From Chrysomallon squamiferum (Eukaryota; Animalia; Mollusca), in contig CM022679.1 of assembly GCA_012295275.1 (NCBI GenBank), positions 20,398,001-20,462,000 of the forward strand: 64,000 nt of DNA. Direction: 5' to 3'. A program made the position numbers and the translations under genes. This document shows positions 1 through 64,000 of this stretch, piece by piece. The notes beneath the pieces were generated by a model that did not search any database, was not told the DNA's origin, and worked only from the letters and a program-made list of their open reading frames with translations. Position 1 is the first letter of the stretch; the number at the start of each line of letters is the position of its first letter.

Positions 1-234
1 AAAAGAAGAAGAAACCCACATGATGTATGATTTGATAAGGCAGTTACCCAGCATTGGCTAGAATGTGATGTTTAGCTTAAAAGAGAAAAATACCTCAGTA
101 CTCAGAAAATGCAATTATTAATATTAATAATGTCCAGGCTGCAACAGAATAGTTTTCTTACATACAAAGATTATTTTTGGGAATATTGAACATTAGCCTT
201 TAAGTAGATACATTTTTTTTTTTTTTCTCTTCAG

Positions 235-251
235 ATATTTTGGTCTTCCAG
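235..251 (+). CDS. Tcf: Probable 17-nt coding microexon, reading (x)YFGLP(D)
   Basis: Long poly-T tract plus CTCTTCAG acceptor (AG 233-234) and CAG|GTAAAT donor (252). It ends in phase 1 with G, which completes GAC (Asp) with the phase-1 exon at 19837. No stop in that frame. Confidence 0.55.
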
Positions 252-1265
252 GTAAATACTTACTTTAGAAAATTAATATTTCACATAGATTAATTTACTC
301 TTTAATTTAAGTGAAAGCCAAACAAGTCATAGAATAAGGTACAAGTATTTTTATAAACCATGATTTTAGTAATTATAATACAGGATTTTGGCATATTGCT
401 TACATTATTATTATTTTTCATTTTTGTATATCTGAAACTTTTTATTTATATTGTTTTTGTATACAGTATCAGTGTCAGTGTAAAATTAAATTCAAGAATT
501 TAGGATAGAAATAAAAAATAATCATTAAAATTTAAATAAATTTCCATTTTAAAAATTTTTTACTTGTAAAATAATTTATGTGTAATTAAATATTTTGATA
601 AAAAATAATTGAATTTAAATGGTGGGAAAAAGGTTTTGAAATGTGCTTTTCACATTGTTTTTGTTACTGTTTATAAATTCAATAAATTTAAATTAATATT
701 GAAAACTAAAAAGGCTGGACATTAATAATTTTTGGTACTGTGTCAGGGTATAGTTGTATTAATTATTAGATGTGTATGTTCTTCTGTGTTGTAAACAGAT
801 AAAAGTTTATGATCCACTGATGCACAAGATCAATATTTTTAAATTTGTAAGATTTAAAAACAATCTTGTAATCATTTCTATAGTACAGTATTAATACTGA
901 AGAGTTATTTATTTATTTATTTTGCATTAGGAGAAAGGAGAAAGCTCAAAGTCTGATGTATTTTGTTATTGCTTAGTAACAATTGTTGTTTATATTTTTT
1001 GTATTAATAGTAGCACTTATAATAGTATAGTCAGAGTGTGCATAGTACATATTATATCCTGGCTTTAATTTGTAAAATTAATTTTCAGTAAAGAAAATAT
1101 GACACTCCACTTCTTTATACCTGATGATTTTTTATAACAGAACATAATTGTTGAAAGCTTTCTGTCACAATAATGCTTTTTTCCCAGTGGGATAAATGGA
1201 ACTTGAAGAACTAATAATAATTGTACTGGCTTTTTTCAGACTGCTTTATGGAGGAACATGCTTCA

Positions 1266-1400
1266 ATTCCCTCAGCTTTTAACTTTTTCCTTCATCTTTA
1301 TATTCCCTCAGCTCACAATTCCCCTTGTTTTATGTCCCTTCAGCTCTGTGTTCTCTCAGCTTTATGTTTCTACAGCTCTGTGCTTCCTTAGTCTTTTGTG
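1266..1400. repeat. Degenerate minisatellite built on a (C)CTCAGCT core
   Basis: Five recurring CAGCT units with similar flanks, roughly 16 bp period in the second half. Confidence 0.6.
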
Positions 1401-2550
1401 TTTATGAACTGAAGACTGCTCCATGACATCATAGTCTTGTAACATCATAATATTTTTTGTTACCAGGTTTTATATATAAAATAGAGCTAACTTTATAATG
1501 CTGTAAGACTTAAATGTTTTGTACATATCCCATTTTTTAATTCCAGCCTTTGTTTAGAAATAAGAAAACAGAGTTGATTAGGTTTACACTACTCCAAGAT
1601 GTGTACTACACAGCCTAGTGTTCTTGTTCCAGCTTTTATTTGTGTCAAGCATGTGGAAGTACTGACACAGAAAATGGTTGTGCTATAAGAGCATATTATT
1701 ATTGCTAAAAGAACCTATTCCTTTTGATCACTGGGCCATGAATGAAAGCAACGAAGCCTACACTTTTATTTATCAGCTTGGTAAATCCATTTTGGTTTGG
1801 TTGCCAATGATTCGCAAGTGCTCGGCTTGCTGGACGTACATTCAAGTGAGCAGGCCTGGTGCGAATCAAATTTACAGTTTGAGAGAAATGATTAAATTGG
1901 GCATGTGTATTCGAGTGCATGCATGCCTATGTTGATTGCTTCCATCTGGTCCATGGACTCTTGCTCAAATTTACACAGTGATGATTGAAATAGATAAAGA
2001 AATAGTTGTATATGATTGGTGAGGGAGAGAAAAAAAAAAGAAAAAAACATTCCTAAGATTATCATCAGATATGTAGAAAAAGTGGAATAAGAAAAATGAA
2101 TGAACGGTTGGAATGCCAAAAAAAAAACAAGCATTGGGCTTTTCTTTGTGTCTTTAAAAAACAATAAGTTAAAAATAAAGTGTGGTTTAGTGATTTCACG
2201 TAGTTATTCTTTTGGTTCGTTAATCTGGAATATGAAATGAAATGGATTACATGCCCTGTAGGTGTAATCGTGGATAAGTTTCTCTAGCCTATTAATGTAT
2301 TATGCAGCACTGATCCCAGAAGCCCACAGGCTCACACTGAAATCAGCTTGTGTTAGTGGAGAGAAGCCCTCCATTGTCCTCACTTACAAATAACCTGTGT
2401 AATTTAATTGTAATATGATATTAAATTATTGCAAGAAATTGGATGAGTAAGCATATGACAGGATCCTAAGATTGAACTGATATGACTCCATCAGTGTGGG
2501 TTTTTTGTATTATTATTTTATATATTTTTTAAAATTATTTTTCTTTTACT

Positions 2551-3135
2551 TTATTATTTTTTAATACTATTTAAAATCTTGTTATATATAAGCTGTAATA
2601 TTAGAGTGCACAGAACAGGTTGTTATTTTTATCACATCTAATTATTGTATTCTTTACTCAGTTCTTTTAAAATGTATTACTAAAATCTATTATTAATGAA
2701 TTTTGGTAATTATATTAATCTTTATGACTGCTTTTTGTGGTTTTATTTTTATTTATTTTTATTTTATATATTTTTTAATTATTATTTTTAATTTTTCATT
2801 CATTTATTTGTGTGTGTGTTTGTGTTTTCAAATTTTTTTTTACAGACAATTGATTCAGCATACACAAAAATAGTATTATACTGACCTTCTTTTTTGGGGT
2901 TGCTTTTTTGTTGGTTATTTTAAAATCGAAATCAAAAGAAATAACTGATTATGATGTCCAACATTAAAAAGATTTGTTTTTATGAGTATGTCAATTTTTT
3001 TTTTTTTTTTTATTATTTTTTAATAATATTTAAAATCTTGTTATATGTAAGCTGTAATATCAGAGTGCACAGAATGGGTTGTTATTTTTATCACATCTAA
3101 TTATCACATCACATCTTTACTCAGTTCATTTAAAA
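2551..3135. repeat. Local direct repeat of about 120 bp (2551-2672 and 3010-3135)
   Basis: TATTTAAAATCTTGTTATAT.TAAGCTGTAATAT.AGAGTGCACAGAA..GGTTGTTATTTTTATCACATCTAATTAT occurs twice, about 460 bp apart. Confidence 0.9.
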
Positions 3136-4946
3136 CATTTTCACCTGCATCACATTGCAAATCTGAACAATGCCCTGGTATTTTCTAAAAGCTGAATTTG
3201 TTTCTGGAGAAATAGACATTAATTAGAAAGAGATCAGAGCTGGCAGGTTAAAATTAGGGTCAGCCAAGAAACAAACAATATTTTATGAAATGCCTAATCT
3301 GGTTTTAAAAACTCTTCATTAATGTCAGCTCATATCACAGTTACATGAATATCACTAAACATGTATACTAGTACACTTTATCAGAGCTTTTATTATGTAT
3401 GAAGTACTTGGCATGCTGTTATTGACTCTAGTTCAGAGTGTAATTATATTACCATTTTCATAAAATTCACATTTTTATTTTTATTTATTTTTTTTTTTTT
3501 TTTTGATTGACATTTTGAGGAAATAAAATTAACAAAAAAAAAAATAATAAAACATCTCTAAAACAAAATCTGTGAAAATAACTGGAATTACCTGAAGGCA
3601 TACAGGTGTGTGTGTTTTTTTTTTGTTTTTTTGTTTTTTTGAAACACAAAAACGTAATTACTTCTGACGTAGAAGCCAAACTTCGGGATTACCACATGGA
3701 GACAGCTGACGCCACACAAGTCCCGCGACTTGGCAGAGACAATACAAATGAAGTTACATGCTGTAGAAGGATGAGTTGGGGATTTCTCTGTACAAGGTGT
3801 TACCTGAACGGTGGTACAGAATTCCATGTCAACAAGTGTCAACATTGTTCTTACTGCCAGTCCCTTGCCACTGCAGATGTCTTGTTTGATTGTTATTTTA
3901 ACTGTCGTCGTCTGAAAATAACATGCTTAGTAATAATAACAAAACATTTGATAATAAGCCAGAAAACAGCAATATTAAAATAACATCAATACATGAACAG
4001 TGGTAAATAGGTGGAATAGTCTAAGAACTATGTCTTCGATGAAGCAAGAAAAAGAATAGTGTTTCACTATTTTATGCTTGTAAATGGTTTGATATTCACT
4101 ATTATATCATTGACAAATAAGTAGTTGGTGTATATATATAGACCTATTATATATATATTATATCCATTGATTATTACAGTTACATTGTTTTAAAGAATAA
4201 ATGCTTAATGCCAAACGATTTATCTGTGTGCTATAACTTTAAATAATGTCTAGTAAAGAAATGTTTTGTTGTACTAAGTGAATGTTTACATTTTTTTATT
4301 TTTTAGTGATTGCTATTTTGACTACTCTGATGATTATTAAAATTGTATAAATTATTATTTAATATTAAATAAGTATGAGTATTTAACAAAATGAAAAAAA
4401 GGCATTATTTTTATTGTTTAATTGGTAGTATCAGTGTTTTAGAAAAACAAGAAAAGAAAAAGACGTTAGTACCAAATTGTATTTGCACTAGGCTATATTT
4501 TGTTATTGGTGCCAAAAGGTAAAGAAATAAAGAAGGAAAAGAGTGTGAATTGAAATTTGTTTTAGTGTTGGGTTACAGCTGAGAGAGTCATGCCTTGTTA
4601 CTGAGTATTTCTCTGTGCTGCCGAGGTCACAACAATGTTTCCCATTCATCAGCACACTGAAGATCATTGCCACCAACTCATGTTGTAAGCATACAAAAGC
4701 ATATCATTGCCTGCTGTGTGGGAAGTCATTCAAACTGCCACCAGCACACTGTATGATTTCTCTTCTGTATTGTAGTCGGTCAAAAACGGTGCTTTTGTGG
4801 CAAACATGTTCTCCTTTCAGACACTCCTCCACTCAACATCATTGAATATTGTCATTTTATTGAAAAGAAATTTCAAAAAAAAAAAAAGAAGAAGAAAAAG
4901 TATGTTATGTATATATCTATCCATATATATGTATGAATGTAGATAT

Positions 4947-4947
<1 letters not shown>

Positions 4948-4993
<46 letters not shown>
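4948..4993. repeat. (CA)n microsatellite
   Basis: Directly visible. Similar CA/TG tracts near 12228, 13363, 18111 and 28487. Confidence 0.97.
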
Positions 4994-4994
<1 letters not shown>

Positions 4995-7370
4995 TCATAC
5001 ATGAATACATATTTATGAATATGAAATAAGGTTATTTTGATATATAGCATAAATTAGGCTCAGTCAGAGACATGGCATTATTGAATATTGTTTTTTGTTT
5101 TATTTTATTATATTTTTCTTATTAACATATAAAATTAATGTTTAATTAGCACATTTTAATTATATATACATTTTATAAATATAAAGCAAGACTTAGTTAT
5201 GACATAAATTAATGGGTTTTTTTGGTTGTAAACACTAAACTTTATCAACTATAAATTAGGTTAATGAAGTTGTCCCTCAGGTTAGTAGTTATATTTAGTG
5301 ACAGAAAAAGTAATTAAAATAAGTATAAGAAAAATAAATAATTTTGTTTTAAAAACAAGCATCTCTTAAGATATTGTGTCAGGTTCAATTTTCTATCAGT
5401 ATTTTCTGTAAAATGTTTAAATAAAGACAATAACAACAAAATCAGACATATCTGATCATTTCTGAAATGACTGAAAATGTATGATTGAAAAAAATTATTA
5501 ATTTTTTTTTTAATAAATTATCATGCATCTTGTTTAATGTTACAACTGTATAATATATTCAGTTGTGACAATCTTTAGTATCTGTTTAGTTTATTCCCAT
5601 GCAGTGTACCTCCTACAGTTATGTGTTCTTTTATAGAATACTTCTTACATTTGTTTTCTCTTTGCAGGATACCTCCTACCATGATATAAAATAAAAAGAT
5701 TTATTATAATATTAATTAATGTTACACTGTTACACTGAAAATCTGAATGGATGCACCTCTATACATTTATACTTTTTTCCCTTTTCAACCAGTTTCAGAA
5801 CTGATTTATCAACATCCAAGGTTTACTATTTATGGAAAGGTGCACACATCTCTTGCTGCTTATCAGAATAGAATAGAATATAGTTTGAATTCCATTCAGT
5901 ATCTCCATGGTCTTTAAATATATTTTAACCCATGTAACTGTAGGTTAAAAATGCATTGTTAAATAAAGCATTTCTTATTCACTTTAATGTAAATTGTTAT
6001 TAGACAAGCAGATTTTTTTAACCACATTTATTCTCAACACTAATTAATTTCGTTTTTATTCTGTGTGATTGTTTATGACTTGAATTAAAAAAACTGAATC
6101 TTCTTTCTTTTTCTTCTTCTTCTTATTTTTTTAAAACTGGTCATGATTATAACATAAACAGTTGGTTTTGGGGGTTTTGCTGGTTTTTGCAGAGGCAGGC
6201 AAGATTGTGAGCTGTTTTATTTGTAAAAAATTTTATTATCTGAATTTGTTATTTCTGACATACATGTTTAGATACAAACTCAAAGGGTCTGCATTTGTTT
6301 TTTGTTTTTTAAAATATATTAAATGGAAGTGTATAAAAATATTCTTTGAAAAAATTCAAAATAAAAGAGGTTTAATATTTTTTGTTTTTCATTATTATTT
6401 TTTGAAATGGATACTGTATTTTAAACTGAATTTGTTTCATTAACAGCACCAGTTTGTTACAATTTTTTAGAAACACCTACAGATGATGTTTAGTTCCAGA
6501 GCTAGTAATTTAAAAAGAAAGACAAGAAAAGAAAAAAATTCTTACATCATTGTTTGTGTTCTTAGAATTTGCTCATGTTGTTTGGATCACTGGTGCAGGT
6601 TCTTGCAGTGAGTCCTGTTATCCCCATTCTAGATGAGATGACTTACATGTGGCATTTTAATACTTGATCAATTCATTGCATGTGTCAACATAAGTCTGTC
6701 TATTGGATTATTTTAATCTTGTTATGATAAACTGCTTACACATTTCTGATTGTGCAATGATACTGCTTATTTCTTCTCTTTTTTAAAAACTTTTTAACCT
6801 CTTTTTTTCTTTTTTTTTTATTTGTAATTTAAAAAGAATGATATTCATAATGATACAGTTTTTGATTACTAAATTTATTTATTAAATTCTGTTAAAATAA
6901 ATTTTCAAAGATGATAATGATTAATGATTATAATGATAAACTGTTTTAAAAAAATGTTCATTATTTAACTGATAAATTTTTATCCTTGAACATCATGCAG
7001 AATTAAGAAGACGTCTATGTTATTTTAATTAGATGTCTTAAAATGTCATTTATATAGGCTTGAAATTTAAAGTATCTAAAATTATTTCAAGGAACAAAAT
7101 TAGCAGATAATAAACTAACATACGAATAACAATAAATGAATAAATAACTGAGGAAATGAATAAATTATATTATAATACTGAAAAGATATTAAGTAAGGAT
7201 GAATATTAATATAGTGTACATTGCATGGCTCATTTTAAAATTGTTTTCCTTTTATTACTACCGCAGTTAATAAACAAGGTTCAAGGTTTATGATTAAATC
7301 AATAAATAGAGATCAAATAGCTGAATAATTTCCTTTCTTCATACAAATTTATCATTTAATTGTAGTTTCA

Positions 7371-7670
7371 TATGACAGTATCAGTGGACTGACCTTTTGT
7401 ATGATTGTGTCATTGCACTGTATACTTGTATCATTGGGTTGTATGATTGTATTGGTGAACTGTACTTTAGTATCATAGTATCATAATATCATTGTATCAC
7501 TGGTTTCTACTTTGGTATGATACCATCACTGGATTTGAGTTTTGCACAATCGTATTTTTATATGGTACTGATAGTACTACTTGGTTTAACTTTTGTATGA
7601 TTGTATCACTGGATTGTATGATTGTATTGGTGGACTGTACTTACATATCACTGAATTACATGAATGTGAC
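7371..7670. repeat. Degenerate minisatellite of about 21 bp (GTATGATTGTATCACTGGATT-like)
   Basis: Recurring TGTATGATTGT and GTATCACTGG motifs. Confidence 0.8.
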
Positions 7671-10600
7671 TTTAGAATACAGTTACAAACAAATTTTGTC
7701 ACAATATTTGTCTTTTATACAAATTATCATAGGATTTTTTCTTCCATACAAATTTGTCCTTGGATTATGCTTTCATACTCATTCATTCTCATATTTATCG
7801 CTGTTTCATAGAAATTTATCTTGAGATAATATATATTAGAGAATGTTATATGTACATGCATAACAGGCTAACCTGTAACGATAACAGTGTTAATTATGAG
7901 TGGGTGTAGAATATAAAAGATTAGGTCATACAAAATCATTAGGACAAGAAAGAACAAGCGTCACACCTGCCTCCAACACTTAGGTTCAGCCTGTCAGCAT
8001 GCTAGCACATCTCTGTCTGACAGGCAGCTGTCTACACACACATCTATCATAGGTCATGTTGATAACTGCATGTCACTTGTTGGCAGATTTCACAGACATA
8101 TTTTTATTACAGTATTGTGTTAATAACTATTGTTCACACTTTTTCAGTACAGTTTATACTGAATAATAGCAGTACTGTTTTGTACTTTCATTTATTTTTC
8201 CTTTTTTAAATATCTTTTTAGAGAGGCTATATTTTTATATCGAAAAATTATATTTCTGTTTATGATTTTGAACAGGCAGATTTTAATCAAATTATTTTGA
8301 ACACTGTTTTAGTTATATTTTGTTTTCATTTATTCAAAGAATTTTTATTATTAAAATATGGCAGTGTCTGAGTTAGCATCTTTAAACTGATTCATAGTAA
8401 TATAATTATTAATATTGATTTATTTTCATATGATTTTCTGCAATACTATATAAGTGACAATAATTTGCTTTGTTCAAAGACTTTGTATTTAAAATATGTA
8501 GAGGGTGAAATTAATATTTTTGTTATTTGAGTTAAGTTGTAAATAAATATTTTATATTTTGTGTAAGAAATTTCATAAATACTGTATTTCAAAATATGAA
8601 AGTCTAAATTGTATTTTGATTTTTAAATGCTATAAGTGGAACAAATTTATATTCTTTCTCTTCCCCATAAAATATTTATGCATTAAAGGTACATTTCACC
8701 ATTTTCTTTTTATGCTGTTTTGAAAGTGATTTCCCCTGGCCTTCCACCGATTGCAGTGTATTATTTTAATTAAATATATGTTTTCTTGTGCCTTTCAAGG
8801 AAATGAACTATTAAACATTTCACACACGCAGACTGCAAAGGATTTTGGTTGCATGTTTTCTCGGGGGATTTCTGAGCTGCTGAATGTACAATTTTATTTC
8901 TACGTCTGCTTCATGTTCTCTCTTAAACTGCCGTTTTTTTCTCCTCGTATAAACACGAAATGATCGGCTATCCCCAATTTGTACGCTGACTCATCTGACA
9001 TGTTTTCTTGTGTTATCCTTTGAAAATGTGTAACGGAATCCTGCTAATATCTGTAATGTCTGATTATGTCATTGATTTCCAGGGTCAGCATGGTGTGTTT
9101 AATCTCAGCTTGAAGCAACTTTCATTCCAATTGAATCCTTGTTTTTCATTACAGAAAATTCATCAAGTCATCTGACATGTTTTTTGGATTTAACAAAAAG
9201 GAAAAAGAAAAGGAGAAAAAAAAATCAACAACAAACAAAAACATTAAATCTTGTGTCATTTTCTTTTTAGAATGATACTTTCCTGAAGACAGCAAGAAAA
9301 CATTGAAATAAACCAAACATTTGCGGAAAATTGAGTCAAACCAATGCAATTGCTTCTGGTGGGAAAACCAATTCCCTAAGGGAGAGCATTTATACAAGCT
9401 CACCTTCTTTTTTTTCTTTTTTTTTTTCTTTCTTTTTAAAAATATTTTATGCTGGGGGCAATGCACCGCATGTTAACAAGACACCAGTGATTATCTTTAG
9501 ATCTCATGCTTGACAGCACTTGAACTGTGATTACTTGAGGTAGGAGTGGACATCGTTAATATGGCCTCAACATCGATTCTGTCCTCAGCATCTTCCCCAG
9601 GTTGACCTGTCTCTTTCTCTCATAACAAAGCAATTGTGCTCATTCTGTTGTTGCTGGCTGTTGGTTAGCCGGGCCTTTATTTCACCAACACTGCTGTTGT
9701 CACCTGAAGGGCAGGATTAAAGATTACAATTCAGTGCATTGTTACATACACATACAAGCAAACATCTCGTATCCCCAGCTTAAATAACGCCTTCTCCTTA
9801 TGAAAAATGACTTGGTAGTAAATGTAATATAGCTAATGGCTTGTTCATATTTTTAAGATGTTGTCCTTATTTGCACCTGTGTATGAGTTATGCACTGTTA
9901 GACATCTGTCTGTGTTGATTAATCAAAATAAAGGTAGAGAGATTAGGGTAGAAGAGGATTATTAATCCATCTTATTTGCTGAACTCAAATAATGGCAAAT
10001 GTTGCTCGCCTGCTGTGCTATGAAAAAAGATACTGGGAGTTAAATACAATATTGTTACACAGAAAAATAAACAGAATTGAGAAGTATTTTAAAATAACTT
10101 GTATGTTTTAAAATACAGCTGATTTTACATGATAGTTATAATCTGAATGAAGACTAGTATATCTACAGCAGTAACAATTAAACACAATTATTGTTATCTT
10201 TTATGTTAAGCCAGTTACATTCACAATGATTAGTCAGTCATTCAAAAAAAAATGATCTAGAAAATATTAAAGATTAAAGGGTTTTACACAGTAGTTAACT
10301 GAATACACAATATTGTTCATTTAAACAAAATTTTATTTCCATTTAAAAAGTAGTAGTCTAGGGATTGACCACATTCTTGTTAGTACTTATGACAAACATT
10401 TTAAAAAGAACATAACAAGTTATAACATTTTACTTAGTTTATTGTTGTTACTTGTGTATTCAGTTATGTGGTACATGTTTACAAGCTTGAATGAGACCCA
10501 CAACAAAAATTATATTTAGTAAAAGCAGCAAGCTAAGATGTAATCATACATAAAGGACCACTGTGCTGGTGTTTTGGCATATGACAGGAAAATGTGCCTA

Positions 10601-11742
10601 TCACTACATGTTGACATTTGAGGCATCATTCAGCCAGTAAATTGCAGGAAGTGTGAAATATGAGTAGACGTGCTTTACAGACTGGTCATTTTTATATTGC
10701 AGGTCAGTCATAGTAATGCACTGTGTAACTGTCCTTTATTGTTAATCTTAGTACAGTTTTTTCCAGTGAAATTATAGGCAATGTAGTATTGTTAGATACA
10801 AAATAGTATTTTAAAAATAGTACATGTTGTGTAATTAATGATTCACTATAAATAAATTCTATGTTTTCATAAGTTTGTGACATAAAAAACCATTTGTCTG
10901 TTCTAAAATTATTTTATTATAATTTCGCCATAAAACTGAAATTGCTCTTAAAGATGAATATGTTTTTGTTCCTATTTTAATTGTGAGAGAAGAGATTTTT
11001 AATTCAGAATTTGAAAACAAACCACTTGCATACTGAACTATTAGAGGATCAGGCCTCACAAAAGCACTCTTTTGTCTATATCTTATCCCAGCATGTGGCC
11101 ATTGGCGCCAACAAAATGATATGTATATTTGTCATTATTATAATAATAGGAAGAATGATAGAATATTAGTTTGAGTAATGTTGTTGCTGCTGCTACTACT
11201 ATTACTACTACTGTCATTACCACCACCCACCTATCTATCTGTCTACATAAGCTGTCTTCAGTTATAATTAATAATATTGTCTCAGCAATTTGATATGTAA
11301 ATCTATCTCATGTACATTAAACAAAAAATATTTTTGTTTTCTGTCTTTTTAAAAAAGAAAACTCTTTAGCTTATCCAAGAATTGACCAAATTATTTTTCA
11401 CTGTCATCGTTGTTCCTCCACGTGAACTGCACTGACATTCCAAATACTGTCGTCCTCATCATCATGGCTCCGTTGAGGACTGAGTTTGCTCAAAGGTCAC
11501 AGTCGCTTGTGATTGAGTTGTCAATTACTTTATGCAATGCTTACCGACATGAGGGAATAAGATGCTAAGTTTAATGATGGATTACACAGGATGAAGGATA
11601 ATTACACAGAATGAAAAGATTATGTGCCGAGGTCTTTTGTGTCGCTGTTGTTATTTTTGTTAATTGCTTGAGATGAAGAAGTCTTCTGAATATTATTTTT
11701 CACCATTTTTATTTTCCAGCACTGGTTTATTTGTTTGTTTGT

Positions 11743-11777
<35 letters not shown>

Positions 11778-12224
11778 TTTTAGGATGATGGAGATTATAT
11801 TATATATTGTTTAAAAAAAATATGTATATTTTAAAAAGCAGCAATTTAAAAAACTAAAATGTTTAATTTCAACTTTATTATGACACATGTTGCTAATTTT
11901 TCTAAAACCCACCAACTATTCAAAGAATAAAATAAGAAAGAAATAAATCATGTCACCTGTCACATTTATCCTTAAAATTTTTACAGCCAATTCCCTTTTT
12001 CTTTCTTTTTTAATTTTTGTTTTTTTTTTTTTAATAATTTTTATAAAAAAGAACAAATATTTTCCAGTTTACAGAGTATGTAAAGGAGGTGTACTCAAGT
12101 AACATTTTGATTTTGACATATAATCAGTCAAACCTTTAACAAATATTTTCAGTTTATAACATTGTGAAATCAATACAAAAAAGTAACACCTTGAAACATT
12201 CTGTTGGCATGTTAACATTTACTT

Positions 12225-12258
<34 letters not shown>

Positions 12259-13361
12259 ATAAAAGTTACCTAATAAATATGAAAATGCTTAGTGTGACCT
12301 ATGAATGCTTTATTCTAAATGCATTAGGACCTGTGCAAGATTGTTAATCTAATTAAAACTTGATTGGCTGACATTTGTTTTTGTTTTGTTTTTTGTCAGT
12401 TAGCATTATATCTGTATTTATTTCCTCTGAAATTCAGTTAAAAATCATCTCCATTTTGCCTTGATACATATTTGTTTTCACTTTCTAATAGTGAATTATT
12501 CTGGTGGTGTTTGTGAAAGATTCAAATGATAGTGAAAAATAAAGGTATGACATTTAATGGTAAATAAATATCAGTTTAGTTTCACATATATGTAAATAAA
12601 ATACAAAAGTTTAATTTCTGTAAGACTGATAAGAAATACAAATTATTTTATTTACAGAAACTCACCCAAGCTTTGGAATGAAAAATATAAAATGTGTGAC
12701 TGACAAACCTTTTTTTTTTTCAAAAATAATTTTTGTGCTGAAGATTGAGACTGGCAAAAAAAAGGCCATTTTGTCACTACTGATACATATTCTGAATTTC
12801 TAAGGCATGAAAAAAATGGAGTGGCAAGAGAAATCTTAAAATTACTTATTAGGTATATTCTCAGTTTTTAAGACACGGAAAAACTGGAATAGGAAAGAAA
12901 GAAAATTTGAACTGCTTTGATTTGGCTGTACTACTAGTAAAAAGTAATAACTGTAATAACCTCTAATACTCTTAACTCTTCCAGTCAGACTTTATAATTA
13001 TCATCAAGATTCATTTAACTAATTGTGACAGGTAAAAGTCTTGACATCTCCAAATGAGGGAAGCATTTTACCGTGATAGCAAAAGTTCTGTGATCACTGG
13101 CCAGAATTAAATATATTAGCAAAAGCACTCGCAATTAGTCAAATGTCAGACAGCCCACTGTGTTAATGGATAAGATATGGAGGGAAATATTGTATTGAAA
13201 TTTCCAAAGTTAATCTCTGTATGATATGAGAAATTAATGTTTGCATGTTGGAGCTTTCAGAATGTAGACTGAATGGTGGAAGTTAGGTTGAAGTTGTAGA
13301 TGGCAGTATGTGTGAGTTCAAGGAGTTCAGTTGGTACCTTTCCAGTGTCAGAATAAATTGA

Positions 13362-13396
<35 letters not shown>

Positions 13397-15375
13397 TGTG
13401 TGTGAGAATTATCAGAATATTTGTGTGTATGTATGTCTGAATGACTAAGAAAAGAGAGAGATATCTTCTGTATGTAGAAAAGTGTACTAAATACTCTTGC
13501 ATGTTGCAAATCTATAACCAAGTACTTTATTAGAATGTTTAATTGGTACTAGTATACTGAATGAAATGGTCATTCATATTTGATAGTGATGATTATTTAA
13601 CTAGTGTCCTTTGTTTTTTTTAAAAGTCTGAATTCTAATTTAAATTCAAAATTAAATTCTTTTCATTCTTTTTCTTCTATTTTTAAATAAATAAATAATT
13701 ATACAAAGTTATAAAAATCTTTACAGTGGTAATTTCTAAAAAATCTTTTTCAGAAATTAACTATTGATATTAACTGAAATATATCTTCTAAAAGTTTATA
13801 AATGGAAATAAATAAAGTATATTCTTTGTAAAATTGACCATTTAGAGAAAATAAAATTCCTCAGAAAAAAACAAATTGAACAAATTCTTAGCAGTTTACT
13901 AAATTTTGTTTTTCTATGGACCCCTGTAGTTGTGAACATAGTGAACTTGATAATTGATGCCTGGAGGTTAAAAACATAGTTTTATTAATACAAAAATAAA
14001 TTAATAACATTAATCAAGTTAATTACAGCATGTGTGTATTTTTTACATTGCCACTAGAATAGCTTACGGATAAATTTGGTAAACCTTGGTTACCCGCATG
14101 AATTTAATTTTTTCTCTTTTTTCAACCAGCAGGAATTTGGATAATGAAACTTAAGATAAAGGATTATGTGAATTTGCCGAAACTTTTGTTTTAATAAGTG
14201 TAAGACTAAAGGCAGCCGATGAACTCAAGCAAAATGGTGGTATTGCTTTTGGCAAATTAAATCTTTCAAAAGAATGATTGAGGATTAAGTAAAGTAAATG
14301 TTTAATTAGAAATACTTGGTACAATAGTGAAATGATAAATAACAATTTTATGTAACAGTTTTTACATTTTGCTGGCTCCTTTTTGTTTGCCAGTTTAAAA
14401 TGTAGACACTTGCAGAATAATAATAATAAAAAGAAAAAAGAATTATTTAAAATAATTATTATTCATAAACAAAAAAATAATAAATATTTCTCTGAATATG
14501 CAACAGCCAATATATTTTCTAAATTTTTATTTAATGTCATTTGATTAAAGTAGATATAAATACAGTTAATATTTATTATGATATCTGTCATGAATAATCT
14601 GTTATAATTTGGTTAAAGGTTGTTTTTTTCTCTCTTTTTTTTCTAATGTTTTGTCTTTGTGTTTGACATTTAATATTAATAAAGAAATGTCAGCAATAGC
14701 TGTTAAATGTCATTGCAGCCATAAACAAGAAGACCAATAAAAGAAGAAAATGAATATTTCACATTTTATATGCTGCAGTTGTTGTCACAATTTATGAAAT
14801 TTTGGTTAAGAACTGCATGAAATGTAGGCACCATGCGATAGACAGTCTTCCACATTTATAGTCGGAACTGGCACAAGTATTGGACAAGCATCATTGAAAC
14901 TGTGCTGTCGAGTCACTTATTTCATTGAAGCGGTGTCGTTTATTCCATTGATTGGCCTCCTGCCACAGCGACTATTGATCACTCATTGCGTTTGCATTTG
15001 TTGTATAACACGCAGCCCACAAGCTGATTACTGTAATGATGGTGCAAGTCCTCCATGTTTCGAGCTCAACAAGCAATCTGGGCGACATGGAATTGTTTGA
15101 CGTTGTCTTGTAATTTGCCTCAATTTGGTCATTCATTGATACAGATAGATTTAGAGTTGCCTGCCTACTGTTGACAAATGTTTCCTTCCACTGTTTTGGT
15201 CTTATCAATTTTTGTTTGGCAGTTTTATTGTCATGGCCATGTTCTGAATTTTGATTGTATTTTAGGGATTTGGAAGAAAACTGTCATAAATTATTTTAAA
15301 TGAGTTTTATTAAATGTAACCAAAATTAATACTTTTCTGTTCTTCATTTTTTTTTTTTTTTTTTTTTTTAATTTG

Positions 15376-15408
<33 letters not shown>

Positions 15409-16335
15409 AAAAAAAATTCTCTCTCTGTGTATATGTAATTATGTATGAGCACAAATAGAATTTTAAATAATTGATTAACTGAATGAAAAATGGTTTGTTT
15501 AATTAAATTCACATATTGATGGAAAAGTGCTGTTGGAAACCTTATTAACAGAACTGTTAGAAAACCTAAAGGAATATATCTTACAACAGATATATTTAAA
15601 ATCATTCCAGTATTTATACAAAATATTTTGTTTTCAGTAACTTGCATTATTATTTCTATTACCACAGTGGAATATAATTTAAGAAAAATGCCATTAATTC
15701 AGTTACATTTTTCCAACAATCTTTTAAAAATATTGCACACATTACCAGTCATAATGTGAAATAAAGCTGACAGCATGTACAATATTACCATTGTGCTGAA
15801 AAAAGTATATTTATTTATTTCATTTAATTTATTATTTCAAAATAAAAAATAATAATTGTGTTTACCACCCAAAGTATGTTTTTCATGTGGACTGTCATTA
15901 AACATTTAGTCACTTTACACAAAAAATTAAAAAATAATATCCAATTATGACTGTCTTCTTTAAAGATATATTTCAATTTAAATTAATGTTAGTATTTATT
16001 ATCATTTTTTCATTATTTATATGTTTGTGTATTTATTTATTTTTATTATATTCATTTCACTGACAATAGCCAATGACAAAAAAAATAATTAAATAATATA
16101 ATAATAATAAAATAAAACAGATAAATGGAGGGGGGAATAATAAATATAGGAAGTAAGAAAGAAAAAGAATAATACTAAAAAGTACAAAAATAATGTTAAT
16201 TTTCTCTTGGCTTATTCAGTGGTATTTATGTGACACGTCAGGTTAGATGTGTAAAGAGAGAAAGTACAGAACAATGACAAAGTAATGATATTGATTTGCA
16301 GCATTGTTTGTTGTTGTTTCTCTCCCTTAAGAGTA

Positions 16336-16400
16336 ATCAGTTTGCTTCACACCAGTCTTTTTTTACATCAGTTTGCTGCACACCAATCTTTTTAAACATC
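16336..16400. repeat. 31-bp tandem duplication
   Basis: ATCAGTTTGCT.CACACCA.TCTTTTT occurs twice in tandem. Confidence 0.85.
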
Positions 16401-18109
16401 AAACACAAAAACCTTCCACCAAGCTCATCTCTCCACAAGGCTAAAAAATGAAAAATAAAATTTTATTGCCCTGCATCTAGTTTTTATTATGTTTCTTTTC
16501 ACCGCCTTAATTTTTGAATTTTATTTTATTTTTTACAGTGTAATATAATTTGATGAATTTGGAACAAAGAAATTTTTTTTTTTGGTGTTGTTTATAATTG
16601 AAAACTGCTCATTTGGGAACAAACAAAAAAAGTAAAATAAATTCATTTATTTGTGATATAAACCATGTCAGGGCATATTTCTTAACAAGGATTATTTTTT
16701 TATTTTTCAAACTTGTTTTATTAGACTGGAGTTTTTACTTTCTTTATTCCTTGTTTTTGATACATCCCACACATTGCAGATTTCTCAAACAACTGGGTTT
16801 TTTTCAGAATTGTTTCTTAAGATATAATTCTCTAGTATCAAACATGATGAACCTGAAAATATACAAATCAAATGTTTTATTTTCAACAGGAAGCAATGCA
16901 CATGCACACAAAGTGGCTGAAAAAACAACAAATATCGACTTATCTTCAGTTTTATTATTATTATTATTATTTTATTGTTTTCTCATTAAATGTTTTGAAA
17001 TTTAAAAATTATCTTGATATCATTTATTCTGAATTTATCAAGATTTGCAATCTGTGTATTACACCATATGCACAATGTTTCTCACACATTCTGCACGAGC
17101 CCACACACAAATTTGCTTGAATTCTGCCATGACCTAAGTTTTAATCGGCATTATCAACTATTCTATTACTGAACTTGTTCACCTGTATTTTATGCCTCGT
17201 GTTCTCGTAACATATGAATGTAGGCCATTGCACTATCATTTGATTGATTATATTGATGCCTGGATCACACATTTCAGTGATCTTATCAGTACTTCACCTG
17301 TGTTGGAGGTTGCTAGAGTTGCTTCCCATGTTGAGCTTTTTTTTTTCTTTTCTTTTCATTTTTTTTCTTTCTTTTCTTTTAAAGAGGACATAAATGTACA
17401 ACTCTGGATATGTTATAAATTTTTTTGTTTTTTTTGTTTCGCTTTTTCATTAATAATTGTTATTTATTTTAAATAAATATAAAATGTTTTATTATTTTTA
17501 TTTGTTAAAACTAAAATTAATATCACTTCAAAAAGGGGAGGGGGAAGAGAAGAAAAAGGTAAAAACACAAAAAACTAAATAAATGACAAAATTACAAAAT
17601 TCAATTCATACAATCTACAATTAAAATAAATTATTTTTCTGAACTTTTAATTTAATCTGTATAATAAATTTTGTGTATTAATTTTGCTGAAGTAAAATGA
17701 GTTTCAAAAAAAAAAATAAAAAAAATTATTTGATATGATTTGTAAAAATATTTAATGTTAATGATATGCTAAAATTTCAACTAAATTTCAACATCAAATC
17801 AACTAAAAATGACATTTTAATTTCTAGCTATGTTTTGACAACAATATCATTTATCGGCACTGAATTAGCTCTAGAAATGAAACTGTGACACCAGACAGCT
17901 GTGATGTATGTTACTGAGTAATTTAATATATCTGATGTAGATAATTTATTGCGTGAACCCCATTTGATACTGCTACAGGTATTAGAGAAAAATATAAATT
18001 ATATTCTTGAATTAAAATGAATTTCTTTTCAAACATTTACTTACTTATTTTGTACCCATATCCATCCATCCATCCATCTATCCATCTGTCTGTCCATCCA
18101 TCCATGTAC

Positions 18110-18153
<44 letters not shown>

Positions 18154-19836
18154 AAATATATAAATAAATAAATAAAGTTATATTTAAAAAAAAAATGAAA
18201 AAATGATAAAATTATATTAATCTTTTGATGTTACTATATTTATTATTCTGGATGTCTATGATGTTTTTCTGAAAAAACATTTTTTGTTTCTTTAGGGTTT
18301 TTTTTTGTTTGTTTTTTTTAAATTAAATAAAACTTGTTTCATTACATACATAAAGTTTGAACAAATATATTTTTCTAGGAACGACAATGATGTGAAACTA
18401 ATTTTATTAGAGGTGAAAATTAGTTTTATTAGTTACAAAATCTATTCTGGTAAATTCACTTGATTATATCTGGTAAATTCACTGAAATTGGTTCACCATA
18501 GCATTAAAATTAACTGGTCATTGTCAGTAGTGACTTCAGTTCTATTATTTATCAGTAATTAACCATTTTTAAATTTTGGTAATGTTATCTGTAAATTTTC
18601 ATTGTCTTATTTTATATAATAATATATTTAGTTTATAGTTCAGTAGTTGAAGTTTTTATTTATATATTGCTGGTATACACTATTGTATTTTAAACATTTT
18701 AAACACAAAAAAAAACAAAAAGAAAGTCTTCGTTTTATATTATTGTGTAGAAATAATTCTAAAACATTTTTCTGTTGTTAAAGTTGAAATATTTATAAAT
18801 AATTTAGTTCTTATTCATTATTTTACAAACATGTTTAGTTATTATATTTTACAAATACTCTGCGATATTATGTTTAAATTTTTTTATTATATAAAACTAT
18901 TATTTCTATCTGAAAAAAAGTGAACAAAAAACAAAAACAAATAATAATAAACAAACAAATAAATAAACAAATAAATAAATAAATGGTCTAAATATTATTT
19001 TACCAAACATAATTAATATTATTTTAAATGAAGGCTTTTTAATTATTATATTCATGTTATTGTTACATTTAAATAATTTAACAGTTTACATAACTTATCA
19101 CTTCTTAGATATAACAGTCTTAGATTTAAATATAATTGAAATAAAAACTTACTGAAAAATTCTTATAAAACGGTTAAAGTTAATTTATTAACCAATTAGT
19201 GAAATGACTTCAGTCTTCATATTACAACCAACCTTATTCAGTCATTTTTAAATAAAACAAGTAATTATATATATTTATGTTGTATGGGTTTTTTTTTCTT
19301 GATTTTCGACTGACTTTGTAACTGAATATTGTATTTTTAATGGTAATAGGGGATTTTGATCAACAGATTCCAAATTAAAACCTTTATTCAAAATTCAATT
19401 GATTTTTTTTGTGTATTAAATCGAAATCAAATTTAGTATTAGTTTCACCAATTCAATATTTTGTATACATGTTCCAATGGTTATTGTGTTTTTCTTTGTT
19501 GCAGTTATAAAATACATTGACTTTTTAAATTAGCGTAATGGATTTAAAAAAATGCTCATATACTTTTATCATATCAGTTTACTAATTATACAGATGTAAA
19601 TTGTTACCTGCATAATTCAAATCTTTTCAGAGGAAGTATCAGGTATTCAAGAGGTTTACAGATGAAGTTTGATACATACATTTTTCTTTCTTTCATCCAG
19701 ATATAAAATAATAAATAATACAATGTTCAGTCAGACTTCATGCCTTAAAGAATTTCTGAATATTTAAAAACTATTTAATTTTGCCAGAAGTATTTTCTAT
19801 ATGTATCACTTACGTTGTTTTTACTGTGTTTTTCAG

Positions 19837-19931
19837 ACAAGTCTGCACCCCAGCCCCCAGGCAGCAGTCAGGGACCTTTGGGGTTTTTTGTACCCAGTCC
19901 GTATCCTCCATACCCAAATGGCACATCTATG
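19837..19931 (+). CDS. Tcf: TCF exon (95 nt, phase 1 to 0): DKSAPQPPGSSQGPLGFFVPSPYPPYPNGTSM
   Basis: TTTTTCAG acceptor and ATG|GTAAGT donor; GC-rich island; SPY..PNG resembles the TCF region that follows the beta-catenin-binding domain. Confidence 0.88.
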
Positions 19932-22900
19932 GTAAGTGATGATAAAGTTTTATCTCAGTTATCTAGTGTCAGATTTGCTGATTCAGTGTACTACTGTAAC
20001 AATTGTTTTAAGATAAATTGTCAACTTTATTACTGCTGACAAGACCACTGTATTGAAGAAAATGATCATAGTTTGAAAAACCCAGAAAAAAACAACAATA
20101 ACAATTGTATATAATTAATTATTTACTTCTGATTTGTTTTTATTTCCAAGAATATACACATTTTATTTTTAGCAATATTCACTCTGAAAAAAACTATAAA
20201 AAAACCCAACAAAAAAACCCACTAACAAATAAAAGACAGAATCTAAGGCAATTTCATTTCTTTGGCAAATTTGTGATCATCTCTTGGTATTGTCACAATT
20301 AATTACTCAGATGATATTGATTTTTCATACATAATTATCTATTTAACTATTCCTTTACCTCGGGTAATCTGTTTTATTCTTCACAGTGGGATATATTTTT
20401 AATTTTTTTTTTTTTATTATTATCTTGTTCATTTGTAATTGACCTGAATACTATAATATTTTTAGTCTAAGTAACATTAGCTGTATGACCTATTTCAAAA
20501 GCAAGAATCGTTATTTTTATGATTCTCTTACTTAATAAAATCAAATAGAAAGTTGTTGATATCAGTTAATGCATAAAACCTAACTGTAATGAATAGGTTA
20601 ATTCCAAACTGTTGCAGTCAAAACATCCATAGCTACAGTAAAAATGTAGCATATTTTATGTGTTAAGTTGTAAACTGTAACAGCTATAAAAGATAGCTAT
20701 ATCTAGAACATTTCTTTAATTTGTGTATGTGTAGTACATGGCAAAAAAACAAAAAACCCCAAAACCCAGCAAAAATCCAGTTAAATTTACTTTTCTAATA
20801 CTGTTGTCTTGGACCAGTTATTTTATTTATTTATTTATTTATTTTTAATGTTTTATATATATATATATATTTTTTTTTATAACATAGCTCAGGCTTAAAA
20901 GACTTTGTTGCACTACATTTAGTGAAATTTTCTGTTAGGAACCGTAGTTCATTATTACAGTTTATTTAATGGAATTCAGTAAACTGTCCCATTAGTGATT
21001 TTTTACCACACATAATTAAACCATTGTGTATTATTTTAATTAATTGTTTACATATAAAATATACATTTACATACATACATACATACATACATCTGATAGA
21101 ATGTATATGAATACCAAAAATGTTCTGTGGCTTTGAATTTGATGGAATCTTAGTGCTTTTTTATTTTTATTAATTTATTTATTTTATAAATAAATAAAGA
21201 AATTATAATGCTGGTATGGGCAGTATGAAAGTGACACTACTTACATTAATTATTTTTTTAAATGGTTTTGGCTTAATGTAATTATATATTAAGCTAATCT
21301 CTGAGTCTGGTTTTGATGCAGTTTTAATCATCTGTTTAATAATTTTCCCAGTTTCGTTTTGATAGTGGTGTATTTAATTCAGTTAGTTCTGAATTTAATT
21401 CATCCTAAAGATATGTTTTACTGAATATTTTTATTTTGTTCACAAATATATGAGAGTTTAGATGATCTGTGAACATGTTAATATAGTCATTATTTGTCAA
21501 TTTACGAATTTTAAAATTTTTATTTTAATTTTTTATAAACTGGTCTTTCTCCATATCTTGAGATACAGTAATATTAGACATACATTATTGTTCATCCTAA
21601 CAAACTTATTTAATTAACAATAAAAAAAACCCTCCAATAAACTTTGAACATATTATTAACTGCTTTGAAAATAATTCCTGTAATTAAGTATCAGAATAAA
21701 TATGTAGTTTCTTTCTTTCTTTCTTTCTTCTTCATTGTCATTCTTTTTTGTTTCATTTTTTAAAAATATTTTTATATTTTTAAACTTTAATATGTTTACA
21801 AGATTACTGTTACCTAAACTGATTTCAGAGTTTGTATTGACATCTAAGTAATCTGATCTTGCTAATGGTTTTGTCCCATGTTAGTTGTTTTAATTTGTAA
21901 CCAAACTGACTAAGTTCCAAAAACATGTATCCCACATTTTATAATGACTCTCTGAAGACACATGTTTTTCCAACAAGATAGCTGTGAGCCTATAAAACTT
22001 AGAACTTGTAAAATTGCACTTTATAGGTTAATTTAATGGTTCATATTATTACACTGGTCTATAAATAATATGGATTGTTATCTGTCAGTACAGTTGAACT
22101 GGCTCAGAGAATTACTGTAAATGTTGCTTTTTAACATTTTCTGTTTGGTTCAATATTTTGGAAAAGATCATTAGGGTGTTGTAATATTATCATATTTTGT
22201 ACATTAGCATTATAATATTATTTATTAATTTATTTTGGTTGTTGTTAAAAATGAAATAAAAATTGACAAAATCCTTTTGGAGTGATATTTAAAAATATAA
22301 TTATTTTTTAAACCTGTATTGTAAAGAAAAAAATTGTAAATATGTTGATGATCATTAGAAATGATAGTATAAAAAGAATTGAAGAATTTTTATTGTAAAA
22401 AAGCATAAGATCTTTTTTTTAACATTTTTATATTTTGTCTATTTTATTGTTATTATTGTTTTCTTTTTCTACATCTTATTGTTGTTATTGCTGTTGGTAT
22501 TGTCATTGCTATTATTGCTACCATTACAACTGTTATATTTGTTAATACATGTATATTTAAACTGTTAATAACAGTAATTATTAAAACAGCTTGATAACTG
22601 GTGTGGATTTGACACTGCTCATTGTTAGAAATCATACTTGTTGAAGCAGGCGTCAGGGGTCGTCATTGTTAAAATGACACTTAAGACTTTTAAATGGTCG
22701 AATACACACGTCAGTTTGCTGTACACTCCTACCTCTTGTGCTCTTCTCTGTCGGTGAACAGTGTTCAAAATATGCACTCACGCTGTCACTGATTGTCAGG
22801 CAACATTAGCAGTGACATCTGAAGAAAATGGACACTGGCATTCTGCCAGAGTGACAGAAATTCCAGTGTCACAAAGATGCCTGTTTGGCATGATGGATTT

Positions 22901-23929
22901 CTTAACTTGGTTGGTGACAGAATGAAAATGTCTTTGCAGACAGCTAATTTATCCATCTCTAGATACTGTTCATTATATAAAAAAAATTAAAATAATAAAA
23001 TAATAAAATTAAAATAATAATAATAATAAAAGAAAATTTAATCTTACTATTTTTAAAGTATTTACAAGTATTTATTTAATATCATTCTGTCTGGTTTTAA
23101 TTGTTTTTTAAGGAATGTTTTTATATTTAAGATAACGTAAAACTTCGAAAATAAGTTTGACATAAATCACTCATGTGTCAAAATGTCCTAAAAATTAAAT
23201 CATTTGTGTATAATGCACGTGCACCAATACAGACATGAACATCCACATCCTGTCTTTTTCTCACTTAAACCTACATGTGCTTAAATTACAGATTATAGCA
23301 TTAAACATGTACACACAGACACATATACACATGTGCATGCATGTACACATATTATAGCACACAGAAATAGGGAAACATGACCATTCTTTAATACATTTTA
23401 TACATAATGTAAAACTTGAATGTTTGCTTGTTGCCTTTTTATGTTAATGTTCTCAGGCTAATGTTTGCATGCTAATCATGTAGCAAAGGTATCAGTGGCT
23501 TACTTAGCATGGGGTCCTCAAGATAACAAAATACAAGAAGAAAAGAAAAAGTCATAATGGAACCCTGTCAGGCCTGCCACACTGACATTTTCCATCTCTT
23601 GATATTTTATCATTTCTAAATGTTATAACAGTAGAAATAACAAGTACTGGATTAGGCACACATCATAAAGCTGCTTCAGATGACTGATTTATTATTGGGA
23701 GGTGCTGTTCAAGTGCCATCCTCCCCAATTCTGGCTTGGTAATAACTAGGTGTCAGGCACCACAAGTAAATACCAGCCATTCTGGTTCCTTTGAAAGACT
23801 TGTAGGTATTAACAATGATCAGTTTGGACATGGGTGTGATTTTTCACTGCATGTAACTTATAGATGCAGTACAGAGATCAGTTGCAGGACTCCATTTGAT
23901 GTGTATCAGACACACATCTATTTAAATAT

Positions 23930-23960
<31 letters not shown>

Positions 23961-26900
23961 GTTGCAATAAAGTAATGTGGCTGACACATTCTGAAACCAT
24001 GCTGTCTTGTTCAGAGCATTTTGTGGCTATTAGTTATAAAGTAAAAGGTTACATTTGTATAGTTACACTGTTAGCAAGACCTTTTCTTTACTGCAGTCTA
24101 ATGATCACTCCAATATGAACCAAATAAAAGTTAGATTATTATTACATATTATCAGATAGAATAATCAGCCCCATGGATCACCATGACAGTAACATAAAAA
24201 TATTTTCATCTGATATTAATTTGATATTATAGTATTGTTTTAGAAACTTGAAAAAAATACCAAATGTTGTTTCATTTTAAAGACATCTCTATAATTTGTT
24301 CATACCATTTGACAAAATATCACTGTCATCACAGGATGGCTGTCTTCTTTGCTAAACTTAAATGATGCAAATGTTTTTTTTCCATCTTTGCAGTTCAATA
24401 TACTGTGATTCTGGGTTGTTAACAAGTGTAACTCATTTTCATTTTTACTGTTCATATTTCTTCTTCCAATATATTTTATTTCTATGAACAGCATTCATGA
24501 TTTTTTTGTTAAACTGTAGTGTAATTCATGCTCCAAAAAATTGATATCATTCATATAATAACAATAGTTTAATCACATGACTGATAGGATTAGTACTAAT
24601 CTCACAGAGATTCTAATACTTGACAGTGTTGGTTTCATCATCTACTGACACCATGTCTGGTCTGAAATCCAAAGGTTAACTAACAATTAATGCACTGACA
24701 GAATTGCTACTGACAAATTTGTGACTATTTCAGATATTTAACTTGCAGTAAGACTGACAACAAATAAAAATTATTTCAATTATGGAGATAAATGTTTAAG
24801 ATTGAAACAAATATGAAAATGGCATTGCAGTTCATAAATTATTTTGGTCTCAAAAATTGAAGATTGGACTTGGGTAGAAAAAAGTTGTATCTAAACCTGT
24901 GGGCTTTAGCTCACTGGCAGAAATCTATTCCAAAGAGTGATAGATTCACAATAAAATTATACTTAAGAAAGGTATAAACAGCATTATATCTATAATATGT
25001 AGATATTTAATGTAACTGTGTGTGTGTGTGTGTGCAAAACTATTAAAATGGCTACTCAAAGTATCATTATTCAGTTTGTATCTGTTTAAATTGTTTCTAT
25101 ATGTTCTAATTTGAATAAGAATTAGTGACATGTCCCCAGGTAATTATTCCTGAACTGACCTAGACAACTAAAAATAATTAAAATATACACTGTATTAAAA
25201 CAAGTCTATTGCAATAATTCGCCATTCAGTGGCACTAATAAGATGATTCATTATCAGCTGTGTTAATGTGATGTGTATGAATTGACACTTTATGCTAGAC
25301 AAACACACCAGATTAAACTGATCTGTTTCACTCTTTACCTGCATAATCATTCAGAATTCAGCTTATCCATATTAGTATGTCCCATCTGTGTCCATCTTTC
25401 TTTTTATTTCTGAACACTGAGCTTAACATGCATGATAAATAATTGCCCATTTAAACATTTTAAAAAAAGACTACAGTTATATACTGATAGTATTTCTCTG
25501 CTTGAAGAGGTAATGGGACATTTTGTTCAGTATCATATTGCAAATCACTAGATAAGTTTCAAAGACTGCTGCAATCCAGTATTCAGTTTTAACAGTTATT
25601 ACTAGTTAAGATTTTTGACATTTTTTTAAAGAGCATTGCTCATCAAAATGTTCATACTTTATATTCTGTCATCATTAAAATACACAACTTATATTTTAAA
25701 GATATTGTTACATTCCAAAATATTTTTTTTAAAAATCCCCACAAATTTAATATTTAAAATGTCACATTATGATTTGTTAAGAAATTATTCTTTGCTTAAA
25801 GACCTTTTCAGAGAATATGTATCAAAGATCCCTTGATATATTAGTATTGGTAATCATGAACAGAACATTTTTTTTGGCAACTTGTTTTCATTAAAGTAAA
25901 ATAATTTAATTGTTCAGTGTGGATCAAAATTATACATCTCAAAAATATAAACCATGTGCTGATATCCCCAAACTTATAGAACCATATTTTTAATAAATAT
26001 TTTGTAATCCTAAGCAGTTCTTCTTCTTCTTCTTCTTATTATTATTATTATTATTATAACAGTTATCCTTTTTTTTTACTTTCTTCTTTTTCTTTACTTT
26101 ATATATTTATTTATTTATTTATTTATTTTAAATTGCTTAATAACAAAACAAAAAGTTCAGAAAATTATTTCCAATTTTGGCTAAAACCCCCAAAACAGAA
26201 AACATTTGCAAACATAACACAACCATGAAAAAAAAAAAAAATAAATAAATAAATAAAATAAAATTATAATTTACAATGACTATATGTAATACAAGACTGA
26301 ATATTTTAATGCTTAAAAATATTGAAACTTAATCTTAATTAAGACTGATTCAAGAAATTATGTTAAATATGCCAAGTTATTCATCATTGATTTATTTAAA
26401 TTGTACATGTACATCAATTGTTACAGGCATTAAGTATTACAGCATGATATTAAAATTTAAAATAACAGAGTATTATAGCTTACTTACTAAAATGTTCAGT
26501 TTATATTTAATGTATTAATAGATGCTGATAGATTCCATTAAAATGATAAAAGCCTTCATCATTTAATATTTTGATCGTAGTGGAAAGGAAATACAGGTAA
26601 ATATAATTTTTAAAAAACATGCAAATTAATAATTTTTGCCTTTGTTTCTCAAGAATGTGAGTAGTTACAATATTCAGTATTAATTTTATTTGTACTTCAT
26701 AGAATAAAAAGTTTTTTCATCTGCTTGGGTATATGAAGTGGAACAAAAAACAGATAATAATTTGAATAATGGATATAACAGATGAGGTTGACAGTTCAGC
26801 TGCCTCACAGGAAAATAAAATAATAATAATCACCCCACTCAAAAAAACAACAACAACAAAACCACAATGATGTATATTTTTAAAAAATAATAAAAAACGA

Positions 26901-27949
26901 CAATGAAAATATTTTCGGAAATTTCACTTCATTTTGGAAATGTTCTAGTCAACATCATTATTCATTTTACTCTGGTAATGTTCTTTGATAAAAATGTAAT
27001 TGGATAACATTTCACATTTTAAATGGCAAATGTTGTGACATGTGGGTGCATTTAAAAGTTAAAATAATTTAAGATTTATATTATTTTCAAATTGTTTTTA
27101 TCTGTATTTTTTTTTTTTTGTGTTATGTCAATTTTTGAAAAATATTTTTTATCACAATTAACCAAATGATGATAATAAAACAAAAAGCTTTCATTGTGAA
27201 TAGCAGATTGTTTAGAAGTAAAACCAAAATCAACTTTTTTTTTTTTGTTGTTGTTTTGGTTTTTTTATATGTTAGGTAATAATGCAAAAAAAAAAAAATA
27301 AAGTAAAAATAATAAAAATAAATAAATTATACTATTAAATTATTATTTTTACTTCTACAAAGTTATTAAAGTTACCATATAAAAGGCCTCAGTTTTAACC
27401 TGAATTATTGTTGAATCTAAATTCTTAACTGTTTGCTTAAGAACAGGTTAAAAACAAATGTAACTTAGCATAAACTTGCTAATATTGCATTGTTTGGCAA
27501 TGCAGTAACACTAATAAACTTACACTATATTTGCAATTTAAAAATGCAGAAAAATTGGCCGAGGTTTAATACCATTTTTATAATGATCAGTTAAACCAGC
27601 TTAACTGTAAAGCCAGATGAGTGTTTTTAAGACTTGATTACATCTCTTCCCACAACAGAGATTTGTCCTCAAATGCTCCACCCCTGTTAGAGAGCTCAGT
27701 GTGAGATATGGCTAGAATTACTAGAATTTTTTTCTGTCATCCAATTAAAGAGGCTTGACTATAGAAACCCAGGTACAGGTTGAACGATTGTATCTTCTCT
27801 CCTCTTGCCTCAATAGAGATTCGAGAGAGTAGTCCTTCCTGCTTCATACACTCAGGAAGCCGCCTGCCGCTGCTGTTTCAGTCTTATGTGTGTGTGCCTC
27901 TATACTGCATGGCTGGCAATCTGTCAAGTGTCATAACCTAGCAACTGAC

Positions 27950-28195
27950 ATGATCTATTACCTTAGCCGTCACTGGGGGTCGGGGTCAGACCTCCCTCAG
28001 CTCTCAGGGCCAGTCCACAGTCAAAACAATAATAGCGGGAGAAGTTGGAGGGATGAGGCAACCCTCCGAGGCCTCAATTCCTCTGATCAAAGCAAAGCTA
28101 TGTGCTCTACCTGTTCTGGACTTATTGCTTTGGAGAAGATGCCATTGTGCTGCCTATATCCCGAACCATGTACCTTGGGATGTATTTTCGATATG
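27950..28195 (+). CDS. Tcf: Candidate alternative (first or cassette) exon, 82 codons MIYYLSRHWG...GCIFDM, in frame with the exon at 34703
   Basis: GC/CpG-rich island. The frame is open from 27833 through the donor, and ATG|GTAAGA at 28196 falls in phase 0, matching the next exon. No homology recognised. Confidence 0.45.
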
Positions 28196-28485
28196 GTAAG
28201 AAAACGAGTCAGTTTAATTTACTTTTTAATTTGGGAAATGTTAACTTTTTTAAATTTTATTTTTAAAAAATTTTCCTATCTGTTTAGTTGCTTCAAAAAT
28301 AAGATAGAATGAAAAAGAAAAAAAATGAAAAAATACCTGCAGAAAAATTAATGTGTTTCATTAATGCACCATATCAATGTTGTGTAAATAATTTATCAAA
28401 TATATAATAGTTTTTGTATTTAGTAACATTTGTGTTGGTAATATTTAGTTCTATAATATTAATTATTTATGTTGGTCTGGTTTAA

Positions 28486-28521
<36 letters not shown>

Positions 28522-28786
28522 ATGATTTTAAAAATAACATCAAGGTAATAGATTTAACCTGCAACACCAACTTAAAAAATAAAACAATTTATCATTTTTA
28601 AAAGCTTTTAAATCAACTTGTATTTTAACCAAAAAATTAAGATAATTTTTATGATAAATTAAAAAGTTAAAATGGAAATGATAACACTTTATTACCACAT
28701 GTCATTTAAAATCAAATTTCATTTATTAAAACAGTTTTCATTTATTTTTGTCAAACTTTCATCTAATTAAAATGCAAGAAAAAAAT

Positions 28787-28836
28787 GTATATATATATAT
28801 ATATATATATATATTACATATATTACATATACATGT

Positions 28837-28867
<31 letters not shown>

Positions 28868-28900
28868 CATGTATACACACACACGTGTGTGTGTGTGTGT
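28787..28900. repeat. Compound (TA)n / (CA)n(TG)n tract, partly palindromic
   Basis: Two TA runs followed by the palindrome ACACACACACGTGTGTGTGT. Confidence 0.9.
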
Positions 28901-31900
28901 TTTATTGTTTTTTTTAAATGTAGGAGTATTTCCAAAATAAAAGTTTTCAAAGTTTATATTAACATTCATATATAACTTTTATAAAAGTTAATAAAGAAAA
29001 TGTCTGCATTGGACTATTTCCTAATGGTGTCATGTAAAGGAATTCATGGCATTGTTGCCAGGCGCTGGGTAGCTGGCATCTGACATTATTTACTGGAGAT
29101 GGGCGGATGGTTGGCAGTGGCCACCCATACTTGTTTTCACAGAAGATACTTAGTTCAGTTAATGCATTGCTTACTAAAATTCTAGGAGGTGTGAATGCTT
29201 GGAACATTGAAATTCCTTACTGACTTGAGTTCAGGGATTTTTATCTCCTATCTTTTGGCTTTTCTAAAGAAAATCCACACAGGCTTGGCCTTATGAATTC
29301 AGTACAGTCCATATTCTCTAGCAGATAACTGTTGTACCCCTGCAGTCATTTGCTTTGATGGACGTGTGTCACAGGGGAACAGTCCAATATTTAGGGGAGT
29401 TAGGTTTTTGCTTATCAGTGAAAGTCTTTGAGAAAAGTTCTGTTATCTTGCATAATAAAGTGTGGACTGTTAGGAAATATTCCTGATAGGTATCAGATAT
29501 TAATAGGCACTGACCAGATAATGTATTGACATTTTGGAAATATCTGTTTTCATCCCACACTTACCTTTGTCACCTGAGCTCAGCCTGTTCCAAGTGCCAA
29601 GAAAATTTTCATTTTTGTCATGCTCTGTAAACTTGACATGAAACATCAATATCCATTGCAAAGAGTGATTAATGGTCATGTAACCACACAAAAAGTGAAC
29701 AATTCCAGGCGCCTGTTTTCACTAAATCTCTTTGATATTAATTTTTGGCAGTGTAATGGCCGTTTCTTGTTGAAAATAAATGTTTTCTTGCACTCAGCAA
29801 CAGGCACCTGGGGTCAAGGGTCATTGGTTTAGGTTGCATGTTTATATTGCCCATTGAAAATAAGTACTAGAAAACCCAAGTTATGCATATTTACTTTTGT
29901 GGCAGATGCTTCCAACCTGGAAGACTCAGTGTATTTGTATACTAAAATGTTAAAATAATCCTTTTTCACAGCTTCTTAGCTTCTTTTTCTTGTTTTTCTC
30001 TGTTTCTGCTCAGGTGTCTGGTAAAAATTTGACATTCACTTTAAGAAAAAACCCATTAAAACATTCCTTCAGTGTATAGTTTCTAGAAATTGAGTAAAAT
30101 TAAAATTAAATTTATGTTACAAAACTGGAGGAGGACCTAGAAAAAAGTTTTAAAACTAATAATTAATCATTTGTTGCTTATTATTACAACATTTTCTCAT
30201 ACTTTAAATTTTAATTATTACCCTTCTTTTAAAACATTTTAACAATTTTACTTATCCTCCATTTTTTTTATACATGTTCTCATTTTCATTTTTCTATTTT
30301 CTTTTTTCTTTTTCTTTTTTTTTCAAATTTTATTTTTCAATTTCATGGCTGTGTAAAATATTTCCCAGGCAGACAGGTGCACATTTGGTTCACATGAATT
30401 ATAAAATTTATTAAACTTAGGTTTCCTGTGACATTGTTCACATTGATTAAGGCATTTTGACTTTGAAACAGGTTTTAATCTGAAGGTCCTCAAGTCAATA
30501 AATTCTTTTATAAATAAGAGAGACAAAATACCATTGAACTTTTTTCTTTCTATTTAAATATATAAATAAAAATCATTTCCATATATTTTAATCCATTTCA
30601 TTTGTTTTTAAAGTTAATTGTTCATATGTGTGTTGTGTATGTGTGTGTGTGTGTGTGTAAATAATTTAAAATGTTATTAATAAACAGAATATTTCAAACT
30701 TATTTTTTCAATATTAATGGTTCCAAAAAGCTACAGAAAAAATGACTGAAAATATGTCTCTTCATGGAGGTGGGAACATCATTAGGACTAATTCAGACAT
30801 TTTTATAAAATAGCCAGTGTATGGACCCTGGATAAACATGTGTATTTTTTTTGTATCTCTCTCTCTCTGTCTCTCTACTTTTTGAGAGAGAAAAAAATTC
30901 TTTAGAGGTATATTTATAGTTTAACATCATTTACATGTAAGAAATCAATACCATCTTGGATGTGTATTGTTCAATGTAAAATAAGTAACTAATGAACTAA
31001 CAACAACTTTGAATTATTAATTACATAATTCTGTCCATCAAAATTAAAAAATCATAATGACTTAATTTATTAGATATCTAAGCATAGATTTTTATGTAAG
31101 TTCCTTAGTTCACCAAAGTTTGTTCACAAATACTATTCATATTGAAAACAATTATTAATATATTATTATTAGTAATAGTAGTAATGGTAGTAGTGGTAGT
31201 ATTTATTTTACAATTTATTTATCATTATTTTATTTTTTATTTTTTTGAAATTGATCAATAAAATTAATTCAGAACCATGAAATAAAATGAAAATATAAAG
31301 GAAAGATGATAACTGTTGCAGAAGATACTTCTTCATTCACAATGGAAAATAGATTCCTTCTCAAAGAAAGAATCTAAATAGACATTACTTGGATTAACAT
31401 TAATAAAATGTAACAGTTAAGAAGTTATAATAATAAATGAAGGTAGTAAAATAACACTTTTTATTGTTTGAGATTAAGAAGAATTATTTTAATGTATGGA
31501 CAGACTGAATTGTAAACATTGTAAAAAAATATATTTATTTTATTGGAAAGTAATTACAGCATAATGAAATGACATTATTTTGGTTAAAAAAAAAAAAAAC
31601 TCAATGAGATTTATCATTAAGATTTTAAACTAAGAAACTATGAATTGATTTTTATATTTTTAATCATTTTAGAAATCCATATTCTTTCTATGATGTATCA
31701 TTAATGTTTCACAGATCTTGTTTGTGAAATGTAATAATTTGAAATCTTTTACTATTTGGTCTAAATAAATTGTGTTTGCCAACACACTTGTGAGCTGAAT
31801 GGTCTTTTAACTGTCTATAACATCGCAATGTTTTCCCTGACACATTCATGAGCTTCTTTCCAATGCCATCATTTGCACTGGTTGTTTCAGTCCGCATTCA

Positions 31901-34702
31901 GCGTTTGTTATTTTTCAAATAAATATCACCACTGCAGGGTGTGCAAAGTTTGTTTTGTCTTGTGTGCACACACGGGCACATTTTCAGTCCAATTTTCTTC
32001 ATCCATTTTATTAGCAGCCCTCGGCATGTTTTGTGAATGGAACATTTTCGAATTGCGTCAGGCCCCTTTTTTTCCACAACACTGAAATCTGTGTGACTCG
32101 AGTGGGTAAATACAATTGATTTGACCAAAGCTTTGGAGATCTCTTGGGAAGCTGGCTTTAGCAAATATTAGCAATCTGCACAAAAACAGATTCTGTGATC
32201 GTTCCCTTGGGGTGCTCGTCTTCCACTGTACGTTCGAACACCTGATGGTTTAAAGTGGTGAGATGTGCCATTTCACCAGCTTTATGTTTTGCCATCTTGA
32301 TTAGGAAAAGTGAACAGATAATTCAGTCATGTTTGCTGATAAATGTCCCAAGGCTAAGGTCAACGATACTGGCTAGATTATTGCCACCAGAGGTTGTCAG
32401 GGGAAATAATGTTTGCAGTTATTGTTTCAGTTAATTTGAGTAATTTTGGTGTCAATTGTCAGTTTGGAATTTATGCTTTAATTGTGGTGTAGCTTTTCAC
32501 ATTGTGATCAGCTGAATTCAGCATTCCTCTGGGTTTAGTAATATTATTATATTTTTTTCTCTAAACATAATTTCTAATGAATGTTCTTGAAGAGAAAAAT
32601 AACATTAAAACTATTTCAGTTTAGTTTTTTTATCCATCAAAAATAAAATAAAAATAAAAATAATAAAATAAAATAAAATAAAATAAAATAAAAAATAAAA
32701 AAATTAAATAAAATAAAATAATTGCTGAAGGACTAAGAAACCAAAATTATAATTAATAATATCATCTATCCATTCATCTAAAATATTAAATCAATAATAA
32801 ATAAATAGAATATTTTCATAAAATTACTTTACCACTTTTATTATATCTCTTCAGTATTTTAATAATCAGAAAAGGTTAATTATATATATATATTTTTTTT
32901 TTCTTCAAATCTGAAGCTGTTAAGTTTTTAATTAAATTTATATAATTTAAACAGTTTATTTCAAGCAATGAAATATTGTGGGTGTTTTGAAATATTAAAA
33001 ATATTATCAGTTTGTTGTAATTGTTTTCAGTTAAAAGGATAATGATGTGTGGGTAATTTGTGTAGCTAGACCCATAGGTTAAGAATAAATGTTTTTGGCA
33101 GTATCTGTATAAATAAACACTTGTCATTTACAAGTGTATTTGCTCATAATAGATAAGAGAGAACTGTGCAGTGGCTGGTGGCTTTTTTTTTTTTAGGAGG
33201 TGTTCCCTGAACCTTTTTTTAAAGTGACATTGTTCACAATTAATAATCTTTAACAGATCATTGATTTAAAACTTACGTAAAAAAAAAAAAAAAAATTAAC
33301 ACATTTAGTCTCTTTTGTAGGATTATTAATTAATAAAAAATAGAGAAAAGGCTGTTTAAATATATTAGATACAAAAGAAATGTAAATATTTGTGTTCAAA
33401 TAGAATTATTTTTTAAATTTTGGAATCTCTTGCATTGATATTTCTTGCAATAATTGTGTGTATTTGCAGTGATTTTTAATAAGTCTCCTGCATCAGATAA
33501 TTGGTAGTGTTGGTTTTTGATGTGTGAGAATTTCACATGGTTTGATTCACTTCACTTCAAAATCCCAATTCATTATTACAGTAACCTAGAATTCAATGTA
33601 GTTTTAATCTTATAATTAATTTGCAGTTTCATCTGCACATCATTGGCTTGTCATAAGGTTGTAGGGTCATCTTAATTGTAGCTATGAATGTTCTTTTGAT
33701 CTTGTGTGATATTGATCATATTGTACCACCATATGATGACCACTGTTCAAGGTAACTAAGAAGTATGTAATAATTTTTCAAATTTGCTTGTATTACTTTG
33801 TAGTTTTTGAATTACTTAAAACATTTTTTAATGTAATTTCCCACCCCTCTAATGGTGCTTGATATTTAAAAAAAAAAAAAGCATATTTATAACAACCACA
33901 ATAACAATAATAATTATTATTATTATAATATGCAATTTCAAAATTATTACTATTTATTAATGAATGTAGATTTGTTTTAACTGTTAATTTTGTTTTGAAT
34001 TTTTTCAAAAGCAATATTTTGAAAATTTGTTTTTTGTTTGTGTGTGTGTGTGTGTGTGCATTCATATATACATACTGATATATGAAAATATTTACCTTAA
34101 AATAAAATTAATTTCTTTCTTCTTTTCTTTTTTCTTAATTTAGCAACCTGCTTGATACTTAGTAATTTGTTTGCTTCAAAAATATAGCAACATTTTTTTG
34201 TTTATTTAAACTTAAAAAACCCCAAATATTATGGTATTTTCCAAAATTCTACAGATCTCCAGAATTTATAATATACAACTGGATATGTTAACATTTTAAA
34301 AGTATTTTCTTTCATTAAGAAATTTGTTTGGTATTTCATTTCAGCTTCATTCTAAACAGCAATTCACACTTTTATTTTATTCTTTTTAAAAGGCTGTTAC
34401 ATGTGCTTTCCTGTCACTGGGAAGAGCATTTAAAACATTTCTTATTGATAAGAATACCATAAATGTGACATCCAACAGACAGTACAGAAAATTAATCTAT
34501 GTACTGGATTGATTTCATCAAAAAAACAAAAAAGAACAACAAAAAACCCCAATCTTTATAAACATTTAGTCACTGTTTAATAATATTTTGTCATTTTTGT
34601 TTATTTATTTATCTATTCATTTATTTAGTTTTTTAATTTGATTTTTATTTTATTAATTAGTTCATCAGAGACCATTAGTAAGTTTTCGAATAATCTTTTC
34701 AG

Positions 34703-34814
34703 GGAAGCAAGCTGGGATTGGTTCAGCCTCCTTACCCAGGGTTGGTGATGGAGTTCGGCACCCCTCCCCCAGCACACATGGGTATACCTCCAATACACAC
34801 AGACGCCAAAACAG
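34703..34814 (+). CDS. Tcf: TCF exon (112 nt, phase 0 to 1): GSKLGLVQPPYPGLVMEFGTPPPAHMGIPPIHTDAKT(G)
   Basis: CTTTTCAG acceptor and CAG|GTAACT donor; PPPAHMGIPP..D.KTG is a conserved TCF motif. Confidence 0.95.
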
Positions 34815-36613
34815 GTAACTTTCTTTTATCTGCATATTTATACTTTATATTCATATGTTAGTTTTCTTTTCTGAATATGAACATTACTGTTGAATTGTTT
34901 TATATAATGATTTGAAAACATTGGTTCAGTTCCATGCAGTTGCTTGTGGTAGTTGGTTTACCAAGGATGTTGCCATGGAGTTGTTAATTTAGCCACTTAA
35001 TTTAATTTTTTTCTTTTCCTTTCTATTTTTTCTTATCATTTTTAAAAAATGTATTTATTTATTTATTGATTTATTTATTGTTTTTTGTTTTTGACTTCAC
35101 TCATTTTTAACAATGTTCTTTTATCAGATGTGGTTTAAAGCATTAAATGGTCTAACTGCTAAGAAAAATGCAATGGACACTAATTATTATATTTTTTTTT
35201 TTGTATTTTATTTCTTGTAACATGGCATTTCTCTGGTGTGGTTATTTTCTTAGATGTAATTGTTAGATGATAAAGAATTACACACAAACACACACATTTT
35301 ACTTTTTAAATGTGAAATTGCAACCTTATGAAAGTTTGTGGGTTTATTTTGTCATTTTATTATTTTATTTTATTTTATTTTTATTTTTATTTTTGAGAAA
35401 TTTAAAAAAATTTACACAATGTAATATATAAAAATATATTTTTGGTTCTGTAATTCTAATACTACAGGTTTATTTTTTCAATATAGTGTTAATAACATAA
35501 ATGTCACTATGTATCCAAAACGTATTGTTTTTACATATTATTCATTATTCATTACAATTTTGTTTTGGTTGTGTTTTTTTATTATTTAAAAATGTAAATA
35601 AATAGCAGGGGATTTTAAAACATTAAACTGGTGAAATTAAATTTGTACTTGGTTATTTTATATTAGAACTGGCAAATTTCTACATTTGTCATCTCATGTT
35701 GTTATTTTTATAAACACTGTTTCATTTTTGTTTAAAAACACAATATTGATAATTGTAATTAAATTATGTCAAAATTAATTTTGATATGCTTCAGTGAAGG
35801 CAGTATAAACTTTTTTTTGTTTTTTGCATTTTTTTTGTTTTTTCAAATTTACTTTAAATTAAAAAAAACATTTTTTTTTGCTAATATTTTATAAATGCAC
35901 ACAAATGTGCAAGAAAATTCAAAATTTATGTAAATGAGTGTGTGTGTTTGTGTGTCATAAGTTAGTTTAACATGTTCCATTGTTGCTAATTTTTAAAATA
36001 TATCGGTGCCAAATAATAGTATTCCTTTAAACTATTTCATTTACCTGAGTTTGTTTATCATTAAATAAATTCTTTCATTTTACTTTTTATGTCAAAATGT
36101 TTATATACCATACAGTTAAAAACTTCCAGTATTTACATATCTTCTTTCAATGACAGTTTTTGTGTAGAAACTTGAAAACCTTCAGCAAGCTGTCTGTCTG
36201 TATCATACTGATGTTCTGTGTGTATCTGCATGCATGGATGTATATTCTGTGTGTGTGTATGCACCTGTGTATATTTTGTATGTGTGTAAGCATGTATGAA
36301 AATGTATATATTTATGTAAATGTGATGAAATGTCACAGTTGAAAATGTGTGTAGGTATGTATGTATAGCTAATGAGATACATTAAAGATAATGATGTAGA
36401 TGACAGTAAAATTCATCTCATACAAGACACAGAATCTGTAACAGTTATTAATTTTTTTTAATTTAGTTTTTCTCAGAGCCTGTGATCCACATTTCAGTAA
36501 TGTATTCTCATTAGAAACTAATCCAACACAGCTAATTAATATTCTCATATTAATACAAAACCTATTTATTGCAATAATACTGTTTTGTGGGTACTGTTTC
36601 CATTTATTATTGC

Positions 36614-36614
<1 letters not shown>

Positions 36615-36662
<48 letters not shown>
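36615..36662. repeat. (ATT)n microsatellite
   Basis: Directly visible. Confidence 0.95.
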
Positions 36663-36665
<3 letters not shown>

Positions 36666-37291
36666 TTCAGTTCTATTTTTTTCTGAAACTTTAAAAATTC
36701 AGTTATCTGAAATATTTTGGGTTACATATGTCATGCAGTTTGTTCAAGACACTGTTTAGGCAGATTCACTGAGGTTTGATCAGTTGTATATAATTTTATA
36801 TCATAACATACTGGCAGGTATATACTGCAATGTTTGACACATACAAATGGTTTCATTTGAAATGAAAATCTGTCCCAAGTTAAAAATTAAAACTGTTTTC
36901 TGTTTACATTACATTTTGTGAGGTCGTTGCATATAAGTGACATTTTCATATCTGAATATAATTTTCTTATTATTAATTTTATTTATATATTTTATTTATT
37001 ATCTTTTCTTTTCTTTTCAGTTTTCTTTCGTTATTATTATTATTTATTTTATTACTATTATTATTACTATTTTTTTTTTTGGTCATTCATGTTATCATAA
37101 TATATATGACTGTAAACGACAAAATTTGGAGACTTTTAATAACAGGTAAATAAATTACTCTGATACCTGTATTATTTGTTTAATATTTTATTTGTATATA
37201 TTTGAACTTTTTTAAAGTTCAGTGTTTAATTTTTCTATTATGTATTTTTTATTTATTTGTTTTAAAATTTTGATATAAAACACTGCATTTC

Positions 37292-37404
<113 letters not shown>

Positions 37405-38031
37405 ATTTTCAGATAGTTTTCACTGATTTCTATTTATATTTGGTGTGTATGTATTTTTAGGGCAGGAAGCCAACAATTTAGGCAAGCCCTGTATTTGTAA
37501 GATGAAAATCTTAGTTTCTTTTCTCTTCTCAATTTTTTATTTTTTTTTTTTTTTAAACTTAAAAAATCCTATTTATATAATATATAGAAATGTATCCTCT
37601 TTGCTTTTTGTTCTTTTTTTCATATCCTCAGTCTACTGTGAATGACCTGTGATTTGTTTTGTTAAAAACACACACACACACACACACACACAAAAAAAAA
37701 TAAAAAATAAATAACAACCTTTGATTTTTGTGTAAATGTGAATGTATATTTATAAAAGTAAAAATAAACAACTGTCAAGTTAATTGATCTGGTACTGACC
37801 CCTGGCTAAGTTTTTTGTTTTCAACTTGTGGGACATCACAACTTATTAAGTAATACTTTATAATGGTGATTTTCTTCAAAGCAGGGCTAAATGGGATATG
37901 TGGACACCAAGCAAGTGTCAAAATGTCTGTTTTTTATGATTGTTTCTCTTTAACTTCTTAACAGGGCATTTTCATTCAAATTAACTTTCGAAAATTTATC
38001 CAGGTTCCATAATGGTAACAATCTTGGGGTT

Positions 38032-38072
<41 letters not shown>

Positions 38073-40180
38073 CTTTTAATATGTTCATGCCACTAATTAT
38101 AAACTTTGTCTATTTTCATTTTTTATATATATATATATATATATATCTGATTTTATTTATTTTCTTTTGTTTAATTTTAATTTTGGGGGGAATGGGATGG
38201 GATGTTTGAGTTTGAAAAATACATTTTAAAAATTAACTAAAGGTCCTTCACAGTACTGCTTAGTTAGTTCTATAGCTTTTTAAAAAAACAGAACAGTGCC
38301 ATCATTCCCCATTTTCTTGGATACCAAATTTATGCCCAAATGGATAAACAACTGTTATTTTGATATCAAACAAAACCTCTTTGATGATAGATAAAAGAAA
38401 GAAAATTATAAATATGTTTGTTACATTTCTACATTTTACTGTTCCAAAAGTATTTATGGTAAACAGAATGTTTTAAATTTGATTGGATTGTTTCAAATTT
38501 ATCTTTCTTATAATCTTCATTTCTATAGTTTTTATTTTTATATATTTCTTTATTTATTCTTTTATTTTTATTTTTATCTTTATTATATATATATTTTTTT
38601 TTTTCCAACATACATTTCATGCCAGTTTATCTTACTAAACAATGTCACAATTTGCAACTTAGAGCATGCTATTTTCTTTCTCACAGTGAAGAATATATTT
38701 AGTTTTCATTTATCTATAATTGTCACAGTTACAGCCCTTCTTCTAATCTTCATTGTTCATGTTTTGACACTGTTATCTTAACATTTATTTTTGTTTATCA
38801 GTGATTAAATACATATTATTTCTGATAAATTTTCCTTCTCTTTCTTAAGTGTCTTTGTATCAAAACATAAAATTTCAATAACTAAAAACAAAATATAGAG
38901 TGAAATTTAAAAAAAAAAAAAAAACTTTCTTTTATAGGTACATCAAAATAAATACCAACACATTAAATATCAGAAATTATGAACAAAAATAATGAATTTA
39001 ATGTAAGAATATTTTTCTGACAATTAAATTTCAAAAATTAAGAACAAAATAATCAGTGCCGTTTACAGAGATGTATTAAATATGTAATTAGAAAGATGTA
39101 AACTAAAACAAGCACACAACACCAGCCCAGTTAATGCTTACTGCATGATCCTGCAATCTGCCAGTCAGCTGTCAGTGAAAGGTAGAAAGCATCTTGTACA
39201 TATGGCTCCTTTAGTTTGTAGTAAATATATCATTTCACAGTAGATGCATTTTTTTTTAGCTGGGATGTTGTTAAGCATTAATTAGTTTATTTATTCATTT
39301 ATCCAATAGTTTATTTATTCATTTATTCAATAAAGCTCAGTGGAAAGAGAGATAATTTTCTAATTCTATCATAAGTAAATTGTAACCAATGTTACAGTAT
39401 TTCAGTTAAAGATAAAAAGTTTACAATTTTATTGAGAACTTTTGTGAATTGTTTTTATTACAATTCAGTAATAATTTTAAAATTGTGCAAATTTTTATTT
39501 TTTTACCTTTATGAAAATGTGTTATTTTAAATAAGGTATTCTATACCAGTAATTCTGTTCATGTTTTTGGAAACAGAATTCCCCAAAACTATTTCTGAAA
39601 TTGAGAAAAAGCTAAATTTTTCTATGACAATTTGAGAATCTGATTTTATGCCTCAGTTTGAAAATTTGGTAAATGTTCAGTAAATAAAAAAATGTGAAAA
39701 ATAAATTTTTGCATGGTACTGTAGATAATGAACTATGTGTTGATGATTTTAAAGCCTAAGATGTATTTTTTTATTTATTTATTTTTAAATTGTATTTATT
39801 TATTTATTCATTTGTTTTTAAATTTTATTTATTTATTTATTTATTTACTTATTTATTTTATTTTTAATTGCTGAAATCATTTAAGTGTTATTTTATAAAT
39901 GGGGGCACAAATATTTAAAAAAAAAATGTTTTGAAAATCTTCATAGCAAAACAACAAATGCATTAACAGGCTGTTGCCTCCAAGTGACATATTTATTGTG
40001 TATTAATGTTCATTGACTGGTGGGGGGAGGGTTTTACACTTGTCACTTCTTCACATTAAATATTTTAATTTATTAGTATGAACGCAACAGATTTGGTACA
40101 CAGGTGTGGAAACTATTTCAATTTTAATTTTATAGTTTATATTTAAAATGATTTGTGGATTTTTCTTCTTCTTCTTTCAG

Positions 40181-40271
40181 GGTTACCCCGTCCGCCGATG
40201 TATGCATACCCAACTCATCCTGGCCAGTTTCCTCCACATCTATACGGTCCAGAATTATCATCTGTGCATTG
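40181..40271 (+). CDS. Tcf: TCF exon (91 nt, phase 1 to 2): GLPRPPMYAYPTHPGQFPPHLYGPELSSVH(W)
   Basis: Strong pyrimidine tract plus CAG acceptor and TG|GTAATA donor; G.PRP motif of the TCF context/Groucho-interacting region; phases fit both neighbours. Confidence 0.93.
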
Positions 40272-42521
40272 GTAATAAAAAAATAAAAATATACGTGTGT
40301 ATACGGCACACACACACACACAAACATACACCCACATGCACACATACACAGATATACATATACAATTATATGTGCTTCAGTTGTTTTAAATAGCAGATCA
40401 GTTTTGGTTTATGTTAATTTTTTTCATTTTATTTTTTTCTTCTTAAATTTAAAAATTAATTTTTTTTTAACCTCAGATTTCAATAAATAACCAAAAACAA
40501 TTTCTTACTTTCATTTATGGAAGGATGTTGATGGTGGTAATATAGAATAGTAAATACTGGTTAGAAAAAAATATATTCGGGCAATTGAGCTAAAAAAAGA
40601 AAGAAAAAAACCCCAACAAAACATACATTAAAAACAATTCCATAACCAATAATATCTAAGATCATCACAAGAACAGAAAACTGATTTCTAAATGGTAACA
40701 CACATGAAGAAAAAACAAAACAACATAAATCATAAATTAGAAGAAAAAAAATTCATAAATCAAAAACCTAACTGTCCATTCCCAGGGTTGTTTATGTTCT
40801 TTCAGCCTCCATAATTTATGGCTAAGTTCTGAGTCAAAGAGTACTCCAATCTTTTTAAAACATTTTTAAAAAAGGAATTTATTTTTATTTTATTTTATAT
40901 TCAGAAGTCATATAAGTGTCAGATGCCACAAGTCTTGCAATTACAATAGATAGACTTCAGGTCTTGTCAGTTTTAACAGTAATTTACAATTATACTCACC
41001 AAGATATAACAACATGTTTGATCATTCTGGATGGGAAGGGAGTAGTGTCAGAGATATTATATTTGGCAGATAGCTGCCAAATGTTATAAGTGATCCTTGT
41101 ATTTGGCAACATATAATTTGCATTTCGAAGCCTGTTTTTTTTTGTGTGTTTTTTTTTTTGATGATGTTGGTGTCCTCAGAGATGTTACCAAGTCTTTATA
41201 AGTTTCTATTATCTTGCTTGCAAATTGTTGTAAGTAATTTGTAATTGAGTGGCAGCTTTATCTTCTGGGCTTCGTTCAAAGCTAATAATGATGTCAAAAT
41301 GCTACCATGTTTGGTTGATAATGTCTCAGTAATCCAAACACACCACTTCAATTAGATATGCAGCATTTTCCAGAAAGGATTGGCATCACGGTTTCATTGT
41401 TGTCTGGCAGGACAGAGTGTTGGTAATTATTTTCAGTCAAGAGCTTATGGCAAATTGTTAGTCTTCAAGCAAATAACAAGTTGGCTGTTTCGCATCCACA
41501 GACTTTGATTAATGTGAATTATTCTGCTTTTAAAGACTGTGTCTTAATGTACCACATTACCAGTTAATAATGTCAGGTTTGATTAACTGATGATAGGGTT
41601 TTTCCAGAATCTAAAAAATGTGTGGTTATTTTGCTCTTTATAAAGCCATTTAATAAATGGAAAAGCTAAGATAATAATACAAATAATTTTTAAAATCTTG
41701 TCTAACAAATGAGAATTATTTTTCATTCCTTATTTCTTTCCTTATTTTAATTTCTTTTTTTTTCTGCTTCTTCTTTTGAAATTTGTCTTTCAAAATAAAT
41801 CTATAATTGTACAGTAGAAATGATCATATTGATTTTAATATAATACATACTTTTAAATAAGCACTGCATTCAGTTACATTACAAGCTTTACTAAAGAAAT
41901 CGTACAACTATTAAATTAATTAATACAGTACAGTAACTAAGCTGAAATACACATTAAATAGCAATCAGTTTTAATTGGTCCACACAAAAAGTATAGTTCC
42001 CTGAAATCTGAAAGAATTATTCTGCAAGTGAAAGGTGTAAATTAGTGCAGTTAGTTTGTGCTAAATTATAGCTGTATAAATTGTTGGCAAAGAAGCATCA
42101 GATTTAAAACATTAAATTCTAGAACATTTCCATTTTAACTATCTTGACATTAAAACTTTCGCAATTAAACTAAAAATAAATTAATGGCTATTTCAAAAGA
42201 TAATGTGATTTCAGATTCTGTGTATGGTTTTCTGGTTGTTTTTTGGATTTTCTTTTTTTTTTTCCTGGTTTGTTTTTTGTTTGTTCATTTGTTTTGGAAT
42301 TTGTTCTTTTCTTTTCTGTTCTTTTGTGGGTTATTTATTTATTTATTTATTTATTAATTTATTTATTTAATTTGCTTCTGCAAATTATGTACAGAATATT
42401 TCTTCTTTTTATTATTATCTTTCATTATATAATTATTATTTTAAAACATTTCTCTAATTTTTATTTGGTGACAATCTATACACATTATTTCTTTTTCTTT
42501 TCTTTCTTTACTTTATTTATT

Positions 42522-42530
<9 letters not shown>

Positions 42531-42602
<72 letters not shown>
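42531..42602. repeat. (ATT)n microsatellite
   Basis: Directly visible; produces the poly-Ile in ORF 42243..42725. Confidence 0.97.
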
Positions 42603-42970
42603 TATTTATTATTATTTTTTTTGTATTTATTTATTTTATTTTATTTTATTTTATTTTATTTTTTGTATTTTTTTTTTCTTTATTTGTATTTTTTATTTGT
42701 TTGTTTCCACAGCAGATTGCAGTAATCTGTAAGCACAATTTCTCTTTGTGCTGGTTGACAAAACTGGGTTATGTTATTTTGACAGGTTTCCTCTAATAAA
42801 AACACGTCTGCCTTCACTGGGAGGTCACCTGATTGGCAGATAATGTTTGAATGGCACGTGCCAAACCAGGCACTGAAGTTGATGTGCAACACCTTGCAAA
42901 CTGTTTCTTTCTCAGTCCTTGTTAAAATGCTTACTGATTGTTGAAAAAAATAATAATAATAAAAATAAAC

Positions 42971-43330
42971 AATTTATGGCTTTTACTGGAAGTGGTTAAA
43001 ACAGTACAGAAAATAGTTTTTCAGACATTGATTACTAAGCCATTTGTGGATTGTTTTAGAAAATAAAAAAATGAAAAAAAAAAGAGAGAAAAAAGTAGAA
43101 TAATTTATGGCTTTTACTGGAAGTGGTTAAAGTATTATTGAAATGTTGTTTTTTGGGTGTTTTTTTTTTTATATAGACTGCTAAACTGTTTATGAATTGT
43201 AGAAAAAATACAAAAGTACAAAATTGCTACAATTTGCAGTTTGTGCTGGAAATGGTTAAACAGGATGATAGAAACATTTTTATTTTTAAGTCATTGTTAA
43301 GGTAATATTTTAGTAACACTTGACATTTTT
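42971..43330. repeat. Degenerate tandem triplication, period about 130 bp
   Basis: AATTTATGGCTTTTACTGGAAGTGGTTAAA at 42971 and 43102, with a diverged copy at 43231. Confidence 0.85.
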
Positions 43331-44316
43331 TGAACTTTTTAAAGTTTCAAACAATCATCTTATAAAATATATTCTTAATAACACATGGGAAAAAGTGTTG
43401 AAATTAAGCCCTTTAACTGAAAGTGTTAAAAATAACTCGGCAAATTGCCAAAAAAAACCCCACCTGGTATGAGCAAATAATTTTAGTAGTTTTAATACTA
43501 TTTATTTATTGAAATTAAATACAAGACGACTTAAAAGTGCAGACAACATTCTTAATATCAGTGATAAAATAATTTAAATAAGAATTTGTTGATTTTAATT
43601 GGGCTATTTTTGTTTTTACTGCTTATTCAGTTATTTTCTGGCAGAAGAATACAGTTTCAAGACAAAAATCCACTTATTAATGATAATTCTCTTCAAAATT
43701 ATTCTTTTTTATGATTAACATTTTAAATTTATTGTAATTTATTGTAATGTATTGTGATGTGTTGTATAAAAGGTTTCTTAGTGTTGAAGGCAAGTGCTTC
43801 ACTTGCAGATTTCATGGCTTGGCAGTCTTGTTTCACAAGGCGATGGCAATACAGTTGTTCAGAACTGACAAGCATTATTTAAAATCTACACTGCAGAATT
43901 TATGGCTAAAAGAAACTAAACCCTGATTTTGTTCTTGCCATTTAATTGATAGCTGCTTCAGTTCAGTTAAAGGTTTGATTTACTTCCCAGATGGTGTTTT
44001 ATTTCACTGAAATTTTTGTGTTAATTAACACTGGGTGTCAGAAAAGTCAAAATTCACAGGTAAAAAATCAATTTCCAGCACTTGTCAGAATGTCAGTTTT
44101 CACAATGGATGTGAATATGTAATTTTTTTTTTTTTTTTTTTTTTTTATTTTTAAAAGAAGTTGTAATTTTTTAAATAATGGAGCAATGATTTTAAAATTT
44201 CTCCTTTACTAACAGCAATGAACTTCAGTTTCTTCCAAGAAAATATTTAAACACAATCTATAAATGGGTATATATATATATATATATATATATAGCTGGG
44301 GAATTTACTTGTGATA

Positions 44317-44325
44317 CCTTTGATC
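44317..44325 (+). promoter_or_regulatory. Optimal TCF/LEF HMG-binding site CCTTTGATC (intronic)
   Basis: Exact match to the established optimal site; isolated, so function is unproven. Confidence 0.25.
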
Positions 44326-44618
44326 TTGAAATAATAATACATGAGTCTGTTATGGCAGTTACTAATTTTCAGAGGTTTCTGAGATTTAGTAGTGTTGTTG
44401 TTGTTATTTCTCACATACTGCTCTTTTTTAGAAACTAAATAGTATGCAAATACATCAAATTCAGTATTTTATTTTTTATTTATTATTTTCCATTATAAAA
44501 ATCGGATACATTATTCAGAAATAAAATTTACCTATAATTCCAAAGTTTTGTAACATTAAGAACTTTATTGTCATCATCATCATCATATTATTATATATTT
44601 AATTTTTCTTTCTAACAG

Positions 44619-44831
44619 GCATCGGCCTCCAGGGTATCCCATTTCTTCAGGTGCCTTTTCCAGTTCATACACACCTTTAATAAACTCTAGTATATCACGG
44701 TTTGGTCCTCCTGGGCTCATACCTCACCCAGGCATGCCTCCAGGGCTTCCTCCTTCCTCGGTCCTCAATCCTGGAATGAAACAAGAAGCTGGCATGGGAA
44801 TGCAGCCCAGTATGTGCCAAGACAGCCAGAG
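44619..44831 (+). CDS. Tcf: TCF exon (213 nt, phase 2 to 2): WHRPPGYPISSGAFSSSYTPLINSSISRFGPPGLIPHPGMPPGLPPSSVLNPGMKQEAGMGMQPSMCQDSQ(R)
   Basis: CTAACAG acceptor and AG|GTGAGT donor; YPI..G.F, SRF.P and PG.KQE features typical of the pre-HMG region of TCF. Confidence 0.93.
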
Positions 44832-45418
44832 GTGAGTTTATTGTGTTTCAAATGTGTGTGTGGGGAGGATATTGATTGGTCATAATGACAATCATAATTG
44901 AATTTTTTTTTATATATATAATTTAGAAGACTAATGTTAATCTGATTTTGTTTCAGTTATTGTCATTACTATGAACATTTTATAATTAAAATTTAAGTTA
45001 TTTTTTTCATACGTCTTGTGTTACAGGTTACTGGTGATAGTATCATGTTTGACACCAAAAATCTGAGTCTGTTTCCATTACCAGCCTCTCAGAAGGAATT
45101 TATAAAATGTTTTCTTATTTCCAGTGAAGCAAGTTTCCAATGACAGAAAGTCTTCAAGAAAGTGCAGACATTTAACACCTATAACCAGTGTTAATGTTAA
45201 CCAAAGTAAATTACCTACAGATCGCAGTGTATAAATGCAAATGTGTCTTAAATGTTTTATCAACTATTTTCAGTTTTTGTTTTTAATTGCTCATAATCAA
45301 TTCTATGGTAAGTATGGGCAATTTCCAGCATGCATCCCTCGGAGGACTGTTCACGACCGGTAGATTGTTCCAGTCACCAACATCTACAGCTTTGTAATAA
45401 GAAATGATTTATTTTCAG

Positions 45419-45605
45419 GCATGGTGGGTTGAATGATCAGCAGAATTACCAAACAAATCAAAATACTGAACCTGTGAAGAAAAAACCACATATAAAGAAA
45501 CCATTAAATGCTTTTATGCTGTTCATGAAAGAAATGAGGCCCATGGTCATTAAAGAATGTACACTACGAGAGTCGGCAGCTATTAACCAAATCTTAGGTC
45601 GAAGG
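45419..45605 (+). CDS. Tcf: HMG-box N-terminal exon, copy A (187 nt, phase 2 to 0): [63 protein letters not shown]
   Basis: TTTTCAG acceptor and AGG|GTATGT donor; unmistakable TCF HMG sequence. Confidence 0.96.
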
Positions 45606-46362
45606 GTATGTCCACCATGTTTGGTTGCCGAACACACAAAGTCACAACTCATGCTGCTGGGTAGTTTTTGTAACAGAAAAAAAAATTTGATTGTGCAGTT
45701 GGTTTTCAATTGTCAAAATATTAATTTTCTTCAAAAAAGTTTAAAAGAATAAGAAAGAAAAAGCAGGTGTTTTATTGTATTTCTTTGCTGGATGATGAAT
45801 TATCCATTTTGATACAGTTTTGACATTAGTCGCGGTCACATTAGTTTGAAACAGGTTTGTGTGAAGAGATAATGAAAGGTTGGAGGTTGTTTAGGACACA
45901 GCTCTTTGTTTTGTTATGTAGAGCAAGCATTTTATATCATTTTTGACATTTCTCCAAAAACCAATGCCAGTTGTGAATCTAGATTAATAAACCAATGAAA
46001 CAAGTTTTGACAAAGCACTGAACAGTTTTTAAGTTGACACTGAATCTAATTTTTCAGCTTAAATTTTGACAGAAAAGTTTAAAAAAGAAGAGTATTTATT
46101 TAGGTGTTTTGGGGGTTGTTTTTTTGGCAATATCAAATAAGTTGAAATTAATATTTCAAAAGAAACAGTATATGAAAAACAAAATTGCAAAAAGTTGAAA
46201 TTGTTCAAAATGGATAAAAGAAAATAATACCTTTTACAATTTGGCATCTAAATGAAATAATCTGACACTGAACTCCAACTGTGCAAGCAAACATCAGATT
46301 TTTCATTAACTGTTTAAAAAAGTGAACCAGTCTCGATAATGGGTCGTTTTAACTTGTTTCAG

Positions 46363-46543
46363 GTTGCGTAACTGCGATCAAGAGCTAAGTCCTAACAATA
46401 CTCAAACACCAAAGAAGAAGACACAATATATTAAAAAACCATTAAACGCATTTATGATATTCATGAAAGAAATGAGGCCTGCTGTTCTGGCCGAGTGTAA
46501 GCTTAAAGAATCGGCAGCGATTAACCAGATTTTAGGTAGAAAG
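46363..46543 (+). CDS. Tcf: HMG-box N-terminal exon, copy B (181 nt, phase 2 to 0): [61 protein letters not shown]
   Basis: TTGTTTCAG acceptor and AAG|GTAAGT donor; intact paralogue of copy A with the same phases. Confidence 0.95.
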
Positions 46544-46574
46544 GTAAGTGTTCATTTTGTTTATCTTTGCATCC

Positions 46575-46765
46575 CGTGCAAAATGAATGCAGTCCAGTGC
46601 AGAGTGAAAAACATTCTTCTGCAAAATTAAAACAGTTTTAAGAGAAATGAAAAAGTGCAGAATTAATAAACTCTTGTGCTAAATGAAAACTTTATTGCAG
46701 AATGAATGCAGTTCTTTGAAATAAGGATGCAGCTTTGTGCAAAATGAAAAAATTTTGTGCAAACT
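46575..46765. repeat. Degenerate minisatellite of about 20 bp (GTGCAAAATGAA core) just downstream of HMG exon B
   Basis: About 9-10 recurring TGCA(A/G)AAT(G/T)AA-like units. Confidence 0.75.
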
Positions 46766-47442
46766 CTAACTACTCAGCAAAAATCAGTTGGGGCTTTGTG
46801 ATGTCTGATTTTTTTTTATTGTTTGATGGCATTATTAAGTCTTAGGAAAAGGAAAAATTCATATATATATCTTTTTTTTTTTTCCCCAAATATTCTTTAT
46901 GAAGTGGAAATTTAAAAAGTGATTTAGAAAAATTTAAATATGATCTATCATGATGATATTTAAAATTGGTTTCATAGACTGGTTTTAAAGATATTTTGTG
47001 TTAGCTTATGATCCACTGTGAAAAAGTAAAAGAGTTTCTGTCCTGTATTTCAGTGACACATTTATATATGTCATTAAAACCTGTAAAATATTTTATTACA
47101 TAATGATATACTTATTCATTAAAATTTTAAACAAGTTGAAATTTGTTGCTGGTAGTTTCACATTCCACTTATTTTAATTGATAATTTTAAGTTTAAAAAA
47201 ATAAACAATTTTAAATTAAACAACTATTATTAAATGCAAAATTAAAACAACCTTTTTCAAAATTCATTTAGTTAATTATTTTCTTGTTTTTGCAAAATAA
47301 CTGTTAATGTATAATGAATAAAGCTATCTGCAAAATAAACACCTTTTCTTAGATCATTGCTGTAATTTTTTTTATTGTAACTTGCATTGGACAGAATAAT
47401 TAAAAAAAATCCTTGATAACAGTGGTGTATTGAATTTTTCAG

Positions 47443-47614
47443 TGGCATGCATTAGACAGAGCGGAACAGTCTAAATATTATGACATGGCACGAAAAGAAA
47501 AGGAATTACACTTACAGCTGTACCCGGGCTGGAGTGCCCGTGACAACTATGCCTCTCACAACAAGAAGAAAAAAAGAAAGAAAGAAAATACAAATGAACC
47601 AAGAGGCATGAATG
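47443..47614 (+). CDS. Tcf: HMG-box C-terminal exon plus basic tail (172 nt, phase 0 to 1): [57 protein letters not shown]
   Basis: TTTTTCAG acceptor and ATG|GTAGGT donor; canonical TCF motif [11 protein letters not shown] and basic NLS. Confidence 0.97.
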
Positions 47615-47718
47615 GTAGGTTTGACAGTCCATCGGAGTAAATAATGTGTGAATCAAATTAACAAAATGTATCATATTCAGAAACATGGATCACTTGAATT
47701 AAAAATGTATTTGTAAGT

Positions 47719-47845
47719 TAAATTCAAACTATCTTTGATGGAGGTTAAATTCTTTGTTTAAACTAAATTTAAACAATCTTTGTGCCAATTTAAATTTAAA
47801 CAATCTTTGTGCCAATTTAAATTGAAACAGTCTTTGTTTTAAATT
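47719..47845. repeat. 27-bp tandem repeat AAATTTAAACAATCTTTGTGCCAATTT
   Basis: Two perfect copies (47765-47791, 47792-47818) plus diverged flanking copies. Confidence 0.9.
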
Positions 47846-49263
47846 AAATTAAAAAATGTGGTTGAAATTTAAATTTAATATTCAGCAATGTATGTGAAAT
47901 TAAAAATATTCTTCTTATGTAGTTGAATTAGAAGAATGCATGTGTTATCCCATCAGATAGGTGTTTGTATTAAAAATACATCTCTTTTGTTATTTGAGAA
48001 GTTTAAATATCTTGAGACACTATGATGAATAATTGATTTTGTTTAAATATTTTGTCTTCTCTTTTGATATTATCTTTCATTTTATTTTAAATATTTTATT
48101 CATGAAGAAGTTTACTTAGTCATTAATTTATTTAATTAATAGGGTCTATGCTTACATTTCATTTGTTAGCATCAGATGAGTAGGTTAGTGTGAATTCTGT
48201 AAAACAAAATAATTTTAAATACTGGTAAAATATTGGCAATTATAATGATGATCATGCTGTTGATGATGATGATGATTATGATGACAGTGATGATGTTTTA
48301 ACACATCTTTAAGAAATAACACTTATTTGATATCAGCAAATGGATGATTTAAAACAAGTGGGGTATGGAAAAAAGTTCTTGTTTTGTCAACATGGCTTGT
48401 TTGTTTGAAAAACTAGATGAAAATTACATCATGTTGATGGATCAGAGAGAATGTTTTGTGTGTGTGGAGATAACACTTATTAACACAAACATCAGAACCA
48501 GCATCAGACTGGCAGTGTACAGAATGTCATAAGCCATTGTTCTGTGATGAATACCTTTCATTCCAGTTAAATTTAATCTTTGATTTTTGCATTCACCAAA
48601 TAGCTCTTTGAGGCATTTATAGGAAGATTTGGGGATGGAAATCAATTTTTGGCAATTTTTTTTTTTTGCTTTTCATTCAGTTTCTTTTTTTTATTTGTTA
48701 CATCTAAAAATAACACTCTGGCAAGACATTGATTTTAAGTGAAAATTATCTCACAGTTTTCTATTCGTACATGATCACTTTGAAAGTTGGGCTGTGCCAC
48801 TGTGAAAAGAAATCACTCCTATTGAAAAGTGAGCCCGAGTTGCATTAATTGCTAAAAGTAATTAAATTGGCTGGCATTAGTATTGTGGTCTTCTTTATTT
48901 TTTTATTTTTTTACTCTCCTAGTGACCTAGTTATATTTTATTGAGTAATTCCTGTTTTAATGGCTTTGTCTTCAGGGAGATATTAAAACGATTGCAGCCG
49001 CCACACACACAAAAAAAAAGAAAGAAAGAAAAATCAATTGTACAAAGGGTTTTGTTACAGACATAACATGCTCTGTAAGACATCGTCATTTCAGCTACAA
49101 CAGACCAACATTAAATACAATTCCTTAATAGGATTAGATTTGTCTGTGTCCTGTGTTTTTTTACACGTGCATTTTATTTTCTTTAGAATTGTTAATGCTG
49201 GCAAATGAAAAAAAAGAGACAAAGCCTAATAAATTATTAATGTTATTATTGTTGCTGTTGTTA

Positions 49264-49299
<36 letters not shown>

Positions 49300-49786
49300 T
49301 TATTATCATTATCATCATCATCATCATCACTTTTTTGTTTTTAATTTTTTTTATTTTTCATATTATTCATGTATGTTTATTATTTTTGTCTTTTAATATT
49401 ACCAAGAATTAACCAATCTGTACTCTTGATTTTTCCTATACATATAATGTCTACCTTTCTTAAAGCAACATTATTATTATTATTATTTTTAATCTTTTGT
49501 TTTTTTATTTATTTATTTTAATAAATTAATTTGCACACTGAACCAAACTCAAAAACTATTATAAAACTAAAACTAGAAATATGTTTAAATTGTTACTATT
49601 ACTGCAGCTATTTCTGCAGTTATTGCTACTACTACAACTACTAGTACAACTGCCACGAATACCATTACTAATACTATAACAACTGATATGTACACACACA
49701 CACACACACACATAATAAATAAACACCCATTTTTATTTTTTATTTTTGCATAAATCATTAATTTATTTATTTTTCTTTCTTTCCAG

Positions 49787-49865
49787 CAGGTGAATGTACC
49801 CAGGCAAAGAAGTGTCGTGCTAGGTATGGGATGGAGCAGCAGACTCAGTGGTGCAAGCCATGCAG
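49787..49865 (+). CDS. Tcf: C-clamp exon (79 or 76 nt, phase 1 to 2): (A)[25 protein letters not shown](R)
   Basis: Pyrimidine tract plus CAGCAG tandem acceptor (start 49787 or 49790) and CAG|GTAAAT donor; CRAR[FY]G...WCxxC signature. Confidence 0.96.
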
Positions 49866-50603
49866 GTAAATTCCTAGTTCTGTGAGTGACTTGAGTTAGA
49901 AAGTTAGTGCAGGCATCTCAAAGCTCTTCCAGGTAAAAACTTCTAACGAAGCCTTAGTAGTATAATTGATACAAACATTTATATGTGTACAATTATGTAA
50001 CTGAAATGTAATATTTTATGTTTCCAAATTGTTTAACTGAAAAAAGAAAACAAACAAAAGTGACAGAAAAATGAAAATAAAATGTTATATTCTCATTCTC
50101 AGAATTATAAAAACAAAATATCTGTCAGTATTGAATTTAAATTACCAAAAAATAAAACAATATCCTATCAGATTAAATATCTTCGAAAATTTGTACAAAT
50201 TTAATTTCATAGTGTCAGCATATTTTTCCAGATACTATTTGTAAACAGAATAAAAACAAAACAAAATAATTATTGCTTAGTTAAACTTTAATAATTTAAA
50301 ATTATTTTGAAACAAATGTTATTACAATAGGATGTTTTTTAACTATATCAGAACTATTTGTTAGAACATAACAAATAATTTCAAGTTGTACATCATTAAT
50401 TTTGACAAAGAGAGCTTTGACATTCCTGTTACTAAACCTTCTAAAGTGAGTCACTTGTTGATAAGATTTTGAGTTGACTAAAGAACACAAAACTCAGTGC
50501 CAGTTGTGAGTACTCTAGCATCAGGTGAGCATTAAAAAATGCTTAACTCGTGACGTATTCTGTTTTCTTTTCAACATCTACTGAAAACTTGTTCTCTTTG
50601 CAG

Positions 50604-50700
50604 AACGCTTGCCCTCACTGGGCCTGGAACTAACAAATTGCTCTTGATTCTGATACCCGCCCATTATGTAAATTACACAGTCCCATCCCTCCTCCTGTAG
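50604..50700 (+). CDS. Tcf: Candidate alternative terminal exon (RTLALTGPG...PSLLL* after the C-clamp exon, or ERLPSLGLELTNCS* after the HMG exon)
   Basis: TTCTCTTTGCAG acceptor at 50603 and a GC-richer patch; an upstream CAG|GTGAGC donor at 50525 would define a 79-nt intron. Confidence 0.35.
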
Positions 50701-51168
50701 ATGAGGGTGATGGGTGGACTGATATTGTTTCCTTCTCAATTTGGATCTTACTGTTGAAAGTCAACCAAACATAATCAAGTCTATGTGCTATTTTTATTTC
50801 TTATTATTTTTTTACTTTTTTATTTTTATTTTTTAATGTGTTTTTTTTGTGTTCTTCTTTCAAATAATGATAGGTTTGTGAAAATTATCCCGATATCTGG
50901 CAGCGCGCTTTTTTTTTTGCTTTTAAAAAAAAAAAATCTTAAAAGTGACCAACATAGCAAAGTGGAAAACATTGAAAACATCCCTCAGCCAGATTTTTTT
51001 TTTTTTTTTTTTTGTTATCATTGTTATTTTTGCCCAACATGGCATTGTGGAGAAAAGACAAAACATCCGTCCAGCAGGTTTTTCTTTTGTTATTCTCTCA
51101 AAATGGCCCACACCAACCTGGCTATGCAAGAACAGTTATTTCTGCAATGGCCTCTTATCTCTTTTCAG

Positions 51169-51250
51169 ATCACTGCATGAGTCAAAGTGTCAACTTGCAG
51201 AGACTTCTGCTGATTTAGAAACGAAAAACACCACCAACTTATGATAGTAA
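51169..51250 (+). CDS. Tcf: Candidate alternative stop-containing exon (RSLHESKCQLAETSADLETKNTTNL***)
   Basis: CTCTTATCTCTTTTCAG acceptor. In the C-clamp frame it ends TGA TAG TAA, with donor-like GTAAGG (51247) and AAG|GTATCT (51252). Confidence 0.4.
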
Positions 51251-52452
51251 GGTATCTTTCAACAAGCATGCTAATGAAACCAAAAATTAAAAAACAACAA
51301 CAACAAAACATGCAACTTGTCCAGATGCTTGTATATGACCTGGCTTTTGTTGCATGCACTTTGCCTTCTGGTTTGGGACTGTTCCAGGGGAATTACTGCG
51401 TGGGGATAACATCCATTATTCAACTGCTTGATGTACTCCGCTTGTCAACTCTGGCTCCCTGCTTTGTACAGCCTAACTGCTTTGTGTTGTAGATGCTTTA
51501 TATATATATATATATATCATAGCTTGTTTTTATTTTTTATTTTATATCTTACATTGCCTGGCATGCTTTTTACCTTAACTCCATGGTTTACATATTAGAT
51601 CACTATTGATTGATTACAATTCCGTTTCCTTTGATTTATGATTTGCCCTTCTTTGCTGGTATTAAGACTTTGCCCATCTACTGGCAGTTTGAAAAAGCTC
51701 ACAGAATTTGTGTCTTTATAAGAAAATGATTGAATCACTGACAGTTTTATATACCCTGAGAACAGTCTATATTCAAAATTGGTATTTTAAAACATCCAAA
51801 CAGGAGAAAGAACAAAAGAAGAAAAAAAAAAAAAGAAAATCGAAAAAGATAAATATAGTGTTTGGTTATCATTTTGCATTGCATGATGAATGAGTTGGTG
51901 TCTGTGTAATGTTCTGGTGTTTGCTGTTGTCAGCTGGTTTTTGCAGTCAGTGCTTGATATGTGTTGTTGTTAATAGCTGCAGTTTTTTACAAAACCTTGT
52001 TACATCTGCATGAAAAACAGTATATTGTATAATTTTATTTATACCCCAACCTTTTGCTTCTTATCCTTCAGCCTGAAAACAAGAGAAGAGATTTGGTTTG
52101 TACCAGATTAAGCATTTCACGGATCATTGATGTAGATTTACTTTATTGCAGATTTTTGTCATCACACCCTTGTACATACAGCGATTCATCCTGAATGATC
52201 CAAATCTATTTATACTTTCATTTTGTGCTCTCCTATCCTACTCATTTGCCTGTAGTGTTTGTGTGACTTACTTTTGTGTGCTAATGTTTCAGCTTGCTTG
52301 CTTATGTTATTCAGTGTTGTATTATACAAGCATGTCACTATAAACTGAAGTGCATGTATTCATATGTAATTTAATTTTTTAATTTTATTTCAGAAGCATG
52401 CATATAAAAATATATATAATCACACTTATTGTTGTTGTTTTTTGTTATTATT

Positions 52453-52487
<35 letters not shown>

Positions 52488-53065
52488 TACAGTAGTGAAT
52501 TTAAAATGTAAATCAAGAAATATAAAATCCACCATTGAAAAATTAACCTTTTTTTTTTCCTTTGTTTATTTTATGTTTTTATTTAGTTATTTTGCAGCTG
52601 TTTAGATAACACTTGAAAACTAACCAATTGCATAACTTAGATATAGATTTTTCGTTTTGTTTTTAATCATATATATATCTTTAAACTAAAAGGCTTAGCT
52701 GCTTGCATATGGATGTTTTTAATGTTATCTCATGATGTTTTATTATACAAGTTATATTAATAGGCAAAGTCTGATAGTCTGTGCTATTCAGCAAGTATGT
52801 TATAACAGGCACCTGTAAAGTTGCTATTTTAAAGTATGTGATGGTTGTAATATCATTTAATATGACTTGTGTAATTATTTATACAATGTTAATTTGTTAT
52901 CATGATTCTGAGCTAGAACATTTTAATTACATTTTATGCTACACGTCAACAAAAAAATAAAATAAAAATAATAATAATAACATCCTTTAAGTTATTAATG
53001 TATGCTTCCTATATGTATTTATTTATTTACTTATTTATTTATTTATTTATTTAAACTCTGTCCAG

Positions 53066-53456
53066 AAGGAAGAAAAAATGTGTTCGCTATAAAAGAGGAG
53101 AAGATGCTACGGGTAGTACAGATGGGGAAGACATGGATGATGATGATGACGATGATGACGACGTATGTAGTGATTCACTGCGGTCGGGAATGGACAGTGA
53201 TTCCGCGGCCGGCAGTCCACTACCCACATCTCATGGCGAGAGTTTTCATATCAACTCGGACAATTGCCAAGAATCACGACTCCACTCCTCCCCATTTCTC
53301 ACCCACCAGAAGGATGAACTGTCACACAACATGGACAAAATCCTCGACTTTCACGAGGGCAGCAAACTGTTCATGGAGCTGCCGCGGCACATGTCATCCA
53401 AGCCAACAGTGCCTAATAATTGTTCTCAATCCAATGTTCAGCAGATCTCTATATAG
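53066..53456 (+). CDS. Tcf: Last coding exon: RRKKKCVRYKRGEDATGSTDGEDMDDDDDDDDDVCSDS...NVQQISI*
   Basis: CTCTGTCCAG acceptor; completes the C-clamp (RRKKKC) in phase 2; TAG at 53454-53456; GC-rich coding-like composition. Confidence 0.95.
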
Positions 53457-56400
53457 GCTGGGAAAGCTAATCACAGCAGTATGTGATTGTGTTAGCATAA
53501 TAATTATTATTAATAAGTGTCATAGAGTAACAGTGAGTATGATGATTTATTATAAATGTGTTGATTTACATACAATTTTTCACTGGTGGAGAGTGAAATG
53601 GCTGTTTTGTGCTTGTGGCAGATACTTGGTGGTTGTTTGTGGTCATTTCTCTGACACTGAGGATTCTGGATTTTTGCAGAAGGAAAAAGAAAAAAGGAAC
53701 CAAAGATTTTGTTAAAGAGTTGAAAACTGAAAATGTTTGATTGTTATGAGAGTGGTGGATATTTTTGTATATGATTGAGAAAGAAGAAAGCTTCTTTCCA
53801 ATGTTCATTTCTTTCTGGTGGACCTATATAAATATATCTGTATATATAAATATAATAAAAACTAAAAGTATATATAAATAAAATATATATGTGAGGAACC
53901 AAGTGATGGATTTCTATAAACACACAGTTGTTATAAAAAAAACTTTTTTTTGCAACTTTGAAGTCTTTGAGTAAAATTTGTTTTATTAGAAAGAGAAATT
54001 TAAAAAGAAACAGTTGTTTGTATACCAGTATTTTTATTCAAGTGCTGCAAGATGCCAACTGTGCCAGAATATATGATATGGCGACACATAATAACACAAA
54101 TCTCAAAAAATTAAAAAATATATTGACCATGATAGTGCCTGCAGTACTACGTAATACAGAATCAAGGTGTCACTGTTAATTGTGATGTTACTAAAGATTA
54201 TTACTTTGATTATTATTATTATTATTGTTGTTGAAGAAATGTTTAAAAATCAAACAGCTGAACATGTCTATTGCTGAAGATGGGCAAGGAGATTTTATTT
54301 TTAAATGCTTATAGCTTGACTTTTAGTTTAGAAATCGAAACACAAAATAACATTAATATATCATTTTCAACAAATCTATTTGTTAAAAGCATTGTTTTAA
54401 TCAATTGCATTTCTATGGTTTCATAATAAATGTATTTCATTTGTAAAATCATTTTTTTAATTTAACTGGTACGTAAATCATAAATAATTCAACATTATGT
54501 ACAAATTAATGAAACCGTACCTTAATAATGTTGATTTAATCATTACTTGTTGATTTCACATTGCCATTTAATAACAAACAATTTGTAACTGGTATTATAT
54601 TAAAAATTATTATTAATGAATAAATGAACATATAAAGTGATATGTTAGCAAAGAAGTCATTATCAGTACTGTTTTAATTATCATTTATGTTGATTTTTTT
54701 AATGCCAATGATTAAAATTTAATAGTAATAGTAATTGTAATACCTATATAATTTAATACATATATCTTTGTATTAACATTTGCATAAAAAAGCCCTTGCC
54801 CATTACTTTGTTTTATATATAAATTCTAGACGGATGTTCCTTATAGGAACATCAAAAAAAAAAATCCCAAAACTGGAGTGTACTGAGCATGTTATTCAAT
54901 TTAACCATATTGTCAAAGGTGCTTATGTGATAAACTATCGAAAAAATGTAAATAATTATTAAAAACAACAAGAAATTGAAATTTTCACATAGAAATATCA
55001 TTCCAAATTGGTTGAAACAACACCAGTATGATTGGAAGTATAATTTAAGAGAAGTTTTAAGATATAATATTATTTTAACAGTTGAACTAAGATTCTAAAA
55101 TATTAAAGCATATTAACATTTCAGCCAAGTTTTAAAATGTTCTAGCATATTAATATTTCTGTAAGTTCCTCAAAGTAAAATATATATTTTTTTTAATTTT
55201 TACATTTCATGTTCAGTCTTTGCTTGGTATATTTTATTCCAAATTTTCATCCTTTTTTTCAAAAATATTTTGTTTTTCTTTTTGTGTTGCTAAAAATATA
55301 TGTTTAATAAAAGACGCTTTTATGTAATTGGAAAACCCTTCATACTTGAATTAATCATTTTAAATACTTTCTATAAATCACAAATTATGATTAAATCAAA
55401 TTTTTGATGGATTTTGTAACAGACACATTTACTGCTAAATGTATATTTAAATTGTTAAAATAACTGCCATATTACCTACTCTTATTATTATGTTTATCTT
55501 CATCTTTTTAAATAAGATTAGGATTCTTTTAGGAATGTTTTGCAGTTCTTCATCTTTGTAAAATGCAATTGCTATGCAGGACTATTTAGGAAATGAAACT
55601 GTGTTGCATAAATGAGTAATTTTTGCCCAAAATAATTTTCTAAAACCCCGAAAATTGAAATATTTAAATTTTTGAAACATTCTTTCTAAAATGGTCAGTT
55701 ATAGACATTTGTTTTTCTTTCTTTTTTTTTATTATTATTTTTAATACATGTCTAAACAGTAGTAAATGTATCTGTCACATCTGAACCTGCAGGGGTTCTA
55801 TGGTTTTAAACAAAATAAGAAAAACAATAAAATGGTAACCATTTGTTTTATTAAATATAAATGATAAATATAATCAACCAAGTATTGCTGAATTAATTAC
55901 ATATTGCTTTATTATTTGTATTTAAACAAAATTATCAAATGTGTTGCAAATCTGCATCAATGTGTATGATGTGGTGCCAGCAACATTATTGTCAATATTG
56001 TGCGTTCATATTACTCCCATCAGTAAGTGTAACATTATGGATTTCATTATTATCATTCATACATTGTTTACTTGTGTTCTTTTTTCAAATCAGCATGTTA
56101 TAAAGAAAAGTAAGAGCCTTTGTTTACAAGCCACTTATTATTATTATTTATTTATTTTATTATTAAAGTTTTTGGGTACCATTAAAACATTCATTTTTGA
56201 TAATTTATTCATATAGATGTAAAATAGAACTATTATTAACTTTTCAATACAGTGGTTTATGTAGTTCTCAGATATTAGTTGTTTTGCCAAGTGGTTTTAA
56301 AAACAGGTATAGTCAGTTAAATAAATGGCATATTCTTTTAATTTTAGATTTTTATGAAAAAAGATTAAAAAAATATTACATAGAGAGAATAAACGATTGG

Positions 56401-59200
56401 AATATCTCTAACACAGATCTCAACTGTATATGAAAAGTATGTATTATTCGATTTTACACATGCACACACACACACACACATGTACACAATAACTTTCATT
56501 TACATTTCTCATTCAAAATTTTAACTTGGAGCAAACATCTTTTAAAAAATATTTCAATGCCAGTTTAACATTGTATATTTCTATTACAATTTATTTAAAA
56601 AAAAAAAAAATGTAATAGTAATAATAAAATTTAAAAACAGAAAAAAAAAAAGAAGTAATCTTAAACCAATTTAAACAAAAATTAATATAAAAGTTATAAA
56701 GCAATTTTTCCTGTACTAGATGGTGTATATTTTAGTTTTCAACTGTATGACATGCATTTAAAAATCAGAAGAAAAATATATATTACACTGACAATCATAA
56801 ATAAGTATAGTAGTTTAGCATATTAGTCAAATATATATGAAAGTTGTTTTTTTTCCAGTATGACAAAAGATTTTTCAAAACCTTTTTGACAATATGTAGC
56901 ATTTTAATTTTTAATCTTTTTAGAAAACCATACAGTTCATCATCAGCTTAAGAACTTTTAATTTAATTATTGACATTTTTTAAAAATTTATGATTTAAGC
57001 TTTGGATTTTGTTGTCATCAATCAAATGTCATTTAATTATGGCAAGAAGAAGAAGAAAAAAAATACCACAGTCAGTGTTCCATCATTGTTACTAACCATT
57101 TGTAAATAGTGCAGATCTAATACCAGTTTTTAATTTATAAATTAAAATAGACATTCATTTTCATTTTCTGACATCAGGATTAAGTTGACTGATAGGGTGA
57201 ATGGCAGACATAAATATTACTAAAATGGCTTCACAGAATACAATCAGCTCTAAAGATTTTTAAAAATTTCATTCTAAGATATTTTCTTTACAATGAAGTT
57301 TTTGTTTGTTTCATTTTACTATAAGCCATCAAGATCAGGTTAATTATTTAATTTCTCTCTGATCTCTTTTAGTCTCAGAAAATTTTAATTTAGTTTATTT
57401 TAACAATAATTTTGTAGAAACCGCCAGCACACAAATTTATTATTTTTATTTTTTATTTAAATACTAGGGGTCACCAGTATATAAAACCTTTTGAATGAAT
57501 ATTTAAAAGGACAGTATATATTTATTTAAGAAAAAAATGTTTTAAATGACATAAGATATGCATGTTTTTAAATGTATTTATTTAGAAGTAATACATTTTA
57601 ACATATTTAAAATAAAAATTTTAAAGGATATGTTTTAAATAAAGATAAAATTTTAGAAAAAAGATGAACATTCATTTTTAAGTTTCAATAGAAAATTGGT
57701 TTAAAAATAAAAAAAAACGAAAAATATATATGGTTTTATGAAGATGTATGGTTTTTAAAAGAAATTAGGTGAACATATTGAACTTCACTTCATTGATACA
57801 ATTGTACTGAAAGATTTATTTTTGAGAAAAAAAAAAAATGATGAATAAACTTCCCCTTTGTCGGATACATCAAAGAAAATGTGTTGCTCATTTAAACAAA
57901 CATTTATACAGTTTTCAGACAGCTGTGTTAAGTCTGGGTTTTCATACAGATTTTCTCTTTGGTTTTCAAATTTATTTTTGTATTTTCTACTTAATTCACA
58001 AGTGAGAAAGGACAATGGTCAGTTTGTCTGAGGTTGTTGAAGATTTTCTTCCCTCACATTCTTACTTCAACAGATGTAAACATGTAAACAAATGTTGTGT
58101 GTCTAAGTGTTTACAACTGTAAATCACACATTTCAAGTATCAAAAATGTGCTTTACACAAGTAAATTAGTAGTTTAAACAAGTAAATAAATGGGTAAAAG
58201 TAATGATTCCTGATTTCTTTTTTTCAAAAGTTTTAAAATGGCAAAGTTTATATTTTATATTTTATGTTCTCAATAAGTTATATCTGTATCCAAAAATTCT
58301 TTCAGTTTTTATCTTTAGCCAGTTTTTCTTTCTTTTCTTTTTTTTCATTTTAGCATCATTTTCATACAAATTTTTATTGTAATGGGTTATGGTTTCAGAT
58401 TTTTCTGTTCTGTTTGGGGTTTTCTTTTTAAAATCAGTTTTTGTTAAAAATGGTTAAAAAAAAAAATTAAACACATTTTAAATATAAATAAATGTAAATT
58501 GAATCAGAGATTAAGTTTTTGACAGTTGAAGATTTAGTTGATAACTGTTCATAAGTTTTAACATAATTGTTTTCTTTCAGACTCGTTTCACAAACAAATT
58601 TGTTTACTTTTATCTTGTAAATACATTTATGTTTTCTTTTTATATATACACATATATCAGGTACGGCTACATTGTTTATTAATTCTGATGGTTTCTTTCT
58701 TTTTACTTTTCTTTTTATTTTTTAATATGTTCTTGCTTGTTTTAAGAACTGACTCTTTTGAGTTTAAAAGACTTGTCTGAATTTTTAAATTGGTGTTGAA
58801 CATTTTATTTTGTATTTTAAGTCCAGTTGAAAAATTTTACATTTCAGAAAGAACTAAATACTACTTCTTTCCTTTCATCCCTTTTTTTTTGTTTTGTTTT
58901 CATGGTGCTTTTAGAAAATATTAAATGAGGGGGGAAAAAGCTTCATGTATGTCAAAACAAAAGTTCCTGTTGAAACGAGGCATTAATACTAAAAAAAATC
59001 AGGAACCATTTATCTTAAAATAATTATTTTTTAAACTTTTTGGTATTTTAATTTAATTACAGAGCTGTAGTTAAATTGGTCACAATTGTTAAACAATTTT
59101 TGAGGAATGTTTAACAAAAAAGTAAAAGCCAATTTAAAATATTAATATTTGTGTTACTGGAAAAAAGAAAAATTGTTTGTCTTCCAAAGCTAAGTAACAA
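53457..59200 (+). other. 3' UTR and downstream region of Tcf (end not determinable)
   Basis: Follows the stop codon; AU-rich with many AATAAA hexamers (e.g. near 53877, 54425, 55305); CpG depletion continues to about 59.2 kb. Confidence 0.4.
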
Positions 59201-59251
59201 TATTAACCTTAGCTGTTTATTATTATTACGATTATGATTATTATGATGATG

Positions 59252-59302
<51 letters not shown>
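59252..59302. repeat. (ATT)n microsatellite
   Basis: Directly visible. Confidence 0.95.
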
Positions 59303-59305
<3 letters not shown>

Positions 59306-60824
59306 TATAATCCATGCTGTTCTGGTGAAGCAGGTTATGTCCCGTGTTCAGTTTTTCAGTCAGGAAAACATTTGCATAACATTAAAAACAAACGCACCTC
59401 AGAGAAATTTCTTTTGAACTACTTATTTCAATGTTTTATTTTTTATTTTAAGTTTATAAACATTGGCTCGATTTCCATGCAGTTTCATCTCATTATCATT
59501 ATTCTATTACTGATCTTGTATTTACGTTAAACGTCATTTCTGTAATAAACGTACAGTTGAAACTTGTCTCCGAAGTTTGTTATTTTTTTTAATCTTCTAC
59601 AAATTCACTTACAAATTTTAGTTTAGGTCGTGGATTCCCAACCCTTTTTTAGAATTTCGGAATCCATAAAATATTATAAACCAATAAATATGACATGCGT
59701 TCATACCGAAATCTTAATTATTTTTGTGGATTTTATTTAACTTCTTGAAAAAAATTCGCAAAAACCTTGAGATTGGTTTAACCCAAGATACCAATCGGTA
59801 ATTTTAGCCATATTAATCAAACTAACAGTCCATAAAATATAATAAAATAATATTTATATTGTAGCATATTTGGACAGCTGGTAAACATTAAGATTATTAT
59901 TATTATTATGTTTTATGTATTTATTTATTGTTTTAGTTGTTAAAAATTATATTAATAATACTAATAATAGGCACAATAAAATAACCTAAGATTTTCTAAA
60001 CTTGTCGACTATAACGAAATAATTCTTAACTTGGAACGAAAAAAATTTCTTCAAAAGCTTTCTGCAAAAACAACATCGGAATGAGGGCGCATAATGAAAT
60101 AATAAGTAAAGATAAGCTTAATTCCTTTGGTTAAGCTGTAACTGATTACGTACGTTTAACATTTCATTAGATTTATTATTACCTTGTATTAAGCTCTGTT
60201 TATTGTAACAACATTATTTAGCTACGAAAGCGTTTATCCATTGCTTTTCGTTCCTGTTAAATCTATATACATTGAAATTATTTTATATTTAAATTAATGG
60301 CAACTCGATAAAATCGCTTGATTTATTTTGACATTTTACGTCGCAGAACGCATTTGTACTACAACCAGGATAAATTTAAGCGTTTATAAAAAAAAAGAAT
60401 GGTGAAAAAAGACATACAAAAAATCTTTGAAAGTGTATTAATTTACAGCTCAAATTCTAGGTCGATCCTCTCAACAATATGCTGTAGATAGTATTAAATT
60501 TAAGACAGAGATTAAAAATTAATTATTTGTGAGAAAGCCGCAGTTGTTAAATTATCTAAGAACGTAACCGTAGATTCATAATATTAATACGTTGTGTCGT
60601 GAAGTATAAACTCGTTGTTAACTTTTGACTGGTCACTATCACACAGTAAAGTTCCGAAAAGCAGATAGGTGATAATTATGTCCCGCTATGTAGAATAAAT
60701 TTCAGGAATACATATCCAACTTTTCAACATCCAGAGTTTTAACCATTACAAAAGTGACGAGGTATTGGCAATGCCCAACATGTAAATAAATATTAAACAC
60801 AGAAATTTATGATGTTGCAAAAAT

Positions 60825-60964
60825 CCTTTGATGGTGCCCACTGCGGCATAAAGATGAAAAGAAATCTTAAAGAAGTTCCTGTCTGTTCCCAATAATGTTG
60901 ATAAATTTCGCTTTGATGTCGCCCGCTTCAAACGTTTAATTTACAGCTTGCCAAATACCGCCCG
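60825..60964 (+). promoter_or_regulatory. Candidate Wnt-response element: two HMG sites plus GC-rich helper-like sites
   Basis: CCTTTGATG (60825) and GCTTTGATG (60910), with TGCGGC (60842; GCCGCA on the minus strand), GCCCGC (60921) and ACCGCC (60957) nearby. Confidence 0.35.
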
Positions 60965-61951
60965 CTGAAATAAGTCTAGAAATCCACAATAAATATTTAA
61001 ATTACCTCATGTGAAATTCGTAGCTATCCGAATCTACAGATTCCACTTAACAAAATTTTAACGTCTTCTGCAGTTTCACCGATTTAATTTATCACGTCCA
61101 CTTTCTATTTTTTTTTGGTTGAATATATCTGTGATTTTCGTAGGTTCTTATGTTGTTTAATATTTAATTTTAACTGTTTGCTTAATTTTTAATTTTTTAA
61201 AACCCATTTCATTTTCTTTGTGTCCGTTAATTTTGTTTGTAATATTCGTATGTCTTTTAATACTTTATGCAAATTATTTAATTAATATTGATTTTCATTG
61301 ATTTTTATAAACATTATACAAAATTTTTAAAATAAATAAATAAATAAATAATAAAAAATAAGGTCAACAAATTTACATATAAAGGTTTTAAATTAATAAA
61401 GTAGCAGTAGTAGTAATAAATAATGATAATAAATTTGTTTTGTGTGTAAATGTTTATTTATGTAACAGGCAGCTTGAAAATATAATATACTGATATGAAG
61501 AGAAATGCTAAGAGAGAGACATTAAGGAAATACAGTTTCTATTTTATTTATTTATTTTAAACTGATTCCAGAGAAAGGCTGAAAAGTAGTTAAATTACTC
61601 ATCTTGATGAAAAGAGATTTGAATATGTGCGTTTGTCGTTACAAGGTATCATCAAACATTAGTATTTTTTCTCTTTGATGAATTTTTGTATCAGTCCCCG
61701 GTCATCTTTCTTTGTAGGCGTTGAATTCAATCAGTTCAACAAACATATTTAATCGGATACTCAGTGTTTTCTGAAATATTTTATTAGCCATTTCAGTCGT
61801 CTGTATATCATAAAGAATCAAGTGCTAGCTTTAAAAATGTACTGCCTTCAAGAGGGGGCGCAGAATCCTTTTTTTTTTAATATGACAAACATTTTCTCAC
61901 CCATTTTAAAACAATAACCGTTTTTTTTTTTGTGACATATTTAAATGTATT

Positions 61952-61988
61952 TATTATTATTATTATTATTATTATATTATTTTTTGTT

Positions 61989-62071
<83 letters not shown>

Positions 62072-62083
62072 TTATTATTATTA
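61952..62083. repeat. Compound (ATT)n/(GTT)n/(ATT)n microsatellite
   Basis: Directly visible. Confidence 0.95.
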
Positions 62084-62834
62084 TTTATTTATAAAGCCTG
62101 CTTCACATTTTATCTTCGTTTTGGATTGGCGGTCTAAATTAGTACGGCTTAAAAAAATGCACTGGATTCGCCCCTCATTCAGATGACATTTAATATATTG
62201 ACATAAATTTTTACAAAAATACTCGGAGGCTTCGGTGTTGCTATACAGAAAGACTACCATTTGAAACTTGAGTAACGTCGAGCTGTTGAAAGTGACTCTT
62301 TTTATCGGGTGGTTTTACATTTTTATGATTTTTGTTTTCTTCTTAAATTTGATATTGATTGTTATATACCTGATTTTTTTTAAGTAAAGCTGCTGTTATC
62401 TATTCGAAAAAATCTGTTAATTAGTAATGAAAATGAAACATTAAAAATATCTAATCAGACGAAAACAATAATATATATGTATGTATGTATGTATAATTTT
62501 ATGTATTTACTACTTATAGAAGAGACAAAAATGACTGTATCGCAGTATCTTCTCTTTAGCATTTCTATTTATTTGTAATAATGGTAACAGTAGTAGTCAC
62601 TGCAGTGGAATATAGTTATAGTAGTAGAGGTAGTAGTTTTCTACAGATACTGTTACCAAAGCAGCAGCTATAGTAATAGTACTAGCGATTTTACACTATC
62701 AACGTTAATACTACTATTACTACAACTACTGTATGTACTTCTACAGTTACTAACTCGGTGGGACGTTGAACGTGCTTTCCTTAAGTTCGCTAATTTATTT
62801 GTCAAATTATGATTGTGGATGTTTTAAAATAGTA

Positions 62835-62836
<2 letters not shown>

Positions 62837-62902
<66 letters not shown>
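62837..62902. repeat. (AG)n microsatellite
   Basis: Directly visible. Confidence 0.97.
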
Positions 62903-62903
<1 letters not shown>

Positions 62904-64000
62904 AATATAAACATTTTAAAAATTAAAAAGTATAAGATGTTTCTTTCATTTTATTCTTCTTAGTTTATTTTATTACTATTTTTAAAAATTATTTTTAGTT
63001 ATACTCCTTTTTTCTTTATTTCTTGAATTTTAATTTAACTTTTTTTTCTCTTTTTTTTCGATTTTCGTGTTGTTTTTTTTTCTTCTTTTTAAATCTATTT
63101 CAAAGAAAATTTTATAATTGATTCTGGAATGTTTTTTTTTTTTTTTTACTAAAACATAAAGTCGATTAGTCTTAATAAAAGGCAAATATTGTTAAGATTA
63201 ATATAGTTATTAACATCAATTAAGATTAATAGAATTTTAATGTAAAATGGATTTTAAAAAAAAAAAAAAAAGAAAAAATATGAAGAAACGAAAAGTAAGA
63301 GAAAAAAGAGTTTTTAATTTAAATGATTTGTGACATTTGAACAAAAACTGTAATAATATTTATGAAATGAAAGAATGAAAGAATGAAGGCAATTATCAGT
63401 TTGTCTAGATCAATTTGGCTTTCTCATCTCTTTTCTTTCTTCTCTCACTCTAACAACAGTAAAGTTTGGGTATGTTTACCTTCACATGCGCTCTAACTAG
63501 CTAACATAGACAGATACTCGTGAAGTCATTCAACCAAACACACCAACTAACAAAAGAAATAATAATAATAACAACAACAACAACAATAATAACAGACGAA
63601 GAACGACATTAACAACACAAATAAGAGGAAGAACAAAAATGATAAAGACGACGAAGATGATGATTACGAATGATTACTGATGATGAACACGACAGACTGT
63701 TGATGATTATACCAAACATTTTATAATCTACGACAAGAAAATCTTAACTAACAAATGGAAGAACGTACAGCTCGCGCATCAGCTAGTTTATTGGAAACTG
63801 AACATTTTCAGAAACAACCTTTGATAGGGATTTTAATTACGATTCTTCTTGTTTATATAGAAGTAGAACTGATTGAATTACGTGCTTCTTTAGATCAAGG
63901 AACGGTATTAAAGATACCCGACCATTCAGTGTTAAGATGCAATCTTGTAAATTCCATTATGATTACAGGGTTCAACAAAAACCAGGTAAAGAGCCATGTC

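Follow-up and report, generated by a model that had tools for sequence, protein, structure and literature searches.

In invertebrates, TCF is usually regarded as a single protein whose HMG box does not vary. Alternative 5'-HMG exons have been described for Pdu-Tcf of the annelid Platynereis dumerilii, where, according to the available text, both HMG variants were amplified from cDNA together with the C-clamp (Zidek, Machon and Kozmik, 2018; PMC5996498). The anatomy is the same as that of the locus analysed here, namely two alternative exons encoding the N-terminal half of the HMG box and one common exon encoding the rest, and the annelid Tcf precedent mentioned in the initial annotation of this DNA proved to be real. 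However, Platynereis belongs to a different phylum, and the available text of PMC5996498 deals with the anatomy rather than with exclusivity, mechanism, homology to other animals or isoform function. The same two exon types, PHI...GRR and PYV...GKK, are found in abalone (e.g., A-type XP_046380327.1 and B-type XP_046380325.1), and both types with the same flanking exons in the annelid Owenia fusiformis (CAH1794789.1 and CAH1794791.1), in which the Tyr copy comes first. The isoforms of Owenia and of Haliotis rubra, H. rufescens and H. asinina (RefSeq pangolin/TCF7L2) are database predictions. Tandem exon duplication likewise diversifies half of the HMG box in pangolin of insects and crustaceans and in Octopus, scallops, Dreissena and Lineus; in these alternative HMG-C systems, by contrast, the variable half is the C-terminal one, with helix 3 and the basic tail, while the locus here has a single C exon.

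The arrangement of alternative HMG-N exons is thus in print for Platynereis, and RefSeq already contains B-type isoforms of three abalone species. In the literature covered, with most subscription papers outside its scope, only the Platynereis paper describes such exons, and neither a mollusc study, a cross-phylum comparison nor a duplicate exon of vertebrate LEF1 was found; the available portions of PMC5740500, PMC6783274 and PMC8651982 contain nothing on mollusc exons or cross-phylum homology. What is added here is the breadth of the arrangement across lophotrochozoans, a His/Tyr mark of the two copies, the faster change of the second copy in this lineage and two predicted stems that would silence it. 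The importance is limited by the Platynereis precedent, and the functional difference between the two copies is putative.

The TCF gene and its duplicated HMG exon

The window, i.e., the whole stretch of 64,000 nt that was analysed and in which all positions are counted, contains a TCF/pangolin gene which begins before the window and ends at about 53456. Its HMG box is of the TCF/LEF type, with the Pfam HMG_box split over exon A or B plus exon C and with LEF1 as the sole PDB match (2LEF, E 2e-13), and it is followed by a basic tail and a C-clamp (basic run in exon C, CRARYG exon, RKKKC at 53066). Identity to Gigantopelta aegis pangolin amounted to 98% for exon A and 82-100% for the other exons, so that the host is probably a snail closely related to G. 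aegis but of another species. Residues 1-72 of the Gigantopelta protein had no tblastn match in the window, and the beta-catenin-binding exon is outside it. The features of the gene are:

19837..19931, + strand, TCF coding exon, covering Gigantopelta residues ~73-105 (tblastn 91%; splice sites)
34703..34814, + strand, TCF coding exon, PPPAHMGIP region (tblastn 92%)
40181..40271, + strand, TCF coding exon preceding exon U (tblastn 100%; its end matches the loose end before exon U in 3/3 RNA runs)
44619..44831, + strand, exon U, constitutive, before the duplicated pair, ends in phase 2
45419..45605, + strand, exon A, linker and HMG residues 1-39 with His at position 1 and GRR at the end, main form (joints U>A in 3/3 and A>C in 1/3 RNA runs; 98% to Gigantopelta RefSeq)
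46363..46543, + strand, exon B, linker and HMG residues 1-39 with Tyr at position 1 and GRK at the end, probably the minor alternative (joints B>C and A>B, each in 1/3 RNA runs; Pfam HMG_box; Haliotis B-type isoforms)
46369..46371, + strand, TAA, stops translation two codons into B when A and B are both included
47443..47614, + strand, exon C, single HMG C-terminal exon with basic tail
49787..49865, + strand, C-clamp exon (CRARYG...CKPC)
53066..53456, + strand, last coding exon, remainder of the C-clamp and tail (tblastn 82%)

Further variants of the gene are visible outside the duplicated pair. An alternative first coding exon without the beta-catenin-binding domain lies at 27950-28198 (88% to Gigantopelta isoforms X3 and X4) and would yield an N-terminally truncated, possibly dominant-negative TCF; a similar Cys-rich stretch is also found in a Bulinus model. 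A short optional exon at about 37461-37495 corresponds to the 12-residue insert of some Gigantopelta isoforms, read-through past the exon C donor (47615-47640) meets a stop at 47638-47640 and gives a form lacking the C-clamp, comparable to Platynereis X7, and an alternative last exon near 51169 (51169-51244) truncates the C-clamp, comparable to Gigantopelta X5.

Exons A (187 nt) and B (181 nt) both have AG...GT ends and run from phase 2 to phase 0. The initial annotation had given these lengths, ends, phases and coordinates correctly, with the small correction that the exon upstream of A starts at 44619. In the 38 residues that begin with IKKP and close the exon, A and B agree at 31, with exactly the seven differences it had claimed, and 86 of 114 nt are identical. 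The many synonymous differences it had noted are borne out by 13 of the 31 common residues, at which the codon differs. Over the 38 codons pS was 0.71 and pN 0.125 (Fisher p 4e-8), and the resulting dN/dS of about 0.06 sums the constraint on both branches since the A/B split rather than describing the present-day function of B. The duplication is old, and both exons are intact and have been under purifying selection since the split, as had been proposed. Pfam HMG_box positions 1-38 are matched by A and by B, in both cases above the curated cut-off, and exon C supplies positions 39-69; tblastn with 8 TCF proteins gave two HMG-N matches and one HMG-C match in the window, in line with the description of the C-terminal HMG exon as single. 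The frame is kept in U-A-C and in U-B-C. Early stops follow in U-A-B-C, two codons into B, and in U-C, after three codons of C. With regard to splice sites, B has a perfect donor (AAG/GTAAGT) and an acceptor with 13/20 pyrimidines; A has the donor AGG/GTATGT and an acceptor with 9/20.

An assembly artefact, which the initial annotation had already held to be unlikely, or an allelic duplicate is practically out of the question: the nucleotide identity comes with near-saturated synonymous sites, contigs from the RNA runs contain A joined to B, extend through the introns on either flank and show B spliced to C, and tandem copies are found in many other species.

Splicing of exons A and B and the probable choice between them

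Five sequencing runs contain the stretch, four of them, from one study, labelled RNA; three of the latter (X1, X2 and X3) and the run X5 were mapped on 44610-47640. X5, which is not labelled RNA, gave short repeat-like matches only and left the exons uncovered. In the RNA runs unspliced intron was present, and exon C was uncovered in X1 and X3. When joints were scored at exact splice sites in assembled contigs, U>A was seen in all three RNA runs (contig depths 33, 172 and 32), A>C in one of three (X2, depth 166), B>C in one of three (X2, depth 25) and A>B in one of three (X3, depth 6), these depths being one value per contig that cannot rank the forms. The U>B and U>C joints were seen in none of the three runs, in assembled contigs which drop rare joints. 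Upstream of B, the B>C contig of X2 continues as intron; the A>B contig of X3 keeps the B-C intron and is possibly a splicing intermediate. As an explanation of the X2 contig, transcription from a promoter within the A-B intron was set aside: the ATG at 46339 is out of frame with B and its frame stops at 46369.

It follows from the joints that both ends of B are recognised in splicing and that A and B can be included together. The claim that both copies are used in splicing is supported by these data, and of the four junctions listed in the initial annotation 44831>45419, 45605>47443 and 46543>47443 were seen, while 44831>46363 was found in 0/3 RNA runs. Inclusion of A+B, or of neither exon, leads to an early stop; the strict exclusion implied by its term 'mutually exclusive' was not directly visible in the RNA, with the A>B joint in 1/3 and U>B in 0/3 runs. 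Strict exclusivity and a productive B mRNA are likely in this snail.

We propose, with a probability of roughly 0.7, that A is the main form and B a minor, mutually exclusive alternative, that RNA pairings probably repress B and that NMD likely removes the out-of-frame combinations. A U>B>C mRNA would be made at low level, as in the abalone and Owenia models, double inclusion of A and B would leak and then be degraded, and the two proteins would bind the same TCF motif with differing affinity, bending or cofactor contacts. The frame test, the dN/dS of 0.06, the RNA joints, the abalone and Owenia models, the Platynereis cDNA and the retention of the invariant HMG positions support this proposal, as do the better splice sites of B and, as described below, the predicted stems that beat shuffles and a 14-mer of annelid-like loci. 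Against it stand the U>B joint in 0/3 runs and the fact that the X2 B>C and X3 A>B contigs, read literally, equally fit U-A-B-C, as well as the A-only isoforms of Gigantopelta (5/5), the drift of B from abalone (9/40 differences as compared to 2/40 for A) and the three residues of B seen in 0/211 other HMG-N strings.

Alternatively, B might act in this lineage as a poison cassette which is added after A, so that the stop two codons in exposes the mRNA to NMD and lowers TCF output. The fact that the sole B joints are A>B (X3) and B>C (X2) would agree with this, as would the position of the stop at 46369-46371 far upstream of later junctions and the lack of a B isoform in the Gigantopelta RefSeq set. 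However, the first codons would suffice for such a function, yet B has an open HMG frame with all 15 invariant residues; moreover, the A>B contig retains the downstream intron and may be an intermediate, rare joints are dropped by assembled contigs, and the models of relatives splice B alone. We consider this alternative unlikely.

As exclusion mechanisms, the available text of PMC6071210 lists a short intron, a U2/U12 clash, NMD and competing RNA structure. Steric exclusion is out for A and B, as the A-B intron has 757 nt, the nearest upstream AG is at -34 and the A>B joint was observed; it may operate in several relatives, where the gap between the copies is about 25-80 nt. Incompatibility of U2 and U12 sites is out as well: compared with the U12 consensus, the donors GTATGT and GTAAGT and the AG acceptors belong to the common U2 type. 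The early stops of the A+B and skip forms are compatible with NMD. B has better splice sites and yet is seen less often, which suggests repression of B, and the main/minor proposal holds that B would be off by default, with stem S1 looping it out and stem S2 covering its 5' end; such silencing would explain why the better-spliced exon is the rarer one. The predicted elements are:

45636..45678, + strand, predicted stem S1, 5' arm, immediately downstream of the A donor; pairing with 46754-46800 would loop out B
46754..46800, + strand, predicted stem S1, 3' arm, downstream of B
45877..45922, + strand, predicted arm of stem S2, within the A-B intron; its pairing partner, which it would cover, is the first ~45 nt of B
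45314..45353, + strand, predicted stem S3 arm upstream of A; pairs with 46704-46742

S1 was predicted at -38.9 kcal/mol (1/109 shuffles as low) and S2 at -37.4 kcal/mol (0/200); in a global fold of 45560-46850 the outer helices of S1 and the core of S2 were kept in both the MFE and the centroid structure. For S3 the values were -33.0 kcal/mol and 3/174 shuffles, and degenerate TGCA-rich repeats of about 35 nt just downstream of B (46577-46751) may inflate its predicted pairing. Altogether three of eight region-pair duplex tests beat local shuffles, two of these stems being such that they would silence B, and the other five were at chance, among them the pair that would loop out A (72/168 shuffles as low). 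It speaks against the RNA-stem part of the proposal that the stems were tested after their discovery, that 2/27 same-length real control blocks of the window equalled the best energy, and that the A-looping stem did not exceed chance. Among 11 variants in the runs one fell on an unpaired S1 position, none in S2 and one, in a single run, on a paired S3 position (45346). No gastropod DNA other than the window was recognised among the 80 metagenome loci. The motif TGCATG is absent from the region, and GCATG occurs only at 45328 and 45419. The two-exon cluster of srp exon 4 (PMC6071210, available text) likewise has a pairing from just after the first exon to downstream of the second exon, which loops out exon 2; by contrast, the counterpart looping out exon A is at chance here, an intron-to-exon stem lies on B instead, and the stems of the window are predicted. 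The A/B pair also offers a small, self-contained system in which to study the way RNA structure and NMD may separate duplicated exons.

Two nested stems are also predicted within the A-B intron (45799-45825 with 46193-46218, and 45685-45716 with 46262-46292), one of them nearly perfect over 24 bp; they would shorten the intron. The strongest control-block duplex, -41.7 kcal/mol with arms about 220 nt apart, lies at about 29560-29800 and is possibly an inverted-repeat element in a TCF intron.

Beyond the window, four annelid-like loci have an invariant intronic 14-mer complementary to the acceptor of the first copy, 380-600 nt upstream of it, with two one-sided changes which keep G-U pairs and no two-sided change (pairs assigned by eye):

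L059:1259-1272 region, annelid-like 14-mer element
L072:684-697, annelid-like 14-mer element
L074 ~1909-1922, annelid-like 14-mer element
L080 ~918-931, annelid-like 14-mer element

In the tree described below, L059, L072 and L074 group near Helobdella, and L080 is not part of it. This conserved complementarity suggests that RNA pairing may act on the exon pair elsewhere, through a different element. By eye, the 14-mer could also pair inside the second copy in the three loci having one, resembling a docking site.

Differences between the two HMG versions

Using LEF1 numbering with His as position 1, A and B differ over HMG positions 0-39 at nine sites (0, 1, 11, 19, 21, 22, 25, 27 and 39). At 15 positions 211 other distinct HMG-N strings show no variation; B retains all of these, and the chance of seven changes avoiding every one is about 0.03; the initial annotation had likewise noted that the recognition residues (NAFM) are kept. 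From the LEF1 structure we take N7, F9, M10, E28, S29 and N33 to be the DNA-contacting residues, all of which are retained in A and B. The same holds for M13, a DNA-contacting residue given as M14 in the available text of PMC13152641. Since the DNA-contacting residues are kept, the core motif of A and B is probably the same, and the two proteins likely differ in affinity, bending or cofactor contacts, by way of the linker, position 1 and the helix-1/loop residues 19-27. Effects on cofactors are possible because the HMG region of LEF1 makes a weak contact with Groucho (PMC2701438, available text).

In vertebrates the available text of PMC9303524 gives positions 2, 20 and 22 as paralogue-diagnostic for TCF7, LEF1, TCF7L1 and TCF7L2. 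These correspond to positions 1, 19 and 21 here, all within this exon and all different between A and B (chance about 0.009). In contrast to the exon choice considered here, the vertebrate set stems from whole-gene duplication, and the residues are different; the overlap may merely mark sites that tolerate change. If B is productive, Wnt output in this snail would be tunable at the DNA-binding domain itself, and knock-down and reporter studies in molluscs would need to be isoform-aware.

The His or Tyr two residues before KKPLNAF is the one A/B difference common across lineages, whereas most of the seven differences noted earlier, in a comparison that just excludes this residue, are confined to this lineage. 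B has drifted further than abalone B, with Ile11, Ala19, Leu21 and Lys25, and differs from it at 9/40 positions as compared to 2/40 between A and abalone A. Ala19, Leu21 and Lys25 occur in none of the 211 other strings, and Lys25 stands where 207 of them have Thr. These unique residues fit specialisation and relaxed constraint alike. It is conceivable that B was once functional, is now under relaxed selection and is heading for loss, as perhaps happened in the lineages in which a single HMG-N version was seen among the listed isoforms, namely Mytilus, scallops, Dreissena, cephalopods, Liolophura, Patella, Lingula, Lineus and Tubulanus. The faster change of B and its three residues unseen elsewhere would be expected under such decay. 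However, B shows neither stop nor frameshift, has strong splice sites, is spliced to C in RNA and has its invariant sites intact, and the predicted pairings are aimed at B. Absence from annotation is also weak evidence because the B exon of this very lineage is itself unannotated in Gigantopelta. Decay of B appears quite improbable to us.

Tandem copies in relatives and their origin

All five Gigantopelta aegis RefSeq isoforms contain A only, B being unannotated. In the Haliotis cluster a B-type exon is present in 6 of 15 members and in three of four species (H. rubra, H. rufescens and H. asinina, not H. cracherodii), and in the gene models it follows the same upstream exon without an exon in between and continues into HMG-C; the Owenia models contain both exon types, with the B-type joined directly upstream. 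Tandem HMG-N copies are also seen in Elysia, Bulinus and Ostrea models and in the ORFs P0001, P0201, P0479/P0002 and P0204; five of the 80 metagenome loci have them too, many of the remaining loci being short, spliced or arthropod-like. Two HMG-N halves within one protein occur in P0202 and six other Ostrea edulis isoforms and in P0199 and P0200; these models, in which a short intron is read through or both copies are joined, are likely annotation errors or retained-intron products.

Among 14 tandem pairs of known order from gastropods, oysters, the annelid Owenia and further contigs, the window included, Tyr at HMG position 1 is in the second copy in 12. The exceptions are the Owenia model, in which the Tyr copy is first, and P0204, with His in the second copy; in the tunicate Styela, the single HMG-N that was observed carries Tyr. 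The Owenia and Haliotis copies were assigned to A or B according to this residue and not according to their order. In a tree of the HMG-N part (41 columns, 46 rows) A of the window groups with Patella and abalone A. B lies on an unstarred branch (89/88) with all 13 Tyr copies from paired sets, a branch which also holds four first copies and five other rows. The nearest starred partner of B is Macrostomum, probably a long-branch effect. In the annelid-like loci the A and B copies group together. Tree tests rejected neither a single B clade nor a pair of A and B of the window (p-AU 0.34 and 0.37).

The duplication likely predates, or coincides with, the split from abalone, and one origin for molluscs and annelids is plausible. 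On the question of origin only, several independent HMG-N duplications in gastropods, oysters and different annelids, with a convergent Tyr, are somewhat less likely than not. The Tyr-first order of the Owenia model, the His in the second copy of P0204 and the Tyr in the sole HMG-N seen in Styela would agree with independent events, as would the clustering of A with B in the annelid-like loci; moreover, His to Tyr is a one-base change, and the HMG-C exon has been duplicated in several lineages too. The position of Tyr in the second copy in 12/14 ordered pairs argues in the other direction, together with the placement of all 13 paired-set Tyr copies on one branch, albeit unstarred and shared with four first copies, and that of A of the window with Patella and abalone A, in a 41-column tree which rejects neither history.

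On the assumption of one origin, we tentatively suggest, at less than even odds, that a single duplication before the mollusc/annelid split endowed lophotrochozoan TCF with HMG N-termini of two types, His and Tyr, between which RNA structure would choose while NMD removes wrong combinations; this would be part of an in-gene TCF 'paralogue set' of protostomes with tissue-specific targets. If true, protostomes would repeatedly vary the vertebrate paralogue positions inside one gene, when the HMG-C duplicates of arthropods, cephalopods, bivalves and nemerteans are taken together with this pair.

As to the HMG-C exon, two or three tandem versions were seen, besides insects, in isoforms of Octopus, scallops, Dreissena and Lineus (proteins P0013/P0010, P0071/P0158, P0297/P0354/P0355 and P0040/P0182) and in metagenome loci, among them a Dreissena-like one (L001:2406-5600).
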